Under the pieces are notes generated by a model. That model was given only the letters and a program-made list of their open reading frames with translations, did not search any database and was not told the DNA's origin. A stretch of DNA of 64,000 nucleotides from Nitrospirota bacterium (GTDB lineage: Bacteria; Nitrospirota; UBA9217), in NCBI GenBank assembly GCA_963741205.1, contig CAVUHW010000010.1:1-64000 (forward strand). The letters are read 5' to 3'. Positions 1 to 64,000 of the stretch are shown here, piece after piece. Position numbers and translations under genes: made by a program. Positions within the stretch are counted from its first letter, which is position 1; each line of letters starts with the position of its first letter.

Positions 1-19
1 GCCATGTTGTACTCAACTT

Positions 20-476
20 TCAGTTACATATCTTCTTTCCTCGTGCAAGGACCCGACACTTGGCCAACAGCTGATAAAAAACCTTCTGATACAGCTGCCA
101 TGGCCGATGTTCGTTGGCATAGGCCAGTGTGGAGCGCTTGGGCGCCTCATCGATACCGAGGTGTTTAAGTTTGCCCAGGCATGTCGCCAATCCTCCGCAT
201 ATCTCCCGTAGCGAGTGTGCCTGCCCCAGCTGACAGAATACCATCGCGACGAACTGGCCCCAGCAACTGAATCCTTTCACTCCTTTCTCGGCTCTGGTCT
301 CCCGCACCGCTCTTACAAAATCCTGATGTGGAAATATCTGTAGAATCTGTCCGAAAATACTGTTAAACTTGTTCACGGGGATGTCCTCCTTCAGAGAAAG
401 TGGTCTTAGACAAACCTACTCTATCCGATTGAGGCGTCCCCTGCAATTACTTAAATCTTATCTTGGACGGGTCTGA
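20..476 (-). mobile_element. IS4-family element fragment: DUF4372-type transposase N-terminus (ORF 20..376) plus probable left end
   Basis: ORF MNKFNSIFGQIL...FSCWGQFVAMVFCQLGQAHSLREICGGL...KRSTLAYANEHRPWQLY matches the N-terminal domain of IS4/DUF4372 transposases. It stops before the DDE domain. The end coordinate (~476) is estimated from CAGACCCGTCCAAGAT on the minus strand. Confidence 0.8.
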
Positions 477-699
477 TGTGTTCCTCAATCTGATGCAATT
501 TTAGCCGATTTTAGGCCACTTCGGTTATCCTGTCAAATATATTTAAAACTGCTTGAATGAAATCAGGGTTGCAGGTAATAAGGCATACGTCCGGAACAGT
601 TATGCAGCGCTTGCTGGGGCTGATTTGCTGAAACAGAAATGGCACTCGCTCCCCCGCTGTCGAAACAACTAGAGGAATGGTGCATGTTTTAGAAGTGGT

Positions 700-723
700 T
701 GGCTCCCCGTGCAGGCCTCGAAC
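700..723 (-). other. Isolated tRNA 3'-end fragment (possible att-site remnant)
   Basis: Minus strand reads GTTCGAGGCCTGCACGGGGAGCCA, i.e. T-loop to CCA end. No D-arm or anticodon arm is present upstream. Confidence 0.5.
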
Positions 724-792
724 TGAGCAAACCTTGTTTGATGTGGTTTTTCCGGTTGCGTTCCTCAGCGTCCTCTGCGGTGAATGAGCCCA

Positions 793-1817
793 TTACATCC
801 TCACCACGATCTTCCCGAAGAACTGCCGGGAGAGGAGCTTTTCATAGGCCTTCCGAGCGTCGTTAAAGTCGAACACGGAATCGACGACCGGCTTAAGTTT
901 CCCCGGGGAGAGCTTCAGATAATGGGCGACCGCGGCCTTCGGCCCCACGTAGACGCCGTGAATCGAAATGTTCTTGCCGAAGAGATAGCGGAGGCTCACG
1001 GCACTTCGTCGCCGGACGTGGCGCCGAAGGTCACGAGCCTTGCCGCCGCGCTTCAGGCACGACAGGGACTTGTTGAAGGTGGCCGCGCCCACATGGTCCA
1101 CGGCGATGTCCGCAAGCTCGCCCTTGGTGATGCGTTTCACCGCTTCCGCGAAATCTTCCTTCCGGTGGTTGATGACGAAGTCGGCGCCGAGACTCTTCGC
1201 CTTTTCGATCTTCCAGTCGTCGCCCACGGTTGTGATGACCGTCGCATGATAAAGTTTGGCGACCTGGATGAGTGCCGTGCCCACGCCGCTTCCGGCCGCG
1301 TGGATCATGACCGTATCGCCCTGCCTGATGCCCGCGCGCGAGACGAGCGAGTTCCAGGCCGTGGTGTAGGTGATCCCGAAGCAGGAGGCCTCCTCGAAGG
1401 AGAGGCCTTCCGGTTTCTTGAAGATATTCTCTGCCGGCGCCTTGACATATTCGGCGGACACGCCCGGCGTCGTAACGCCGAGGATGGAAAAGCCCGCGCA
1501 TTCATTGTCGCGGCCGCTCAGGCACCGTTCGCATTGGCCGCAGGAAAGTCCGGGGAACACGATACTGGGTCGCCGGGCTTGACATGCGGAACGCCGGGAC
1601 CGGCCTTTTCAACGACGCCGGACGCGTCGGAGGCGAAGATGTGGGGAAGGGGACCCGGACCGGATAGCCGCCGTCCATGACCCAGACATCGAGATGGTTG
1701 AGGGAGAAGGCCTTGACCCTGACCAGGACCTCGCTTGTCGGAAATTTCCGGCACGGGAAGATCGCCGATCTTGATTCCCTGGTACCCTATCTGTTCGTCG
1801 TAGTAAAGAGCCTTCAT
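793..1817 (-). CDS. Zinc-binding alcohol dehydrogenase / MDR-family oxidoreductase (frameshifted)
   Basis: Joined ORFs 1518..1817 and 793..1560. Contains the structural Zn motif CGQCERC...NEC, the nucleotide-binding HAAGSGVG and a C-terminal GKIVV. Confidence 0.85.
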
Positions 1818-1931
1818 GGTAGCCTCCAGAAATCTGGTTCATTTCCAAGTGACTGTGTATCCAGTCTGTCTGTGAGATACTCTGCATTCACGCATTTACA
1901 AGGATACGCCGATGCGATTCAGCTTGCTCCA

Positions 1932-4429
<2,498 letters not shown>

Positions 4430-4774
4430 GGCGCCTCCGGTGAGGGTTAATTTTTTTATTTTACCTGAAATAGCGCCGGGATGGGTTTTTTTATTTACCT
4501 CCTTGCGCGTCACCATTGTATGTCGCCGCTTCCGAGCGCGGAGAAAACTTTAGGATGACCTTGTGTCTTTCGAAGGCCTGCGCCCGAAATACTACTTTCA
4601 CCGAATTGACATAAGTGCCATAAGAGCAGGAAAATATAAATAGAGGAATACGATAGTCAAAACAGTGAGCTTATCAATGAGAAAAATAACATAACGGCTT
4701 GAATTACGGAAATAAGCCGCGGCTATGAATTTATTGAATTGCGGCAGAGAGGGTCAAGCCGAAGGAGGTATGCA

Positions 4775-5578
4775 ATGAAGATGGAAGTGACAAAAGGAGT
4801 GAACCTGTTTGTCCAGGATTGGGGTAAGGGCAAACCGATCGTATTCGTTCACGGGTGGCCTTACGGCCATAGAATATTCGAGTACGAGATGATGCAGCTT
4901 GCGAAGAAGGGCTATCGGGCGGTCGGCATAGACCTGCGGGGCTACGGCTATTCCGACAGGCCATGGGACGGCAATGACTATGATACATGGGCAGGCGACC
5001 TCGGGAGGGTCCTCAAGAACCTGAACCTGAAGGACGTTACGCTTGTCGGCTACTGCATGGGCGGGGCGATCGCCGCGCACTACTGGGCCACGAGCAAGGA
5101 CCCGCGGGTGACGAAGCTGGCGCTCATGTCTACCGCGCTCCCGTGGGCGGGGCAAAAGCCCGAAGACAGGAAGTGGTACGACGAGCACATCAAGTCCTGC
5201 CTCGACGACCAGGCGAAATGCACCTGGGATTTCACGTCGAATCTCTTCCATAAACCCGTGAGCGCGGAGTACAACCGCTGGCTCGTGGACCTGGGCAGGA
5301 TCGCGTCAGTGTATGCCTGCATCCGCGGCCTCGAAGAAATGAGGGACCGCGACCTGAGCAAGGAGCTGGGCAAGATCACCATCCCGACCAGGATTTACCA
5401 CGGCGTGCACGACAAAGTGCTTTCCTACGGTTGGGCTGAAGCGCTGCAGAAGTACATCAAGGGCTCGACCCTTGTGCGGTTCGAGAACAGCGGCCACGCG
5501 CATCTACTGGGATGAAAGGGACAAATTCGTCGATGAACTGGAGAAGTTCGTTCCGAGGCCCTGGCCAAGGCCGCATAA
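4775..5578 (+). CDS. Alpha/beta hydrolase, non-haem haloperoxidase/arylesterase-like (3' frameshift; end approximate)
   Basis: HGWP oxyanion motif, DLRGYGYS, nucleophile elbow GYCMG, HG..D and SGH. SD AAGGAGG precedes ATG 4775. Confidence 0.85.
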
Positions 5579-5583
5579 AACAT

Positions 5584-5628
5584 AAGGCCGGCGCAGTTTA
5601 ATTATTTCAGGCGCCGGCCTGAATTTTG
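5584..5628. terminator. Hairpin terminator between convergent genes
   Basis: AGGCCGGCGC...GCGCCGGCCT inverted repeat followed by a T-rich tract. Confidence 0.55.
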
Positions 5629-5740
5629 TTTGCTGGATTACCCGGATGACCTGGCTCAAATTTGACGAGGCAACGCCTCAAGCCAAAACAACGGATTTCG
5701 GTAGTGCGGAATACGGAGGGGTTCCATCGGCCTCTTGATC

Positions 5741-6393
5741 CTAATGAGTATAGACCAGAGAGCTTATGACCTGGGTCCTGCTGGACACCTTCATTTTCTT
5801 AAAGATATTCTGCAGGTGGGACTTCACGGTCTTTTCACTGATGTTCAGCGTGCAGGAAATGCTCCTATTGGACAGTCCGTGGAAGAGAAAGGTGACTATT
5901 TCTCTCTCCCGTTTCGTAAGCGGGTTCTCCAACTTCGAAAGCTTCGAATCCAGGTCCGGCGCCAGGAGGGGCGAGTATCGAACGAGCTGCTGGAGGAGCT
6001 TTCTTTCAGCCCAAATGCTTCCCGCATGGACGGTCTGTATCGCCTCGATGACGTGTTTTAATTTCTCCGCACGTTTGATATAGCCGTCAACCCCTTGCAT
6101 CATGTATTGCATAAGGACCGTGTCCGACATCTGCTGCTCCGAAAAGATGAGAAGGATCCTGTCCGGGGCGCCTTTATTTTCAGTTCATGCACAACCCTCA
6201 ACAGCGCCCCGGGTTCGAAGAGAAGAGGATCCAAAATGACGACGTCCGGGCGAAGATCGAGACCCGCCATGACTCGCGAGCCTCGTTCTATTCTCCCGAC
6301 AATCGTAAAATCCTTTTCTCTCTGGAGCAGCGCGGCCATTCCCTCGCAAAAGAGCGAACTCTCACATGCGAGCAGTATTCTGACAGCTTTCAT
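5741..6393 (-). CDS. NarL/LuxR-family response regulator (frameshifted)
   Basis: N-terminal receiver-like segment (RPDVVILD) joined to LuxR HTH LTKREREIV...GLSNRSIS..LNISEKTVKSHLQNIFKKM. Confidence 0.85.
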
Positions 6394-6570
6394 GGAAACG
6401 CCTCAAGCTTTCGTATCATGAACTGCTATCCCGGCATTGCCGGGCCATAAAATATTATAACCTAAAATTTGGCGGTTTACACAGTATAACATCCAGGCTC
6501 TTTGGGAAGCGATCAAGCGAGTAAGTACGGCGGCGGTCCTAAGGTGGGCCAGGACGTTACCCAGGTCGAT

Positions 6571-7176
6571 TCATGACGAGGTTTTCACGGAGCGGAGGGC
6601 CTTCCGGAACACGTCGAGGGGCTGGGCGCCGACGATGGTTTTTCCGCTTTCAAGAACAAAGGTCGGTACACCGGTAACACCGAGACGGGATGCCTCCTGC
6701 TGCGTAGCACTGAGCTTGGGCAGGTATGCCCCGCTCCCGATGGCGTCCAGCAAGGCCCCGGCGTCGAGGCCGACGTCGTGTGCGATCTGCGAAAGGACCT
6801 CGAGGTTTCCGATGTCGAGTCCCTGTGAGAAGTAGGCGGAAAAAAGCCCCGCATGAAGCGCGTCGAACGCGTTATGCTCGCGGGCAAACTCCGCTGTCTG
6901 GAGAGCGGGGCGTGAGTTGGACAACAAGGGCCGGTCGGCAAAGCCGATCCCGAAGGCCGTGCCCATTTCGCGGATGTGCTTCATCATGCTCTCGATGTCC
7001 CGGGCGCGGAAAAGCTCCGTCAGAAGCCTTCCCTCCGGCGGTGTCTCGGGATGGATTTCCACTCCCCTCCATTCGACCGACAGATCGAATTCTTTCTTCA
7101 GCTTTTCGACGATGCCCTCGCCGATGTAGCAGAAGGGTCAGATGTAATCGGAAAAGACCTGAATGTGGATGGCCAC
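6571..7176 (-). CDS. DsbA/FrnE-family oxidoreductase, probable selenoprotein (UPFC motif)
   Basis: GGAGGT SD, then GTG at 7176 reading VAIHIQVFSDYI-TGA-PFCYIGEG in frame with ORF 6571..7062, which ends with GVTGVPTF and VGAQP. Confidence 0.85.
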
Positions 7177-7264
7177 GGCATACCTCCCTTTCCGGATAAG
7201 CGACACCGTCACCGACGCGGTCAGCTTCGCATCGACCTGGAGGGAACGGGATTCGCAAGAACCG

Positions 7265-8976
7265 CTATATCTCCATGATGATCGGCAGGATCATGGGCCT
7301 GCGCTCCAGGCGCTTGTTGATGAACTTCTTGAGCGCGGACTTCACCCGGGCCGTGACCAGCGACCAGTCGCCCTTTGCCTCGGGGACCATGAGGGTGAGC
7401 GTGTCCAGGACCACGTCCTTCACCTCTGCCAGAAGCTCCTGCGATGCGTCCTCGAACACGAACCCGCGGGATACGATGTCCGGGCCGGACACGACCTTGC
7501 CCGTGATCTTCTCGATCCCGAGGATCACGATCACCACGCCGTCGTGGGCCAGCTTCATCCGGTCCCGAGCACGACCGTGTCCACGCCGGAGTCGGCAGTG
7601 GAGCCCGCGGTCTTGCCGTCGATGTACACCCTGCCCACGTTCACCATGCCCGCGCGGCGGGCGCTGTTCTCCGTGAACTCCATCACCTCGCCGTTCTCGA
7701 TGATGAAGATGTTCTCCTCGGGGATGTTCACCTTCCTGGCGAGCTGGGAATGGTAGACCAGGTGGCGGTACTCGCCGTGCACGGGGATGAAATATTTCGG
7801 CTTGATGAGGGCGAGCATGAGCTTCAGCTCTTCCTTGGACGCGTGTCCCGAGACGTGGATCTCGGACACCTTCTCGTAGAAGACCTCTGCCCCGTGCTTG
7901 AACAGGTGGTTGATGATCCGCGTGATGCCCCGCTCGTTCCCCGGGATCATCTTGGACGAAAGGATGATGGTGTCGCCCTTCCTGATCTGGAAGTGCTTGT
8001 GCTCGTTCGCGGCCATGCGCGAAAGCGCGCTCATGGGCTCGCCCTGGCTGCCGGTCGTGATCATCACGACCTCTCGTCCGGCAGGTTCTTCAGCGCTTCG
8101 ATCTTGAGCCACGTGTCCGGCGGCATCCTGAGGTAGCCCAGGTCGAGCGCGATCTGGGCGTTGGCGATCATGCTCTTGCCGTTCAGGATCACCTTCCTGC
8201 CGTGCATCACGGCCACGTCGATGATCTGCTGCACGCGGTGGATGTTCGACGCGAAGGTCGCGACCACGATCCTGCCCTGGGCGCGGCCGAAGATGTCCTC
8301 GAGCCCCCGCCGCACTTCCTTTTCCGAGAAGGTGTAGCCGCCCTTCCCGGCGTTCGTGCTGTCCGACATGAGCACGAGGGTGCCCTTGTCCCCGTACTCC
8401 GCAAAGGTCCGGAGGTCCATGATCTCGCCGTCAACGGGCGTCGGGTCGATCTTGAAGTCGCCGGTATGCACCACGCGGCCCACGGGCGTGGTGATCCCGA
8501 GGCCCACGCCGTCAACGATGCTGTGGGTCACGCGGATGAACTCGACGCGGAAGCAGCCGAGCTGCACCACTTCCCGCGGCTTAACGGCGATGAGCTCCGC
8601 CTCGCTGTCCAGCTCGTATTCCCTGAGTTTCTCCCTGACGAACCCGAGCGTGAGCCGCGTGCCGTAGATCGGGACCTTGATCTCCTTGAGGAGAAAGGGG
8701 AGCGCGCCGATGTGGTCCTCATGGGCGTGGGTGATGCACCACACCGCGGATGCGGTCCCGGTTCTCGATGAGGTAGGAAAAATCGGGGATCACGATGTCC
8801 ACGCCGAGCATCTCGGCGTCGGGGAACATGAGGCCGGCGTCGATCACCATGATGTCGTCGCCGCATTCGAGCACGGTCATGTTGAGCCCGATCTCGCCCA
8901 CGCCGCCCAGGGGGATGATCGACAGGGCCGCTCCGTTTGAGCCGCCCGGCTCGAGGGTGATAGGGATGTCCGACAT
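7265..8976 (-). CDS. rnj: Ribonuclease J (frameshifted)
   Basis: PLGGVGEIGLN, THAHEDHIG, HTGDFK, SDSTN, TGSQGEPMSAL, HVSGH, PVHGE and C-terminal RRPMILP. Confidence 0.95.
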
Positions 8977-9128
8977 AGTGTTCTCTCCAGGGGGATATCA
9001 GAAAAAAAAGGTTTATGCCGGCCTACTATATTCTTTTTGGGGGGAATCGTCAACTCCGTCCCGCCCGGTTTTCCCCGTCGAGGCGCTTTTTTGTTCTATG
9101 GTATGCTTAGGAGCAGGAGCAGAAGCCC

Positions 9129-9867
9129 ATGCCTCGAAGAATCCTTGTCATAGAAGACGACGTCGATATCGCCCGGCTGGTTGAGCTCCATCTGCGGGAC
9201 GGGGGGTATGAAGTCAGTCTTGCATATGACGGCGCGGCCGGCCTCAAGCTGGCCCTCTCGAAACCGTTCGACCTGATCATCCTCGACCTGCTGCTCCCCG
9301 GGGTGGACGGGCTGGAGATCTGCCGGCGCATAAGGGCAGCGTCCGCATATACCCTCATCCTCATGCTGACCTCCCGGTCCACCGAACTCGACCGGGTCGT
9401 GGGCCTCGAGATGGGCGCGGACGATTACCTGACAAAACCGTTCAGCATCCCCGAACTTCTGGCAAGGGTCAAGGCCCTGTTCCGCCGCGAGGAAGCGCTC
9501 AAGGCGGAGGCGTCTTCGGCGCCCGGGAAAACGATCAGGGCAGGCGGCCTCGCGATCGATGTCGGAAAAAAGGAGGGTCACGATCGGCAACAGGGATCTA
9601 TCGCTGACTGCCAAGGAATTCGACCTCCTGCTCCAGTTCGCCAGGCACCCCGGCCGGGTCTACACGCGGCTTGAGCTTTTAAATCTTGTCTGGGGGTACG
9701 GATACGAGGGGTATGAACATACGGTCAATTCTCATATCAACCGCCTGAGGGCGAAGATCGAGGACGACCCCGCGAAGCCCCGCATCATTTTGAGCGTTCG
9801 GGGCGTCGGGTACAAGTTTTCCGATGCCGCGGAATTCGATGTGACCGGCAAGACGGCAGGTGTCTGA
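9129..9867 (+). CDS. OmpR-family response regulator (frameshift in A-run near 9570)
   Basis: Receiver domain (ILVIEDD, ILDLLLP, GADDYLTKPF) plus winged helix (LTAKEFDLL...TVNSHINRLRAKIE...VRGVGYKF). Confidence 0.92.
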
Positions 9868-9932
9868 ATTGAAACAAAGCAGGTGACCGCGAAATATCCG
9901 ATGTGATGAGAACGTCGTTGAGGGACTGGATC

Positions 9933-11414
9933 ATGTTCAAGAACCTTTCCACCAGGCTGGCAGGCGTCCTGTTCGTATTGTTTCTGATCATCGGCATCCT
10001 GTACATCCTGCTGACGATCTATACCACCCGCCTCTATTTCCAGGAAGTGAACCAGAAGCTGAACCGCATCCTGGCCCAGCACCTGGTCTCGGAAAATATC
10101 CTCATGAAGGAGGGACGGGTCGACGAAGAGGCTCTTCGGAACATCTTTCACATGCTCATGGTCGTGAACCCGGTCATCGAGGTTTATCTCCTCGATGCGC
10201 AGGGAAACATCCTGGCTTACTCGGCCCCGCCGGGAAAGGTGAAGCGAAAAGCTGTGTCGCTGGAGCCTGTGAAACGGCTCTTAAGCGGGGCCATGCCGCT
10301 GCCCGTGCTGGGCGACGATCCCCGCGATCTAACTCAGAAAAAAGTATTTTCCGTTGCCCCCATTTCGCTCGACGGCCGCACCGAGGGCTACCTTTACATC
10401 ATCCTGGGCGGGGAAGAGTTCGAGACCGAGGCCCAGATGCTGCAAGGCAGCTACATCCTGCGGCTCAGCGTCTTTGCTGCGGCGGGGGGGCTGCTCTTCG
10501 CCCTCCTGGCGGCGCTGCTCCTGTTCAACCGGATGACGCGGAGGCTCCGGCATTTGACCCTGGCCATGGAGACGTTCCGGCAGAGCGACTTTTCGGCGCC
10601 CCCCGGGCCCCTTCATCGGGCTCCCACCCGCCAGGGAGATGAAATCGACAGGCTTGGCGGGATCTTCGAACAGATGTCTGAGCGCATCGTCGGGCAGTTT
10701 ACGGAGCTCAAGGCCTCGGACAAGCTTCGGCGGGAAATGGTGGCAAACATAGCTCATGATCTGAGGACCCCTCTCACGTCCCTTCAAGGCTATCTTGAAA
10801 CCCTGCTCATGAAGGAGGGGACCTTGACGGCCGTTGAAAAGCGCGACTATCTCATGACCGCAATCAAGCGTTCAGACCAGCTCGGGAAGCTGATCTCCGG
10901 GCTCTTCGAGCTTGCGAAACTCGATTCGCCGGATGTCCGGGTCCGCTTCGAAGCCTTCTCTCTTGACGAACTTGTCCAGGACATCCTGCAGAAGTTCCGG
11001 CTCGCGGCGGAAAAGAAAAAGATCAGTCTCCGGATGAATATGGCCGACGATCTTCCGGCGGTGTACGCGGACATCGGGCTCTCCGAACGGGTGTTCGAAA
11101 ACCTCATCGAAAACGCCCTCCGCTCCACGCCGCATGACGGTTCGATCACGGTCAGCGCGGAACCCGAAAGCGGCCGCATCAAGGTCCGGGTTTCGGATAC
11201 GGGCTCGGGAATCCCGGCCGAGGACATCCCGCACCTGTTCGACCGCCTCTATTATCGCGAGCGAAGGGGCGGACAGGGAGCGGGTTCCGGGCTCGGTCTT
11301 ATCATTGCCAGGAGAATCCTCGAACTCCACGGGAGCGGCCTCGAGGTTACGAGCGAGATCAATGCCGGCACGACCTTTACGTTTTTCCTGCCAATAAATA
11401 AACCCCGGTTGTGA
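9933..11414 (+). CDS. HAMP-containing sensor histidine kinase
   Basis: Two TM segments, HAMP (DEIDRLG), H-box AHDLRTPL, N-box NLIENA, DTGSGI and GSGLGL. Confidence 0.95.
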   Translation: MFKNLSTRLAGVLFVLFLIIGILYILLTIYTTRLYFQEVNQKLNRILAQHLVSENILMKEGRVDEEALRNIFHMLMVVNPVIEVYLLDAQGNILAYSAPPGKVKRKAVSLEPVKRLLSGAMPLPVLGDDPRDLTQKKVFSVAPISLDGRTEGYLYIILGGEEFETEAQMLQGSYILRLSVFAAAGGLLFALLAALLLFNRMTRRLRHLTLAMETFRQSDFSAPPGPLHRAPTRQGDEIDRLGGIFEQMSERIVGQFTELKASDKLRREMVANIAHDLRTPLTSLQGYLETLLMKEGTLTAVEKRDYLMTAIKRSDQLGKLISGLFELAKLDSPDVRVRFEAFSLDELVQDILQKFRLAAEKKKISLRMNMADDLPAVYADIGLSERVFENLIENALRSTPHDGSITVSAEPESGRIKVRVSDTGSGIPAEDIPHLFDRLYYRERRGGQGAGSGLGLIIARRILELHGSGLEVTSEINAGTTFTFFLPINKPRL

Positions 11415-11462
11415 CCTCCGGAGGCCGAGCCCGGGAAATTCAGCCTTTCGTCTTACCTTTTT

Positions 11463-11503
11463 CCGTGACGAACTCTTTATCCAGCCGTGACCATGCCGTG
11501 ACC
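11463..11503 (+). promoter_or_regulatory. Phased CCGTGAC direct repeats (putative OmpR-family operator) upstream of msrAB
   Basis: CCGTGAC at 11463, 11485 and 11496 (spacings 22 and 11 bp). Confidence 0.55.
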
Positions 11504-11565
11504 TTGAAGAGGTATGCTCTAACCAGTTGCAGGGTGTAATATGATAGAGAAAGAGAGGATATCGT

Positions 11566-12636
11566 ATGCTGATGAAGATGATAATAGGATCATTGCTCAT
11601 TTTACCGCTCCTGGTTACGGCTGCCGGCGCAGGCAACATGCCGCGCCTTGAAAAGGCGACCTTCGCGGGCGGCTGTTTCTGGTGCATGGTGCCGCCGTTT
11701 GAAAAGCTGGACGGCGTCAAGGAGGTCGTCTCCGGCTACACCGGGGGGCGCAAGGTAAATCCCACGTATGAAGAAGTCTCCGCCGGAGGCACGGGCCACC
11801 TGGAGTCCGTGGAGATCACTTACGATCCCGAAAAAGTAAGCTACGCGAAGCTCCTGGACGTATTTTGGATGCAGATCAACCCCACTGACGCGGGCGGCCA
11901 GTTCGTGGACCGCGGGTCGCAGTACAAGTCCGCCATCTTCTATCATAATGACGGGCAGAAGAGGCTGGCCGAAGAATCAAAAAAGAAGCTCGAGGCATCG
12001 GGCCGCTTTGACAAGCCCATAATCACAGAGATCCTTCCCGCCGGTCCTTTTTATCCGGCCGAGGAGTACCACCAGGATTACTGGAAGAAAAATCCCGTCC
12101 GGTACAAATTCTACCGTTACAATTCCGGACGCGACCAGTATCTCCACAAGATCTGGGGAAAGGAGGAGGCGATGCAGACCGCGAATGCCGAAGAAACGTT
12201 CAGCAAGCCGTCAAAGGAGGAGTTGAAAAAGAGGCTCACCCCCATGCAGTATAAGGTGACGCAGGAGGAGGGCACGGAGCCGCCCTTCAGCAATTCATAC
12301 TGGGACAACCACAGGCCGGGCATCTACGTCGATATCGTTTCCGGCGAGCCCTTGTTCAGCTCGCAGGACAAATACGAGTCAGGCACCGGGTGGCCGAGCT
12401 TTACGAGGCCCCTCGAACCCGGAAACATCGTAGAGAAGACGGACCGGCACCTCTTCTCGGTAAGGACCGAGGTCCGGAGCAGGCACGGAGACTCACATCT
12501 GGGCCACGTATTCAACGACGGCCCCAAACCCACGGGCCTTCGCTACTGCATGAATTCCGCGTCGCTCAGATTCATCCCCAGGGAGGACCTGGTGAAGGAA
12601 GGTTACGGGAAGTACGTGAAGCTCTTCGAAAAGTAA
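11566..12636 (+). CDS. msrAB: Exported bifunctional peptide methionine sulfoxide reductase MsrA/MsrB
   Basis: Signal peptide; MsrA motifs GGCFWC and AEEYHQDY; MsrB motifs [14 protein letters not shown] and RYCMNS. Confidence 0.95.
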
Positions 12637-12672
12637 GGCCGTCGGATTCTCAATTTGTCCTAGGCCGGAGCG

Positions 12673-13578
12673 TTAGGAACGTCCCTCGGACGCTTTCCGG
12701 ATGAACGTCTTCAACCCCTCTCGGAAGCTTACCGGCTCGATGCCGAAGACGTCCCTGATGTCGCGCATGCCGCAGACGTTGTCCTCCTGCAGCATGATGA
12801 GCTGGTCCGTCGTCACCGGTGGCTTGGGAAGCATTGTCTCGAGCACCCGTGCGACGGTTCTCATAAAGAAGAGCGGCATGTGGACGGTCGGCCGTCTGAC
12901 GCCCATGACGTCGGCTATCTCCGTGGTCACTTCTTCGTAGCTCAGTTGTTCGGGCCCGCCGATCTCGTACATTTCGTTGAAACAGCAAGCGCTCGTCACC
13001 GCCTGGAGGAGGCAGGCCGCAACGTCGTCGATGAAGATCGGCTGGACCCTGGACTTGCCTGAACCGATGACGGGCAGGAGGGGCGACAGCCTGATCATCT
13101 CCGAGAGCCTGATGGTAAACTGGTCGCCGGGGCCGTAGATGAGCGACGGCCTGAGGATGGTGAATGGAATGCCGCTCGCGCGCACGAGCTCTTCGGCTTC
13201 CCACTTGGTCCTGTGATAGACGCTCTTTGCGCCGGGCCGGGTGCCGAGGGCGCTCTGGTAGATGAAATGGCGCACACCCGATTTCCGCGCCGCTTCGAGG
13301 ACGTTCCGCGTGCCCTCGACATGAACGGCCTGGAACGTGGCGCCGGGCGTCTCCTGGATAATGCCCACGAGATGGACCACTCGTTTCGTTCCTTCCGCCG
13401 CCTTTTCGAGCGAGGTCTTGTCGGACACATCGCCCTTGACGACATCAACGCCGATGTCCCTGAGCCACGCCGCCCTATCCGGATCCCTGACCACAGCGCG
13501 CACGGGAACATCGTTCTTGCGCAAACGCCGGATGAGGTGGGAGCCGACAAATCCGGTGCCGCCGGTTATGAGTATCAT
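12673..13578 (-). CDS. NDUFA9-like atypical SDR / NAD-dependent epimerase-dehydratase family protein
   Basis: MILITGGTGFVG, YHRTK, LRPSLIYGPGD and QPIFIDDVA. Confidence 0.88.
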   Translation of the reverse strand: MILITGGTGFVGSHLIRRLRKNDVPVRAVVRDPDRAAWLRDIGVDVVKGDVSDKTSLEKAAEGTKRVVHLVGIIQETPGATFQAVHVEGTRNVLEAARKSGVRHFIYQSALGTRPGAKSVYHRTKWEAEELVRASGIPFTILRPSLIYGPGDQFTIRLSEMIRLSPLLPVIGSGKSRVQPIFIDDVAACLLQAVTSACCFNEMYEIGGPEQLSYEEVTTEIADVMGVRRPTVHMPLFFMRTVARVLETMLPKPPVTTDQLIMLQEDNVCGMRDIRDVFGIEPVSFREGLKTFIRKASEGRS

Positions 13579-13624
13579 GGAATGCCTCCCGGTGGAACAG
13601 CAAGGAACGAGAATAGATGAACCG

Positions 13625-13702
13625 GCATAGCGCATAGAGCATGGCGCAAAGCGCAAAGACTCATGTAATGTACGCCATGCGCTATGCCCTTTGCGCTATG
13701 CG
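13625..13702. repeat. Inverted heptamer-array element (GCATAGC/GCTATGC type)
   Basis: Left arm gcatagc-gcataga-gcatggc-gcaaagc-gcaaag; right arm ccatgc-gctatgc-cctttgc-gctatgc is roughly its reverse complement. Confidence 0.75.
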
Positions 13703-13709
13703 ATTTTCC

Positions 13710-16627
13710 CTAAAACAGCGCCGGCGCCCAGAGGTTGAAGATGAGAAACGTCTCCTTCTTCTCGTCAAGTCCCTTGGCCAAGCCGATCCTGAGGGTGAGC
13801 GGAAGGTAATAGGCGAAGAACACGTCGAAACGCGCCTCGGCGCCGATCGATTTTTTGAAATCCCTGCTGCGGAAGGCATCGTCCCAGGCATTGCCTGCCT
13901 CGGCGAAAAGCGCGCCGTGGAGCCTTCTGAAGTAGAGGGGCCCGTTGCCGCCGATCCCTGACTCGATGTCCGCGACGGGGAAACGGTACTCAAGGCTGGC
14001 CAATGCGACCTTGCTTCCCCGGAATTCATTCGGCCTGTAGCCCCGCAGAAAAACGGATTCCTGCTCGACATTGATGGTGATGTCTCCGGGGTTGTCCCCG
14101 CCGAGCTGAAACGCGCGCTGGGGGATCACATCTCCCCTCGATCCGCCGGCGAAGAACCGCGCCAGGAGCACTTGATGTCTGCCGGGTAGGTTCAAATATT
14201 CATGCCAGTCCGCAGTGTATTTTCGGATTGTGAAATCGCTGCCAAAGGAATTATCGAACTGCTCATAGCCCAGTGCGATGGTCCTGCCGTTTTCCGGGCT
14301 GATGGAGTTGATGTATGTGTGTGCGTTGTTATATATATAGCTGATCCGGCCCGAGGCCAAAAGGCCTTCAGCCGGGACCACTCCCTGGTAGCCCGCCGGA
14401 ATCTGCGTCAAGGCTGAAATATCCTTCATCCGGTAGCCGACGACAAGGGAGTGCTGGTTCTCGAGCGTGAGGAACGGATAGACGAGGGAGGCATCGAGAA
14501 TTCTTTGTCGCTCCGTATAGTTCCTGGTCCCGGCGGGATCGGACAGCAGGTCGGGGAAGGTCGCGTCAGTATCGGACGCAGCCAGCAGGATGGTCGGGTA
14601 AAGGCCGTCGTACGTGTAATTGAACTGTGTACCACTTGCGGTGGGTCTGCGGGCCGTAGAGCCCTTCCAGGAAATAGGCGTGGTGGCCGACAGCGTCCTG
14701 TCCGGAGGTCAGGAAGCCGTACAAATCGCGGCTTGCTTCGCTGTATGTATACCAGGGGAGCCAGTACCTCGGAACGAGCGTGGGGAGCGGGTTGTAGCGG
14801 CTGGCCTTCGTCTCCACCGGCTTGTCGTTATAGGTTACGACCGGATAAGGATCGGTATACGGCCCGGCCGGCGTCCAGGACCACGGGTCCGTGCTCATCA
14901 GGTGAAGATCGTATCCGGTTGAACTGTAGAAGGAGAAGGCGAGCGTCTTTCCGTCGGGCGATAGCGAGGGAGTGAACGCACCGCCCAGAACGTTCGTGAC
15001 CTGGAAGATTTTTTTTGATGCCAGTTCATAGGCAAAGAGGTTGAAGATGCCGGTCCTGTCAGAGGTAAAATAAATGAATTTGCCGTCAGGGCTCCAGACG
15101 GCGCCGCCGTCGATGGCCCGGTCGTGCATGAGTTCCTCGATCTTGTTCCCGCCGGCATCGAGGATCCAGATGTCCTTGTAACCGCCTGGCTGCCACACGT
15201 CGACCGCGATCATGGTCCCGTCCGGGCTGTACCGCGGCGTTTCGTACTGGTCCGCGCTCTCCTCCGAGAGCCACGTAATGTCTTTCTCCTGTACCGGCTC
15301 AAGGGAGGTCACGCGGAACGGCCAAGGTTCCGAGCCTGGTTTTACCCAGCTTGTTCGCCACGAACACGAGCCTTTTCCCGTCAGGAGTCGGGTACGGGTC
15401 GCGCGCCCGGAGCGCGTAGGTGACACGCGTTTCCCTTTTCTTCTTCAGGTCGTAATAGTAGATATCGTTGTAGAAGTCCGTGTTCCTGTGGATGTCGAAC
15501 TTGGTGTAGTAGATGCGGGTCCCGTCCGGGCTCCACGCAATGCTGCTGCCGGATGAAGTGGATGAGGTCGTGTTCTCCACGAGCATGCGGTCATCCGTCC
15601 CGTCGCTGTTCATCACGTGGATGGACGGGAATTCGTCGGCGTTTGAGACAGCGTAGGCGATGAGCTTCCCGTCGGGAGAGATGGCCGGATCGATGTTGCG
15701 ATAGCCCCGCGTCGTGACCGGTTGCGACGAGGTCAGGCCCCTTGCCGTCACCTCGTCCCGCACACGTGCGTAGCGTGCGCGAAGCTGATTGTGCCACTCG
15801 TCCCATAGATCCGCGTACTCCTGCTTCAGGACCCGTTGGCCCGTGGAACCGACGAGGAAGGGGAAATACCTTCCGCTGTAAGCCTCAGAGATTTCGGCGA
15901 GCTTCTCCCTGGCCGTACTTTTCTGCGATATAGCTGATAAAGCCTTCGCCGAACAGGTACGGGAACATCGGCCCCGGGCCAGAAGTCGGGATAGACCGTT
16001 GCCTGGCCCATATTGGGAAACCGATTCTCAAGAACGGCCATGCGGATGATCATGTCGAACCCCGGCGAGCGGCCGCGGCCGCCGGAGGTCTGCTCGGTTT
16101 CTTCGTAAACGGCAAGGCCTTCGATCATCCAGATGGGATTAAGCGCATTGGGGAAGTAAATGCGTCCGAATAACGTCTGCAGCACCCCGCCCAGGCCGCC
16201 GTCTACCATATCGATGTGCAGGACGTGGGTATATTCATGCGTAAATCACGAGCCTCAGCCACTCGTCATAGACCAAGGTCCCGAAGCCGGGCTCTCCCAG
16301 CGGCGGCGTTATGAAGAGCGAGATAAGATTGTAGGGAAAGGTGGTGGTCGTTCCGTTCGATGTGTCAAAACCGTCCACGAGGACCACGTGGGTCCTGCCC
16401 TTCGGGTCCCACTTAAGGAGCGGGACGAGCCGTTCGTGCACGTCCTCGGCGATCACCGCCGTGCGCTTCGCGATCTCCTCCTCGCCCTGGTGATAATGGA
16501 TGAGAAAGTGCGGCGTTGTAAGCGTGGTCCATACGAAGGCCGGATCGAACTTTGCGAAGGAAAGAGGGGCGTAAACGAGGACCATGATGCCGACAAGGAG
16601 GATCTTCTTCAATGCATGCTCCAACAA
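13710..16627 (-). CDS. Outer-membrane protein: zinc-peptidase-like N-domain + TolB/PD40 beta-propeller + Omp85/BamA barrel (frameshifted)
   Basis: Signal peptide; VITHEYTH across an indel and WMIEGLAVYEE; repeated SPDG blades; LRGY lid motif, LEYRFP, and C-terminal Phe. Confidence 0.8.
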
Positions 16628-16753
16628 GCACGGGATTTTACCAACTCTAGAATAAAAGCATATCAGACAGGGTCGTTAAGTCAAGACAATAGTCGCGGCC
16701 GCCGTGGAGGTCTGACGGACAGCGGCTGCAGAGGATGCCGACAGGGCTGGTCT

Positions 16754-17477
16754 TCAGCCCTGGTGAACGTCCTGTTTCGACAGGTCCCTTTTGACCCGGT
16801 ACCTGCCGAAGATGATCACACCGAGTGCAACGGCGGTTTCGACGGAATAGGCCATCAGTTTTGTCGGAGCCATGAGCCGTGTGACAACGGGATCGGTGAT
16901 GATCATCTCCGCCCCGATCTTGCCCAGGAGCGCCGCGCCGATATAGATGATGACGGGGAACTTGTCCATGAGCATGGACAGGAGGCTGCTGGTGAACACG
17001 ATGAAGGGGATGGAGAGGCCCAGCCCGAAGAGGAGCAGATAGAAGTTGCCGTGGGAGGCCGCGCCAACGGCGAGCATGTTGTCTAGCGCCATGGTGATGT
17101 CGGCGATCACGATGAGCTTGATGGCATGCCAGAGCGATGCCGCTTCCTGGTGAGTCTCCGCCGCCTCCTCGTCCTCGACAAAGAGCTTGACGGCGATCCA
17201 GACGATGACGATGCCGCCGATCAGTTTGACGTAACTGAGGGACAGCATCCTGCGCCACGAAGAACGTGAGCACGACGCGGAGCAGCACGGCCGCAAGGGA
17301 CCCGAAGACGATCCCCTTTCGTCTCTGTGCCTTGGGGAGGGACCTGACCGCCATGGCAATGACCACGGCGTTGTCTCCCGCTAAAATAAGATCGATGATG
17401 ACGATGCTGAAAAGACTCGAAAGGAATTGCGCGTCGAAGTTGATCGTACCGACTGCGGTAAAATCCAAAACACCCAC
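16754..17477 (-). CDS. TerC-family (YjbE-like) membrane protein (frameshifted)
   Basis: IDLILAGDNAVVIAMA and IVIADITMALDNMLAVGAAS motifs. Confidence 0.9.
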
Positions 17478-17482
17478 CTCTC

Positions 17483-17516
17483 AAAAAAAGGGCGGCAGGG
17501 AATGCGCCTGCCGCCC
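17483..17516 (-). terminator. Rho-independent terminator
   Basis: Minus strand GGGCGGCAGG-loop-CCTGCCGCCC followed by T7. Confidence 0.7.
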
Positions 17517-17535
17517 GAAGATCCTCTCTTGAATA

Positions 17536-17697
17536 CTAGTGTCCAGCCGGGAAGAATGTGTAACTCACCCAGACGAGGATGCCCAAAAGGGCGACTCCCA
17601 GGCCGATGCTCCACCCGATGAGCTTCTTTTCCACGGGAAGGAGCGGCTCGTACTCCATCTTTTTCAACTCTTCCGATAATTTCGGTTTTTCTGCCAT
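17536..17697 (-). CDS. 53-aa single-TM membrane protein, partner of the YeiH-type exporter (absent from ORF track)
   Basis: AAGGAG SD; MAEKPKLSEELKKMEYEPLLPVEKKLIGWSIGLGVALLGILVWVSYTFFPAGH-stop. Confidence 0.75.
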   Translation of the reverse strand: MAEKPKLSEELKKMEYEPLLPVEKKLIGWSIGLGVALLGILVWVSYTFFPAGH

Positions 17698-17715
17698 GTC
17701 TCTGTCTCCTTTCCG

Positions 17716-19426
17716 TTAGCCTGCCAGCGGCGGTTTCACGCCGTGGAAGAATATCCATGAAATGATCAGCCCGACCCAGATGATGAACCCGAACAGCGAG
17801 ATCACATAGACCGCGGCCAGCTTGCCGATCCCTTCCTCCCAGAGTTTCTTGAAGTTCGACACGAGGCCGATGGTGAAGAAGGTCATGGTGAAGAAGATCC
17901 CCCGGAAGATGTTGGCTGCGCCCGTGGCAGACTTCGCCGCCTTCATGGTGCCGCTCGGACCTTTTAACTGATTATTCAGGTCCGCGAGCTGGCGCCCTGT
18001 CTTTCCCGAGCCTGGTCGGTCAGGGGGCCGACAGCAGCCTTGTCCTTTTCGATCTGGGCCTTCAGAGCCGCAATGGTAGCCTTGTCCTTTTTATTGGTAG
18101 ACGTAAGCTGGTCCTGCTCGGCCTTGAGCTGCTTCGTCAAGGCGGCAAGCTGGGTCTCTTCGGCCGCCACCTTTTTCGCTATCGGCGCGGCCTGGTCGCC
18201 CAGGGCGGTGGCGCTCTTGGACGCAGGCACGCAGATCCAGCAGGATGACCGAAGGTAACGACGTAGCCGATGACGAATTTGGGGAAGCGGTTCCAGATCT
18301 CGCCCGCTCCGACCTTTTCGCCGGGTTTACGCTCGATGACGGTGGTCCAGATGATGGCCAGGATGAAGGCCCACACCCCGATGAAGATGTCGATGAACAC
18401 CTTCACGGTCGTTGCGGCGCCCATGATCCAGCCTTCCTTATAATTCACCCCGTCCGCCGCGAGCGCCTTGGCGCGGATGAGCGAGTCCGCAATGGCGCCG
18501 GAGGCCACCGCAGCCCCGTCCGTCTTGACCGCCAGGCCCATCCATGCGCCCGCCACCATGGGTTCCTTATAGAGGAAGTTCTCGGCGATAAAGGGAAGGG
18601 CGATGAGCTCGACCACGGCGAAGATCACCACGAGAGAGGAGACCATGATGGGGATCACCGGCCGGGCCCTGATCGCGCCGCCCGTGGCAATCGCCGCCGA
18701 CACGCCGCAGATCGAAATGCCGGAGGCCAGGGGCGCGGCCCATTCCCGGTTGAACTTGAAGTACTTCCGGGCGATGTAATAAACGACAGCCCAGTAGATG
18801 AGATATGCCTCGACGATGGCGCAGAGGCCGCGGAACATGACCGCGGAGGCGAGCCCCAGCTTTTCCGCGGCCGTGACACCCAGGAACCCGCCCAGGATCA
18901 CGATGGCGGTCTTGATGTACCATTCGGGCCGGACCCCTTCCTTGATCGAGTCGGCAAAGGACGGGAAGAAATTGCCGAAGAAGAGTCCCGCGAGGAGGGC
19001 GATGATGAACCCGGCCTCTGCCGTGAGCTTTAAGGACCAGGGGATCCCCCACTTATGCATATCCGGAGGCGTGGTCACCGCGATGTTGGCCCAGCTTCCG
19101 AGGATCCAGCAGATGTAGCTGATCCAGAATACGACGGAAAAACTCAGAATGAACTTTGGTATGTCCGCTTTGAGCGCGACGGCGCCCGCTGTCATGATGA
19201 CGAGAAGGACTACGTAGGTAACGATGAGAGAGCCCAGCCCGCCGAGGCCGGCATATGCTGCGGAGAACGGTTTTAACGCCTTCGATACATCCGTCCATAC
19301 CCCTGTCGTGACACCCCATCCGAGGATGTCCATGCCGGCGAAGGCCCCGAGGGAGAGAACAAAGATGAACAGCCCGATCCATACTGACAGCCAGTCTTCG
19401 CTGATGCCTTTTGGTTTTTCTTCCAT
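17716..19426 (-). CDS. Putative sulfate exporter (YeiH/PSE) family transporter (frameshifted)
   Basis: ISEDWLSVWIG, IKTAIVILG, ASGISICGVSAAIAT, RFPKFVIG and FFTIGL. Many TM helices. Confidence 0.85.
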
Positions 19427-19697
19427 GCTGATGTGGTCCCCCTTTCCCAATTTGAGTATTTCATCACGCAACAATTTCCCTTGTTCCATGCTGAAAACAC
19501 TTCAGGCAAACGGCGGATCCGCCACTCACATCACCTCCCCATGATAGAACACCTTTGCTGCAAGATCATATCATATACGATAGCGGCAGTCTGAGTCCCG
19601 CGACGCTGGAATCGCAGTCAAGTCAGCGGGCTTCCAACACTCCTTCCTTTTGATTTCTTGAGATTTCAACAAAGTATGATACTGCGGGCTCTCCTTG

Positions 19698-22460
19698 TCA
19701 AGCTGTTTTTTGGACGCGTTTAATCAGTTTTTCGATCTCAACAGCGATAAAAACGATCGACGAGAGGCCGAGGACCGCGGCAAGTTCGACAAGGCTCAGG
19801 GACTGGGTCCTGAACAGGGGATTCAAAGACGGGATGTAGATCGTTGCAAGTTGAAGCACGAAGGATAGAAGCACGCTCCCCAAAAGAGGAATGTTCGAAA
19901 GAATGCCCTGGGTGAACAGGGATTGCCGTTCCGACCGGATGGCCATGACATGGCCGAGTTGGAGGAAGCAGAGGACGGAAAAGACCATGGTCTGCCAGTG
20001 CGCGTCCCCGATATGGATCGCCCAGGCCTGGAGCGAGAGCATGACCGCGGCCATGAGCAGGCCGACCCAGACCGCGTGGATGCCGAGGCCGTGGGCGAAT
20101 ATGCTTTCTTTCGGGCTGCGCGGCGGCCGGTTCATCACGTCGCCTTCGTCCGGCTCCAGGGAGAGGGCGAGGGCCGGCAGGCCGTCGGTCATGAGATTGA
20201 TCCAGAGGATGTGGATCGGCTGGAGCGGGATGGGAAGGCCGAAGAAGGGCGCGAGGAAGAGCGTCCAGATCTCGCCGGAGTTGGTCGAGAGCAGGTACTT
20301 GACGAACTTCCGGATATTGTCGTAGATCCTGCGGCCTTCCTTCACCGCCTTCACGATGGTCGCGAAATTGTCGTCCAGGAGGATCATGGACGAGGCCTCC
20401 TTGGCAACGTCCGTTCCCGTGATCCCCATGGCAACGCCGATGTCCGCGGCCTTGAGCGCAGGCGCGTCGTTCACGCCGTCGCCGGTCATGGCCACGTAAT
20501 GGCCGCGGTCCTGCAGGGCCTTCACGATTTTTAATTTCTGCTCCGGGGCCACCCGGGCATAGACACGGATGTGATTCGACCCGCTTCTCGAACTCGTCGA
20601 GGGAAAGCTCGTCAAGCTCTCTGCCGGTGATCACCGCCCCGGGATCGTCCGATTCGAGGATGCCGACCCGTCCCGCGATGACCCGCGCGGTCAGGGGATG
20701 GTCTCCGGTGATCATGACCGGCGTGATGCCCGCCGATCTTGCAGCGGGCCACGGACTCTTTCGCTTCCTCCCGCGGCGGGTCCATCATGCCGGTAAGGCC
20801 GAGGAGCGTGAGGCCGGCTTCAACCGTATGAGCAGACGCCGGAGGAACGCTGTCCCAGGTCCGCATGGCAATAGCCCATGACCCGAAGCCCCTCGGCCGC
20901 CATGCGGTCATGGACCGCGAGGACCTCATTCCGGTCGATAGGTTTCAACCCATCCGAGGTGAGGACAGAGTCCGCTCGGTCGATCAGCGAGTCGAGCGCG
21001 CCTTTGGTGAAGGAAACGTAATTGGCGGCGGCGAGAGATGACGGACCCCCGATAAAAGCATTCGAGGGCAGGCTTTGGACGACGGACGCAGAGGGGATTT
21101 GATGAATCGTCGTCATGAGCTTGCGCTCGGAATCGAAGGGCAGCTCGGCTACACGCGGAAATTCTTTTTCCAGGATTGCCTTCTCGAATCCCCGGGCGCG
21201 CGCGAGGGAAAAGAGCGCCGCTTCCGTGGGATCGCCGATGATGTTCCCCGAGGGGTCAAGCCGCGCGTCGTTGGACAGGGCGAGGGCGGTGAGGAAAGCC
21301 GAATGCGGAATGCCGAGAATCAGGGAGTATGCGGAATGCGGAATACAGGAATCCCCCTCTCCCCTTGCGGGAGAGGGCCGGGGTGAGGGGGTATTCCGAA
21401 CTTCGAACTCCGAACTATGAACTGTTACCCGTCCACCCACACCTCCTCCACCGTCATCCTGTTGATCGTGAGGGTCCCGGTCTTGTCGGTGCAGATGTAC
21501 GTGACCGAGCCGAGCGTCTCGACTGCGGGGAGCTTTCTGACGAGGGCGTTCCTCTTTACCATCTTGCGCGCGCCGAGGGCAAGGGCTATCGTAACGACCG
21601 CGGGCAGGGCCTCGGGGATGGCGGCAACGGCGAGGCTGACCGCGACCAGGAACATCTCGACGGCCCGCTCTCCCCGAAGCAGGCCCGCGGCGAAGATAAC
21701 GGCGCAGATCGTAAGAATGGCGTAGGCGAGTTTTTTACCGAAGACCGCAAGCCGCTTCTGGAGCGGCGTCTTGCCCTCGTCCTCCTGCTGGAGCATGGTC
21801 GCGATCCTGCCGAGCTCCGTGTTCATGCCCGTGGCCGTCACGACGGCGACGGCGCGGCCGTACGTAACGAAGGTGCCTTTGTACAGCATGTTCTTCCGGT
21901 CCCCCAGGGGGAGGGACTCCTCCGGGACGGCGTCCGACTGCTTTTCCACAGGCAGGGACTCCCCGGTCATGGCAGCCTCCTGGACCTTCAGGCGCGCGGC
22001 ATCGAGGACGCGCATGTCCGCGGGAACGACATTGCCGGCTTCGAGCAGGACGATGTCTCCGGGGACCAGATCGGCCGCGGAAACGGTATGGTGCCCGCCG
22101 CCGCGAAGCGCGACCGCATTGGCGGAAGCCATCTTCCTCAAGGCCGCTATCGCCTTTTCAGCCCGGTACTCCTGGCTGAAACCGAGCGCCGCGTTCAACA
22201 GGACGATGACGATGATCGCAACGGCGTCGGAGGCTTCGCCGATTATCCCGGAGATCACCGCGGCCGCAATGAGCACCAGGATCATGAAGTCGGTGAACTG
22301 TTCGAGAAACATCGAGATAGCCGTTTTTCTCTTTTTCTCGACGAGTTCGTTCGGACCGAACTGTGTCCAGGCGCGCGCGGGCTTCCTCCGCGGTGAGGCC
22401 GTGAAGTCCTGACTTGAGTTCGGCAAGCGCGTCTTTGGCGGTCATCTGGTGAAAATGCAA
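19698..22460 (-). CDS. Cation-transporting P-type ATPase, SERCA-like type IIA (frameshifted)
   Basis: [34 protein letters not shown] and [10 protein letters not shown]. Confidence 0.93.
21298..21423. repeat. Composite repeat inserted in the ATPase coding region
   Basis: Hairpin CCCCCTCTCCCCTTGCGGGAGAGGGCCGGGGTGAGGGGG (21353-21391) flanked by GCGGAAT and TCCGAAC heptamer runs. Confidence 0.75.
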
Positions 22461-22491
22461 AGGACCCTCCGCGAAAATCCGGAATTTATAC

Positions 22492-22572
22492 TGTCATACC
22501 TGCGAAAGCAGGTATCCATTGGCTTTCATCAAATAAACTTCAACATGGATTCCCGCTTTCGCGGGAATGACA
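22492..22572. repeat. GTCAT-type palindromic element (paired arms)
   Basis: GTCATACCTGCGAAAGCAGGTATCCA ... TGGATTCCCGCTTTCGCGGGAATGAC. Confidence 0.8.
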
Positions 22573-22743
22573 AAAGAGATTTAGTACCAAAAGGTAGCAT
22601 GGTTTTGTTTGCTTGTAAAGACATCGCGCGGTCATTGGCCTCCGACTACGCGGCATGGCCGATGGCTTATCTATCGTGTTGCGTGATATAATTAAAAGAG
22701 CTCATTCTTGTCCTGTTCCGGACGAATGCAAGGCGAATCATTC

Positions 22744-23093
22744 ATGTCCATCAACTTCCGGCTTCATAGCACTCCTTTTTTTTCTCCTTCTGTCCAGTTG
22801 CTCCGCGAAACATCTTGGACCGGAAGTGCGGGACGGAACTGTGCGGTTTGAATTTTACGCGCCAAAGGCTTCCCGTGTCGCTGTTGCCGGAAGTTTTAAC
22901 CGGTGGGACCCGAGCGAAGAACGCTCTGTCCGGGCCGGATCGTAAAGGCATATGGACCATCACCCTGGAACTTCCCGAGGGGCGGTATGAATACCTCTTT
23001 GTCGTGGACGGCAATAAATGGCTGCCGGACCCCGGCGCCCTCTCAGTCGACGACGGGCTTGGGGGCAGGAATTCGGTCGTTGAGGTACGATGA
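22744..23093 (+). CDS. Small lipoprotein with a CBM48/AMPK-type glycogen-binding domain (frameshifted; start uncertain)
   Basis: Hydrophobic stretch with LLSSC lipobox; RVAVAGSFNRW, GIWTITLELPEGRYEYLFVVDGNKWLPDP and DDGLGGRNS. Confidence 0.8.
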
Positions 23094-23112
23094 TCCTAAA
23101 AGAGTGCTTCGG

Positions 23113-23241
23113 GACGCGGAAAAATCGGAAACTGCGGACGACTTCGGAGAAAAAAACGGGTGCGTGGTTGAGAAATGCGTTATTGGACAGACGGTGATGA
23201 ATTTTTCTTTATCCGGTTTTTTCGGTGTTTCCGCCGTTTCC
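23113..23241. repeat. Inverted nonamer-periodic element
   Basis: gacgcggaaaaatcggaaactgcgga ... tccggttttttcggtgtttccgccgtttcc; arms with ~9-bp periodicity. Confidence 0.55.
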
Positions 23242-23265
23242 ATGTCCAAAAGAAGTTGTTCACGC

Positions 23266-23292
23266 TGTAACCTTTGGGCATCTCAACCGTCT
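23266..23292 (+). promoter_or_regulatory. ECF-type promoter upstream of the ECF sigma gene
   Basis: TGTAAC-N16-CGTCT, matching the general ECF AAC/CGT (SigW-like) layout. Confidence 0.7.
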
Positions 23293-23393
23293 TATAGTTA
23301 AAAAGAGGAACCGGTTTCCCGCCTTTGGCGGGAGCACGGATAAGTCATTGAAATGGCGGGGACCTGCCGGTTCTCCCATCTCGTGAGTACATC

Positions 23394-23978
23394 ATGAATG
23401 AACGTACGACATCCGATGAATATGACCTTATCCGGCGATGCCTCGAAGGCGATACGGACAGGTTCTCCCTACTGGTGGAAAGGTACAAGTCGATGATGTA
23501 TTCCATCGCATACAGGATGCTCGGAGATCAGGACGCAGCCAACGACATGGCGCAGGAAAGCTTCATTGCAGCGTATACGAGTCTCGGGAGCTTTCAATAC
23601 GGATCCAAGTTTTCGACGTGGCTGTATCAGATCCTGATGAACAAGTGCCGGGACTACCTGAGGTCCGGAAAGAACAAAGTCTCCGTAGATGAAATCGCTG
23701 AACTGCGGTCGGACCCGAAGGACACGCCGGAGCAGTCCGCGCAGGCGCACGAGTTGAGCGATGCGGTCCAGAAGGCGCTCGACGGTTTGCCGCCGGACTA
23801 CCGCGAGGTGATCGTGCTGAAACACATCGAAGAGCTGGATTATGAAGAGATATCGAGGATCCTGGGCGCGAGCGTGGCGGCGCTTAAGGTGAGGGCGCAC
23901 CGGGGCAGGGAAATGCTCAGGAACATCCTGGAACAGGCGGGTATGAACGATGAACAAGGAAACCGAAATAATTCATAG
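23394..23978 (+). CDS. ECF RNA polymerase sigma factor
   Basis: Region 2 (DMAQESFI, KFSTWLYQILMNKCRD) and region 4 (LPPDYREVIVL, YEEISRILG, KVRAHRGR). Confidence 0.93.
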   Translation: MNERTTSDEYDLIRRCLEGDTDRFSLLVERYKSMMYSIAYRMLGDQDAANDMAQESFIAAYTSLGSFQYGSKFSTWLYQILMNKCRDYLRSGKNKVSVDEIAELRSDPKDTPEQSAQAHELSDAVQKALDGLPPDYREVIVLKHIEELDYEEISRILGASVAALKVRAHRGREMLRNILEQAGMNDEQGNRNNS

Positions 23979-24608
23979 ATATTTTGACGGGGACATGACC
24001 GCGGCTGAGAAAGAGGCTTTCATGCATGCGTCTTTCCTCCGAGCCCGGGCTCAAAAAAGAGTTCGATGCCTTCGGAAGTGCGCTCCGCATGGTGGCGGCG
24101 AGCCCGCGGCCGGCAGTTCCTCCGGCGTTCACCACGGATGTCATGAAACGGCTGCCCGTGCGAAGCAAGCCGTTCGGCGAGCGGCTCAGGATATTTCTGT
24201 TCGCGGGCACGGACACTTCAGTGGAATATGGCCGCCGCCCTCGCGACAGCGCTCGTGCTGATCGTGAGTACGACGGTGGTATTCCGAGAGCACATTATTC
24301 CGTCAGGCCCAACCGCAGCAATCCGTCAGGCTGCGCAGGAGACCGCCGTAACCGTGCGCCTGAACCTCTATGCCCCTCAGGCGAAGAACGTTGCCGTATC
24401 CGGAGACTTCAACAAGTGGAAGGTAGATGCCGATGTGATGAGCAGACAGGAAGGCGGGGTCTGGACCATAGACATGAAACTGAAGCCCGGGGTCTATACC
24501 TACATGTTCGTTGTTGACGGCAAGGCATGGATCACGGACCCTGACGCGGAAACGTACCAGGACGATGGTTTCGGGAACAAGAATGCCGTGATGAGGGTGA
24601 GAACATGA
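23950..24608 (+). CDS. Membrane anti-sigma factor with a C-terminal CBM48 glycogen-binding domain (frameshifted)
   Basis: Overlaps the sigma stop; N-terminal IHRYFDGDM anti-sigma-like helices; one TM (AAALATALVLIVST); VAVSGDFNKW...GVYTYMFVVDGKAWITDP. Confidence 0.82.
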
Positions 24609-25657
24609 AAACCGTCAATGAATTCATAGATAGATTTTTTATACTAATTGTTCGTCGTCCCCGAGCGTCCCTATCGGGGACCCAGGGTCTTTTAGAACCT
24701 CTGGATTCCCGATTAAAACGTTCGGGAATGACGGCCTTTATCATTATCCTGTCATTTTTCATCGTAAGCGCCGGACTCGCGGCTGCCGCCTATGCACAGG
24801 AGACGCTGCCCGAAAAGATCAAGGCCGCCGTGGAACGTTCCCCGCTTCCGAGCCAGGGGAAAGCGGAGATCTCCGATGCCGCAGGCCGCGCCTTAAACGC
24901 GGGAATTCCAGCCGACGACGTAGAGATCATCATATCCCGGGGCAGGGACCGGGGGATCGGCGCCGGGACCACCAGGGAGTTGATCGATACAGCAGTCAAG
25001 GCCCGGGCGATGGATTTGCCGGTACGTCCGGTGTTGGACAGGATCGAGCAGGGCCTCTCCAAGGGCGTTCCCCCGGAAAAGATCGCCGCGGCATCCAGGA
25101 ACCTGTCGGAAAAGCTCTCGGAGGCCCGGCCGATCGTGAGCGAACTGATCCGGAGCGGGGTCCGGTCCGGGGCGGAAAAAGACCGTGAATACGCCGTCGA
25201 GACCGTGGCGAGGGCGCTGGAGCGGTCGATTCCCGCTAACACGATCGCGCGCACCGGAAGACAGGTCAAGGACCGACAAGGCTCAGTCGTCCTGTTCGAC
25301 AAGGCCGTCCACACCTTGACCAGCCTCACGGAAAACGGCATGCCCGTGGAATCCGCGTCGCGGCTGGTCCGTTCGGCGGTTGAGCGCGGGTTCACGGAAA
25401 AAGACCTGACCAAGATGGAGCGGGACGTCGTCGAGGGGCTGGGAAAAGGCAGGAAGGTCGATGATGTGGTCAAGTCTACGGAATCGGAGATCTCGCACGA
25501 ACCCAAAGGCGAAGACCGCGGCAGCGACCGTGGACGGGGAGGGTCGCATGAATCCGGCTCCGAACGAGGGAAAGACGGCGACCGCAGTGGAAGGGATGGC
25601 GATCACGGCGGGAAGGGTGGCGATCACGGCGGGAAGGGAGGGTCGCACGGCCAGTAA
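24605..25657 (+). CDS. Secreted helical-repeat protein with a Gly/Asp/His-rich tail
   Basis: ATGA overlap with the anti-sigma gene; signal peptide ending AYA; repeated GIP/GVP/GMP helical units; tail with GDHGGK repeats. Confidence 0.75.
   Translation: MKTVNEFIDRFFILIVRRPRASLSGTQGLLEPLDSRLKRSGMTAFIIILSFFIVSAGLAAAAYAQETLPEKIKAAVERSPLPSQGKAEISDAAGRALNAGIPADDVEIIISRGRDRGIGAGTTRELIDTAVKARAMDLPVRPVLDRIEQGLSKGVPPEKIAAASRNLSEKLSEARPIVSELIRSGVRSGAEKDREYAVETVARALERSIPANTIARTGRQVKDRQGSVVLFDKAVHTLTSLTENGMPVESASRLVRSAVERGFTEKDLTKMERDVVEGLGKGRKVDDVVKSTESEISHEPKGEDRGSDRGRGGSHESGSERGKDGDRSGRDGDHGGKGGDHGGKGGSHGQ
24654..24732. repeat. GTCAT/CCCGAT-family palindromic element inside the 5' end of ORF 24605
   Basis: GTCGTCCCCGAGCGTCCCTATCGGGGACCC ... 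GGATTCCCGATTAAAACGTTCGGGAATGAC. Confidence 0.75.
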
Positions 25658-25670
25658 GGAGGAACAAGCC

Positions 25671-26055
25671 ATGCTGCGAATATTATTATCCATTGCATTT
25701 TTTGCCGGCTTTGTCATGGGAGGCGGAAGCGCGATTGCGCAGACCGAACACGAAAAACCCCAAAAGGCGGAAGTTCAAAAACCGGAATCTCCGCATCCAG
25801 CTGAACCGGAACAGGGAGACGATAAGGGAGTACGGGAAAAGGAAATAAGGCAAGAGCACGGCGCCGGAGAAGCCGGCGATGACGCCGGACGAGAAACGGA
25901 ACTTCGGGGAAGGGCCGCAGAAGGCGAACAGGAGATAGAGAGTGAAGCCGATCATCAGCACCGCGGGACGGGACAGAGGCCGTGAACAGCGGCCAAGAGA
26001 CCGGGGCAGGGACAGGCAACAGGAGAGCGGACACCATGGAGAAGGACATCATTAA
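25671..26055 (+). CDS. Small secreted low-complexity charged protein (frameshifted; end approximate)
   Basis: AAGGAGG SD; signal peptide MLRILLSIAFFAGFVMGGGSAIA; E/K/R/H-rich body. Confidence 0.6.
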
Positions 26056-26116
26056 CACCCATATAACGTGACGTTGTCGGCAGGAGGCGAATACTAAGCC
26101 TTCGGCACCCCTTAAG

Positions 26117-26153
26117 AGACCGTGAGAGGGACTTTTGCTCTCACGGTTTTTTT
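26117..26153 (+). terminator. Rho-independent terminator closing the ECF operon
   Basis: ACCGTGAGAG-loop-CTCTCACGGT followed by a T-run. Confidence 0.75.
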
Positions 26154-26299
26154 GTTTCGTCACTTGTCAATGACCGTGGGATGACTTTTTTTCATTGGCT
26201 TGCGGCCGAAGGTGGCAATATGCTATACTTTCCTCCATGAGTCGCTGCGGAGATCGCAGCAAATCACCGGAAGCTTTATCGTGACCAAGTGGGGATCGC

Positions 26300-27340
26300 A
26301 TGATTCGCTCGTCAAGACTATGGTTGTTCATCGCTTTCATTTCAATAACGGGGCTGCTGGCCGTGGTGCAGGAGGCGAGCGCGGAATTTACTCTCGACCT
26401 GGAAGTGCGCGAGGCATATGAGGACAATGTCATCGGCCTGGTTGCCGATAACCCTAATATCATCTCGACGACACTCGGCGCGACCGCGGGTGAGGTCGCG
26501 GGTGGGGGTGTGGGTGCGGGTGGAGGTAGCAGGAACAGGTACGGACAAACACGGCGGACGGGGGAGGCGGTGGAGGTAAGGCGCTGCATATGAAAAGAGG
26601 CGGGGGACGGGTTGAACGATGCCATCCCGATCGCCGCGATCCCGCCGGCGACGATCTCACCGGGGACGACTAACGAGCGACAAGGTACGGCTGCGGCCGG
26701 AGGCAGGAGCAGTCACTCAGACCGCAGGCGACTTCTCGACCGATATCAGCGTGGATGCCGGCTACTCACATGATGTGGGAGAGCGCACGACCCTTTTGCT
26801 TCTGGCCGGCGTGGAGCATATCGCCTACAGCAAGTATACCCAGTTTAACTTTACCATCGCGGAGCTTTCCGCGGGAGTTGCGGTAAACATTACCGATGAT
26901 CTTATCGGAAAGGCGCTTATCCGCGACGCCGTGAAAAGGTTCAATAACGGCAACCGCAACGCCAAAGCCTACGGCGGCACACTCAGCCTGAGAGAAAAGT
27001 TCACCCCTGTCGTTCTGGCTGAAGGGTGTCTATGATTTCGAACAGAACAATGCCGATCTTTCCTTCGATTCCTACCTGGGCAATTCTTACAGCATCTGGG
27101 CCGGATACGCCCTGACAGCAAAATCATCGGTGGGGGTGGGGTTCAGCTATCTCACCCGTGATTTCAAGTCTTCCAACTTCAGATTGACTTCCAAGACCGC
27201 TGTCCGCAGACTGGACCTGGGAATTCTACCATAGATGGAGCGTGAACGCGGGGTTCGACCAGCAACGCGGAGACTCGAATATCCCGGACTCGGCAACGAT
27301 CGATAATATTTACAGCGTAGCACTGCTGTTCTCCTATTGA
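26300..27340 (+). CDS. Probable outer-membrane beta-barrel protein with a Gly-rich N-terminal insert (frameshifted)
   Basis: Signal peptide ending ASA; YEDNV motif; amphipathic beta-strands (ISVDAGYSH, YGGTLSLRE); ends ...LLFSY with a terminal aromatic residue. Confidence 0.6.
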
Positions 27341-27402
27341 TCGCCGCGCCCGCGTTGTTGTTTATTAACAGTCTCAAAACACTGATGAACAGAAAACAAC
27401 TT

Positions 27403-27446
27403 GTCATCCTCGAATGCTCCTATCCCCGATTCAAGCATTCGGGGAC
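27403..27446. repeat. CCCCGAT-family palindromic element
   Basis: GTCATCCTCGAATGCTCCTATCCCCGATTCAAGCATTCGGGGAC. Confidence 0.65.
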
Positions 27447-27559
27447 GGAGTATAGTTTAACACCAGCTTTCTGATAAAGAACCTCGCGAAGGGCAGCTTC
27501 AAAGCTCATATTCATGCAGCTGCTATTTCGAGGCCGTTGATAAGATACCCGGAAAGTCC

Positions 27560-27604
27560 AAAAAAAGGGCAGCCACGCCATGGCGTGGCTGCCCTTATTT
27601 TTTT
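27560..27604. terminator. Bidirectional terminator
   Basis: A-run, then GGGCAGCCACGCCATGGCGTGGCTGCCC, then T-run, between convergent genes. Confidence 0.8.
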
Positions 27605-27621
27605 CTCTTGCGGAAACCTGC

Positions 27622-30092
27622 TTACTGCGCTGCAGTCGTGTAGCTCCGAACCTCGCTCGACGACAGGCCGCCCTTGCCGTCGTCCGCGACAACCTTCCAG
27701 TAATAGGTCGTGTTCGGCGTAAGATTCTTGACGGTATTGCTTACCTGATCGGCGGCAATCGGGGGCGGCGGAGTACTTTCACTGCTGCTCGAGTGGCAGG
27801 ACATGAATACAGCTCCCGAGAGCAGGAGGAAGGCGATGAGTAAGCATCATCATCCGCGAGCGCTTCAAACCGCTTCCGTTTATAAAGCCGATCAGAATGA
27901 TCCCCGCTCCTAAACTTCCCAGGCCGGCAAAGAAAAGCCCGGATGGCGCGGCTGCCGTAACGTCGGCAGGTCGTGCAGCCCGTCGTCATGGCCTGATCGG
28001 TGCAGTTGTTGAAATGGTACGTTACTGCATTGCCATCGGGGTCCACCGCCTTGTTCCAGATGAACGTCATCGTCGTGGGAACACCGGTCTGTCCGGGCGC
28101 CGGGGTAACGAGCACGGGCTGGGAGGGCGGATATTGCCGGTGGCCGATATTCCGGAACCGGTCAAGGCTATAGTCACTGGCGAAGGCCGGTAACGTTATT
28201 TGGAATACTGAATGTTGCGCTTACCACGGCGTTGGCGCGTGGGAGCGAAATGGATTGTCAGACTGCACGTGGCGGCATGCTGGCAGCGTTTGACCCGAGC
28301 AGGTATCACTCGTGATGCTGAATGGGGCCGCAGGCGCGGCGATCGTGCCGATGATAAGAGTCCGCCGTTCCCGTATTGGTGACGGTGACCGTCGCATCGG
28401 ACGGAACTTGCCTATGGTAACACCGGCAAAGGGTAACTTCTGGTCGTTGGCGGGGGCGATGGAGTCCGTGACCGACGATGTCCGGGACCGGCGCCGCACT
28501 CCCCGCACCGCTGAGCGCGAAAGGTCACCGGTCGGAGTTAGCCGGGTCGTTGCTCGGGATATTGAAGGTATCGGACGCCGCAGCGAGCGGCAGTCGGCGC
28601 AAACCGTACCGTAACCGTGCAACTTGACGGGAAAAGCGTCAGCGGGTGCGGCAGCGTCGCGCCGGTGCAGGTGTTGGCTCCGACTATAAGACTGAATGGC
28701 GCGGCCAGAGGGTCCAGCCCGGCGATGTCGGTGATGTTCAGGCTGCCGTCGCCGAGGTTGTTGATGGTGATGACCTGGTCCGAGATCGTACCGTCAGTCA
28801 CCGTGCCGAAGTCGATGGCATGTGCAGGCGTCACCGCGATCTTTTGAGGCCTGAATTCAAAGGCGCCTATGTCGCATGTGGCAACGCCGTCAAGAGGAAT
28901 GTTGCCGTCCACGGGCCGCGCGATATCCCCGCTCGTCCGTGGCGGGACAACCAGCCACACCCGCATCTATTGCAGGGCTTCCCTGCAAAAGGGATAGGGT
29001 CAATTGGTGGAACGGCAGGGTCCCGCCGTTGTCGACAAGAGAAAGCTCAGAGCGCAAGGTTAGCAGTGACGGGTAACCGGTAAGCCCGCAGGTAGCGTCG
29101 GTCGCCATGTTACCCCCCAGCGATACGTAATGCGCCGCCGCAATTATTACCGGCGTAGTTATTTGCAATGATCGTATTCGTGATGTTTACGGTTCCGCCG
29201 GCACATTACTGAATGCCGCCGACATTGACCCGCCGCGGGCCGATGTTGCCGTTAAGCGTGCACATTGATGAGATTGACGAGTGCCGGCAGCCTTGTTATC
29301 GATGGCGCCGCCGTTTCCCGCTGTTAAATTGCCGCTCATGGTGACGTTCGTGAGATTATCGTGCCTCCGTTATTGATAGCGCTAATCGCTGTTGCCGCTG
29401 ATAGTCCCGTTGGTAATGGTAAGCGTGCTGCACCGCTCCGACGTTGATGGCACCGCCGGGGGAAATGTTGTTCGTGATGGCGACATTGTTCATGGTGACC
29501 GTTGCCGCCACCTGCCCCGATAGCGATGGCGCCGCCTTCGGCAGCCTGCCGTGTTGCCCGTGATGATCGAATTATTCAGGGTCAGCGATGCTGCCGCCGC
29601 CGATATCGAATAGCGCCTCCGCCTGCCGCTCCGCCGGAATTCCCGTTCCGGATCGTCACGCCCGAGATGGTAACGTTGACCGCACCGATGAGTATCGAAT
29701 ACCCGGTCGATCGCGCCGCCGTCGATGATTGTCGTTGCCGCGCCTGCGCCGGATGATGGTAAGCGGCCCGCCTGCTCCGTTGACGTCGAGATCGCCGGTT
29801 ACAGCCGCGTCATCACCCGCTGCCGGCGATAGTCAGCGTATAGGTCCCTGCGGGAAGAATGATGGTGTCGCACCCCGAGGATGCATTTGCCGCCTGGATG
29901 GCGGAGCGAAGCGTGCATGATCCCGTTGTCGGAGCACAGCGGCAGCTAAGTCCAGCTGTGTCAGCCGTGCTGTTCACCGTGAATGTCAGCGGCATGGCCC
30001 TGGCCCGGCGCCAGGAAAAGAAGCATGAGACTCAATAAGAGCAATCCCCCCAAAGAATAAACATCTTTTTTTTGCTTACCCATTGCGTACAT
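27622..30092 (-). CDS. Large surface protein: CSLREA domain, beta-helix/choice-of-anchor Q, choice-of-anchor D Ig domains, C-terminal FN3 (heavily frameshifted)
   Basis: AAGGAGGT SD; FTVNSTADT...CTLRSAIQAAN; GSPAIDAG...DERG; CDIGAFE; IDFGTV...ITINNLG...SCTVTVRFAP; NLTPNTTYYWKVVADD. Confidence 0.75.
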
Positions 30093-30393
30093 ACCTCCTT
30101 ATATGGTTTTAACTTTCATTGTAAGAGTTATCAAGATGATGTGCTTACTAGACCATAACGGCATACTGTGAGATTGAATAAACAAGGATGGACTATGCCG
30201 GGTGATATGTGCCAACTACTTTCTTCAACGAAAACGCAATGCTGGCTTGGCATAAAGTCTGGGGCAAAATACTATTTCAGCTTGGCGAGTCACAAACGTA
30301 ATTATACCACTCATTTTGACCCACCTGTTACTGTTTAGATATTCAGTATATCACAAACGCAATGTGGTTTTCTTAATAGTTGCATCATAAGCC

Positions 30394-31224
30394 CTATTTT
30401 TTTGAAAACCAGTTTACGACCTTCTCGATGTTCTGAATCAGGCTCTCCTTCGCGTTAATGATGAATATCCTGTCCTGGATCCGGAAAAGCTCCCGTTCCA
30501 TGCGCAGGACTTCCGGCGGCTCCTCGTATCGTTTCTGGAGCTCCTTCTCGAACATCGGAACCAGCTTGTCCTTCATGCGGAGCTCCGTATCCATGAGGAA
30601 GACGGCGACGCCGGGTGCGAGGTCCTCGACCCGGTCTAAAAAAGCCGCGATTTCGCTGTCGTAGATCTGTTTGGGTGGGGACGATTTCACCTCGAAATAA
30701 ATCAGCGAGCCGTCGAATCTGGCGATCACGTCGTAGTCCCCGCCCACTTTCGGCCTCTTGAACTTCACTCCCCAGACCGTCTCGGCGCCGAATTCCCGCT
30801 TGAGGATCTCGGCGATAAACCATTCCAGCGTCGCGCCGAAGCTCGTGATCGGACCTCGGGCGAGCACATATCCCTTCGGCCTTTTTTTTATCAACCTGAC
30901 GGAAAGGAGATATTCGAGATACTCCGTGGTCACCTCCGGGGTGGCATATCGCGTTACGTCTTCGAGGGCGAAGGACTCCTGGTGCTTGATGACATCGCGG
31001 AGGAAGAGCCGGAAAGAATATTTATGGAGCATCCGGTAATAGCCGGCCAGATATTTTTTTGAGGGAATCAGAAGGTCGTCCGCAGGTTCTTTCTTGTAGA
31101 CCTTGAACCCGCGCCGCTTTAAAAGAACATCGATGCCCGGCGACTGCCGCATGAGTGCCTTGCGGAGCCGCTTGACTTCCGCCCGGAGGGAGGCGAGTTC
31201 GCTGGAGGTTTTGGCGTCGTTCAT
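30394..31224 (-). CDS. Hypothetical protein with a PD-(D/E)XK nuclease-like C-terminal domain
   Basis: Intact 276-aa ORF; GATLEWF...GGDYDVIA...YFEVKS fits the E...D...ExK pattern. Confidence 0.7.
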   Translation of the reverse strand: MNDAKTSSELASLRAEVKRLRKALMRQSPGIDVLLKRRGFKVYKKEPADDLLIPSKKYLAGYYRMLHKYSFRLFLRDVIKHQESFALEDVTRYATPEVTTEYLEYLLSVRLIKKRPKGYVLARGPITSFGATLEWFIAEILKREFGAETVWGVKFKRPKVGGDYDVIARFDGSLIYFEVKSSPPKQIYDSEIAAFLDRVEDLAPGVAVFLMDTELRMKDKLVPMFEKELQKRYEEPPEVLRMERELFRIQDRIFIINAKESLIQNIEKVVNWFSKK

Positions 31225-31419
31225 GTCAGATATAAATCGTCATTCCCGAGGCCTGATCAAAGCGCTTGAAGTCCCGAAGGACGCGAGGACGACAAAAGCA
31301 ATGAAATGTCTCAGTGTTAGACCCGGAGAATGACTCAGGATTTATGGTTCCCTTCGCGCTCTTCGCGCCTTCGCGGTTCCCATCTGGATGGGTTGCAGTC
31401 TCCGTGAAGAGGACTTGCT

Positions 31420-32123
31420 TCAAGACTTATGCAGCACGACCCGCACATCCAGCGCCGAGGCGCCCCTGGCGTAGACGCGCACGGGATTCATGTCGATCTC
31501 CTTGATCTCGGGGTAATCGGTCAGGAGCTTCGACAGGTTGGTGATGATCAGGTGCACGGCCTCCTCGTCGAGCGCGGGACTGCCGCGGAATCCCCGTAAA
31601 AACATGCTTGCCCTGGTTTGGGATATCATATCGACCGTCTCTTCATGGCTGAGCGGCAGGATGCCGAAGGCGGTGTCCTTGAGCGCCTCGACCCAGACAC
31701 CCCCGAGGCCGAAGGCCACGGACGGGCCGAACTGCTCGTCCCGAAGACCGCCGATCAGGAGCTCAAGCCCCTGCGGCATCATCTTCTCGACCAGAAATCC
31801 CCGGATGACCGCACCGGGCGCCCTCGCCGCGATCATGTTTTTCATCGCCGTTACCGAGGCCGAAAGCATCGGACCGGAAAGAATGTTCAGCATCACGGCG
31901 CCTGCGTCGGTCTTATGCAGGATCTGGGGGAAACGGCCTTGAGAGCGACGGGAAAGCCGAGCGACTCGCCGGCGGCCACGACGGCGTGAGGATCATGTAT
32001 CAGCCAGAACGTATCTCGGCACGATAATACCGACAGAGTGCGCGAGTTCCTTGGCCTCGTGCTCGAAGAGTGATTTGCGGCCCTCCTTCGGGCTGTCTGA
32101 ATGATATCTGCGGGTGTTTTCAT
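31420..32123 (-). CDS. ADP-forming acetate-CoA ligase beta / ATP-grasp part (frameshifted; may be fused to the alpha part)
   Basis: EHEAKEL, GFPVALKA, GLELLIGGLRDEQFGP, GLGGVWVEALKD and KEIDMNPV. Confidence 0.85.
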
Positions 32124-33639
32124 TGATGATTGGTCGAACCTTGATTCTATGGATGTAGCGATTTCTAAAACCATATCCCCGATGGAAGCATTCGGGGATG
32201 ACCGTTGGTGTGCCGAAGCAGTTGATGTCATTCCCGAGGTACGGAATCGGCAATCCGGTTTGATGGTCATGTCTTGCCTGCACATCGCCTTTCTGATAGC
32301 GGCAAGCGCCCGCACGGCCCTCTCCGGCGACGGGTACACGGGGATGCCGTGCTTCAACAGCAAGTTCATCGCCTCGCGGGTGTAGCCCAGCCCCTGGAGG
32401 ATGCAGCAGGCGACGGGCTTGTTCGCCTCATGACACGCGCGGGCGATGAGCTCCGTCGCCTCGTCGGTCACCGTCGTCGCTCCCATGAGTACGATGATGA
32501 CGGCGGCGTCATAATGCGGCAGGGCCTCTTTGAGCGCCGTAAAATAATCTTCGTTCCTCCCGCTTCCGGTGAGGTCGATGGGATTGCCCTTGACGAAATA
32601 GGGAGGGAAGGCCGAATCGAGCCTTTTCCGGACCTCTTCCGGAAGAGCCGGCATCACGAAGCCTTCCTTCTGCGCCTGGTCCGATGCCGCGACCGCCATG
32701 CCGCCGCCGTTCGTCAGGATAAGGAGCCTGTTCCCCGCGCAGGGGGGCTCCATCAAGCGCGACGGCCTTTGCCGCGTCGATCATGTGGTCGAAACCATAG
32801 GCTTCGACGGCCCCGGCCTGCCGGAAGGCGGCCTGGTAGAGGCCGTATCTGCCTGCAAGCGTCGCCGTGTGCGACGCCACGGCAGAGGCGCCCAGCTCGT
32901 GTTTGCCCGCCTTCCATACGACCAGCGGCTTCTTCGCCGCGAACGCCTTCGCCGATTTCAGGAATTTTCTTCCGTCCGCCACGGACTCCATGTACATGGC
33001 GACCGCGCCGGTCTGAGGGTCGTCCGCGAAATAATCGAGGCAGTCCGCATCATCGATATCGAGCCGGTTTCCGTAGTTCACGGCCTTGGCGATCCCGATA
33101 TCGTCGCGGGCGAGGGCCTCCATCAGAATGACCGTGATAGCGCCGCTCTGGGAGATGATCGAAAGCCTTCCCGCAGCGGGCCGCGAAACACGGTGACGGG
33201 ACACGAAGAAGCTGTCGAGTCCGTTGTCCGTATTGTAGACGCCGAGGGCATTCGGTCCGATGACCCGTATGCCGTAGCGCAGCGTTGTTTCCGCCAGCCG
33301 TTTCTGCATGCCGAGGCCGGCCTCTCCCGCCTCGGCAAAGCCGGAGCTGACTAAAATCGCCCGGCGGATGCCTTTCTCGTGCAGGCGTTCGATCTCCTGT
33401 TCCACAAGACGGGCCGGCAGCGCGACGATGGCAAGATCGATCGCCTCGGGGACCGCCGCGATGGATGGGTAGCACCGCTGTCCCAAAAGCGTTTCGTGCT
33501 TCGGGTTCACCGGGAAGACTGCGCCCCTGAACAGCGACAAGTTTTCCAGGATGGACGTGCCGGGTTTCAGGGGGTTGTCCGTGGCGCCGATGAGGGCCAC
33601 TGTTTTGGGGTGGAAGAACCCGTCGAGATCATGAGGCAT
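32124..33639 (-). CDS. ADP-forming acetate-CoA ligase alpha / CoA-binding part (frameshifted; 3' end uncertain)
   Basis: FFHPKTVALIGAT, IGPNALG, ISQSGA, SHTATLAG (phospho-His), TNGGG and NPIDLTG. Confidence 0.85.
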
Positions 33640-33723
33640 GTTAAAAAAATAGCATACTCATGAGACTCTTGCAACCGATATGATATTTCTTTCCAACACT
33701 TGACAAGTCGCAGTGAATCTTTT

Positions 33724-33815
33724 GTTGCGAGTTGCGAGTTGCGGGTTGCGGGTTGCGGGTCTGTGGGTTGCGGGTTACGGGTTTAACTCGCACCTCGCAA
33801 CGCGCACCTCGCAAC
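33724..33815. repeat. Inverted heptamer-array element (GTTGCGR type)
   Basis: About 8 tandem GTTGCG(A/G) units followed by CTCGCAC/CTCGCAAC units in the opposite orientation. Confidence 0.85.
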
Positions 33816-33888
33816 ATCCTTTGCGGCCAAAGGCGCACTATGACCTTCATCATAGACTTTCTCTCCGGAACGAGGTATTATTCCCCCT

Positions 33889-34896
33889 ATGAAATTACCA
33901 AGAACATATCTCCGCCCCCTCCGATACGCCGTGCAACTCGGCTTTTTCCTCCTCACGGTGTTCATCGGCTACCGCTTCTACCAGTTCGTTCAGCACTTCG
34001 AGGCGGGCAGACCTTTTGTCGAACGGCCCGCGTCCGTGGACGCCTTTCTCCCGATCGGCGGGCTCATGGCCTTCAAGTACTTTATTCTGACCGGCATCGT
34101 CGAGCCCGTGCACCCATCGGGCTTCATCATGTTCGCCGCCATCCTCGGCGTCTCGCTGGCCGTGAAGAAAGGCTTCTGCGGCTGGATCTGCCCCGTCGGC
34201 ACGCTGTCGCAGTATATCTGGATGGCGGGTGAGAAAATCTTCGGAAGGAATTTCCGCATCAAGGGTTTCACGGACATCTCTCTGCGGTCGCTGAAGTACG
34301 TTCTCCTCGTGCTTTTCCTGTTCCTGATCGGAATCGCCATGCCGCCGAACATGATGGCGCTGTTCTTTATCGCCGACTACTACAAGGTCGTGGACGTGCG
34401 GATGATGAAGTTCTTCACCGAGATGACCGCGGTCACGATGTGGGTCCTGATCGCGCTCGGCGCGCTTTCCCTCCTGTACAAGAACTTCTGGTGCCGCTAC
34501 CTCTGCCCCTACGGCGCGCTTCTGGGCCTTTTGGGCAGGCTCAGCCCCTTGAAAGTCCGGCGCAACGAGGAGAAGTGCATCCACTGCCACGCCTGCACGA
34601 AGCATTGCCCGACGCTGATCGATGTGGAGCAGAAGGATGTGGTGAAGTCCGAAGAGTGCTTCGGGTGCATGACCTGCGTGAGCCGCTGTCCGGCGGAGGG
34701 GGCGCTCGACCTTACGCTCAAAACCGGCAAGAAGGTCAGCGTCGTCAAGGCCTGGCTATTTCCCATTATCCTGATTGCGCTGTTCTATCTCGTGATCGGC
34801 ATCGGCATGGCCACGGACAAGTGGCATTCGAAGATCCCCTACGAGGACTACCAGCAGCTCATCCCGGAAGTGCAGAAGGAATATTCGAAGCGGTGA
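33889..34896 (+). CDS. Membrane-bound 4Fe-4S protein (NapH/YccM-like)
   Basis: FCGWICPVG and WCRYLCPYG motifs, two CxxCxxCxxxCP clusters, and TM helices. Confidence 0.9.
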   Translation: MKLPRTYLRPLRYAVQLGFFLLTVFIGYRFYQFVQHFEAGRPFVERPASVDAFLPIGGLMAFKYFILTGIVEPVHPSGFIMFAAILGVSLAVKKGFCGWICPVGTLSQYIWMAGEKIFGRNFRIKGFTDISLRSLKYVLLVLFLFLIGIAMPPNMMALFFIADYYKVVDVRMMKFFTEMTAVTMWVLIALGALSLLYKNFWCRYLCPYGALLGLLGRLSPLKVRRNEEKCIHCHACTKHCPTLIDVEQKDVVKSEECFGCMTCVSRCPAEGALDLTLKTGKKVSVVKAWLFPIILIALFYLVIGIGMATDKWHSKIPYEDYQQLIPEVQKEYSKR

Positions 34897-35187
34897 GCGG
34901 CAGTCGCTCTTGCTCATGCGGTTTCCATGACCGTGCTCACCAACTATAACTGCGCATCTTTTCATTTCTCCCCTGCGACTACAAAACCTAGCGTCCCTCT
35001 GCTGCTTGACTTCTCTCCAAAGTAAGCTATATTCAAAAAGTCGATTTGCAGACTCTCTTGTACAAACATGCCGTAATCATATACTACTTCAGTACCTTAT
35101 CCAAATAAAAGAACCAACCCGCAACGCATATGTCCGGGCGGGCATCACGCCGTTTTCGAATACTACAATTGAGAAAGGAGATGTTGA

Positions 35188-35625
35188 ATGCTTAAAGAGT
35201 TCAAGGAATTCATCGTGCGAGGTAATGTGGTGGATCTTGCAGTCGGCATCATCATCGGCGGTGCTTTCGGTAAAATCGTCACCTCCCTGGTGAACGATGT
35301 CCTGATGCCGCCGCTGGGGAAGATAATGGGCAACGTGGATTTCAGCGGGTTGTTCATCAACCTCTCGGGGACTCCGTATCCGTCGCTGGCGGCAGCCAAG
35401 GCAGCAGGGGCGGCCACGATAAACTACGGCATGTTCATCAACACGGTGATCGATTTCATCATTGTGGCGGCTGCGATCTTCGTGCTGATCAAACAGGTCA
35501 ATCGTTTGAAAAAACCCGTGGAGGTTGCGGCTCCATCCACCAAAGCATGCCCCTATTGCACCTCGAGTATACCGCTCAAGGCAACCCGGTGTCCCCAATG
35601 CACATCGGAATTAAAGCCGGCGTGA
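35188..35625 (+). CDS. mscL: Large-conductance mechanosensitive channel with a C-terminal Zn ribbon
   Basis: [31 protein letters not shown]; tail CPYC...CPQC. Confidence 0.95.
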
Positions 35626-35914
35626 AAAAGTACGAGCAGCAGTTCGGTAAAAACTAATGAATGGGATCGCAACGGGGAAGAGAACAAGACCATGAAAAGA
35701 CTGGCTCTACTGATTGCCGATATGTTTCCTGGCTGACATAATCTACGCCAGGCACATCGCACGGGTGCTTGGAAACTTTCACGAGGTCGGGAGTAAGAAA
35801 CAAATTCGTTGATTGTTGATTCTTATATTACATTGTACCGCCACAGACCTCCAAAAAAAAACAGCGGAGGCCCGCTGCCTCCGCTGACGTTACACATCAT
35901 CGCTGGTCTAAGTT

Positions 35915-36697
35915 CTACGCCAGGTCCCCGGCCGCGAAGGTGATCTCGTCCCGGAATGTCTTGATGAGATACACCACCTTCATAAGCTCCGCGTCATTCA
36001 CATTCACCATGGCCGCGGACAGTCCCGCTCCCGCGAGATAGGAGAGATAGGCCGAGGCCACGGTGGATTTCAGGTCCTTCGGCAGGCCGGTAGTGACGTT
36101 CGAGATCCAGACCGCGGTGTTGAGCGGCGGGTCTACCATCTCGTTTAAGACCACCACGCTCTCGTGGGCGTTCAGGAGGTGCTCCTGGCCCATGCCCTTG
36201 CTGATGTGCACTACCGACGGGTCGGCGAAGAGCCGTTCGTTCGGGATATCGGCGGCGTTCGCCTTCTCGACGAGGTCCTCGATGATCATGAGCTTGGCCT
36301 CGAGCGTCGTGGGTACGGTCCCCTTGAGCGCCCGGAGGATAAGGTTCGACTTGGTCTCCCGGACGAGCGACAGAATCTCGTCGGGATTTTTTTCATCCGC
36401 AGAGAGGTAGTTGATGATCGGCGGCTCCTTGCAGAGCGGGACGGCCTTCCGGAGCGCCTTCACATTCCTCGAATCCAGGCAGAGCGGCAGGCCGGAGCCC
36501 TCCTGGACGGCCTCGGCCGCGAACGGGAGCGCTTCTTCGTCACCGCTGCCGTCGGACGAGACCTGGACATTGATCAGCTCTGCCCCTTTTGCCGCAAGCT
36601 CCTTTGCCATCGCCGCGATGGCCTTCTTGTCCTTCTTCTTTACCGCTCCCATGTAGGCCTTGTTCCTGATGCTGAGATTGTCCGCGATTACAAGCAT
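35915..36697 (-). CDS. Pterin-binding methyltetrahydrofolate:corrinoid methyltransferase-like protein (AcsE/MetH folate domain)
   Basis: LCLDS, IINY, FADP and ISNV correspond to the conserved folate-binding D/N/D/N positions of this TIM barrel. Confidence 0.75.
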   Translation of the reverse strand: MLVIADNLSIRNKAYMGAVKKKDKKAIAAMAKELAAKGAELINVQVSSDGSGDEEALPFAAEAVQEGSGLPLCLDSRNVKALRKAVPLCKEPPIINYLSADEKNPDEILSLVRETKSNLILRALKGTVPTTLEAKLMIIEDLVEKANAADIPNERLFADPSVVHISKGMGQEHLLNAHESVVVLNEMVDPPLNTAVWISNVTTGLPKDLKSTVASAYLSYLAGAGLSAAMVNVNDAELMKVVYLIKTFRDEITFAAGDLA

Positions 36698-36907
36698 TCT
36701 TTCCTCCTTGACGTGGTAAAATTGAAAATATTTTAGAATGGCGTTGATTTCCGATTAGGGGACCAAGGCTTCACGTATCGGACATGACCGTACTTTACGT
36801 TACTCCAGAGAGGGGCTTTCTCTTAACCGTTGCGTCCTGTGCCCGGTTCGGGACCGATCGGTTCCAGTTTACAGTTAGTATACCATAACCCGGATCACGT
36901 CCGTCGT

Positions 36908-39545
36908 TTACGTCGGCCGCATTTTCCTCACGACGAATTTCCGGCCTTCCTCGGCGAAGAGCAGGAAGACCACGAAAGGGATGAGCATAAGCCATACATC
37001 GAGCGATACGGGTGCGGTTGAGAATATCCTGTTTCCCAGGGGATGGTAGACGATAACGACCTGCAGGAGGAGTTCGAACGCGATACCGATGAAGATCAAG
37101 CGGTTCGAGAAAAAGTCGCGCGTGAAGACCGACTCGCGGGACGACCTGCAGGCAAAGACGTTGCCGACCTGCATCATAACGATGCCCAGGAACGTCGCGG
37201 TAGAGGCCTGGCGCACGAGAACGTCATCCAAAGGCAAAGACGCGCCCCACGTCCAGCCGCCCTGCCTGAGCACGTAAAAGTACGCGAAGAGTGCGCCGGC
37301 CGTGCTGATGAGCCCGAGAAACACGTAGCTCCTGATGAGGAGCGCCGCGTCGATGAGGCTGCTGTGTTTGGACCGGGGCGGGCGGCTCATGATGTTTGCC
37401 TCCGGCGCCTCGACGCCGAGAGCGAGGGCCGGGATGGTTTCGGTGCCGAGGTCGATAGCCAGGATCTGGGCCACCGTAATCGGAAGAGGAATCCTGATGA
37501 GCGCATACAGGATATAGGGCACGGCCTCCGGGGTCAGGTGGGCGAAGATATAGGTAATGAATTTCTTGATGTTTTCGAAGATGGCCCGCCCTTCTTCGAT
37601 GGCGTTTACGATGGTCGCGAAGTTGTCATCGAGAAGGACCATGTCCGCGGCCTCCTTGGCCACGTCCGTGCCCGTGAGCCCCATGGCGATCCCGATGTCC
37701 GCCCGCTTCAGGGCCGGGGCGTCGTTCACGCCGTCGCCGGTCACCGCGACGCGTTCTCCCTCCTCCTTCAGGACGTTTACGACGCGCAGCTTGTGCTTCG
37801 GCGTCATGCGCGTGAAAAGGACCTCGGGCTTTGCAAGGACTGCCCGCAGTTCCGGGTCGGTCATGTTCACGAACGCCTCTCCCTCGACAATGGTTGGGCT
37901 GCCGGACACAAGCCCGATTTCCCGCGCGATGGCTGCGGCGGTCCTCGATGCGTCGCCGGTGATCATGATGACGCGTATGCCCGCTTTTCTGCACATTTCT
38001 ATCGCCCTCGCCACATCCGGCCGGGGAGGGTCTTCGAGCCCGATAAGGCCGGTGAAGATCATGTCCTGTTCCGCCTCTTCCCTGTCCTGGAGCCGCACGC
38101 TGGGCTCCGCCTCACGGTATGCGAAGCCCAGGACGCGCAGGCCCTGGTCCATAAATGACTGGTACAGGTCCGTTATTTCCCGTCGCAGTTCCTTCGTCGA
38201 GGGGGACGACGGCGCCGCCTTTCACGGAACGCGTGCAGACGGAGAGCACAGTCTCGGGCGCGCCCTTGGTCATGACATAAACGGCGTCCTTGACGGCGTT
38301 CACCGTGCTCATCCGTTTATGTTCGGTGTCAAAGGCAAATTCCCGGATGCGGCGCTGGTCCGCAGTCGCTCCGTGTTCCAGCGCCGCCCGGTAGATGGCC
38401 ACTTCGGTGGGGTCTCCCCTGAGCTCGCCGTTCACGTTCCGCGTATTGTTGCACGTGAGCGCGGCGGTGAAGAGCCACGGGCTGATTGCCGATGAACCGC
38501 TGCCGGGCGCGCCGACCTTCCTGACCGTCATCTCGTTTTTCGTGAGCGTGCCGGTCTTGTCCGTGCAGATCACCGAAACGGAGCCGAGCGTCTCGACAGC
38601 GGTGAGGGTCTTGATGAGCGCGTTCCGCTTTGCCATGCGCTGGCTTCCCATGGCGAGGGAGAGGGTCACGGTCGGGAGCAGGCCCTCGGGGACATTGGCC
38701 ACGATGATGCCCACTGCAAACAGAAAATTTTCCCAGAACGTCCTGCCGCTTGCGTAGCCGATGGCGAAGAAGAGGACGCCGGTGACCGTTGCGATGACGG
38801 CGACGATCCGCGTGATCCTCGCGATCTCCCGCTGGAGCGGGGAGAGGCCCGGCGAGACCGTATCCGTCAGGTGGGCGATCCTCCCGAACTCGGTCCGCAT
38901 GCCCGTTGCAAAGACCACGCCCTTGCCCGATCCGCTCACGGCGGCGGTGCCTGCAAAGGCCACGTTGGGGCTGTGCAGGATATCGGCGTCGGAGGGCGCG
39001 GTGGAACGCGCTACCGGCTCCGATTCTCCGGTGAGCGGCGCATTGTTTACCTTGAGGTCAACCGACTCGATGAGCCGGACATCTGCGGGCACTTTGTCCC
39101 CTTCGCCTACCAGCACAACGTCTCCGGGGACGATCTCGTCGGCGGGGAGTTCGAGCTCGGCGCGGTCCCGCAGGACTCTGACACGGAAGGGGAGGAGCTT
39201 CTTCATGGCCTCAAGGGCTTTTTCAGCGCGGAACTCCTGGATAAAAGTGAACACGGCGTTGAGGAGGATGACCGCGACGATAGCGAGGCCGAGAGTGAAC
39301 ATGCCCTCGCCGGGGTGGAGGTACTCCGAGACGAAGGAAAGCCCCGCCGCGACCCAGAGCAGCACGGCGAGAAAGTGCGTGAACTGGTCGAGGAACCGGA
39401 GAATGAGGGGACGCCCTTTGACGGCCTCGATCCGGTTCGGACCGAACTCCGCAAGTCGGCGCGCAGCCTCCTCTCCGGACAGGCCGGTTTCGGAGGTGAC
39501 GAGCGTCTGGAAGACTGCTTCCGTCGTGAGGCTGCTGATCTTCAT
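36908..39545 (-). CDS. Cation-transporting P-type ATPase, Na+/K+-like type IIC (frameshifted)
   Basis: LTGESEP, VANVPEGLL, DKTGT, TGDGVND and IDLGTE. Confidence 0.92.
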
Positions 39546-39601
39546 GAAATTCCGAACACAGATTACTCAGATAGATTATTCTGATCGGGAACCAAAAGGC
39601 G

Positions 39602-39701
39602 TCTCACGCAAAGCCGCAAAGGACGCAAAGGAAATCTTTAAGTCTTGGCATTAAATTCAATAGCTATTGCCTTTCTTTGCGAGCTTAGCGACTTTGCGAG
39701 A
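39602..39701. repeat. Inverted nonamer-periodic element (CGCAAAG type)
   Basis: tctcacgcaaagccgcaaaggacgcaaag ... ctttgcgagcttagcgactttgcgaga. Confidence 0.75.
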
Positions 39702-39791
39702 AATATTTTTGCCGTTTCAAGAAAAATTTTGATTTTTAACTGGCTAATGAAAGCATTTGGGAATTCGTCAAGAATCCTGACTCTTCCGGGT

Positions 39792-40637
39792 TTAAGGCGG
39801 GCTCTTGTGCCTCGGCTTCAAGATGATCAGATCGCACGTCGTTTCCCGGAGGACCCGTTCTACGGGATTTCCCCTGAGCAGCGAGTTCAGGAGGCTGCGT
39901 TCGCTGGCTCCCATGATGATCAGGTCGTGCAGCTTCGCGGCTGCCTCAATAGTGATGTTCCTGCCTGCGACGCCGGGGATGAGCTTCTTTTCGTGGCTCA
40001 CCGCATTGCGGTTCAGGACATCGATGAAGCGGGCCATGTCCCCCGGGAGTCTAGCCTCCCATTCCACGGGAGTCAGATGGACCTCTCCGAGAAAGAACCG
40101 CATCAGCGGTTTCGTGGTATGGAAGAGATGGATGCGGGAGTCGAAGGCGGCAGCCAGGAGGGCCGTGAAATAAGCGCGCTCGTCCACATGATCGATCCTC
40201 GCCTTGAGCGGGACGAGGATGGTCCTGGGCCGGATGCGCCCCAGGTTTACGACGCGGACGAGCGCGACGGAACAGGGGAGGCGGAGCGAGAACTCCCGCG
40301 CCGTCGTGCGCGCATAGAACCGATTTTTTACGTCTTCATGGCGAGTGGCCGCGAAGACGATGTCGATCTTTTCAGCCGCGACGACCCTTCTGATCTCCTC
40401 AATCGGCATGCCGGTTTCGAGCACGCAGTCGGACCTGACATCCTGATCTCGGGCCCGGTCCGAAAGCCGTTTTACCGCTTCTTCCGCGGCGAGAACGTCC
40501 TTTTGTGATGTCCCTTTTTCCGCGACGGAGCAGAAATAGATCCTGGCATTCGCCTGTTTTGCGAGGTGCAGCGCGTATCGTGCGGCGATCTCGGAGTTCA
40601 GGTGTTCGTTGACGGCGGCCAGGATTTTTCTATACAT
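39792..40637 (-). CDS. Tandem-domain universal stress protein
   Basis: MYRKILAAV; second domain DLIIMGASERS...GNPVERVLRETTCDLII. Confidence 0.88.
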   Translation of the reverse strand: MYRKILAAVNEHLNSEIAARYALHLAKQANARIYFCSVAEKGTSQKDVLAAEEAVKRLSDRARDQDVRSDCVLETGMPIEEIRRVVAAEKIDIVFAATRHEDVKNRFYARTTAREFSLRLPCSVALVRVVNLGRIRPRTILVPLKARIDHVDERAYFTALLAAAFDSRIHLFHTTKPLMRFFLGEVHLTPVEWEARLPGDMARFIDVLNRNAVSHEKKLIPGVAGRNITIEAAAKLHDLIIMGASERSLLNSLLRGNPVERVLRETTCDLIILKPRHKSPP

Positions 40638-40728
40638 GCGTAAAAGATAGCACCGGGACCGCGGGAAATCAAATCGGCGATCTGTGACGAACCTTGACAA
40701 AATCCCCATATCCTTTATTATTGATGGC
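40638..40728. promoter_or_regulatory. Divergent sigma70-type promoters placed 6-7 nt from the start codons
   Basis: Plus: TTGACA(40694)-N16-TATTAT-7nt-ATG. Minus: TTGATT-N17-TATCTT-6nt-ATG. Confidence 0.6.
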
Positions 40729-41605
40729 ATGCTGGTTGAGAAACTGGGTCTCCACCATAAGGACATTCTTGTTCCCCGCCTCAAGGCGGCGGGCTCGGCG
40801 CTCTCGGAATACACGTTTGCGAATCTCTTCCTGTTCCGCAAAAACCACGATTACGAGATCCTTACTGACCGGGATGTTTTCATCAAAGGGATATCCTATG
40901 ACGGCCGCGTCTACCTGATGCCGACCGTCCGACGTGCGCACCCTGGACCCGCAGTATCTCAGGGACCTCATGACGGACGTCGATTTCCTGTTCCCGATCC
41001 CCGAGGCGTGGCTTGCGGCCTTCGATGAGCGCTCATTCGAGATCGCCTTTATCGGGGGCGACGCGGACTACCTGTACACCGTGGAGAAGATGAGCACCCT
41101 CGGCGGAAGAAGGCTCCACAAGAAGAGGAACCTCTTGAAGCAGTTTCTCGAAATGTACGTACATGACGCCCGGCCACTCACGAACGACAAACTCGACGAG
41201 GCGCGCTTCGTTCTGGAGGACTGGATGAAGGCTTCGACGATGAACCCCGGCGATACGGATTACGGACCCTGCCGTGAGGCGCTCGACCGGTATGAAGAAC
41301 TTATCCTGTGCGGAGGCATCTACTATGCCGAGGGTGAGCCCGCGGGTTTCGTGCTCGGCGAAGAGCTGGGCGCGGACACCTTTGTCCTGCACTTTGCCAA
41401 GGCCCGGACGAAGTTCAAGGGGATCTACCAGTATATGTTCAACACCTTCGCCAAGATCCTGCCGCCGAAGTACAAATACCTGAACCTGGAGCAGGACCTT
41501 GACCAGGAAAACCTGCGCGTGTTCAAAGGGTCCTACGTGCCTGATGCGATGCTCCGAAAGGCAAGGGTGAGTTTGAAGAAAACGGGAGCGCCGGTCATTC
41601 CATGA
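40729..41605 (+). CDS. DUF2156 (aminoacyl-phosphatidylglycerol synthase-like transferase domain) protein (frameshifted)
   Basis: SEYTFANLFLF, DYLY, KKRN, HFAKA, GIYQY, YLNLEQDL and LRVFKGSY. Confidence 0.85.
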
Positions 41606-42522
41606 AAAAAGTCGGATTTGCCTATGATGAAGTCTGTCTGCGCCACGAGCCGCCGTTGTGGCACCCTGACTCCCCGGACCGTCTTGTCAACATCATCGTA
41701 AGCCTCAAAATCTCGGGTCTCTGGGCCGACCTGGTTCCTATTGCCCCGCGAAAGGCTACCTTTGATGACATCGCCCGCGTTCATGCCCCGGAGTATATCG
41801 AGAAGATCAGGACCCTCGGCGCGGGAGAGCTTGACCCGGACACCTATCTCTCGGAAGGCACCTTCGACGCCGCGCTCCACGCAGCCGGAGCGGTCATCGA
41901 AGCAATAGACCGCTGCAAAAAAGGCGAGATCGAGCGCGCCTTCTGCGCGGTCAGGCCTCCCGGACACCATGCCGAGGCGGGCACGGGCATGGGGTTCTGC
42001 ATCTTCAACAACGTCGCCGTCGGCGCCCGGTACGCTCAGACCGTCGGCTATGAGCGCGTGTTCATCGTCGATTTCGACGCCCACCACGGCAACGGCACGC
42101 AGCATATCTTCGAAGAGGAAGACACGGTCTTCTACTTCAGCACCCATCAGTATCCCTACTATCCCGAGACGGGCAAGGACATGGAGCGGGGCAGGGGCAA
42201 GGGTATGGGTTTTACGTACAACGTACCGATCTTAAAAGGCTCGGGAAACAAGGATTATTTGATGGTCTACCAGGACATCCTGCCGGGGGTCATCGACCGG
42301 TTCAGGCCAGACATCGTCCTCGTTTCTGCCGGATATGACATCCATGTGAACGACCCTCACGCCAACATCCGTGTCACGCACGAGGGTATCCATGGCATCG
42401 TGCAGAGCATCCTGCATTACTGTGCCCCCTGTCCTGCTGTGTTCGTTCTCGAGGGGGGGTACGATCTCCCGTCGCTTTGCGACTCGGTCAAGGTTACGAT
42501 CGAGGAGATGCTGAAAGGGTAG
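41602..42522 (+). CDS. Histone deacetylase-family amidohydrolase
   Basis: RPPGHHA, GFCIFNN, DFDAHHGNGTQ, SAGYD and LEGGY. Confidence 0.95.
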   Translation: MKKVGFAYDEVCLRHEPPLWHPDSPDRLVNIIVSLKISGLWADLVPIAPRKATFDDIARVHAPEYIEKIRTLGAGELDPDTYLSEGTFDAALHAAGAVIEAIDRCKKGEIERAFCAVRPPGHHAEAGTGMGFCIFNNVAVGARYAQTVGYERVFIVDFDAHHGNGTQHIFEEEDTVFYFSTHQYPYYPETGKDMERGRGKGMGFTYNVPILKGSGNKDYLMVYQDILPGVIDRFRPDIVLVSAGYDIHVNDPHANIRVTHEGIHGIVQSILHYCAPCPAVFVLEGGYDLPSLCDSVKVTIEEMLKG

Positions 42523-42634
42523 GGGCCGTCTCACGCAAACCGGTCATTCCGGGCGATATTCTATTGCCCAAGAGCCCCTTTTATGTTATGTATAGACGCA
42601 TCCATAGCAGGAGCGCGTTTACTTATCAATACCC

Positions 42635-43396
42635 ATGGGAAAGAATAAATTCTACGCAGTCGTAAAAGGGCACAGGCCGGGGATCTACGATGAATGGTTC
42701 GGCGCACGCGGCGCGGAAGCCAACGTAAGAGGATTTGCCGGCGCCCGGTACAAGGGTTTTACGTCGCGCCAAGAAGCCGAGGCGTGGTTCAAAGAATTAT
42801 CCGCGGAGACGCGAACGACGCACCAAAGCAGACCCACAGTAAGCAAGGAAGTATCATCCCGGCGGTTAAAAGTGATTATCAAAGAAGCACCCCATAAGCC
42901 AAGCGTGGCGGATAAGGGAAGTATCATAGTCTATACCGACGGCGGGTGCAGCAAAAACCCGGGGCCGGGCGGATACGGCGTGGTCTTGCTTCATGGCGAC
43001 GGCCGAAAAGAACTGTCGGGCGGCTATGCGAGAACCACCAATAACCGCATGGAATTGATGGCATGCATAAAGGGACTGGAGGCCCTCGAACAGAAATGCT
43101 CGGTTACCGTATACTGCGACTCCCAGTATGTCGTCAACGGCATCGAAAAAGGGTGGGCAGTGCGATGGAAACGGAACAACTGGAAGAGAAACAAAACCGA
43201 ATCGGCCGAAAACAGCGATTTGTGGTCGCAGCTTCTCGATCTGTGTGAAAAGCATGACGTGAGCTTCAGGTGGGTACGGGGCCATGACGGGAACAAGGAA
43301 AACGAACGCTGCGACCAGCTTGCGGTTGAAATGACGCGCTGCAGCGATCTGCCGCCTGATTGCGGATATAACGGAAAGTCCGGCCGGCCGGATTGA
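42635..43396 (+). CDS. rnhA: Ribonuclease HI with an N-terminal hybrid-binding (viroplasmin) domain
   Basis: KFYAVVKGHRPGIYDEW N-domain; YTDGG, TTNNRMEL, DSQYV, WVRGH and NERCD. Confidence 0.93.
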   Translation: MGKNKFYAVVKGHRPGIYDEWFGARGAEANVRGFAGARYKGFTSRQEAEAWFKELSAETRTTHQSRPTVSKEVSSRRLKVIIKEAPHKPSVADKGSIIVYTDGGCSKNPGPGGYGVVLLHGDGRKELSGGYARTTNNRMELMACIKGLEALEQKCSVTVYCDSQYVVNGIEKGWAVRWKRNNWKRNKTESAENSDLWSQLLDLCEKHDVSFRWVRGHDGNKENERCDQLAVEMTRCSDLPPDCGYNGKSGRPD

Positions 43397-43625
43397 CAAA
43401 TACGATCGATTCTGATTCAATGATCTCCCGGGATGGGGATAAGGCAACGGGAAATAACACGGGCGGCCGGCAAGGCCGCCCGAACTGTTTCAAGGGAAGG
43501 GCATATTGTTATTCTATCAAGCGATGCTATGAAATAATCTTATTCATGATACTATGGTTTCATTAAGGGGACATCTGTAAGCTGGATAACTAATGAAACA
43601 GCAGATTCGACCCCAATTGTCACGC

Positions 43626-44436
43626 TTAATTCCTGTACCCCGGCGGGAAGGGAGCATATCCGTCATTGTCCCAGAGCCGGTTGCCGGTTCTCTCTCCGCA
43701 GGAGAGGATCCCCTTTCTGCACAGGGTCTCGCGCCACTCGTACTTCAGCAGGGTCTTTTGTGCGGGAGTGCGTTCGGGCTCGAAGGCTACCCGGATGGTC
43801 GGCGAATATTGGCTGTCGCCGAAGCCTGTCCCGGCTGCCTCGTCCTTTGATGAGAGTGACTTGCTGCGCGCCGCTCCCTCCATGGCCGGCGCTGCGGGAG
43901 CGCTCTCCTGCTTTTTCATCTCTTGTCTCGGCCTCGGGCGTTCCTTTTCCCGGTAGACTGCAACGGCAACAACACCCATGGCCGATGAGTCAGCGAACGT
44001 CCGCACACTGTAGGAATCAGCGGGCTCGGTGAAGTAGAACCGGTGCACCGTGTCCTTGTCCGTTCTCCATCCATCGTATCGCGCAATGCCGTAACCCTCA
44101 ATGATATACATGTCCTCGGTGCTCCCGAGTTCCGAGTTGTTTCCGCTGATGATGTTCCTGCCGTCCACGGCCACGATCACGCCGATCCGTTCAGGCGGTC
44201 ATGTTCCGGATCACGATGCCGTAATTGTCGCCGCGCTTTGCCTCCAGGTATTTCTTGATAACCCTGGTAAGACCGTTCTGGAAATCCTTGTGGGGGATCG
44301 TGAGAAAAGCGCTCCCCTGGTCTGATACTATTTCAACGCTCACTTCTCCGGTAATCCGGCCGCTCCCGAGGGATTGCGCCTGCGCTGCTGTTGCAAGAAT
44401 GACTGCTGCCAAGACAGATGCCACGATGGTACGCAT
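43626..44436 (-). CDS. Secreted hypothetical protein (frameshifted)
   Basis: Signal peptide ending AQA; joined ORFs 44191..44436 and 43626..44180 (YGIVIRN...VAVDGRNIISG...GTGFG). Confidence 0.7.
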
Positions 44437-44499
44437 GGTAGTGCTCCTTTCCCTTGTGGTTTGCCCCGAAAAGGGCGATGCGTTTTCGGGTTTTGGCTA

Positions 44500-44528
44500 T
44501 TTGACAAAGGGAAAGGCGATTTTGTTCC
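44500..44528 (-). promoter_or_regulatory. RpoE-like ECF promoter
   Basis: Minus strand GGAACAA-N16-GTCAAA, close to the E. coli sigmaE consensus GGAACTT-N16-GTCAAA. Confidence 0.65.
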
Positions 44529-44629
44529 CGCCATGAGAAAAAAATCCAGAAAGGGGATTTCATTGATCAGAATGGAAAGAATTTAGCGCGAAGATGCGGA
44601 GGACGCAGAGTCCTAAAATAAACTCACCG

Positions 44630-45797
44630 TCATCGCTCCACGATCATCGCCACAGCATTGCCGCCGCCCAGACACAGGGTGGCGAGACCCCGCTTAAGCC
44701 CTCGTTCCTTCAAGGCATGAATGAGGGTAACGAGGACCCGGGCGCCGCTGCACCCTATCGGATGCCCCAGGGCGACAGCGCCACCGTTGACGTTCAATTT
44801 CCCGGGATCGATGCCTAATGCCCTTGAGACCGCGATCGATGCGGTGGCATAGGCCTCATTGTGCTCAACCAGGTCTATATCGTCTATGGTAAAGCCGGTT
44901 TTTGCGAGAAGTTTTTTGACCGTCGGGATCGGGGCTTCCATCACGTCTTCAGGCTTTGCTCCGCCCGTTGCATAGCCGATGATGCGCGCCAGCGGTTCAA
45001 TTCCCGATGCCCTGGCGAACCGGGCCGAAGTAACAACCAAAGCCGCGGCGCCGTCGCTCAGTTTGGAACTGTTTCCCGCGGTCAGGATGCCGCCCTGCTT
45101 AAACACCGGGGGAAGGGCCGCAAGCCTTTCCAATGAGGTATCCTCCCGAACGCATTCGTCGGTCTCGAAGGTTCCTCCCTTGATATTGACAGGGACGATC
45201 TCTTCCCTGAATTTTCCCTCGCGGATTGCACTCGCCGCCTTTCGATTGCTCTCCCGACTAAAAGCGTCGGCTTCCTCCCGCGAGATTCCGTATTTTTCGG
45301 CTATCCGCTCTCCGGTCATACCCATCAGAAAGTTGTTGTACACATCCCATAAACCGTCGAAGAGCATGGAATCAACGATCGACCTGTCGCCGAACTTCAC
45401 TCCCCAACGGATATTTCTGACCAGATGGGGGGCGGCGCTCATGTTTTCCATGCCGCCGGCTACAATGACTGTCGGCGTCGCCCGCTTTTATGGCCTGGGC
45501 AGCGAGCATGACAGCCTTCAGTCCCGAACCGCACACCTTGTTAATCGTAAGGGAACCGGTTTCAACGGGAACTCCTGCATAGATCGCGGCCTGACGGGCG
45601 GGGTTCTGCCCCAATCCCGCGGTGAGCACGTTGCCCATGATCACTTCATCGACCTGCTCCACGCGGATGCCGGCCCGAAGCGCGGCCTCTGCTATTACGA
45701 CGGCTCCGAGTCGCGGCGCGGAAATATCTTTCAACGATCGGCCGAACTTGCCGACAGCGGTCCGCACCGCGCTTACGAGAACGACCTCTTCAGCCAT
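44630..45797 (-). CDS. Acetyl-CoA C-acetyltransferase (thiolase) (frameshifted)
   Basis: [25 protein letters not shown] and CLGGG. Confidence 0.95.
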
Positions 45798-45937
45798 AAC
45801 AACCCCTTACAAAGTTTCAACCAGATTCCCTGACCTGGATTCGACGCGGGAAAATCCTATTCTCCGAGCGGGAAACCCCAGCCTTGCTACCCCGCCCACC
45901 GCACTGGTTCGCCAAAACCCGGCTCAGGGCTCTGAAT

Positions 45938-46153
45938 CTAACAGCAGCACTCATCCTCGCAGCAAAGGTCGCTCCCCGTCAGCAGTTCCTCCAACTCGGC
46001 CACGTCATCGTCTGTGATCTCCGGCTCGTTGTGGATCTTCGCGTGGGCGCTTATGTCTTTTACCGCTTCGTCAAAGGGGTCCTCGTCGGATACATAATCG
46101 CAGACCGGCCCCATCATATCTGCATCCCTGCATCTTAGAAGAATCGTCGACAT
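45938..46153 (-). CDS. Small DUF1059-like metal-binding protein with a Cys-rich tail
   Basis: GGAGA SD; LRCRD...CDY...AHAKIH; ends CCEDECCC. Confidence 0.65.
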   Translation of the reverse strand: MSTILLRCRDADMMGPVCDYVSDEDPFDEAVKDISAHAKIHNEPEITDDDVAELEELLTGSDLCCEDECCC

Positions 46154-46267
46154 GGTTTTCTCCCTTCTTGCCTCCCTGAAAGTCTTTCCTGTATAAATTG
46201 TATCAACGGGGCGGCTCACGAGTCAAGAAGCAGCTCTTGTGCGGCAGAAGGCAGCTAAGATGCTACT

Positions 46268-48142
46268 TTATTCCCACGGAAGCTTGAGGAAGACATCCAC
46301 CACCTCCGGGTCGAAATGAATCCCACTCAAGGACTTGATATAGTCGTAGGTCTTATCCACCGGCCAGGCTGGGCGATAGGGCCGGTCGTAGATCAGTGCG
46401 TCGGCGACGTCAATAACCGTGAAGATGCGGGCATGAAAGGGGATTGCTTGTCCCTTGAGGCCCCGGGGATAGCCTGAACCATCCCATTTTTCGTGGTGGC
46501 AATACGGGATGTCTATGGTCGGACGGAGGAATGGGATTGCAGAAAGGAGGTCGAAGGCATAATCGGGATGCCGCCTCAGGATCTCATTTTCCTCCTGCGA
46601 CAGGGGGCCATTTTTTCTCAGTATCGCGTCGGGTATGCACATCTTGCCGATGTCATGGAGTAGAGCGCCCCTCCTCACATTCACGAGATCGTGATCTGCC
46701 ACGCCCATTGCCCGGGCAAGGACCACCGTTTTGTCCGCGACCCTTTCGGTGTGACCGTTGGTGTCTGCATCTCGCAACTCGAGGGTCCGTCCCCACCCCT
46801 CAAGGGTGGCATCATAGGCGAGGATGATTTCCGCGTTGGACCGCTGCAGGCTGTCGTACATGGCTGCGTTATCTATGGCAATGGCGGCCTGGCCGGAGAT
46901 GAGTTCGAGAAAACTCAGCCATTCGGGGTCCGGATTGAACTTTTTCCTATGGAACGTCTCCAGTACGCCCTTGACCTTGCCTTGGGTGATGAGTGGCATG
47001 GCGATATATGCCTCGAACCCCTCTCCCTTGAGCGAAGGGGTCAATATCTCCGAAACATTCGGAATGATAACGGCGCGTCGTTCGTAGGCGGCCTGGCCTG
47101 CATGCCCTTTTCCCATCCGGACATGCGCGTTTTGCGCTAAGGGGTTCCTGAAGCCTCGTCCAGCCGCATAGCCTAGGTAGAGGGTATTCTGGTCAAGGAG
47201 AAGCACATCAGCTGCATCGACGCCCAGGCGGGTAATCAGTTTTTCGAGCAGCACGTTCAGGGTGACCCTGAGATCGAGGCTCGAACTGACGGCGATCTCA
47301 ATGTCCCTGAGTGCTGTCATGTTTTCGAGCTGCCTCCGCGCCGTCTCCTCGGTGCGCTTGCGCTCCGTGATGTCCCGCAATACGCTGATCGCGTGCCATG
47401 CTCCTTTGAAATGCAGAGCGGACATTGAAAGTTCCACCGGGAATTCGGCCCCGTCCTTTCTTAAGGCTGTCACCTCCATCAGTTTGCCTATGAAGGGGCC
47501 TTCTCCGGTCCTGCTGAAATTGAGAAATCCCTTTTGGTAATGATCACGGTAGGCAGCCGGAGCCAAGAGCAGATGCATCTCCCTGCCCAGGATCTCTCGA
47601 CTTGAGTAACCGAACACACGTTCCGCGGCATTATTCCAGAATGCGACTTTTCCTTCCTGATCTATCATGATAATTGCGTCCTGCGCCGATGCGGCCAGTC
47701 CTTTGAATTTTTCTTCGCTGTCCCGAAGGGCCAGTTCCGCCTTACTGCGCTCCCGCCGCTCCTCGGCGACCTGAAGGGAACGGTTTACGGCCGGCACCAG
47801 CCTGGAGAGACGGCTCTTGAGGACATAATCCGTTGCGCCTTGCGTCAGTGTTTCGATGGCGAAGTCCTCGCCCATCGTACCGGATAAAAATACGAACGGG
47901 ACGTCCGGGCACCTTTGTCGGGCCTCGGTCAGTGCCGACAACCCGTCGTAGGTCGGCAAGGTGTAATCGGAGATGATAATCTCGGGAGAAAAGTCCTCGA
48001 TTTCACGCAGGAACGCTTCCCGTGTCCAAACACGCTTCAGGCTGAACAATATGCCGCCCCTTCTCAGTTCGAGCGCCATAAGTTCTGCGTCTTCTTCACA
48101 GTCTTCCAGGCTGAGTATTTTCAATTGCTTCTGTGCGTCCAT
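46268..48142 (-). CDS. REC-PAS-GAF-HD-GYP cyclic di-GMP phosphodiesterase
   Basis: Receiver N-terminus, PAS (WNNAAERVFGYS), GAF, LLHDIGK and HHEKWDGSGYP. Confidence 0.93.
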   Translation of the reverse strand: MDAQKQLKILSLEDCEEDAELMALELRRGGILFSLKRVWTREAFLREIEDFSPEIIISDYTLPTYDGLSALTEARQRCPDVPFVFLSGTMGEDFAIETLTQGATDYVLKSRLSRLVPAVNRSLQVAEERRERSKAELALRDSEEKFKGLAASAQDAIIMIDQEGKVAFWNNAAERVFGYSSREILGREMHLLLAPAAYRDHYQKGFLNFSRTGEGPFIGKLMEVTALRKDGAEFPVELSMSALHFKGAWHAISVLRDITERKRTEETARRQLENMTALRDIEIAVSSSLDLRVTLNVLLEKLITRLGVDAADVLLLDQNTLYLGYAAGRGFRNPLAQNAHVRMGKGHAGQAAYERRAVIIPNVSEILTPSLKGEGFEAYIAMPLITQGKVKGVLETFHRKKFNPDPEWLSFLELISGQAAIAIDNAAMYDSLQRSNAEIILAYDATLEGWGRTLELRDADTNGHTERVADKTVVLARAMGVADHDLVNVRRGALLHDIGKMCIPDAILRKNGPLSQEENEILRRHPDYAFDLLSAIPFLRPTIDIPYCHHEKWDGSGYPRGLKGQAIPFHARIFTVIDVADALIYDRPYRPAWPVDKTYDYIKSLSGIHFDPEVVDVFLKLPWE

Positions 48143-48493
48143 GGATGTTTCACCCTAGTAAGAGCAGCACCCATTGTAAGTTTATCAATATTCACGCACA
48201 ATATCTATTAATTGTCACTGAAACACCCCAGAGAAGCTCTCAAGAGGGCGTTGGAAATGTTTTGTGAAGAGGGGCGAACGTTGAGAAAAGGGAACGGTGA
48301 TCCGGGATTTTTTGTCCAGAGCGAGTCTTAACAGTCTGGCAGGTGATCGTGAAATGAGGTTGTTAGCGGTATGGAAGGATGACAAGGGAGAGACCCGTTC
48401 GGAGGTCCGGCAGGGGGATATCAGCAGTCAAAAAAAGACCCTCCTTGCGTGCCAGAGAGGGTGCTGCGTCTCACCAAAAAAAAATAAATTCAG

Positions 48494-49057
48494 CTAAACC
48501 GTCATGATCTCTTTTTCCTTGTGCACAAGGAAATCATCAATCTTCTTGATATAGCTGTCCGTCGTCTTCTGGATTTCGTCCTGCAGTTTCTTGGTCTCGT
48601 CCTCCGAGACGTGCGCGTCCTTGTCCTTGCTCTTCTTCTTGATCTCGTCGTTCACGTCCCGGCGAATGTTGCGCACGGCGACCCGCGCGTCCTCGGCCAG
48701 TTTCTTGGCGTGCTTCACGATCTGCTGCCTGCGCTCCTCGGTCAGCGAAGGGATGTTCAAGCGGATAATTTTACCGTCGTTCGTCGGCGTGATGCCCACG
48801 TCCGACTTCAAAATCGCCTTTTCGATCTCACCGAGCATCTTCGGCTCCCAGGGCTGGATGGTGATCTGGCGGGGATCGGGTACGGCCATGTTCGCCACCT
48901 GGTTGAGCGGCGTGGGCGTTCCGTAATAGTCCACCACGATGCCGTCGAGCATGCCGAGCGACGCCCTCCCGGTGCGCAGGGTCGCGAGTTCCTTCCGGAG
49001 CGCGTCAAGGGCCTTGCTCATTTTATCTTCTGCTTTCTTCTTCTGCTCGCTAAGCAT
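48494..49057 (-). CDS. frr: Ribosome recycling factor
   Basis: LRTGRAS, VDYYG, LTEERR and VRNIRR. Confidence 0.97.
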
Positions 49058-49779
49058 TGTTCCTCCCGGTTACGAGCGTCCCGATCGTTTCGCCCAACAC
49101 GATCTTTTTGATGTTGCCGGGGACGTTGAGGTTGAACACGATGATGGGAAGGTTGTTGTCCATGCACAGGGAAATGGCCGTGGCGTCCATGACGCGGAGG
49201 TCCTTCTGCAGCACGTCGATGTAGGTGAGGCGGTCGAACTTGGTGGCGGTTTTGTCCTTCACGGGGTCTGCGCTGTACACGCCGTCCACCTTGGTGGCCT
49301 TCATGATGACCTCGGCCCCGATCTCCATGGCACGGAGAGCCGCCGCGGTGTCGGTCGTAAAGTAAGGGTTGCCGGTGCCTGCCGCGAAGATCACGATGCG
49401 TCCTTTTTCCAGATGGCGCACCGCCCGCCTGCGGATGTAGGTCTCGGCGAGTTCGCGCATTTCTATGGCCGACTGCACCCGGGTCACGATGCCCTTGTTT
49501 TCGAGGACGTTCTGGAGTGCGAGCGCGTTCAAGACCGTGGCCAGCATGCCCATGTAGTCGGCGCTTGCGCGCTCCATGCCCCTGGCGGCCCCGGACAGCC
49601 CCCGGAAGATGTTGCCGCCGCCGATGACGATCGCGATCTCCACCCCGAGTCCGGCGACTTCCCTGACCTCGGACGTGATCGTGTCGAGCACGGCATGGTC
49701 GATGCCGTACCCCTGCTCGCCCATGAGGGCCTCTCCGGAGAGCTTGAGGAGAATGCGTTTGTACTTGGGAGTGCGTCAT
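49050..49779 (-). CDS. pyrH: UMP kinase (indel near the start)
   Basis: [22 protein letters not shown] and [10 protein letters not shown]. Confidence 0.96.
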
Positions 49780-49790
49780 GATAATACCGA

Positions 49791-49872
49791 AGAGATGAGA
49801 GACGATGGACGACGGACGCAATGGCGCGGATCGGTTTTTCTCGTCCCTGCGTCCTGCGTCCGTCGTCCTTCA
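49791..49872. repeat. Inverted heptamer-array element (GGACGA type) between tsf and pyrH
   Basis: gagacgat-ggacgac-ggacgc ... tcgtccc-tgcgtcc-tgcgtcc-gtcgtcc. Confidence 0.7.
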
Positions 49873-49875
49873 TGA

Positions 49876-50760
49876 TTATTTCAGCTGCGCCGCCACTTCC
49901 TCGGCGAAGCTTTCCTTTTTCTTTTCGATGCCCTCGCCGAGCTGGTACCGGACAAACCGGTTGACGACGGCGTCCGCGCCCGCCTTTTTCAAAACGTCCT
50001 TGATCCTCTGCTTGCCGTCGGGGTCCTTGATATAGACCTGGTCGATGAGGCAGGTGTCGGAGTAGAATTTTTCGAGCTTGCCGTCGATGATCTTGCCGAT
50101 CACGGCGGCGGGCTTGCCGGACTCCTTTGCCTGTGCCTCGTAAACGGCGCGCTCGCGGTCGAGCACGTCGGAGGGGACCGTTTCGCGGCTCAGGAACTGC
50201 GGATTTGCGGCGGCAATATGCATGGCGAGGTCCTTGCCGAGCTGTTCGTCGCCGCCGGAATAGTCCACCATGACGCCGATCTTGTTGCCGTGGAGGTATA
50301 CCGCGATCCTGCCGGAGGTCTCGAAAGTCACAAAGCGGCGAATGGCGATATTCTCGCCGATCTTCTGCACCAGGGCATTACGCTTCGCTTCGACGTTCTC
50401 GCCGACCAGGTCGAGCTTGGCGAGCGCAGCCACGTCGAAAGGTTTTCTGGCGGCAACGAGTTCGGCGAGGCCTTTCGCGAACTTCTGGAACTCCTCGTTT
50501 TTTGCGACGAAGTCTGTTTCGCTGTTCACTTCGATCAGGACGCCGGTCTTGCCGCCTCCCTGAACGCTGGAGGCGATCATGCCTTCAGACGCCACGCGCG
50601 CGGACTTCTTGGCCGCAGCGGAAAGCCCTTTCTTTCTGAGGATGTCGACGGCCTTTTCAAAATCGCCGCCGGCCTCTTCCAGGGCCTTTTTCGCTTCCAT
50701 CATGCCGACGCCGGTCTTTTCTCTCAGGTCCTTCACTGCACTTGCAGATATTGTTGCCAT
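49876..50760 (-). CDS. tsf: Elongation factor Ts
   Basis: VKDLREKTGVGMM and EVNSETDFVA. Confidence 0.97.
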   Translation of the reverse strand: MATISASAVKDLREKTGVGMMEAKKALEEAGGDFEKAVDILRKKGLSAAAKKSARVASEGMIASSVQGGGKTGVLIEVNSETDFVAKNEEFQKFAKGLAELVAARKPFDVAALAKLDLVGENVEAKRNALVQKIGENIAIRRFVTFETSGRIAVYLHGNKIGVMVDYSGGDEQLGKDLAMHIAAANPQFLSRETVPSDVLDRERAVYEAQAKESGKPAAVIGKIIDGKLEKFYSDTCLIDQVYIKDPDGKQRIKDVLKKAGADAVVNRFVRYQLGEGIEKKKESFAEEVAAQLK

Positions 50761-50808
50761 TTCTTCAAAAACCCCCTTCTCTATTCATAACGCGTCATTC
50801 CGCATCGC

Positions 50809-51610
<802 letters not shown>

Positions 51611-51619
51611 AATGTCCCT

Positions 51620-51716
51620 CCTTCAGATTTTTACCGCCGCGCCGATCATCCCCCCTGCAGATCCCGATTAAGTACCGGGACACCCTGCCGGGAGTCCTGA
51701 CGCGTGTGGAATGTGA
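51620..51716 (-). promoter_or_regulatory. rpsB 5' leader (probable S2 autoregulatory RNA structure)
   Basis: Minus strand has ACAC near the 5' end and GGGUG downstream, as in known rpsB leaders. The structure was not fully folded by eye. Confidence 0.5.
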
Positions 51717-51911
51717 AATGGCCTTATTTAAGGCGGTCTCTAAACTACCATAGAGCCCGGCGGTTTTCAAGGAAAATTTCTCCCTCCGATGCGTTTTTTG
51801 TCTGGGTCTTTTCTGCGTTTTTTTCGCATTCCTTATATAAACCCGTTGTTTTTCTCATTTCTGCCAAATGACGGGGAAGGCATATCCTATAAAAATCAGC
51901 TATCTGTGGCC

Positions 51912-51927
51912 TGGCATGGTTGATGCA
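51912..51927 (+). promoter_or_regulatory. Sigma-54 (-24/-12) promoter
   Basis: TGGCAT-GGTTG-ATGCA, i.e. GG-N10-GC spacing. Confidence 0.6.
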
Positions 51928-51966
51928 ATTTGATATACTGAAAGAAGATGAAAGGAGGTAACAATC

Positions 51967-52302
51967 ATGAATACTACAATCTCTAGAAAAACGGCATACA
52001 TCGGGGCAGGCGCTGGTCTGGTTCTGTTCGCACTTTTCGGGCTCATGCCGGGCAGCCTGATCGGCGGCGCTGCTGGCATCGGGATCGCCGGCTGGTTCTT
52101 TGGACTGCCGCTGCAGCCCGCGCTCTTGTCACGTATCATTGTTCTGGCATCGATGCTCTTCGGCGTACTGGTGGCGGGCATCGTGATTGTGACTGTCACC
52201 TCTACAACGGGATGGCTCATCGGCAAAGCCCTTGAGGCAGGCGTCCATGCCAAGGAAGCAGGGCAGGAAAAAGGCATGACTAAAGTTGAGGAACGGAAAT
52301 AG
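51967..52302 (+). CDS. Small Gly-rich membrane protein, hypothetical
   Basis: AAAGGAGGT SD; 111 aa, almost entirely hydrophobic, with GxxxG-type motifs. Confidence 0.75.
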   Translation: MNTTISRKTAYIGAGAGLVLFALFGLMPGSLIGGAAGIGIAGWFFGLPLQPALLSRIIVLASMLFGVLVAGIVIVTVTSTTGWLIGKALEAGVHAKEAGQEKGMTKVEERK

Positions 52303-52577
52303 AATTTAGGATAAGGAAGGGGAGCCATTGCGGCTGCCCTCCTCTATGGAGACAGTGCCGTAGGTTGTAAATAGCTGAGCACAAATTCCAGGTCACTCAT
52401 TCCAGGCGGTGAAAAAACACCGCCTTTGTTGTTGTGAATCCACATCAGGTCCCCATCCCACGGAGTTGCTTCACAATATACATGTCTATAATATGTTGAT
52501 ATTTAATTATTTTTTAAATATATTGTTTTAGACGTCCCTTCTGCGGTTTTTTTCATTTCACCAGCTTACAAAAACGC

Positions 52578-52606
52578 TTGACAAAACAGGCGAAATTGTT
52601 TATATT
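52578..52606 (+). promoter_or_regulatory. Sigma70 promoter of rplM-rpsI
   Basis: TTGACA-N17-TATATT. Confidence 0.7.
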
Positions 52607-52648
52607 CGCTTTCCTGATAATAATCAACATATCAACAAGGCGGAAATT

Positions 52649-53080
52649 ATGGGAACTTATTCGGCAAAAAAGGAAGATATTAAGAGAAGCTGGCACGTCG
52701 TTGACGCAAACGGCAAGACCTTGGGTAGGCTCGCGACAGTAGTGGCATCGGTGCTCAAAGGCAAGACCAAGCCTATTTTTACCACACACGTGGACACTGG
52801 CGACTTCGTGATCGTGGTAAATGCGGACAAAATTCACTTGACCGGCAAGAAGCTTGAGCAGAAGGTCTATTACAGCCACTCCGGATATCCCGGTGGACTT
52901 AAATCAATCACCGCGGGCAAGTTGCTCAAGACCAAGCCCGAGGACGTTATAATAAAAGCGGTCGAGGGAATGCTCCCCAAGACCCGGCTGGGCAAACAGA
53001 TGCTCTCCAAACTTAAAGTATATGCGGGGGAAAGCCATCCGCATAGCGCCCAGCAGCCCGTAGAGATGATACTCAAATAA
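52649..53080 (+). CDS. rplM: 50S ribosomal protein L13
   Basis: [21 protein letters not shown] and HSGYPGGLK. Confidence 0.98.
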
Positions 53081-53110
53081 CGATTTGGAAAATAAGGTCA
53101 GGAGGATGTA

Positions 53111-53512
53111 ATGTCAGCGGCAACGGTATCGAGATACTATGCAACAGGCAGGCGCAAGAATTCCATAGCCAGGGTGTGGATGATGCCCGGAAGCGGCAAA
53201 GTCACCATCAATGACAGGCCCATGGACCAGTACTTCGGCAGGGACGTGCTCAAGATGATTATCCGCCAGCCTTTCGAGGTCACCGGTACGGTCGATAAGT
53301 TCGATGTGCTCGTGAGCGTCCTCGGCGGCGGCAACTCCGGCCAGGCCGGCGCCATCAGGCACGGTATTTCCAAAGCGCTTCTTGCCGTTGACGCGGAATC
53401 GCGCGGAAAGCTGCGCAAGGAAGGTCTCCTGACCCGCGACCCCAGAGCCAAGGAACGCAAGAAGTACGGTCAAAAGGGCGCACGCGCCCGGTTCCAGTTC
53501 TCCAAGAGATAA
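53111..53512 (+). CDS. rpsI: 30S ribosomal protein S9
   Basis: [19 protein letters not shown] and QFSKR. Confidence 0.98.
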
Positions 53513-53564
53513 GGGATCACATACCTAATCTGAGTTCTCGTTTGTTACAGGCCCTGTTTAGTCG

Positions 53565-53597
53565 AGGGAAGGTAGAGATGCCTTCCCTTTTATTTTG
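53565..53597 (+). terminator. Rho-independent terminator
   Basis: AGGGAAGG-loop-CCTTCCCT followed by a T-run. Confidence 0.65.
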
Positions 53598-53710
53598 TTT
53601 GCAAGCACCGTCGCTGCGTTTTCCTCTGGGTATGCCGTTTTCACCCGTTAAGAAATTATTATTGCCACGAAGTCTGTCGGTAATGTCAGCCGTGGTTGTA
53701 CGTTAATGCT

Positions 53711-54763
53711 ATGACCAGTCCAAACGTAAAGATAGCGATTGTCGGATCGAGCGGCTATACCGGCGGCGAATTGTACCGTCTGCTGCTCCATCACCGCTTC
53801 GCGACAATCACCGCAGTAACGTCGGAAAAATCCGCAGGCCTACCGCTTACGACTATTTTCCCCCATCTCGCAGGGTTAACGGACCTTTTGTGCGAGCCCC
53901 TTGACGCCGAGGCGATAGCAAGGAAGGCCGATTTCATTTTTCTAGCGCTTCCCCATGTGACCGCACAGGACGCGGCTTTCCAGTTTCGCCGACTCGGCAA
54001 AAAGGTTGTGGATCTATCCGCCGATTACCGGCTTACCGATCCGGCGCTTTACGAGAAGTGGTACGAGCATTGCCACCAGTACCCTGAACTTCTGAAACAC
54101 GCCGTGTACGGACTGCCGGAACTGCACCGGGATGAGATCTCAAAGGCGTCGCTCATCGCAAACCCGGGTTGCTATCCCACGGGCGCGATTCTGGGGCTGG
54201 CGCCGCTCGTGAAAAGCGGCGCCATCGACCTCAGGACGATCATCATCGATTCAAAATCAGGGGTCTCCGGCGCGGGCCGCAGCCCGTCGCTCGCGCACCA
54301 TTACCCCGAGGTGAACGAAGGCCTGATGGCGTACAAGATCGGGACCCACCGTCATACGCCGGAGATCGAACAGGAAGTGTCGGCGTTGGCTGGAAAACAA
54401 GTAACGGTTTCCTTCACGCCCCATCTCATTCCCATGAATCGCGGAATCCTGACTACCGTCTACGCTTCATTGAATGCGCCGGCCGATACAGGCAAGGTGC
54501 ATGCCCTGTACCGGGAATTCTACGGGAGCGAACCCTTTGTTCGCGTTCTTGCCCTGGGACAGTTCCCGAACGTGCGGAACGTTCGGGGGGCCAATTTCTG
54601 CGACATCGGCGTGTATGTTGACCCCCGGACCGACAGGGTCGTCGTGGTCACGGCTATCGACAACCTCGTTAAAGGAGCGGCAGGTCAGGCCATTCAGAAC
54701 ATGAACCTGATGATGGGGTATGACGAGCGGGAAGGCCTGATGGCTGCGGGATTGTTTCCGTGA
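53711..54763 (+). CDS. argC: N-acetyl-gamma-glutamyl-phosphate reductase
   Basis: GSSGYTG, DLSADYRL, ANPGCYPT and DNLVKGAAGQA. Confidence 0.97.
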   Translation: MTSPNVKIAIVGSSGYTGGELYRLLLHHRFATITAVTSEKSAGLPLTTIFPHLAGLTDLLCEPLDAEAIARKADFIFLALPHVTAQDAAFQFRRLGKKVVDLSADYRLTDPALYEKWYEHCHQYPELLKHAVYGLPELHRDEISKASLIANPGCYPTGAILGLAPLVKSGAIDLRTIIIDSKSGVSGAGRSPSLAHHYPEVNEGLMAYKIGTHRHTPEIEQEVSALAGKQVTVSFTPHLIPMNRGILTTVYASLNAPADTGKVHALYREFYGSEPFVRVLALGQFPNVRNVRGANFCDIGVYVDPRTDRVVVVTAIDNLVKGAAGQAIQNMNLMMGYDEREGLMAAGLFP

Positions 54764-54839
54764 GGGAAAAGCGGAAACCGGGAAGCAGAAAAACGGTGTT
54801 ACGCTCAAAGTAATTCCATGCTTTTTTTCCTTCAAAGAG

Positions 54840-54941
54840 GTCATCCCTGAAGGTCGATCCCCAATAGAATCGTTCGGGGAAGAATCCGGATTTGGGAACG
54901 GGATTACAATGCCAGATCCCTATGGAAGCATTGGGGATGAC
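54840..54941. repeat. GTCAT/CCCCGAT-family palindromic element between argC and argJ
   Basis: GTCATCCCTGAA...CCCCAATAGAATCGTTCGGGG...GATCCCTATGGAAGCATTGGGGATGAC. Confidence 0.7.
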
Positions 54942-54964
54942 AAAAAAGCGATCGGGGTAAAATC

Positions 54965-56170
54965 ATGAGGACTCTGGATACAAAAAATTTTTTCGTGCCC
55001 GGTTACAAGACATGGGGCATCGCAAGCGGGATCAAAAAAAATGAAAAGAAAGACCTTGCGATCATTTACTCGGACCGTGAGGCCGCAATCGCCGGTGTCT
55101 TTACCAAGAACCGGGTAAAGGCCGCGCCCGTCCTTCTGGACATGGCGAAGGTCAAAGCCGGCAAGGGGCGGGCTATCATCGTCAACAGCGGATGCGCCAA
55201 TGCCTGCACGGGGAAACGCGGCATTACAGACGCCCGCGAGACCGCGGAAACGGCGGCCCGTGAACTCGGCCTGAAACCTGAGGCGGTCCTGGTCGCGTCA
55301 ACCGGTGTTATCGGAGAGTATCTGCCGATGACAAAGGTCAAGACGGGTATCGCTACCGCCGTAGGCCTTTTGACGGGCAGCGGCTGGGAGCAGGCGGCGG
55401 AGGCCATCATGACCACCGATATCTACCCGAAGCTTTCCATCGTGCAAGAGGAACTCGGCGGAAAAACCGTCACCGTTGCCGGCATTGCCAAGGGTTCGGG
55501 CATGATCCATCCGGACATGGCGACTATGCTCTGCTTTATCGTAACCGATGCCGCAATCACGGCGCCGCTGCTCAAGAAAGCGCTGCTGTCATCAGCGGAA
55601 AGATCTTTCAACCTGATCACGGTAGACGGCGACATGAGCACGAACGATACGATCCTCTGCATGGCGAACGGGGCCGCGGGGACCAAGAGAATTGCCGCCG
55701 GCAGCAAGGAATTTAAGAAATTTCAGTCCTGCATGGATGCCGTGACCCGCGCTCTTGCCAGGCAGGTTGTCCGGGACGGAGAGGGCGCGACAAAGTTCGT
55801 GGAGATTGAAGTCAGAAACGCGAAGAATCCCCGTGAGGCCAAGCAGGCGGCGATGACAGTCGCGAAGTCCAGCCTCGTCAAGACGGCGCTTTTCGGAGAA
55901 GACGCAAACTGGGGGCGGATCATGTCCGCGCTGGGTTATTCCGGTGTGGACATGGATGAGGCGAGAACGGACATCCATATCGGCAAGGCAAAAATCGTCG
56001 AGAAAGGCCTGGGCACCGGCAAGGCGGCTGAACGCGAAGCCGCGCTCGCGCTCAAACAGCGTGAGGTCCAGATCATCATCGACCTTCACAAGGGTAAAGG
56101 AAGCGCAACGGTCTGGACCTGCGACATGTCCTACGAATACGTGAAGATAAACGCCGCATACCGAAGCTGA
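54965..56170 (+). CDS. argJ: Bifunctional ornithine acetyltransferase / N-acetylglutamate synthase
   Basis: NSGCANACTG, KGSGMIHPDMATML, DGDMSTND and DGEGATK. Confidence 0.97.
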   Translation: MRTLDTKNFFVPGYKTWGIASGIKKNEKKDLAIIYSDREAAIAGVFTKNRVKAAPVLLDMAKVKAGKGRAIIVNSGCANACTGKRGITDARETAETAARELGLKPEAVLVASTGVIGEYLPMTKVKTGIATAVGLLTGSGWEQAAEAIMTTDIYPKLSIVQEELGGKTVTVAGIAKGSGMIHPDMATMLCFIVTDAAITAPLLKKALLSSAERSFNLITVDGDMSTNDTILCMANGAAGTKRIAAGSKEFKKFQSCMDAVTRALARQVVRDGEGATKFVEIEVRNAKNPREAKQAAMTVAKSSLVKTALFGEDANWGRIMSALGYSGVDMDEARTDIHIGKAKIVEKGLGTGKAAEREAALALKQREVQIIIDLHKGKGSATVWTCDMSYEYVKINAAYRS

Positions 56171-56401
56171 TGGCTCGTTATGGTTCGTGCCGGAACGGGT
56201 GTATTCCCGGCATTGAAACGCGCTGAAAAAGAAACAAAATTTCACTTGACATTCAAGGGTGGACTTGTTAATTATAGTGATTATGCCATTTTTCCTGTAG
56301 GTGAAGTTGTTTTATCATTCCCACGGTTGTCTTTTTTGCGATATCAGATATAAAAATGCAGGTATTACAACGATATGCATCAGGAGGGGGGTGTAGCGAT
56401 A

Positions 56402-56602
56402 GTGCCGAGCATCAGATTGCGGGAAAATGAACCCTTTGAGGCCGCTCTCCGTAGATTTAAAAAAAGCATTGAGAAAGAAGGCGTGCTGTCCGAGGTCAAG
56501 AAGAGAGAGCATTACGAGAAGCCGAGTATAAAGCGAAAGAAAAAGGCATTGGCCGCGCGCAAGAAAGCCGCCAAGACTGCACGCATATACAGGCAAGGCT
56601 AA
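56402..56602 (+). CDS. rpsU: 30S ribosomal protein S21
   Basis: GTG start; [14 protein letters not shown]...REHYEKPS. Confidence 0.95.
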
Positions 56603-56678
56603 ACGGTTCCAGGAAGTGGGCAGGCTGTATTGGCATGGCCTCGAGTCAGACGCGATGAGACGAGTGGAGAGAGGCTGA

Positions 56679-57122
56679 ATGGGACTGCGCGAGAAAATCG
56701 ACGCTGATACGAAAGATGCCCTCAAGTCCGGCGCGAAGGAAAAACTCTCGACTCTGCGGATGCTGAACGCCGCACTCAAGAACAAACAGATCGACAAGCG
56801 GCGGTCTCTCACCGAAGAAGAGGTGATGGAGACCGTTCGTTCCCTCATCAAACAGCGGAGGGATTCGGTCGAGCAGTTTGCGAAGGGCGGCCGGCAGGAT
56901 CTCGTAGACAAGGAAACCGCCGAGATAGGCGTGCTCGAATTCTATCTGCCCCAGCAGTTATCTCGCGAAGAGCTTGAGGCGATGGTCCGGGATGCCGTTA
57001 CCAGGACCGCGGCGCAAGGCGCCAAGGACATGGGCAAGGTCATGAAAGCGCTTATTCCCATGGTCGGAGGGCGAGCGGACGGGAAACTGCTGAGCGAGCT
57101 GGTAAAAAATGCGCTGGGATAA
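56679..57122 (+). CDS. GatB/YqeY domain protein
   Basis: KQRRDSVEQF..GGR, YLPQQLS, KDMGKVM and GRADG. Confidence 0.93.
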   Translation: MGLREKIDADTKDALKSGAKEKLSTLRMLNAALKNKQIDKRRSLTEEEVMETVRSLIKQRRDSVEQFAKGGRQDLVDKETAEIGVLEFYLPQQLSREELEAMVRDAVTRTAAQGAKDMGKVMKALIPMVGGRADGKLLSELVKNALG

Positions 57123-57215
57123 CGACCTGGTTCGAGCAGACGGCGTGCCATTCACTTACAACGGAGCGGAACAGGGGGCCATGGAGACGGAGTCCGAGGC
57201 CCCCTGATTTTTTTT

Positions 57216-59601
57216 ATGAATGAACATACCCTCCGGGTCCTGGAGTTTGACAAGCTCATCACCATCGTCGCCGGATACGCCGCGTCGGAACCAGGCGGCG
57301 CGGCCGTCAAGAGGATGCTGCCCGCGCAGGAGCCGGAGGTAGTTGCGGCCCTTCTCGGGGAAACAAAAGAATTTACACGGATCCTCGAAAGCGGCGAGAC
57401 CCCGCCGCTTGACGGCATCCGCGATGTCGGGTCAGGCGGTTGAAAAACTCGGTGTCGCCGGCTCCGTCCTGACGCCGGTCGAGCTGCTCAATATGGCCGC
57501 GACCCTCGCCGCAGGCAGGCGGGTCAAGAAGTTCTTTCAGCGGATAGAAGGCAAGGGCACGGTTTCCAGCCCTTTTGCCCCTCTCTTGTGCTCGCGTGCC
57601 GCTGTCATACGGCCGCTCAAGGAGATCGAGGACGCGGTATTCTGCCGCCATCGATGAACAGGCGGAGGTCAGGGACTCGGCCAGTCCGGACCTTCGGAGG
57701 ATCCGCAGACAGATCGTGCGGACGAGGGACGACATTCTCGGCCGCATGTCCGGCATGCTGCAGGATAATGATTTTCAAAAGGTCATCCAGGAGCCGGTCA
57801 TTACGATTCGCGACGACCGGTACGTGCTGCCGCTCAAACCCAACTTCAGGCAAAATCTGAAGGGTGTAGTGCACGGGCAGTCAGGTTCGCGTGCCACGCT
57901 CTTTGTGGAACCTCTCGAAGTGCTGGAGCAGAACAACAGGCTCGCCGAGCTGCGCATGGAAGAGCGCGAAGAAGTCGAGCGCATTCTGCGGGAACTGACG
58001 GCGCTCCTGGCGCGAGAGGTTGACGCGGTCAGTGCAACGACCCGGGCCCTTGCCGCAATCGACGCGGTCCATGCCCGTGCCCGCTTCGGCCTGGACCTCG
58101 GCGGGACGGTGCCGGTACTCTCTCCGGAAAAACGCGTACGGCTCCTGAAGGCGCGGCACCCACTGCTCGTCTGGAAACAGAAAATGACGGGCGGCAGGGA
58201 TGTGGCCCCGAATGATATCGAACTGGGCAAGGATGAGCGGGCGCTCGTCGTGAGCGGTCCGAACGCCGGCGGCAAGACCGTGATCCTGAAGACCGTCGGG
58301 CTTCTTTCGCTCATGGCGCAGGCCGGCCTGCCCGTGACTGCCGCGGAAGGAAGCGAGCTGCCCTGCTTCGGTTCGGTCTTTGCCGACATCGGCGACGAGC
58401 AGAGTATCGAGCAGGATCTCAGCACCTTCTCATCCCACGTGGGTCATATCGCCGAAATTCTCAGGCAGGCCGATCAGGGATTCACTCGTGCTCCTCGACG
58501 AGCTCGGGTCCGGCACCGACCCGGCAGAAGGCGCGGGACTCGGCGCGGCCGTACTTGAAAGTTTGATCGACCGGGGCTCGGTGACCCTCATCACGACGCA
58601 CCACAACTCGCTCAAGCTTTTCGGGGCCGAGGAGAGAGGCGCCGTGAACGCGGCCATGGAATTTGATCCTGTAACGCTCCTGCCCACATACCGGTTGATA
58701 CCGGGCAGGCCCGGCAGAAGTTACGGCCTGGACATGGCGCATCGGATCGGCGTGCCGGACGAAGTGATTCGAAAGGCCCGGGCCCGGATAAGCAACGACG
58801 ATACCAGGCTCGAAAACCTGCTGAAGCAGGTTGAGGCCGACACGCAGAGGCTTGCGGTGGAGCGCGCGGCCCTCGAAAGAGGAACTTGCCGCGGCGAGCA
58901 GGGAGAGGGCCGAGACAGAAGCGGCGCTTCGGGCGGCGAAGGATGAGGCCCGGGAAATAAAAGTCAAAGGCGAAAGCGGAAGCGAGAGAGACCGTGGCAT
59001 CGCTCCGGCAGAGGCTCCGCGAGCTTTCCCGGGCAGCCGTAACCGGGCAGGCGGAGCTCAGGAAGCAGGCCGCAGAGATCGAATCGCTCGCCGCGAAGCT
59101 CGATCCCGACGTATGAGCAGGAACAGGGCGCCGTGCCGGCCCCCGACCTTCATCCGGGCGACCGGGTGCGGATCCCGCGGTGGAACCGGTCGGCAACAGT
59201 GCTTGCTTCGGAGCGGGGCCTGCTCGAACTCGACGTGGACGGCAAGAAACTCAAACTGCCTCATCGGGAAGTCATGCCGATCGAGCCCCTTCGCGGGCAG
59301 GCAGAACACATACCACGGTCCGGGTTGGAGCGCCGATCTCTCCGAAGAGAGCGGCGCGTCCGACCGGCTGAACATCATCGGGCTCCGTGTGAATGAGGGC
59401 CTTGGCGAGGTCGAACGCTTCATTGACCACGCGGGGATTATCGGACTGTCGATCGTGACGATCATTCACGGTCTGGGCACGGGAGCGCTCAAATCGGCAG
59501 TCACGGATTACTTGAAGAACCACCCCCTGATCGCGTCAATCCGGCCCGGTGAACCGGCCGAGGGCGGGGCGGGCGTGACGGTGGCGGAGTTGAAGAAATA
59601 A
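57216..59601 (+). CDS. mutS2: Endonuclease MutS2 (frameshifted)
   Basis: LRVLEFDK, GPNAGGKT, DIGDEQSIEQDLSTFSSH, LLDELGSGTDP and Smr domain IIHGLGTGAL. Confidence 0.93.
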
Positions 59602-59602
59602 C

Positions 59603-61384
59603 GTGTTCTCCGATGACATTATAAACCGGGTGCGGGACAGCGTTGATATCGTCGATCTCGTCTCCGGATATGTTTCCCTGAGGAAAACGGGGAAGAACCA
59701 CGTCGGGCTCTGTCCCTTTCATGCCGAGAAAACGCCGTCGTTTTCCGTCAACCCGGACAAGCAGATCTTTCACTGCTTCGGGTGCGGCGTGGGCGGGGAC
59801 GTTTTCAAGTTTCTGGAGCTGCAGGAAGGCCTGAACTTTCCCGAGGCAATGAAGAGCCTGGCAGGCCAAAGCGGCGATCCCATTGCCCGCGGATACCAGG
59901 GCACGGCAGGACAAGAAAACAGAGGACGAGCGCGCGGCGCTCCTTGCGGTTCGTTGCCGATGCCGCCGACTATTTCCGGAAGGAACTCGAAGGGCCCGCC
60001 GGAAGCGCGGCGCGGGCGTACCTTGCGAAGCGCGGCGTCAGCGAACAGACGATCAAGGATTTTGCGCTCGGCTTTGCGAGGCCCGAGTGGGACGGCCTGC
60101 TCCGGCATCTCAGGCAGAAGGGCCATGCGCAGGGCCTCATGGAGAAGGCCGGGCTCGTCGTCAAACGGAGCGAGGGCGACGGCTGGTACGACCGTTTCCG
60201 GGGCAGGATCATCTTTCCGATCCGCGACATCTCCGGAAACGTGATCGCTTTCGGCGGCAGGGTGATGGACGATTCGCTGCCCAAGTACCTGAACTCGCCC
60301 GAGACGCCGCTCTACAGCAAGAGCAACGTCCTCTACTGCCTGGACAAGGCAAAGGACCCGGCCAGGAAGCAGGGATACTTCATCATCGTCGAGGGATACC
60401 TGGACGCGCTTGCCTGCCATCAGTTCGGAGCGAGGAACGCCGTGGCAACCTTGGGCACCGCCCTGACCGAGGGGCACCTGAGGCTCATGCGGCGGTTTCG
60501 CCCATAACCTGGTGCTAATCTTCGATCCCGATCCGGCGGGTGTGAAGGCGGCCCTTCGCGGCCTCGACCTGTTCGTCGCGAGCGGGATGAAGGTAAACGT
60601 CGTGTCCCTTCCCGACGGCGACGACCCTGATACGTTTTTGAACAAGAACGGCTACGAGGCCTTCGCTTCCTGTCTCAAGAAGTCGCGAGAAGTTCATGGA
60701 TTTTGTGCTGGGCCAGGTGGTGCAGGGCGGGCGCGCCGCCTCGATCGACGAGAAAGTGCATTGAAGCCGGCGAGATGCTCTCCATCATCGCCAAGCTCCC
60801 GAGCGGGATCGAACGCGATTATTATCTGAAAAAGACCGCGGAGGCGCTGGACCTCGATGAAGGCGTACTGCGGCGGGAAATGCCGCAGGACTTAAGACGC
60901 ACGACGCCGTCACAGCCAAGGGGGCAGGCTGCGGGATCAGTCGCGAAGCCATCGGCCCAAAGCCGAGGAGACCCTGATCCACCTCATGCTGAAGGACGAG
61001 GGGATCGCGAAGGGCCTGCTTGAGCAGATCCAGCCTGAGGATTTTACCGATCCTCTGTACCGGCGGGCGGTGGAACGGATTTTTGAGGTCCTGCGAACCA
61101 GGGGCACACTCGAGTCCCGGGCGCTTGTGCAGGAAGGGGACGAGGAACTCAATCGGCTGTTCTCGTACTATGCCGTGCTGGAAATGGTGGATGAGGATCC
61201 TGCGAGGTCCTGCCGGGATTGCGTGGAACTGATAAAGCAGCAGGACCCGGAGAAACAGATGAAACAGATCGTCAAGGCGCTCAAGGAAGCGGAGGAACAG
61301 GGCAATGCCGAGGAGTACAACCGGCTTCTTGAGATGCAGCAGCAGTTATGCAGAAGGCCGGGGAGGCGCATTCCCGGCATGTAG
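59603..61384 (+). CDS. dnaG: DNA primase (frameshifted)
   Basis: CPFHAEKTPSF...CFGCG, FGGR, KYLNSPET, VEGYLD and DPD. Confidence 0.95.
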
Positions 61385-61478
61385 GGCAACGTTCGACGCG
61401 CATTCCCTGAGTGCGGTCCCATTCATTATCGCGATGGCGGGTAGGATGAACGCTTATCGTAAAAAGGAGCACCAACGT

Positions 61479-63282
<1,804 letters not shown>

Positions 63283-63302
63283 GGAATGCCGGCGGCAAAG
63301 TC

Positions 63303-63331
63303 TTGACATTTTCCGGAGGTTGTGACATTAT
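63303..63331 (+). promoter_or_regulatory. Sigma70 promoter for the tRNA
   Basis: TTGACA-N17-CATTAT with an extended TG. Confidence 0.6.
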
Positions 63332-63345
63332 GATGCTCCCAGTTA

Positions 63346-63474
63346 AAATCTCAAATCGCAAGTATCAAATCAAAAATAAGCTTGAGGCGCCAAATACGAA
63401 GCTCCAGATGTTCCGCATCTTGGTGCCCTGCATTTTGGGGTTTATTGGGAATTTGGATTTTGAAATTTGAATTT
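63346..63474. repeat. AT-rich inverted heptamer-array element in the tRNA leader
   Basis: aaatctc-aaatcgc-aagtatc-aaat ... ggaattt-ggatttt-gaaattt-gaattt. Confidence 0.6.
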
Positions 63475-63484
63475 CCCCGCAGGG

Positions 63485-63560
63485 GGGCCCATAGCTCAGC
63501 TGGTAGAGCTACCGGCTCATAACCGGTTGGTCCCAGGTTCGAGTCCTGGTGGGCCCACCA
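63485..63560 (+). tRNA. tRNA with CAT anticodon, most likely tRNA-Ile2 (lysidine)
   Basis: Full cloverleaf: GGGCCCA/TGGGCCC acceptor stem, anticodon arm ACCGG-CTCATAA-CCGGT, TTCGAGT loop and CCA end. Lacks the initiator features. Confidence 0.93.
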
Positions 63561-63660
63561 CTCTCTGACGGAAGGGTGTTTTCCTGATGCAAGGGTTTTC
63601 AGCCACAATGAAATACAAAACTGGTTACTGCCGGCAGACAGCACGGCAGGTCTCAGTTTA

Positions 63661-63689
63661 AAAAAAATGCGCCGCAAGGCGCATTTTTT
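63661..63689 (+). terminator. Rho-independent terminator
   Basis: AAAAAATGCGCC-GCAA-GGCGCATTTTTT. Confidence 0.75.
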
Positions 63690-63703
63690 ATTTTGGAGGT
63701 GTG

Positions 63704-64000
63704 ATGGACGAACAGCTCGGCATGCTCATTCAGCTTCAGGAAATGGACGGGAAAATCCGCAGCCTCGCGGATCAGAAAAAGCGCCTGCCTGAGATTCTGG
63801 CGGGGCTCGAAAGCAGGCGCGCCGCGAACAAGGCGGAGCTTGAAACCGTGAAAGAGAACCTTCTTGCGGCGCAGAAGAGCAAGCGCGACCGCGACAGCGA
63901 CCTGGAGGCGGGCGCCCAGAAGGTCGAAAAACTGAAGGCCCGTACCTCGGAGATCAAGAACAACAAGGAGTACCAGGCGATGCTCAAGGAGATCGAGACG
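63704..64000 (+). CDS. DUF164-type coiled-coil / C4 zinc-ribbon protein (partial, runs off the window)
   Basis: GGAGG SD; MDEQLGMLIQLQEMD... coiled coil ...IKNNKEYQAMLKEIE. Confidence 0.85.
   Translation, partial: MDEQLGMLIQLQEMDGKIRSLADQKKRLPEILAGLESRRAANKAELETVKENLLAAQKSKRDRDSDLEAGAQKVEKLKARTSEIKNNKEYQAMLKEIET

Follow-up and report, generated by a model that had tools for sequence, protein, structure and literature searches.

A C-terminal FN3 domain divided by a membrane hairpin with an internal lipobox: a recurrent tail with the layout of the putative lipo-invert anchoring domain

Bacterial lipoprotein signals consist of a basic region followed by a hydrophobic segment, a cysteine and a Ser-rich stretch, and are usually located at the N-terminus; to our knowledge, the lipid of every textbook bacterial lipoprotein is attached at the N-terminus. 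The signals of the PEP-CTERM/exosortase and LPXTG/sortase systems are composed of a short motif, a Gly-rich transmembrane (TM) segment and a basic cluster. Internalized prolipoprotein signals were reportedly found by Hayashi et al. in 1985 to be modified and processed in both E. coli and B. subtilis. The closest known counterpart of the tail analyzed here is the curated NCBIfam entry NF058595.1 ("invert_tail"), the lipo-invert putative C-terminal anchoring domain, whose function is given only as "putative". Literature searches returned no paper naming lipo-invert, NF058595 or invert_tail and none on an internal lipobox, an internal lipoprotein signal or internal signal peptidase II, and the papers found on C-terminal lipoboxes or lipoprotein signals concern, as far as their titles and abstracts go, no such tail.

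The window, which is the whole 64,000-nucleotide stretch of Nitrospirota DNA that was analyzed, carries on its minus strand (27622..30092) a gene encoding an exported CSLREA/beta-helix/choice-of-anchor protein that terminates in a tail of comparable design. Three-frame translation and a frame map on the intact 825-aa homologue P0067 distribute this gene over about 18 segments. It opens with an N-terminal Sec-type signal peptide (29991..30092, MYAMGKQKKD..LLLLSLMLLFLAPGQGHA), read by eye in ORF 29961..30092, followed by a CSLREA N-terminal domain at 29885..29983 (TIGR04214, 32.9 bits for a cut-off of 25, in ORF 29813-29995), a choice-of-anchor Q domain at 28917..29039 (NF041518, 39 bits for a cut-off of 25) and a choice-of-anchor D-like Ig domain at 28586..28846 (NF012200, 43.7 bits, slightly below the cut-off of 45). 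Neighboring genes in the window encode an ECF sigma factor, a CBM48 protein and unknowns.

The tail itself extends over 27622-28118 and is made of the first half of an FN3 domain, a Gly-rich TM1, a basic loop, a TM2 ending in a lipobox cysteine, a Ser/Pro linker and the second half of the FN3 domain. The N-half (27963..28115, VLVTPAPGQTGVPTTMTFIWNKAVDPDGNAVTYHFNNCTDQAMTTGCT) provides strands A, B, C and C' and shares 79% identity with a paralogue on contig C5 of the same genome. TM1 (GLFFAGLGSLGAGIILIGFI, 27881..27940) corresponds to helix 68-80 of a paralogue model, and the basic loop NGSGLKRSR (27854..27880), whose K/R cluster recurs in homologous loci, is predicted to be cytoplasmic. TM2 (27799..27853), read as MMM and LLIAFLLLSGAVFMS on either side of a frame break, resembles the h-region of a lipoprotein signal and leads to the lipobox cysteine in FMS/C (27796..27798), which is invariant in our alignment of homologous tails (A3). 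The Ser/Pro-rich linker HSSSSESTPPPPIAADQ (27745..27795) connects it to the C-half VSNTVKNLTPNTTYYWKVVADDGKGGLSSSEVRSYTTAAQ (27625..27744), comprising strands E, F and G. The stop codon (27622-27624) is followed 26 nt further by a terminator-like hairpin with a 14-bp stem and a T run (27565..27596).

All the segments on which the original prediction was built were recovered on the minus strand where it had placed them, in three different frames: one frame contains TMTFIWNKAVDPDGNAVTYHF, the second GLFFAGLGSLGAGIILIGFI followed by NGSGLKRSR and MMM, and the third LLIAFLLLSGAVFMS-C-HSSSSESTPPPP...VKNLTPNTTYYWKVVADDGKGG...stop. The two indels that had been postulated in order to join these frames are real in the deposited sequence, since in the alignment with the in-frame C5 paralogue (A2) the frame of the module is changed at exactly two points, in each case by a single extra base in the window copy, at about 27969-27970 (column 235) and about 27839 (column 366, within TM2). 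Both breaks are most likely assembly or sequence errors, given that the assembly likewise breaks the essential genes rpoC, secA and lnt, into three, four and four pieces respectively; rpoB is whole. The three small ORFs apparent in the window are most likely one gene split by assembly errors. It is to be noted that, relative to P0067, the frame of the CSLREA gene changes about 18 times within 2.4 kb, a higher density than in secA or rpoC, so that the window copy may be a decayed gene. These frame changes and the two corrections required in the tail would also be expected if the window copy were an artefact or decayed, whether a pseudogene, a misassembly of two genes (one TM-anchored, the next a small lipoprotein) or a case of programmed frame breaks. 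We regard this as highly improbable, as the module is a single open frame in three paralogues (contigs C5, C18 and C43), in 60 loci of other genomes and in 42 protein-cluster representatives, and from the basic loop to TM2 the homologues show neither a conserved Met nor a stop (alignment A3 and the loci).

The same layout recurs far beyond chance. This genome contains seven copies of the module, and eight related genomes yield stop-free, full-length matches to the tail. Among other genomes (MAGs), the module was found in 60 of the 68 loci examined, and 42 of the best 150 protein-cluster representatives carry it. A single reading frame, proposed for the window copy, is borne out by the homologues, none of the 60 module loci having a stop before TM2, and two hydrophobic segments are detected in 58 of the 60 at the threshold that we applied. 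The MAGs concerned are labelled Nitrospirota, Desulfuromonadales, other Deltaproteobacteria, Gamma-, Beta- and Alphaproteobacteria, and Deferribacteres. The module is always situated at the C-terminus, behind passenger domains as varied as the CSLREA/beta-helix found here and the Big_5, LRR, NHL, LamG and S8 protease domains found elsewhere, and 18 of the 26 representatives that begin with M have a signal-like N-terminus. The module is a conserved C-terminal unit: a single FN3 domain that has TM1, the basic loop and TM2 with its terminal lipobox cysteine placed in the C'-E loop.

That the two halves belong to one FN3 domain, as originally proposed, agrees with the AlphaFold model of a paralogue tail, in which they are predicted to assemble into a single fold whose C'-E loop is interrupted by the hairpin. 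The pLDDT is 88-98 at residues 1-55 and 125-164 (88-97 over the N-half and 96-98 over the C-half), with two helices in between; it drops to 50-68 in the hairpin itself and below 50 in the linker. When compared by VIA-align, the model (range 1..164) superposes on the solved FN3 domain 3pdg over 85 of 91 residues (rmsd 1.9, Z 10.7), and single FN3 domains overall give Z scores of 10-11 with 85-95 residues aligned and rmsd values of 1.9-2.7. Foldseek run on the whole model returned no match at E ≤ 0.001, its best matches being FN3 domains with E values of 2e-3 or weaker, and we attribute this weak score to the insertion. The splitting of the domain similarly accounts for the failure to reach the gathering score of Pfam PF00041 (25 bits): the C-half alone aligns with positions 47-80 of the 84 of the fn3 profile with 19.9 bits, and intact tails score 13.4-18.2. 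FN3 repeats of this subfamily that are not split (for example P0009, P0020 and P0089) have the same fold as the split tail and, on both sides of the insertion point, the same signature (P.NG.TGV..WxxSxDPDGD.vtY ... TtYYWKVvAkDgkGG...WsFtT). They differ in that their strands C' and E are joined by a short turn, whereas in the split tail about 60-70 residues encompassing TM1, the loop, TM2, the cysteine and the linker are inserted at this place.

The original prediction had considered the tail as a possible new anchoring signal. Its novelty is not supported, since NF058595, already present in NCBIfam release 20.0, describes the same layout of TM1, basic cluster, TM2, lipobox and strand. Both kinds of tail form the very C-terminal end of exported proteins and share the order of beta-sandwich strands, TM1, Arg/Lys cluster, TM2 with lipobox cysteine, Ser/Pro/Gly linker, final beta strands and stop; the window tail shows all these parts in this order at the end of an exported protein. 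In split-FN3 tails, AlphaFold models and VIA-align comparisons indicate that the strands following the cysteine would complete the beta-sandwich begun ahead of TM1. NF058595 matches 20 of 23 split-FN3 tails at E ≤ 0.01, and hhalign relates split-FN3 and canonical tails with a probability of 74.5% over the TM1-loop-TM2-Cys stretch. Canonical members, which are present in the same phylum, score 43-69 bits and have a split Ig-like domain of the FSCxxLPxGAxCSF type, with about 40-50 residues and two strands after the cysteine, whereas the split-FN3 tail is cut in the C'-E loop of an FN3 domain and has three strands after the cysteine. An AlphaFold model of canonical tails, made with five sequences, is of poor quality (mean pLDDT 52) and contains a predicted helix pair and two terminal strands. 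Split-FN3 tails mostly score below the family model's cut-off of 37 bits: the C5 paralogue obtains 17.5-19.6 bits, 23.3 bits are reached by the paralogue on C43, the window's own pieces give no match, and none of the 49 NF058595 matches in this genome is above the cut-off. Among translated matches, a single split-FN3 tail, from another genome, reaches it unaided (L023, 37.4 bits); another (L025) scores 36.8 bits by itself and 37.2 only together with its neighbors in frame. NF058595 misses most split-FN3 tails, so that annotation would benefit from a sister model.

We next consider the cysteine, whose conservation is confirmed by the homologues: it is present directly after TM2 in 59 of 60 loci, in all 42 representatives and in all 23 aligned tails, and constitutes the sole invariant column between the two FN3 halves in alignment A3. 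The SPII signal was scored as a lipobox pattern, which we take to be PROSITE PS51257, together with a K/R-containing n-region located 15-35 residues before the cysteine. Counted from the basic loop, this combination occurs at the post-TM2 cysteine of 55 of the 60 loci and of all 42 representatives. At -1, 54 of the 57 tallied loci have S, A or G and two untallied ones (L073 and L076) have G, and G or S directly follows the cysteine in 52 of 57. The richest 6-residue stretch contains two to five K/R in all 60 loci, although it was misplaced in L073 and L076. The tail has in common with ordinary Lgt/LspA/Lnt lipoprotein signals a basic n-region, an h-region of about 18 residues, S/A/G at -1, the cysteine and a Gly/Ser-rich tether, and the N-terminal signals of the lipoprotein-family models BamM, PulS_OutS and PrsA align with the internal stretch, all of them weakly. 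It departs from them in being internal, with about 55 residues left to the C-terminus, a separate Sec signal at the N-terminus and another TM helix ahead of it. Cleavage at the tail's cysteine would moreover bisect a large exported protein, whereas in ordinary lipoproteins it frees the signal peptide.

An alternative reading of the same features is that a plain two-helix hairpin alone serves as the inner-membrane anchor and the FN3 domain rests on it, the cysteine being unlipidated or uncleaved and the resemblance to a lipobox arising from what a re-export helix requires. Two hydrophobic segments separated by a basic loop are indeed a self-sufficient topology, and the passenger would keep its hairpin even after cleavage. 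Besides, one locus (L077) has no cysteine after TM2 and four others have an atypical -1 or -2 residue, so that a bare hairpin may be enough to anchor; L087 carries the atypical YFYC/C. We nonetheless think a plain hairpin unlikely: it does not account for a cysteine that alone is invariant between the FN3 halves, nor for S/A/G before it and G/S after it, which are the signature of lipoproteins rather than a general feature of TM ends, nor for the Gly/Ser-rich linker that follows the cysteine as in ordinary lipoproteins.

The first part of the hairpin invites another comparison, as TM1 and the basic cluster resemble the tripartite layout of PEP-CTERM and LPXTG signals and the passengers, here too, include "choice-of-anchor" types. 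TM1 and the basic cluster could accordingly be a sorting signal cut by a dedicated enzyme at an [FY][FY]AG-like start motif, releasing or transferring the passenger, with the lipobox part serving another role. The succession of a Gly-rich TM segment and a basic cluster is that of known C-terminal sorting signals, and 33 of 60 loci have a loose motif of the x[FY][FY]A[GS] type at the start of TM1. On the other hand, the tail has neither a PEP nor an LPXTG motif, and past the basic cluster the chain goes on into a second helix and folded strands. Whole-library NCBIfam scans of the window pieces and of three intact tails detected no PEP-CTERM or other sorting-signal model at E ≤ 1. No sortase-like or other recurring dedicated neighbor gene was found in 35 loci, the only clusters common to more than three of them being antisense ORFs inside the passenger gene. 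A cut ahead of TM1 would furthermore break an FN3 fold that is well conserved on both sides. Taken with this evidence, sorting by a dedicated enzyme appears improbable.

The lack of a dedicated neighbor gene in these 35 loci fits the use of the general lipoprotein machinery, of which this genome carries lspA, two lgt genes, lnt, lolCE and a LolA-like gene. We considered whether the second Lgt could be dedicated to the tail and rejected this idea: the genus as such is characterized by two lgt copies, whether or not the tail was found, and the tail-bearing genomes G031 and G037 have only one copy.

Altogether, we consider it reasonably likely that the tail serves as a lipo-invert type of C-terminal membrane anchor operating through internal lipidation; the frame breaks of the window copy are most likely assembly errors. 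According to this reading, the passenger and the FN3 N-half would be exported until TM1 stops the transfer, the basic loop remaining in the cytoplasm. TM2 would then act as an internal lipoprotein signal and re-export the last 55 residues or so, and the two halves would fold into one FN3 domain on the outer face of the inner membrane. Lgt would attach diacylglycerol to the cysteine and LspA would probably cut ahead of it. The outcome would be a lipidated tail of about 55 residues, its three strands locked in the FN3 sandwich and tethering the passenger. We count against this scheme that the LspA cut would leave the passenger attached to the TM hairpin, which makes the contribution of the lipid questionable, and that a word-based search of limited sensitivity detected no stand-alone small lipoprotein of 44-140 aa equivalent to the fragment following the loop. 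The cysteine-less locus L077, the four loci with atypical residues and the low confidence of the modelled hairpin also weigh against it. In an extended version, which could be termed an "inverse lipoprotein", Lgt and LspA would act at the internal lipobox, the hairpin would be cleared by intramembrane proteolysis, and the passenger would be held by FN3 strand complementation to a triacylated tail of about 55 residues, delivered by Lol to the outer membrane. This extension is speculative, and we think it rather unlikely. If true, the inverse lipoprotein would be a general, sortase-free means of lipid-anchoring big proteins by the C-terminus, the split domain forming a non-covalent joint.

If internal lipidation does occur, diderm bacteria of several phyla would be applying the ordinary Lgt/LspA pathway to an internal signal and thereby anchoring large and varied surface proteins by their C-terminus. 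The anchor would be a domain cut in two and kept together by strand complementation, and would amount to a compact and portable anchoring tag.

The minus strand of the window carries a gene that begins at 30092; behind an initial Sec-type signal peptide it encodes CSLREA (TIGR04214, 32.9 bits against a cut-off of 25), choice-of-anchor Q (39 bits against 25) and choice-of-anchor D-like (43.7 bits against 45) domains. All segments of the original prediction are present in its last 500 bases (28118-27622), spread over three frames: FN3 strands A to C' (…TMTFIWNKAVDPDGNAVTYHFNNCTDQAMTTGCT), a first, Gly-rich hydrophobic segment (TM1, GLFFAGLGSLGAGIILIGFI), a basic loop (NGSGLKRSR), a second hydrophobic segment (TM2) ending in FMS-Cys, a Ser/Pro linker and finally FN3 strands E to G (…NTTYYWKVVADDGKGG…) and the stop. 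A terminator-like hairpin with a 14-bp stem lies 26 nt past this stop. Pfam fn3 detects the C-terminal half alone in the last ORF of the gene (profile positions 47-80 of 84, 19.9 bits). Elsewhere in the window, ATP-grasp_5 and Ligase_CoA_2 pieces in neighbouring ORFs (31420-32756, minus strand) look like parts of a single gene for an ADP-forming acyl-CoA synthetase-like protein, interrupted by a frame break. At 23394-24608 (plus strand), a few kb away from the surface-protein gene, overlapping short ORFs and a protein with a CBM48/AMPK1_CBM domain come after an ECF-type sigma factor (Sigma70_r2/r4), an arrangement that might represent a sigma/anti-sigma unit.

When compared to its one-frame paralogue on contig C5 of the same genome (87% DNA identity), the window tail carries two single extra bases, at about 27969-27970 and at 27839, matching the two indels assumed in the original prediction; these are the sole frame-changing differences within the module. 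Relative to the intact 825-residue homologue P0067, about 18 frame changes were counted in the window gene and about 10 in the C5 gene, the latter upstream of its tail. In the same genome rpoB is whole, and rpoC lies in 3 pieces (contig C13:85702-89702), secA in 4 (C13:52098-54351) and lnt in 4 (C45:75282-76330). Because essential genes are each found in 3-4 frame pieces, this assembly has genome-wide indel errors, which its 84% completeness may partly reflect, and we therefore read the breaks in the window gene as assembly consensus errors rather than biology. Frame breaks are denser in the window gene than in these housekeeping genes, so this one copy may alternatively be a decayed gene. An artefact as explanation of the whole family is essentially excluded.

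Seven copies of the module were detected in this genome by tblastn and profile search: one in the window, one on C5, two on C18 and three on C43, with three of the seven uninterrupted in one frame (C5, C18:49202-49696 and C43:21402-21881). The exported passengers upstream of the tail vary, being CSLREA/beta-helix proteins in the window and on C5 and Big_5 Ig-like arrays on C18 and C43. Matches at E ≤ 0.001 were obtained in 11 of 41 genomes (40 related genomes and that of the window), and eight other genomes have stop-free matches that span the 163-position profile completely or almost completely, within open frames of 148-1685 residues. No stop precedes TM2 in the homologous module loci, such a stop, combined with halves that do not co-fold, having been named in the original prediction as grounds for abandoning it. 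Several neighbouring sequences were recorded along with these copies. On C43, the three tandem tail-bearing genes are preceded by ORFs with many CSSCHG/CAGCHG heme-binding-like repeats separated by Thr/Pro linkers (10000-12400, locus L003), which are also broken by frame changes. Near the two tail-bearing genes of C18, a 250-aa ORF with a CxxC...CxxC zinc-ribbon end (11231-11983 of locus L002; C18 about 55230-55983, minus strand) resembles a TnpB/OrfB-type transposon protein. On contig C42 (3300-3860, locus L004), a protein end similar to the FN3 C-terminal half (…VVALDGKGGISESAVWSFTTQ), without the hairpin and with a stop in the preceding frame, is a degenerate FN3 end or an unrelated one.

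The C5 tail was modelled with AlphaFold2 using a 23-sequence alignment as input. Both halves are predicted to co-fold as one FN3 domain, as had been proposed, with pLDDT values of 88-97 for residues 1-55 and 96-98 for residues 125-164; between them lie two helices (68-80 and 87-103) at pLDDT 50-68 and a disordered linker. The best Foldseek matches were FN3 domains (E of 2e-3 or weaker), and VIA-align against single FN3 domains gave Z-scores of 10-11 over the model range 1..164, with 85 of 91 residues of 3pdg aligned at an rmsd of 1.9. In unsplit repeats belonging to this sequence subfamily, a short turn connects the C' and E strands; in the predicted structure the hairpin is therefore a ~60-70-residue insertion in the C'-E loop of FN3.

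Searching 1.84 billion cluster representatives with the profile yielded 9680 matches at E ≤ 0.001, mostly plain tandem FN3 repeats matching one profile half at a time. Among the best 150, 42 representatives match continuously over profile positions 1-152 or 1-163, and in 41 of them the match ends at most 2 residues from the protein C-terminus, P0060 continuing for 13 residues. Their N-terminal parts, read by eye, are very diverse (beta-helix, Big_5, LRR, NHL, LamG-like, subtilase-like); domain scans were run for the copies of the window's genome only. A one-genome-per-species scan found 173 relatives, the best 80 of which represent 79 loci. After leaving out 11 loci matching in the C-terminal half only, 68 were examined, and 8 of these were set aside (two with stops, six long proteins of tandem plain FN3 repeats that lack hydrophobic segments). 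All remaining 60 loci carry the module and end 0-9 residues past the match. They all originate from MAGs and, according to record titles, belong to Nitrospirota (27), Desulfuromonadales/Geobacter (9), other "Deltaproteobacteria" (7), Gammaproteobacteria (7), Betaproteobacteria (2), Alphaproteobacteria (1), Deferribacteres (2), "Bacteroidetes" (1, identical in tail length and lipobox to the Thermodesulfovibrio MAG locus L051, with the same sample prefix) and unclassified bacteria (4). No dedicated neighbour gene recurs in the 35 tail loci compared for this.

Two hydrophobic segments were found at the threshold used in 58 of these 60 loci. The most K/R-rich stretch of 6 residues contains 2-5 of them in all 60 and lies between the two segments in 58, the script having misplaced it in L073 and L076. 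The Cys, whose conservation the original prediction called for, directly follows the second segment in 59 of 60 loci, and is the sole invariant column between the FN3 halves in the 23-tail alignment, where TM1, loop, TM2 and linker keep composition rather than sequence. The lipobox pattern (after PROSITE PS51257, counted from the basic loop) is matched at this Cys in 55 of 60 loci and in 42 of 42 representatives; L044, L063, L068 and L087 have the Cys with an odd residue at -1 or -2. Of the 57 loci tallied by the script, 32 have S, 16 have A and 6 have G at position -1 (G also in the script-missed L073 and L076), and directly past the Cys 43 have G and 9 have S. The median distance from the Cys to the C-terminus is 55 residues (range 46-79). 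A signal-like N-terminus was seen in 18 of the 26 representatives with an M start. A loose motif of the x[FY][FY]A[GS] type occurs at the TM1 start in 33 of 60 loci (IYYAG, IYFAG, LLFAG; L027-L095), its window version being GLFFAG (about 27925-27940). The divergent tail of L077 (Betaproteobacteria MAG, match 3001-3435), with no Cys past TM2 and a lipobox-like LAGC inside TM1, and that of L087, with an atypical YFYC|C, are possible lipid-free or re-wired anchor variants.

A whole-library NCBIfam scan of intact tails retrieved NF058595 ("invert_tail", "lipo-invert putative C-terminal anchoring domain") at 17.5-23.3 bits against a cut-off of 37; with this model, 20 of the 23 aligned tails give E ≤ 0.01. 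NF058595 exceeds its cut-off in 9 of 401 genomes of the phylum. The six best matches (43-69 bits) are canonical tails, in which Ig-like strands (…FSCxxLPxGAxCSF…TLTITT) precede TM1, RRR and a TM2 ending in LLSC, followed by a Ser/Pro linker, two strands and the stop, whereas in the window tail an FN3 domain is split and strands E to G follow the Cys. Three split-FN3 tails lie close to the cut-off: L023 barely exceeds it (37.4 bits), L026 falls just below (36.2 bits), and L025 scores 36.8 bits, or 37.2 only with its neighbours in frame. Alignment of both families by hhalign gave a probability of 74.5% over TM1-loop-TM2-Cys; this stretch being of low complexity, the match indicates shared layout, not necessarily shared descent. 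NF058595 also matches below cut-off in 14 control genomes, and most of its below-cut-off matches in the window's genome align only to the TM2 and Cys part of the model and are therefore taken for ordinary lipoprotein signals. No publication that mentions lipo-invert, NF058595 or an internal lipobox turned up in our literature search. The tail is not the new kind of signal first supposed: judged by sequence, it is a variant, with a split FN3, of a catalogued but unpublished putative anchoring tail.

The mechanism originally proposed, internal lipidation and cleavage with strand complementation, is plausible from these sequences. The passenger would be exported via Sec, TM1 would act as a stop-transfer, the basic loop would be retained in the cytoplasm and TM2 would re-export the tail, letting FN3 fold on the outer face of the inner membrane; Lgt would then lipidate the Cys and LspA cleave before it, the lipidated three-strand tail remaining within the FN3 sandwich. 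In this genome we find lspA, two copies of lgt, lolCE, a gene for a LolA-like protein and an lnt that assembly errors have fragmented; a 1985 paper reportedly described modification and processing of internalized prolipoprotein signals. The weak point is that the passenger would keep the hairpin, itself a possible anchor, after LspA cleavage. The tail may instead be a bare hairpin anchor, as L077, lacking a post-TM2 Cys, would suggest, or a dedicated sorting enzyme may act at TM1. Under internal lipidation and cleavage, the boldest reading of the sequence is that the Gly-rich hairpin would afterwards be cleared and the complex carried to the outer membrane by Lol.
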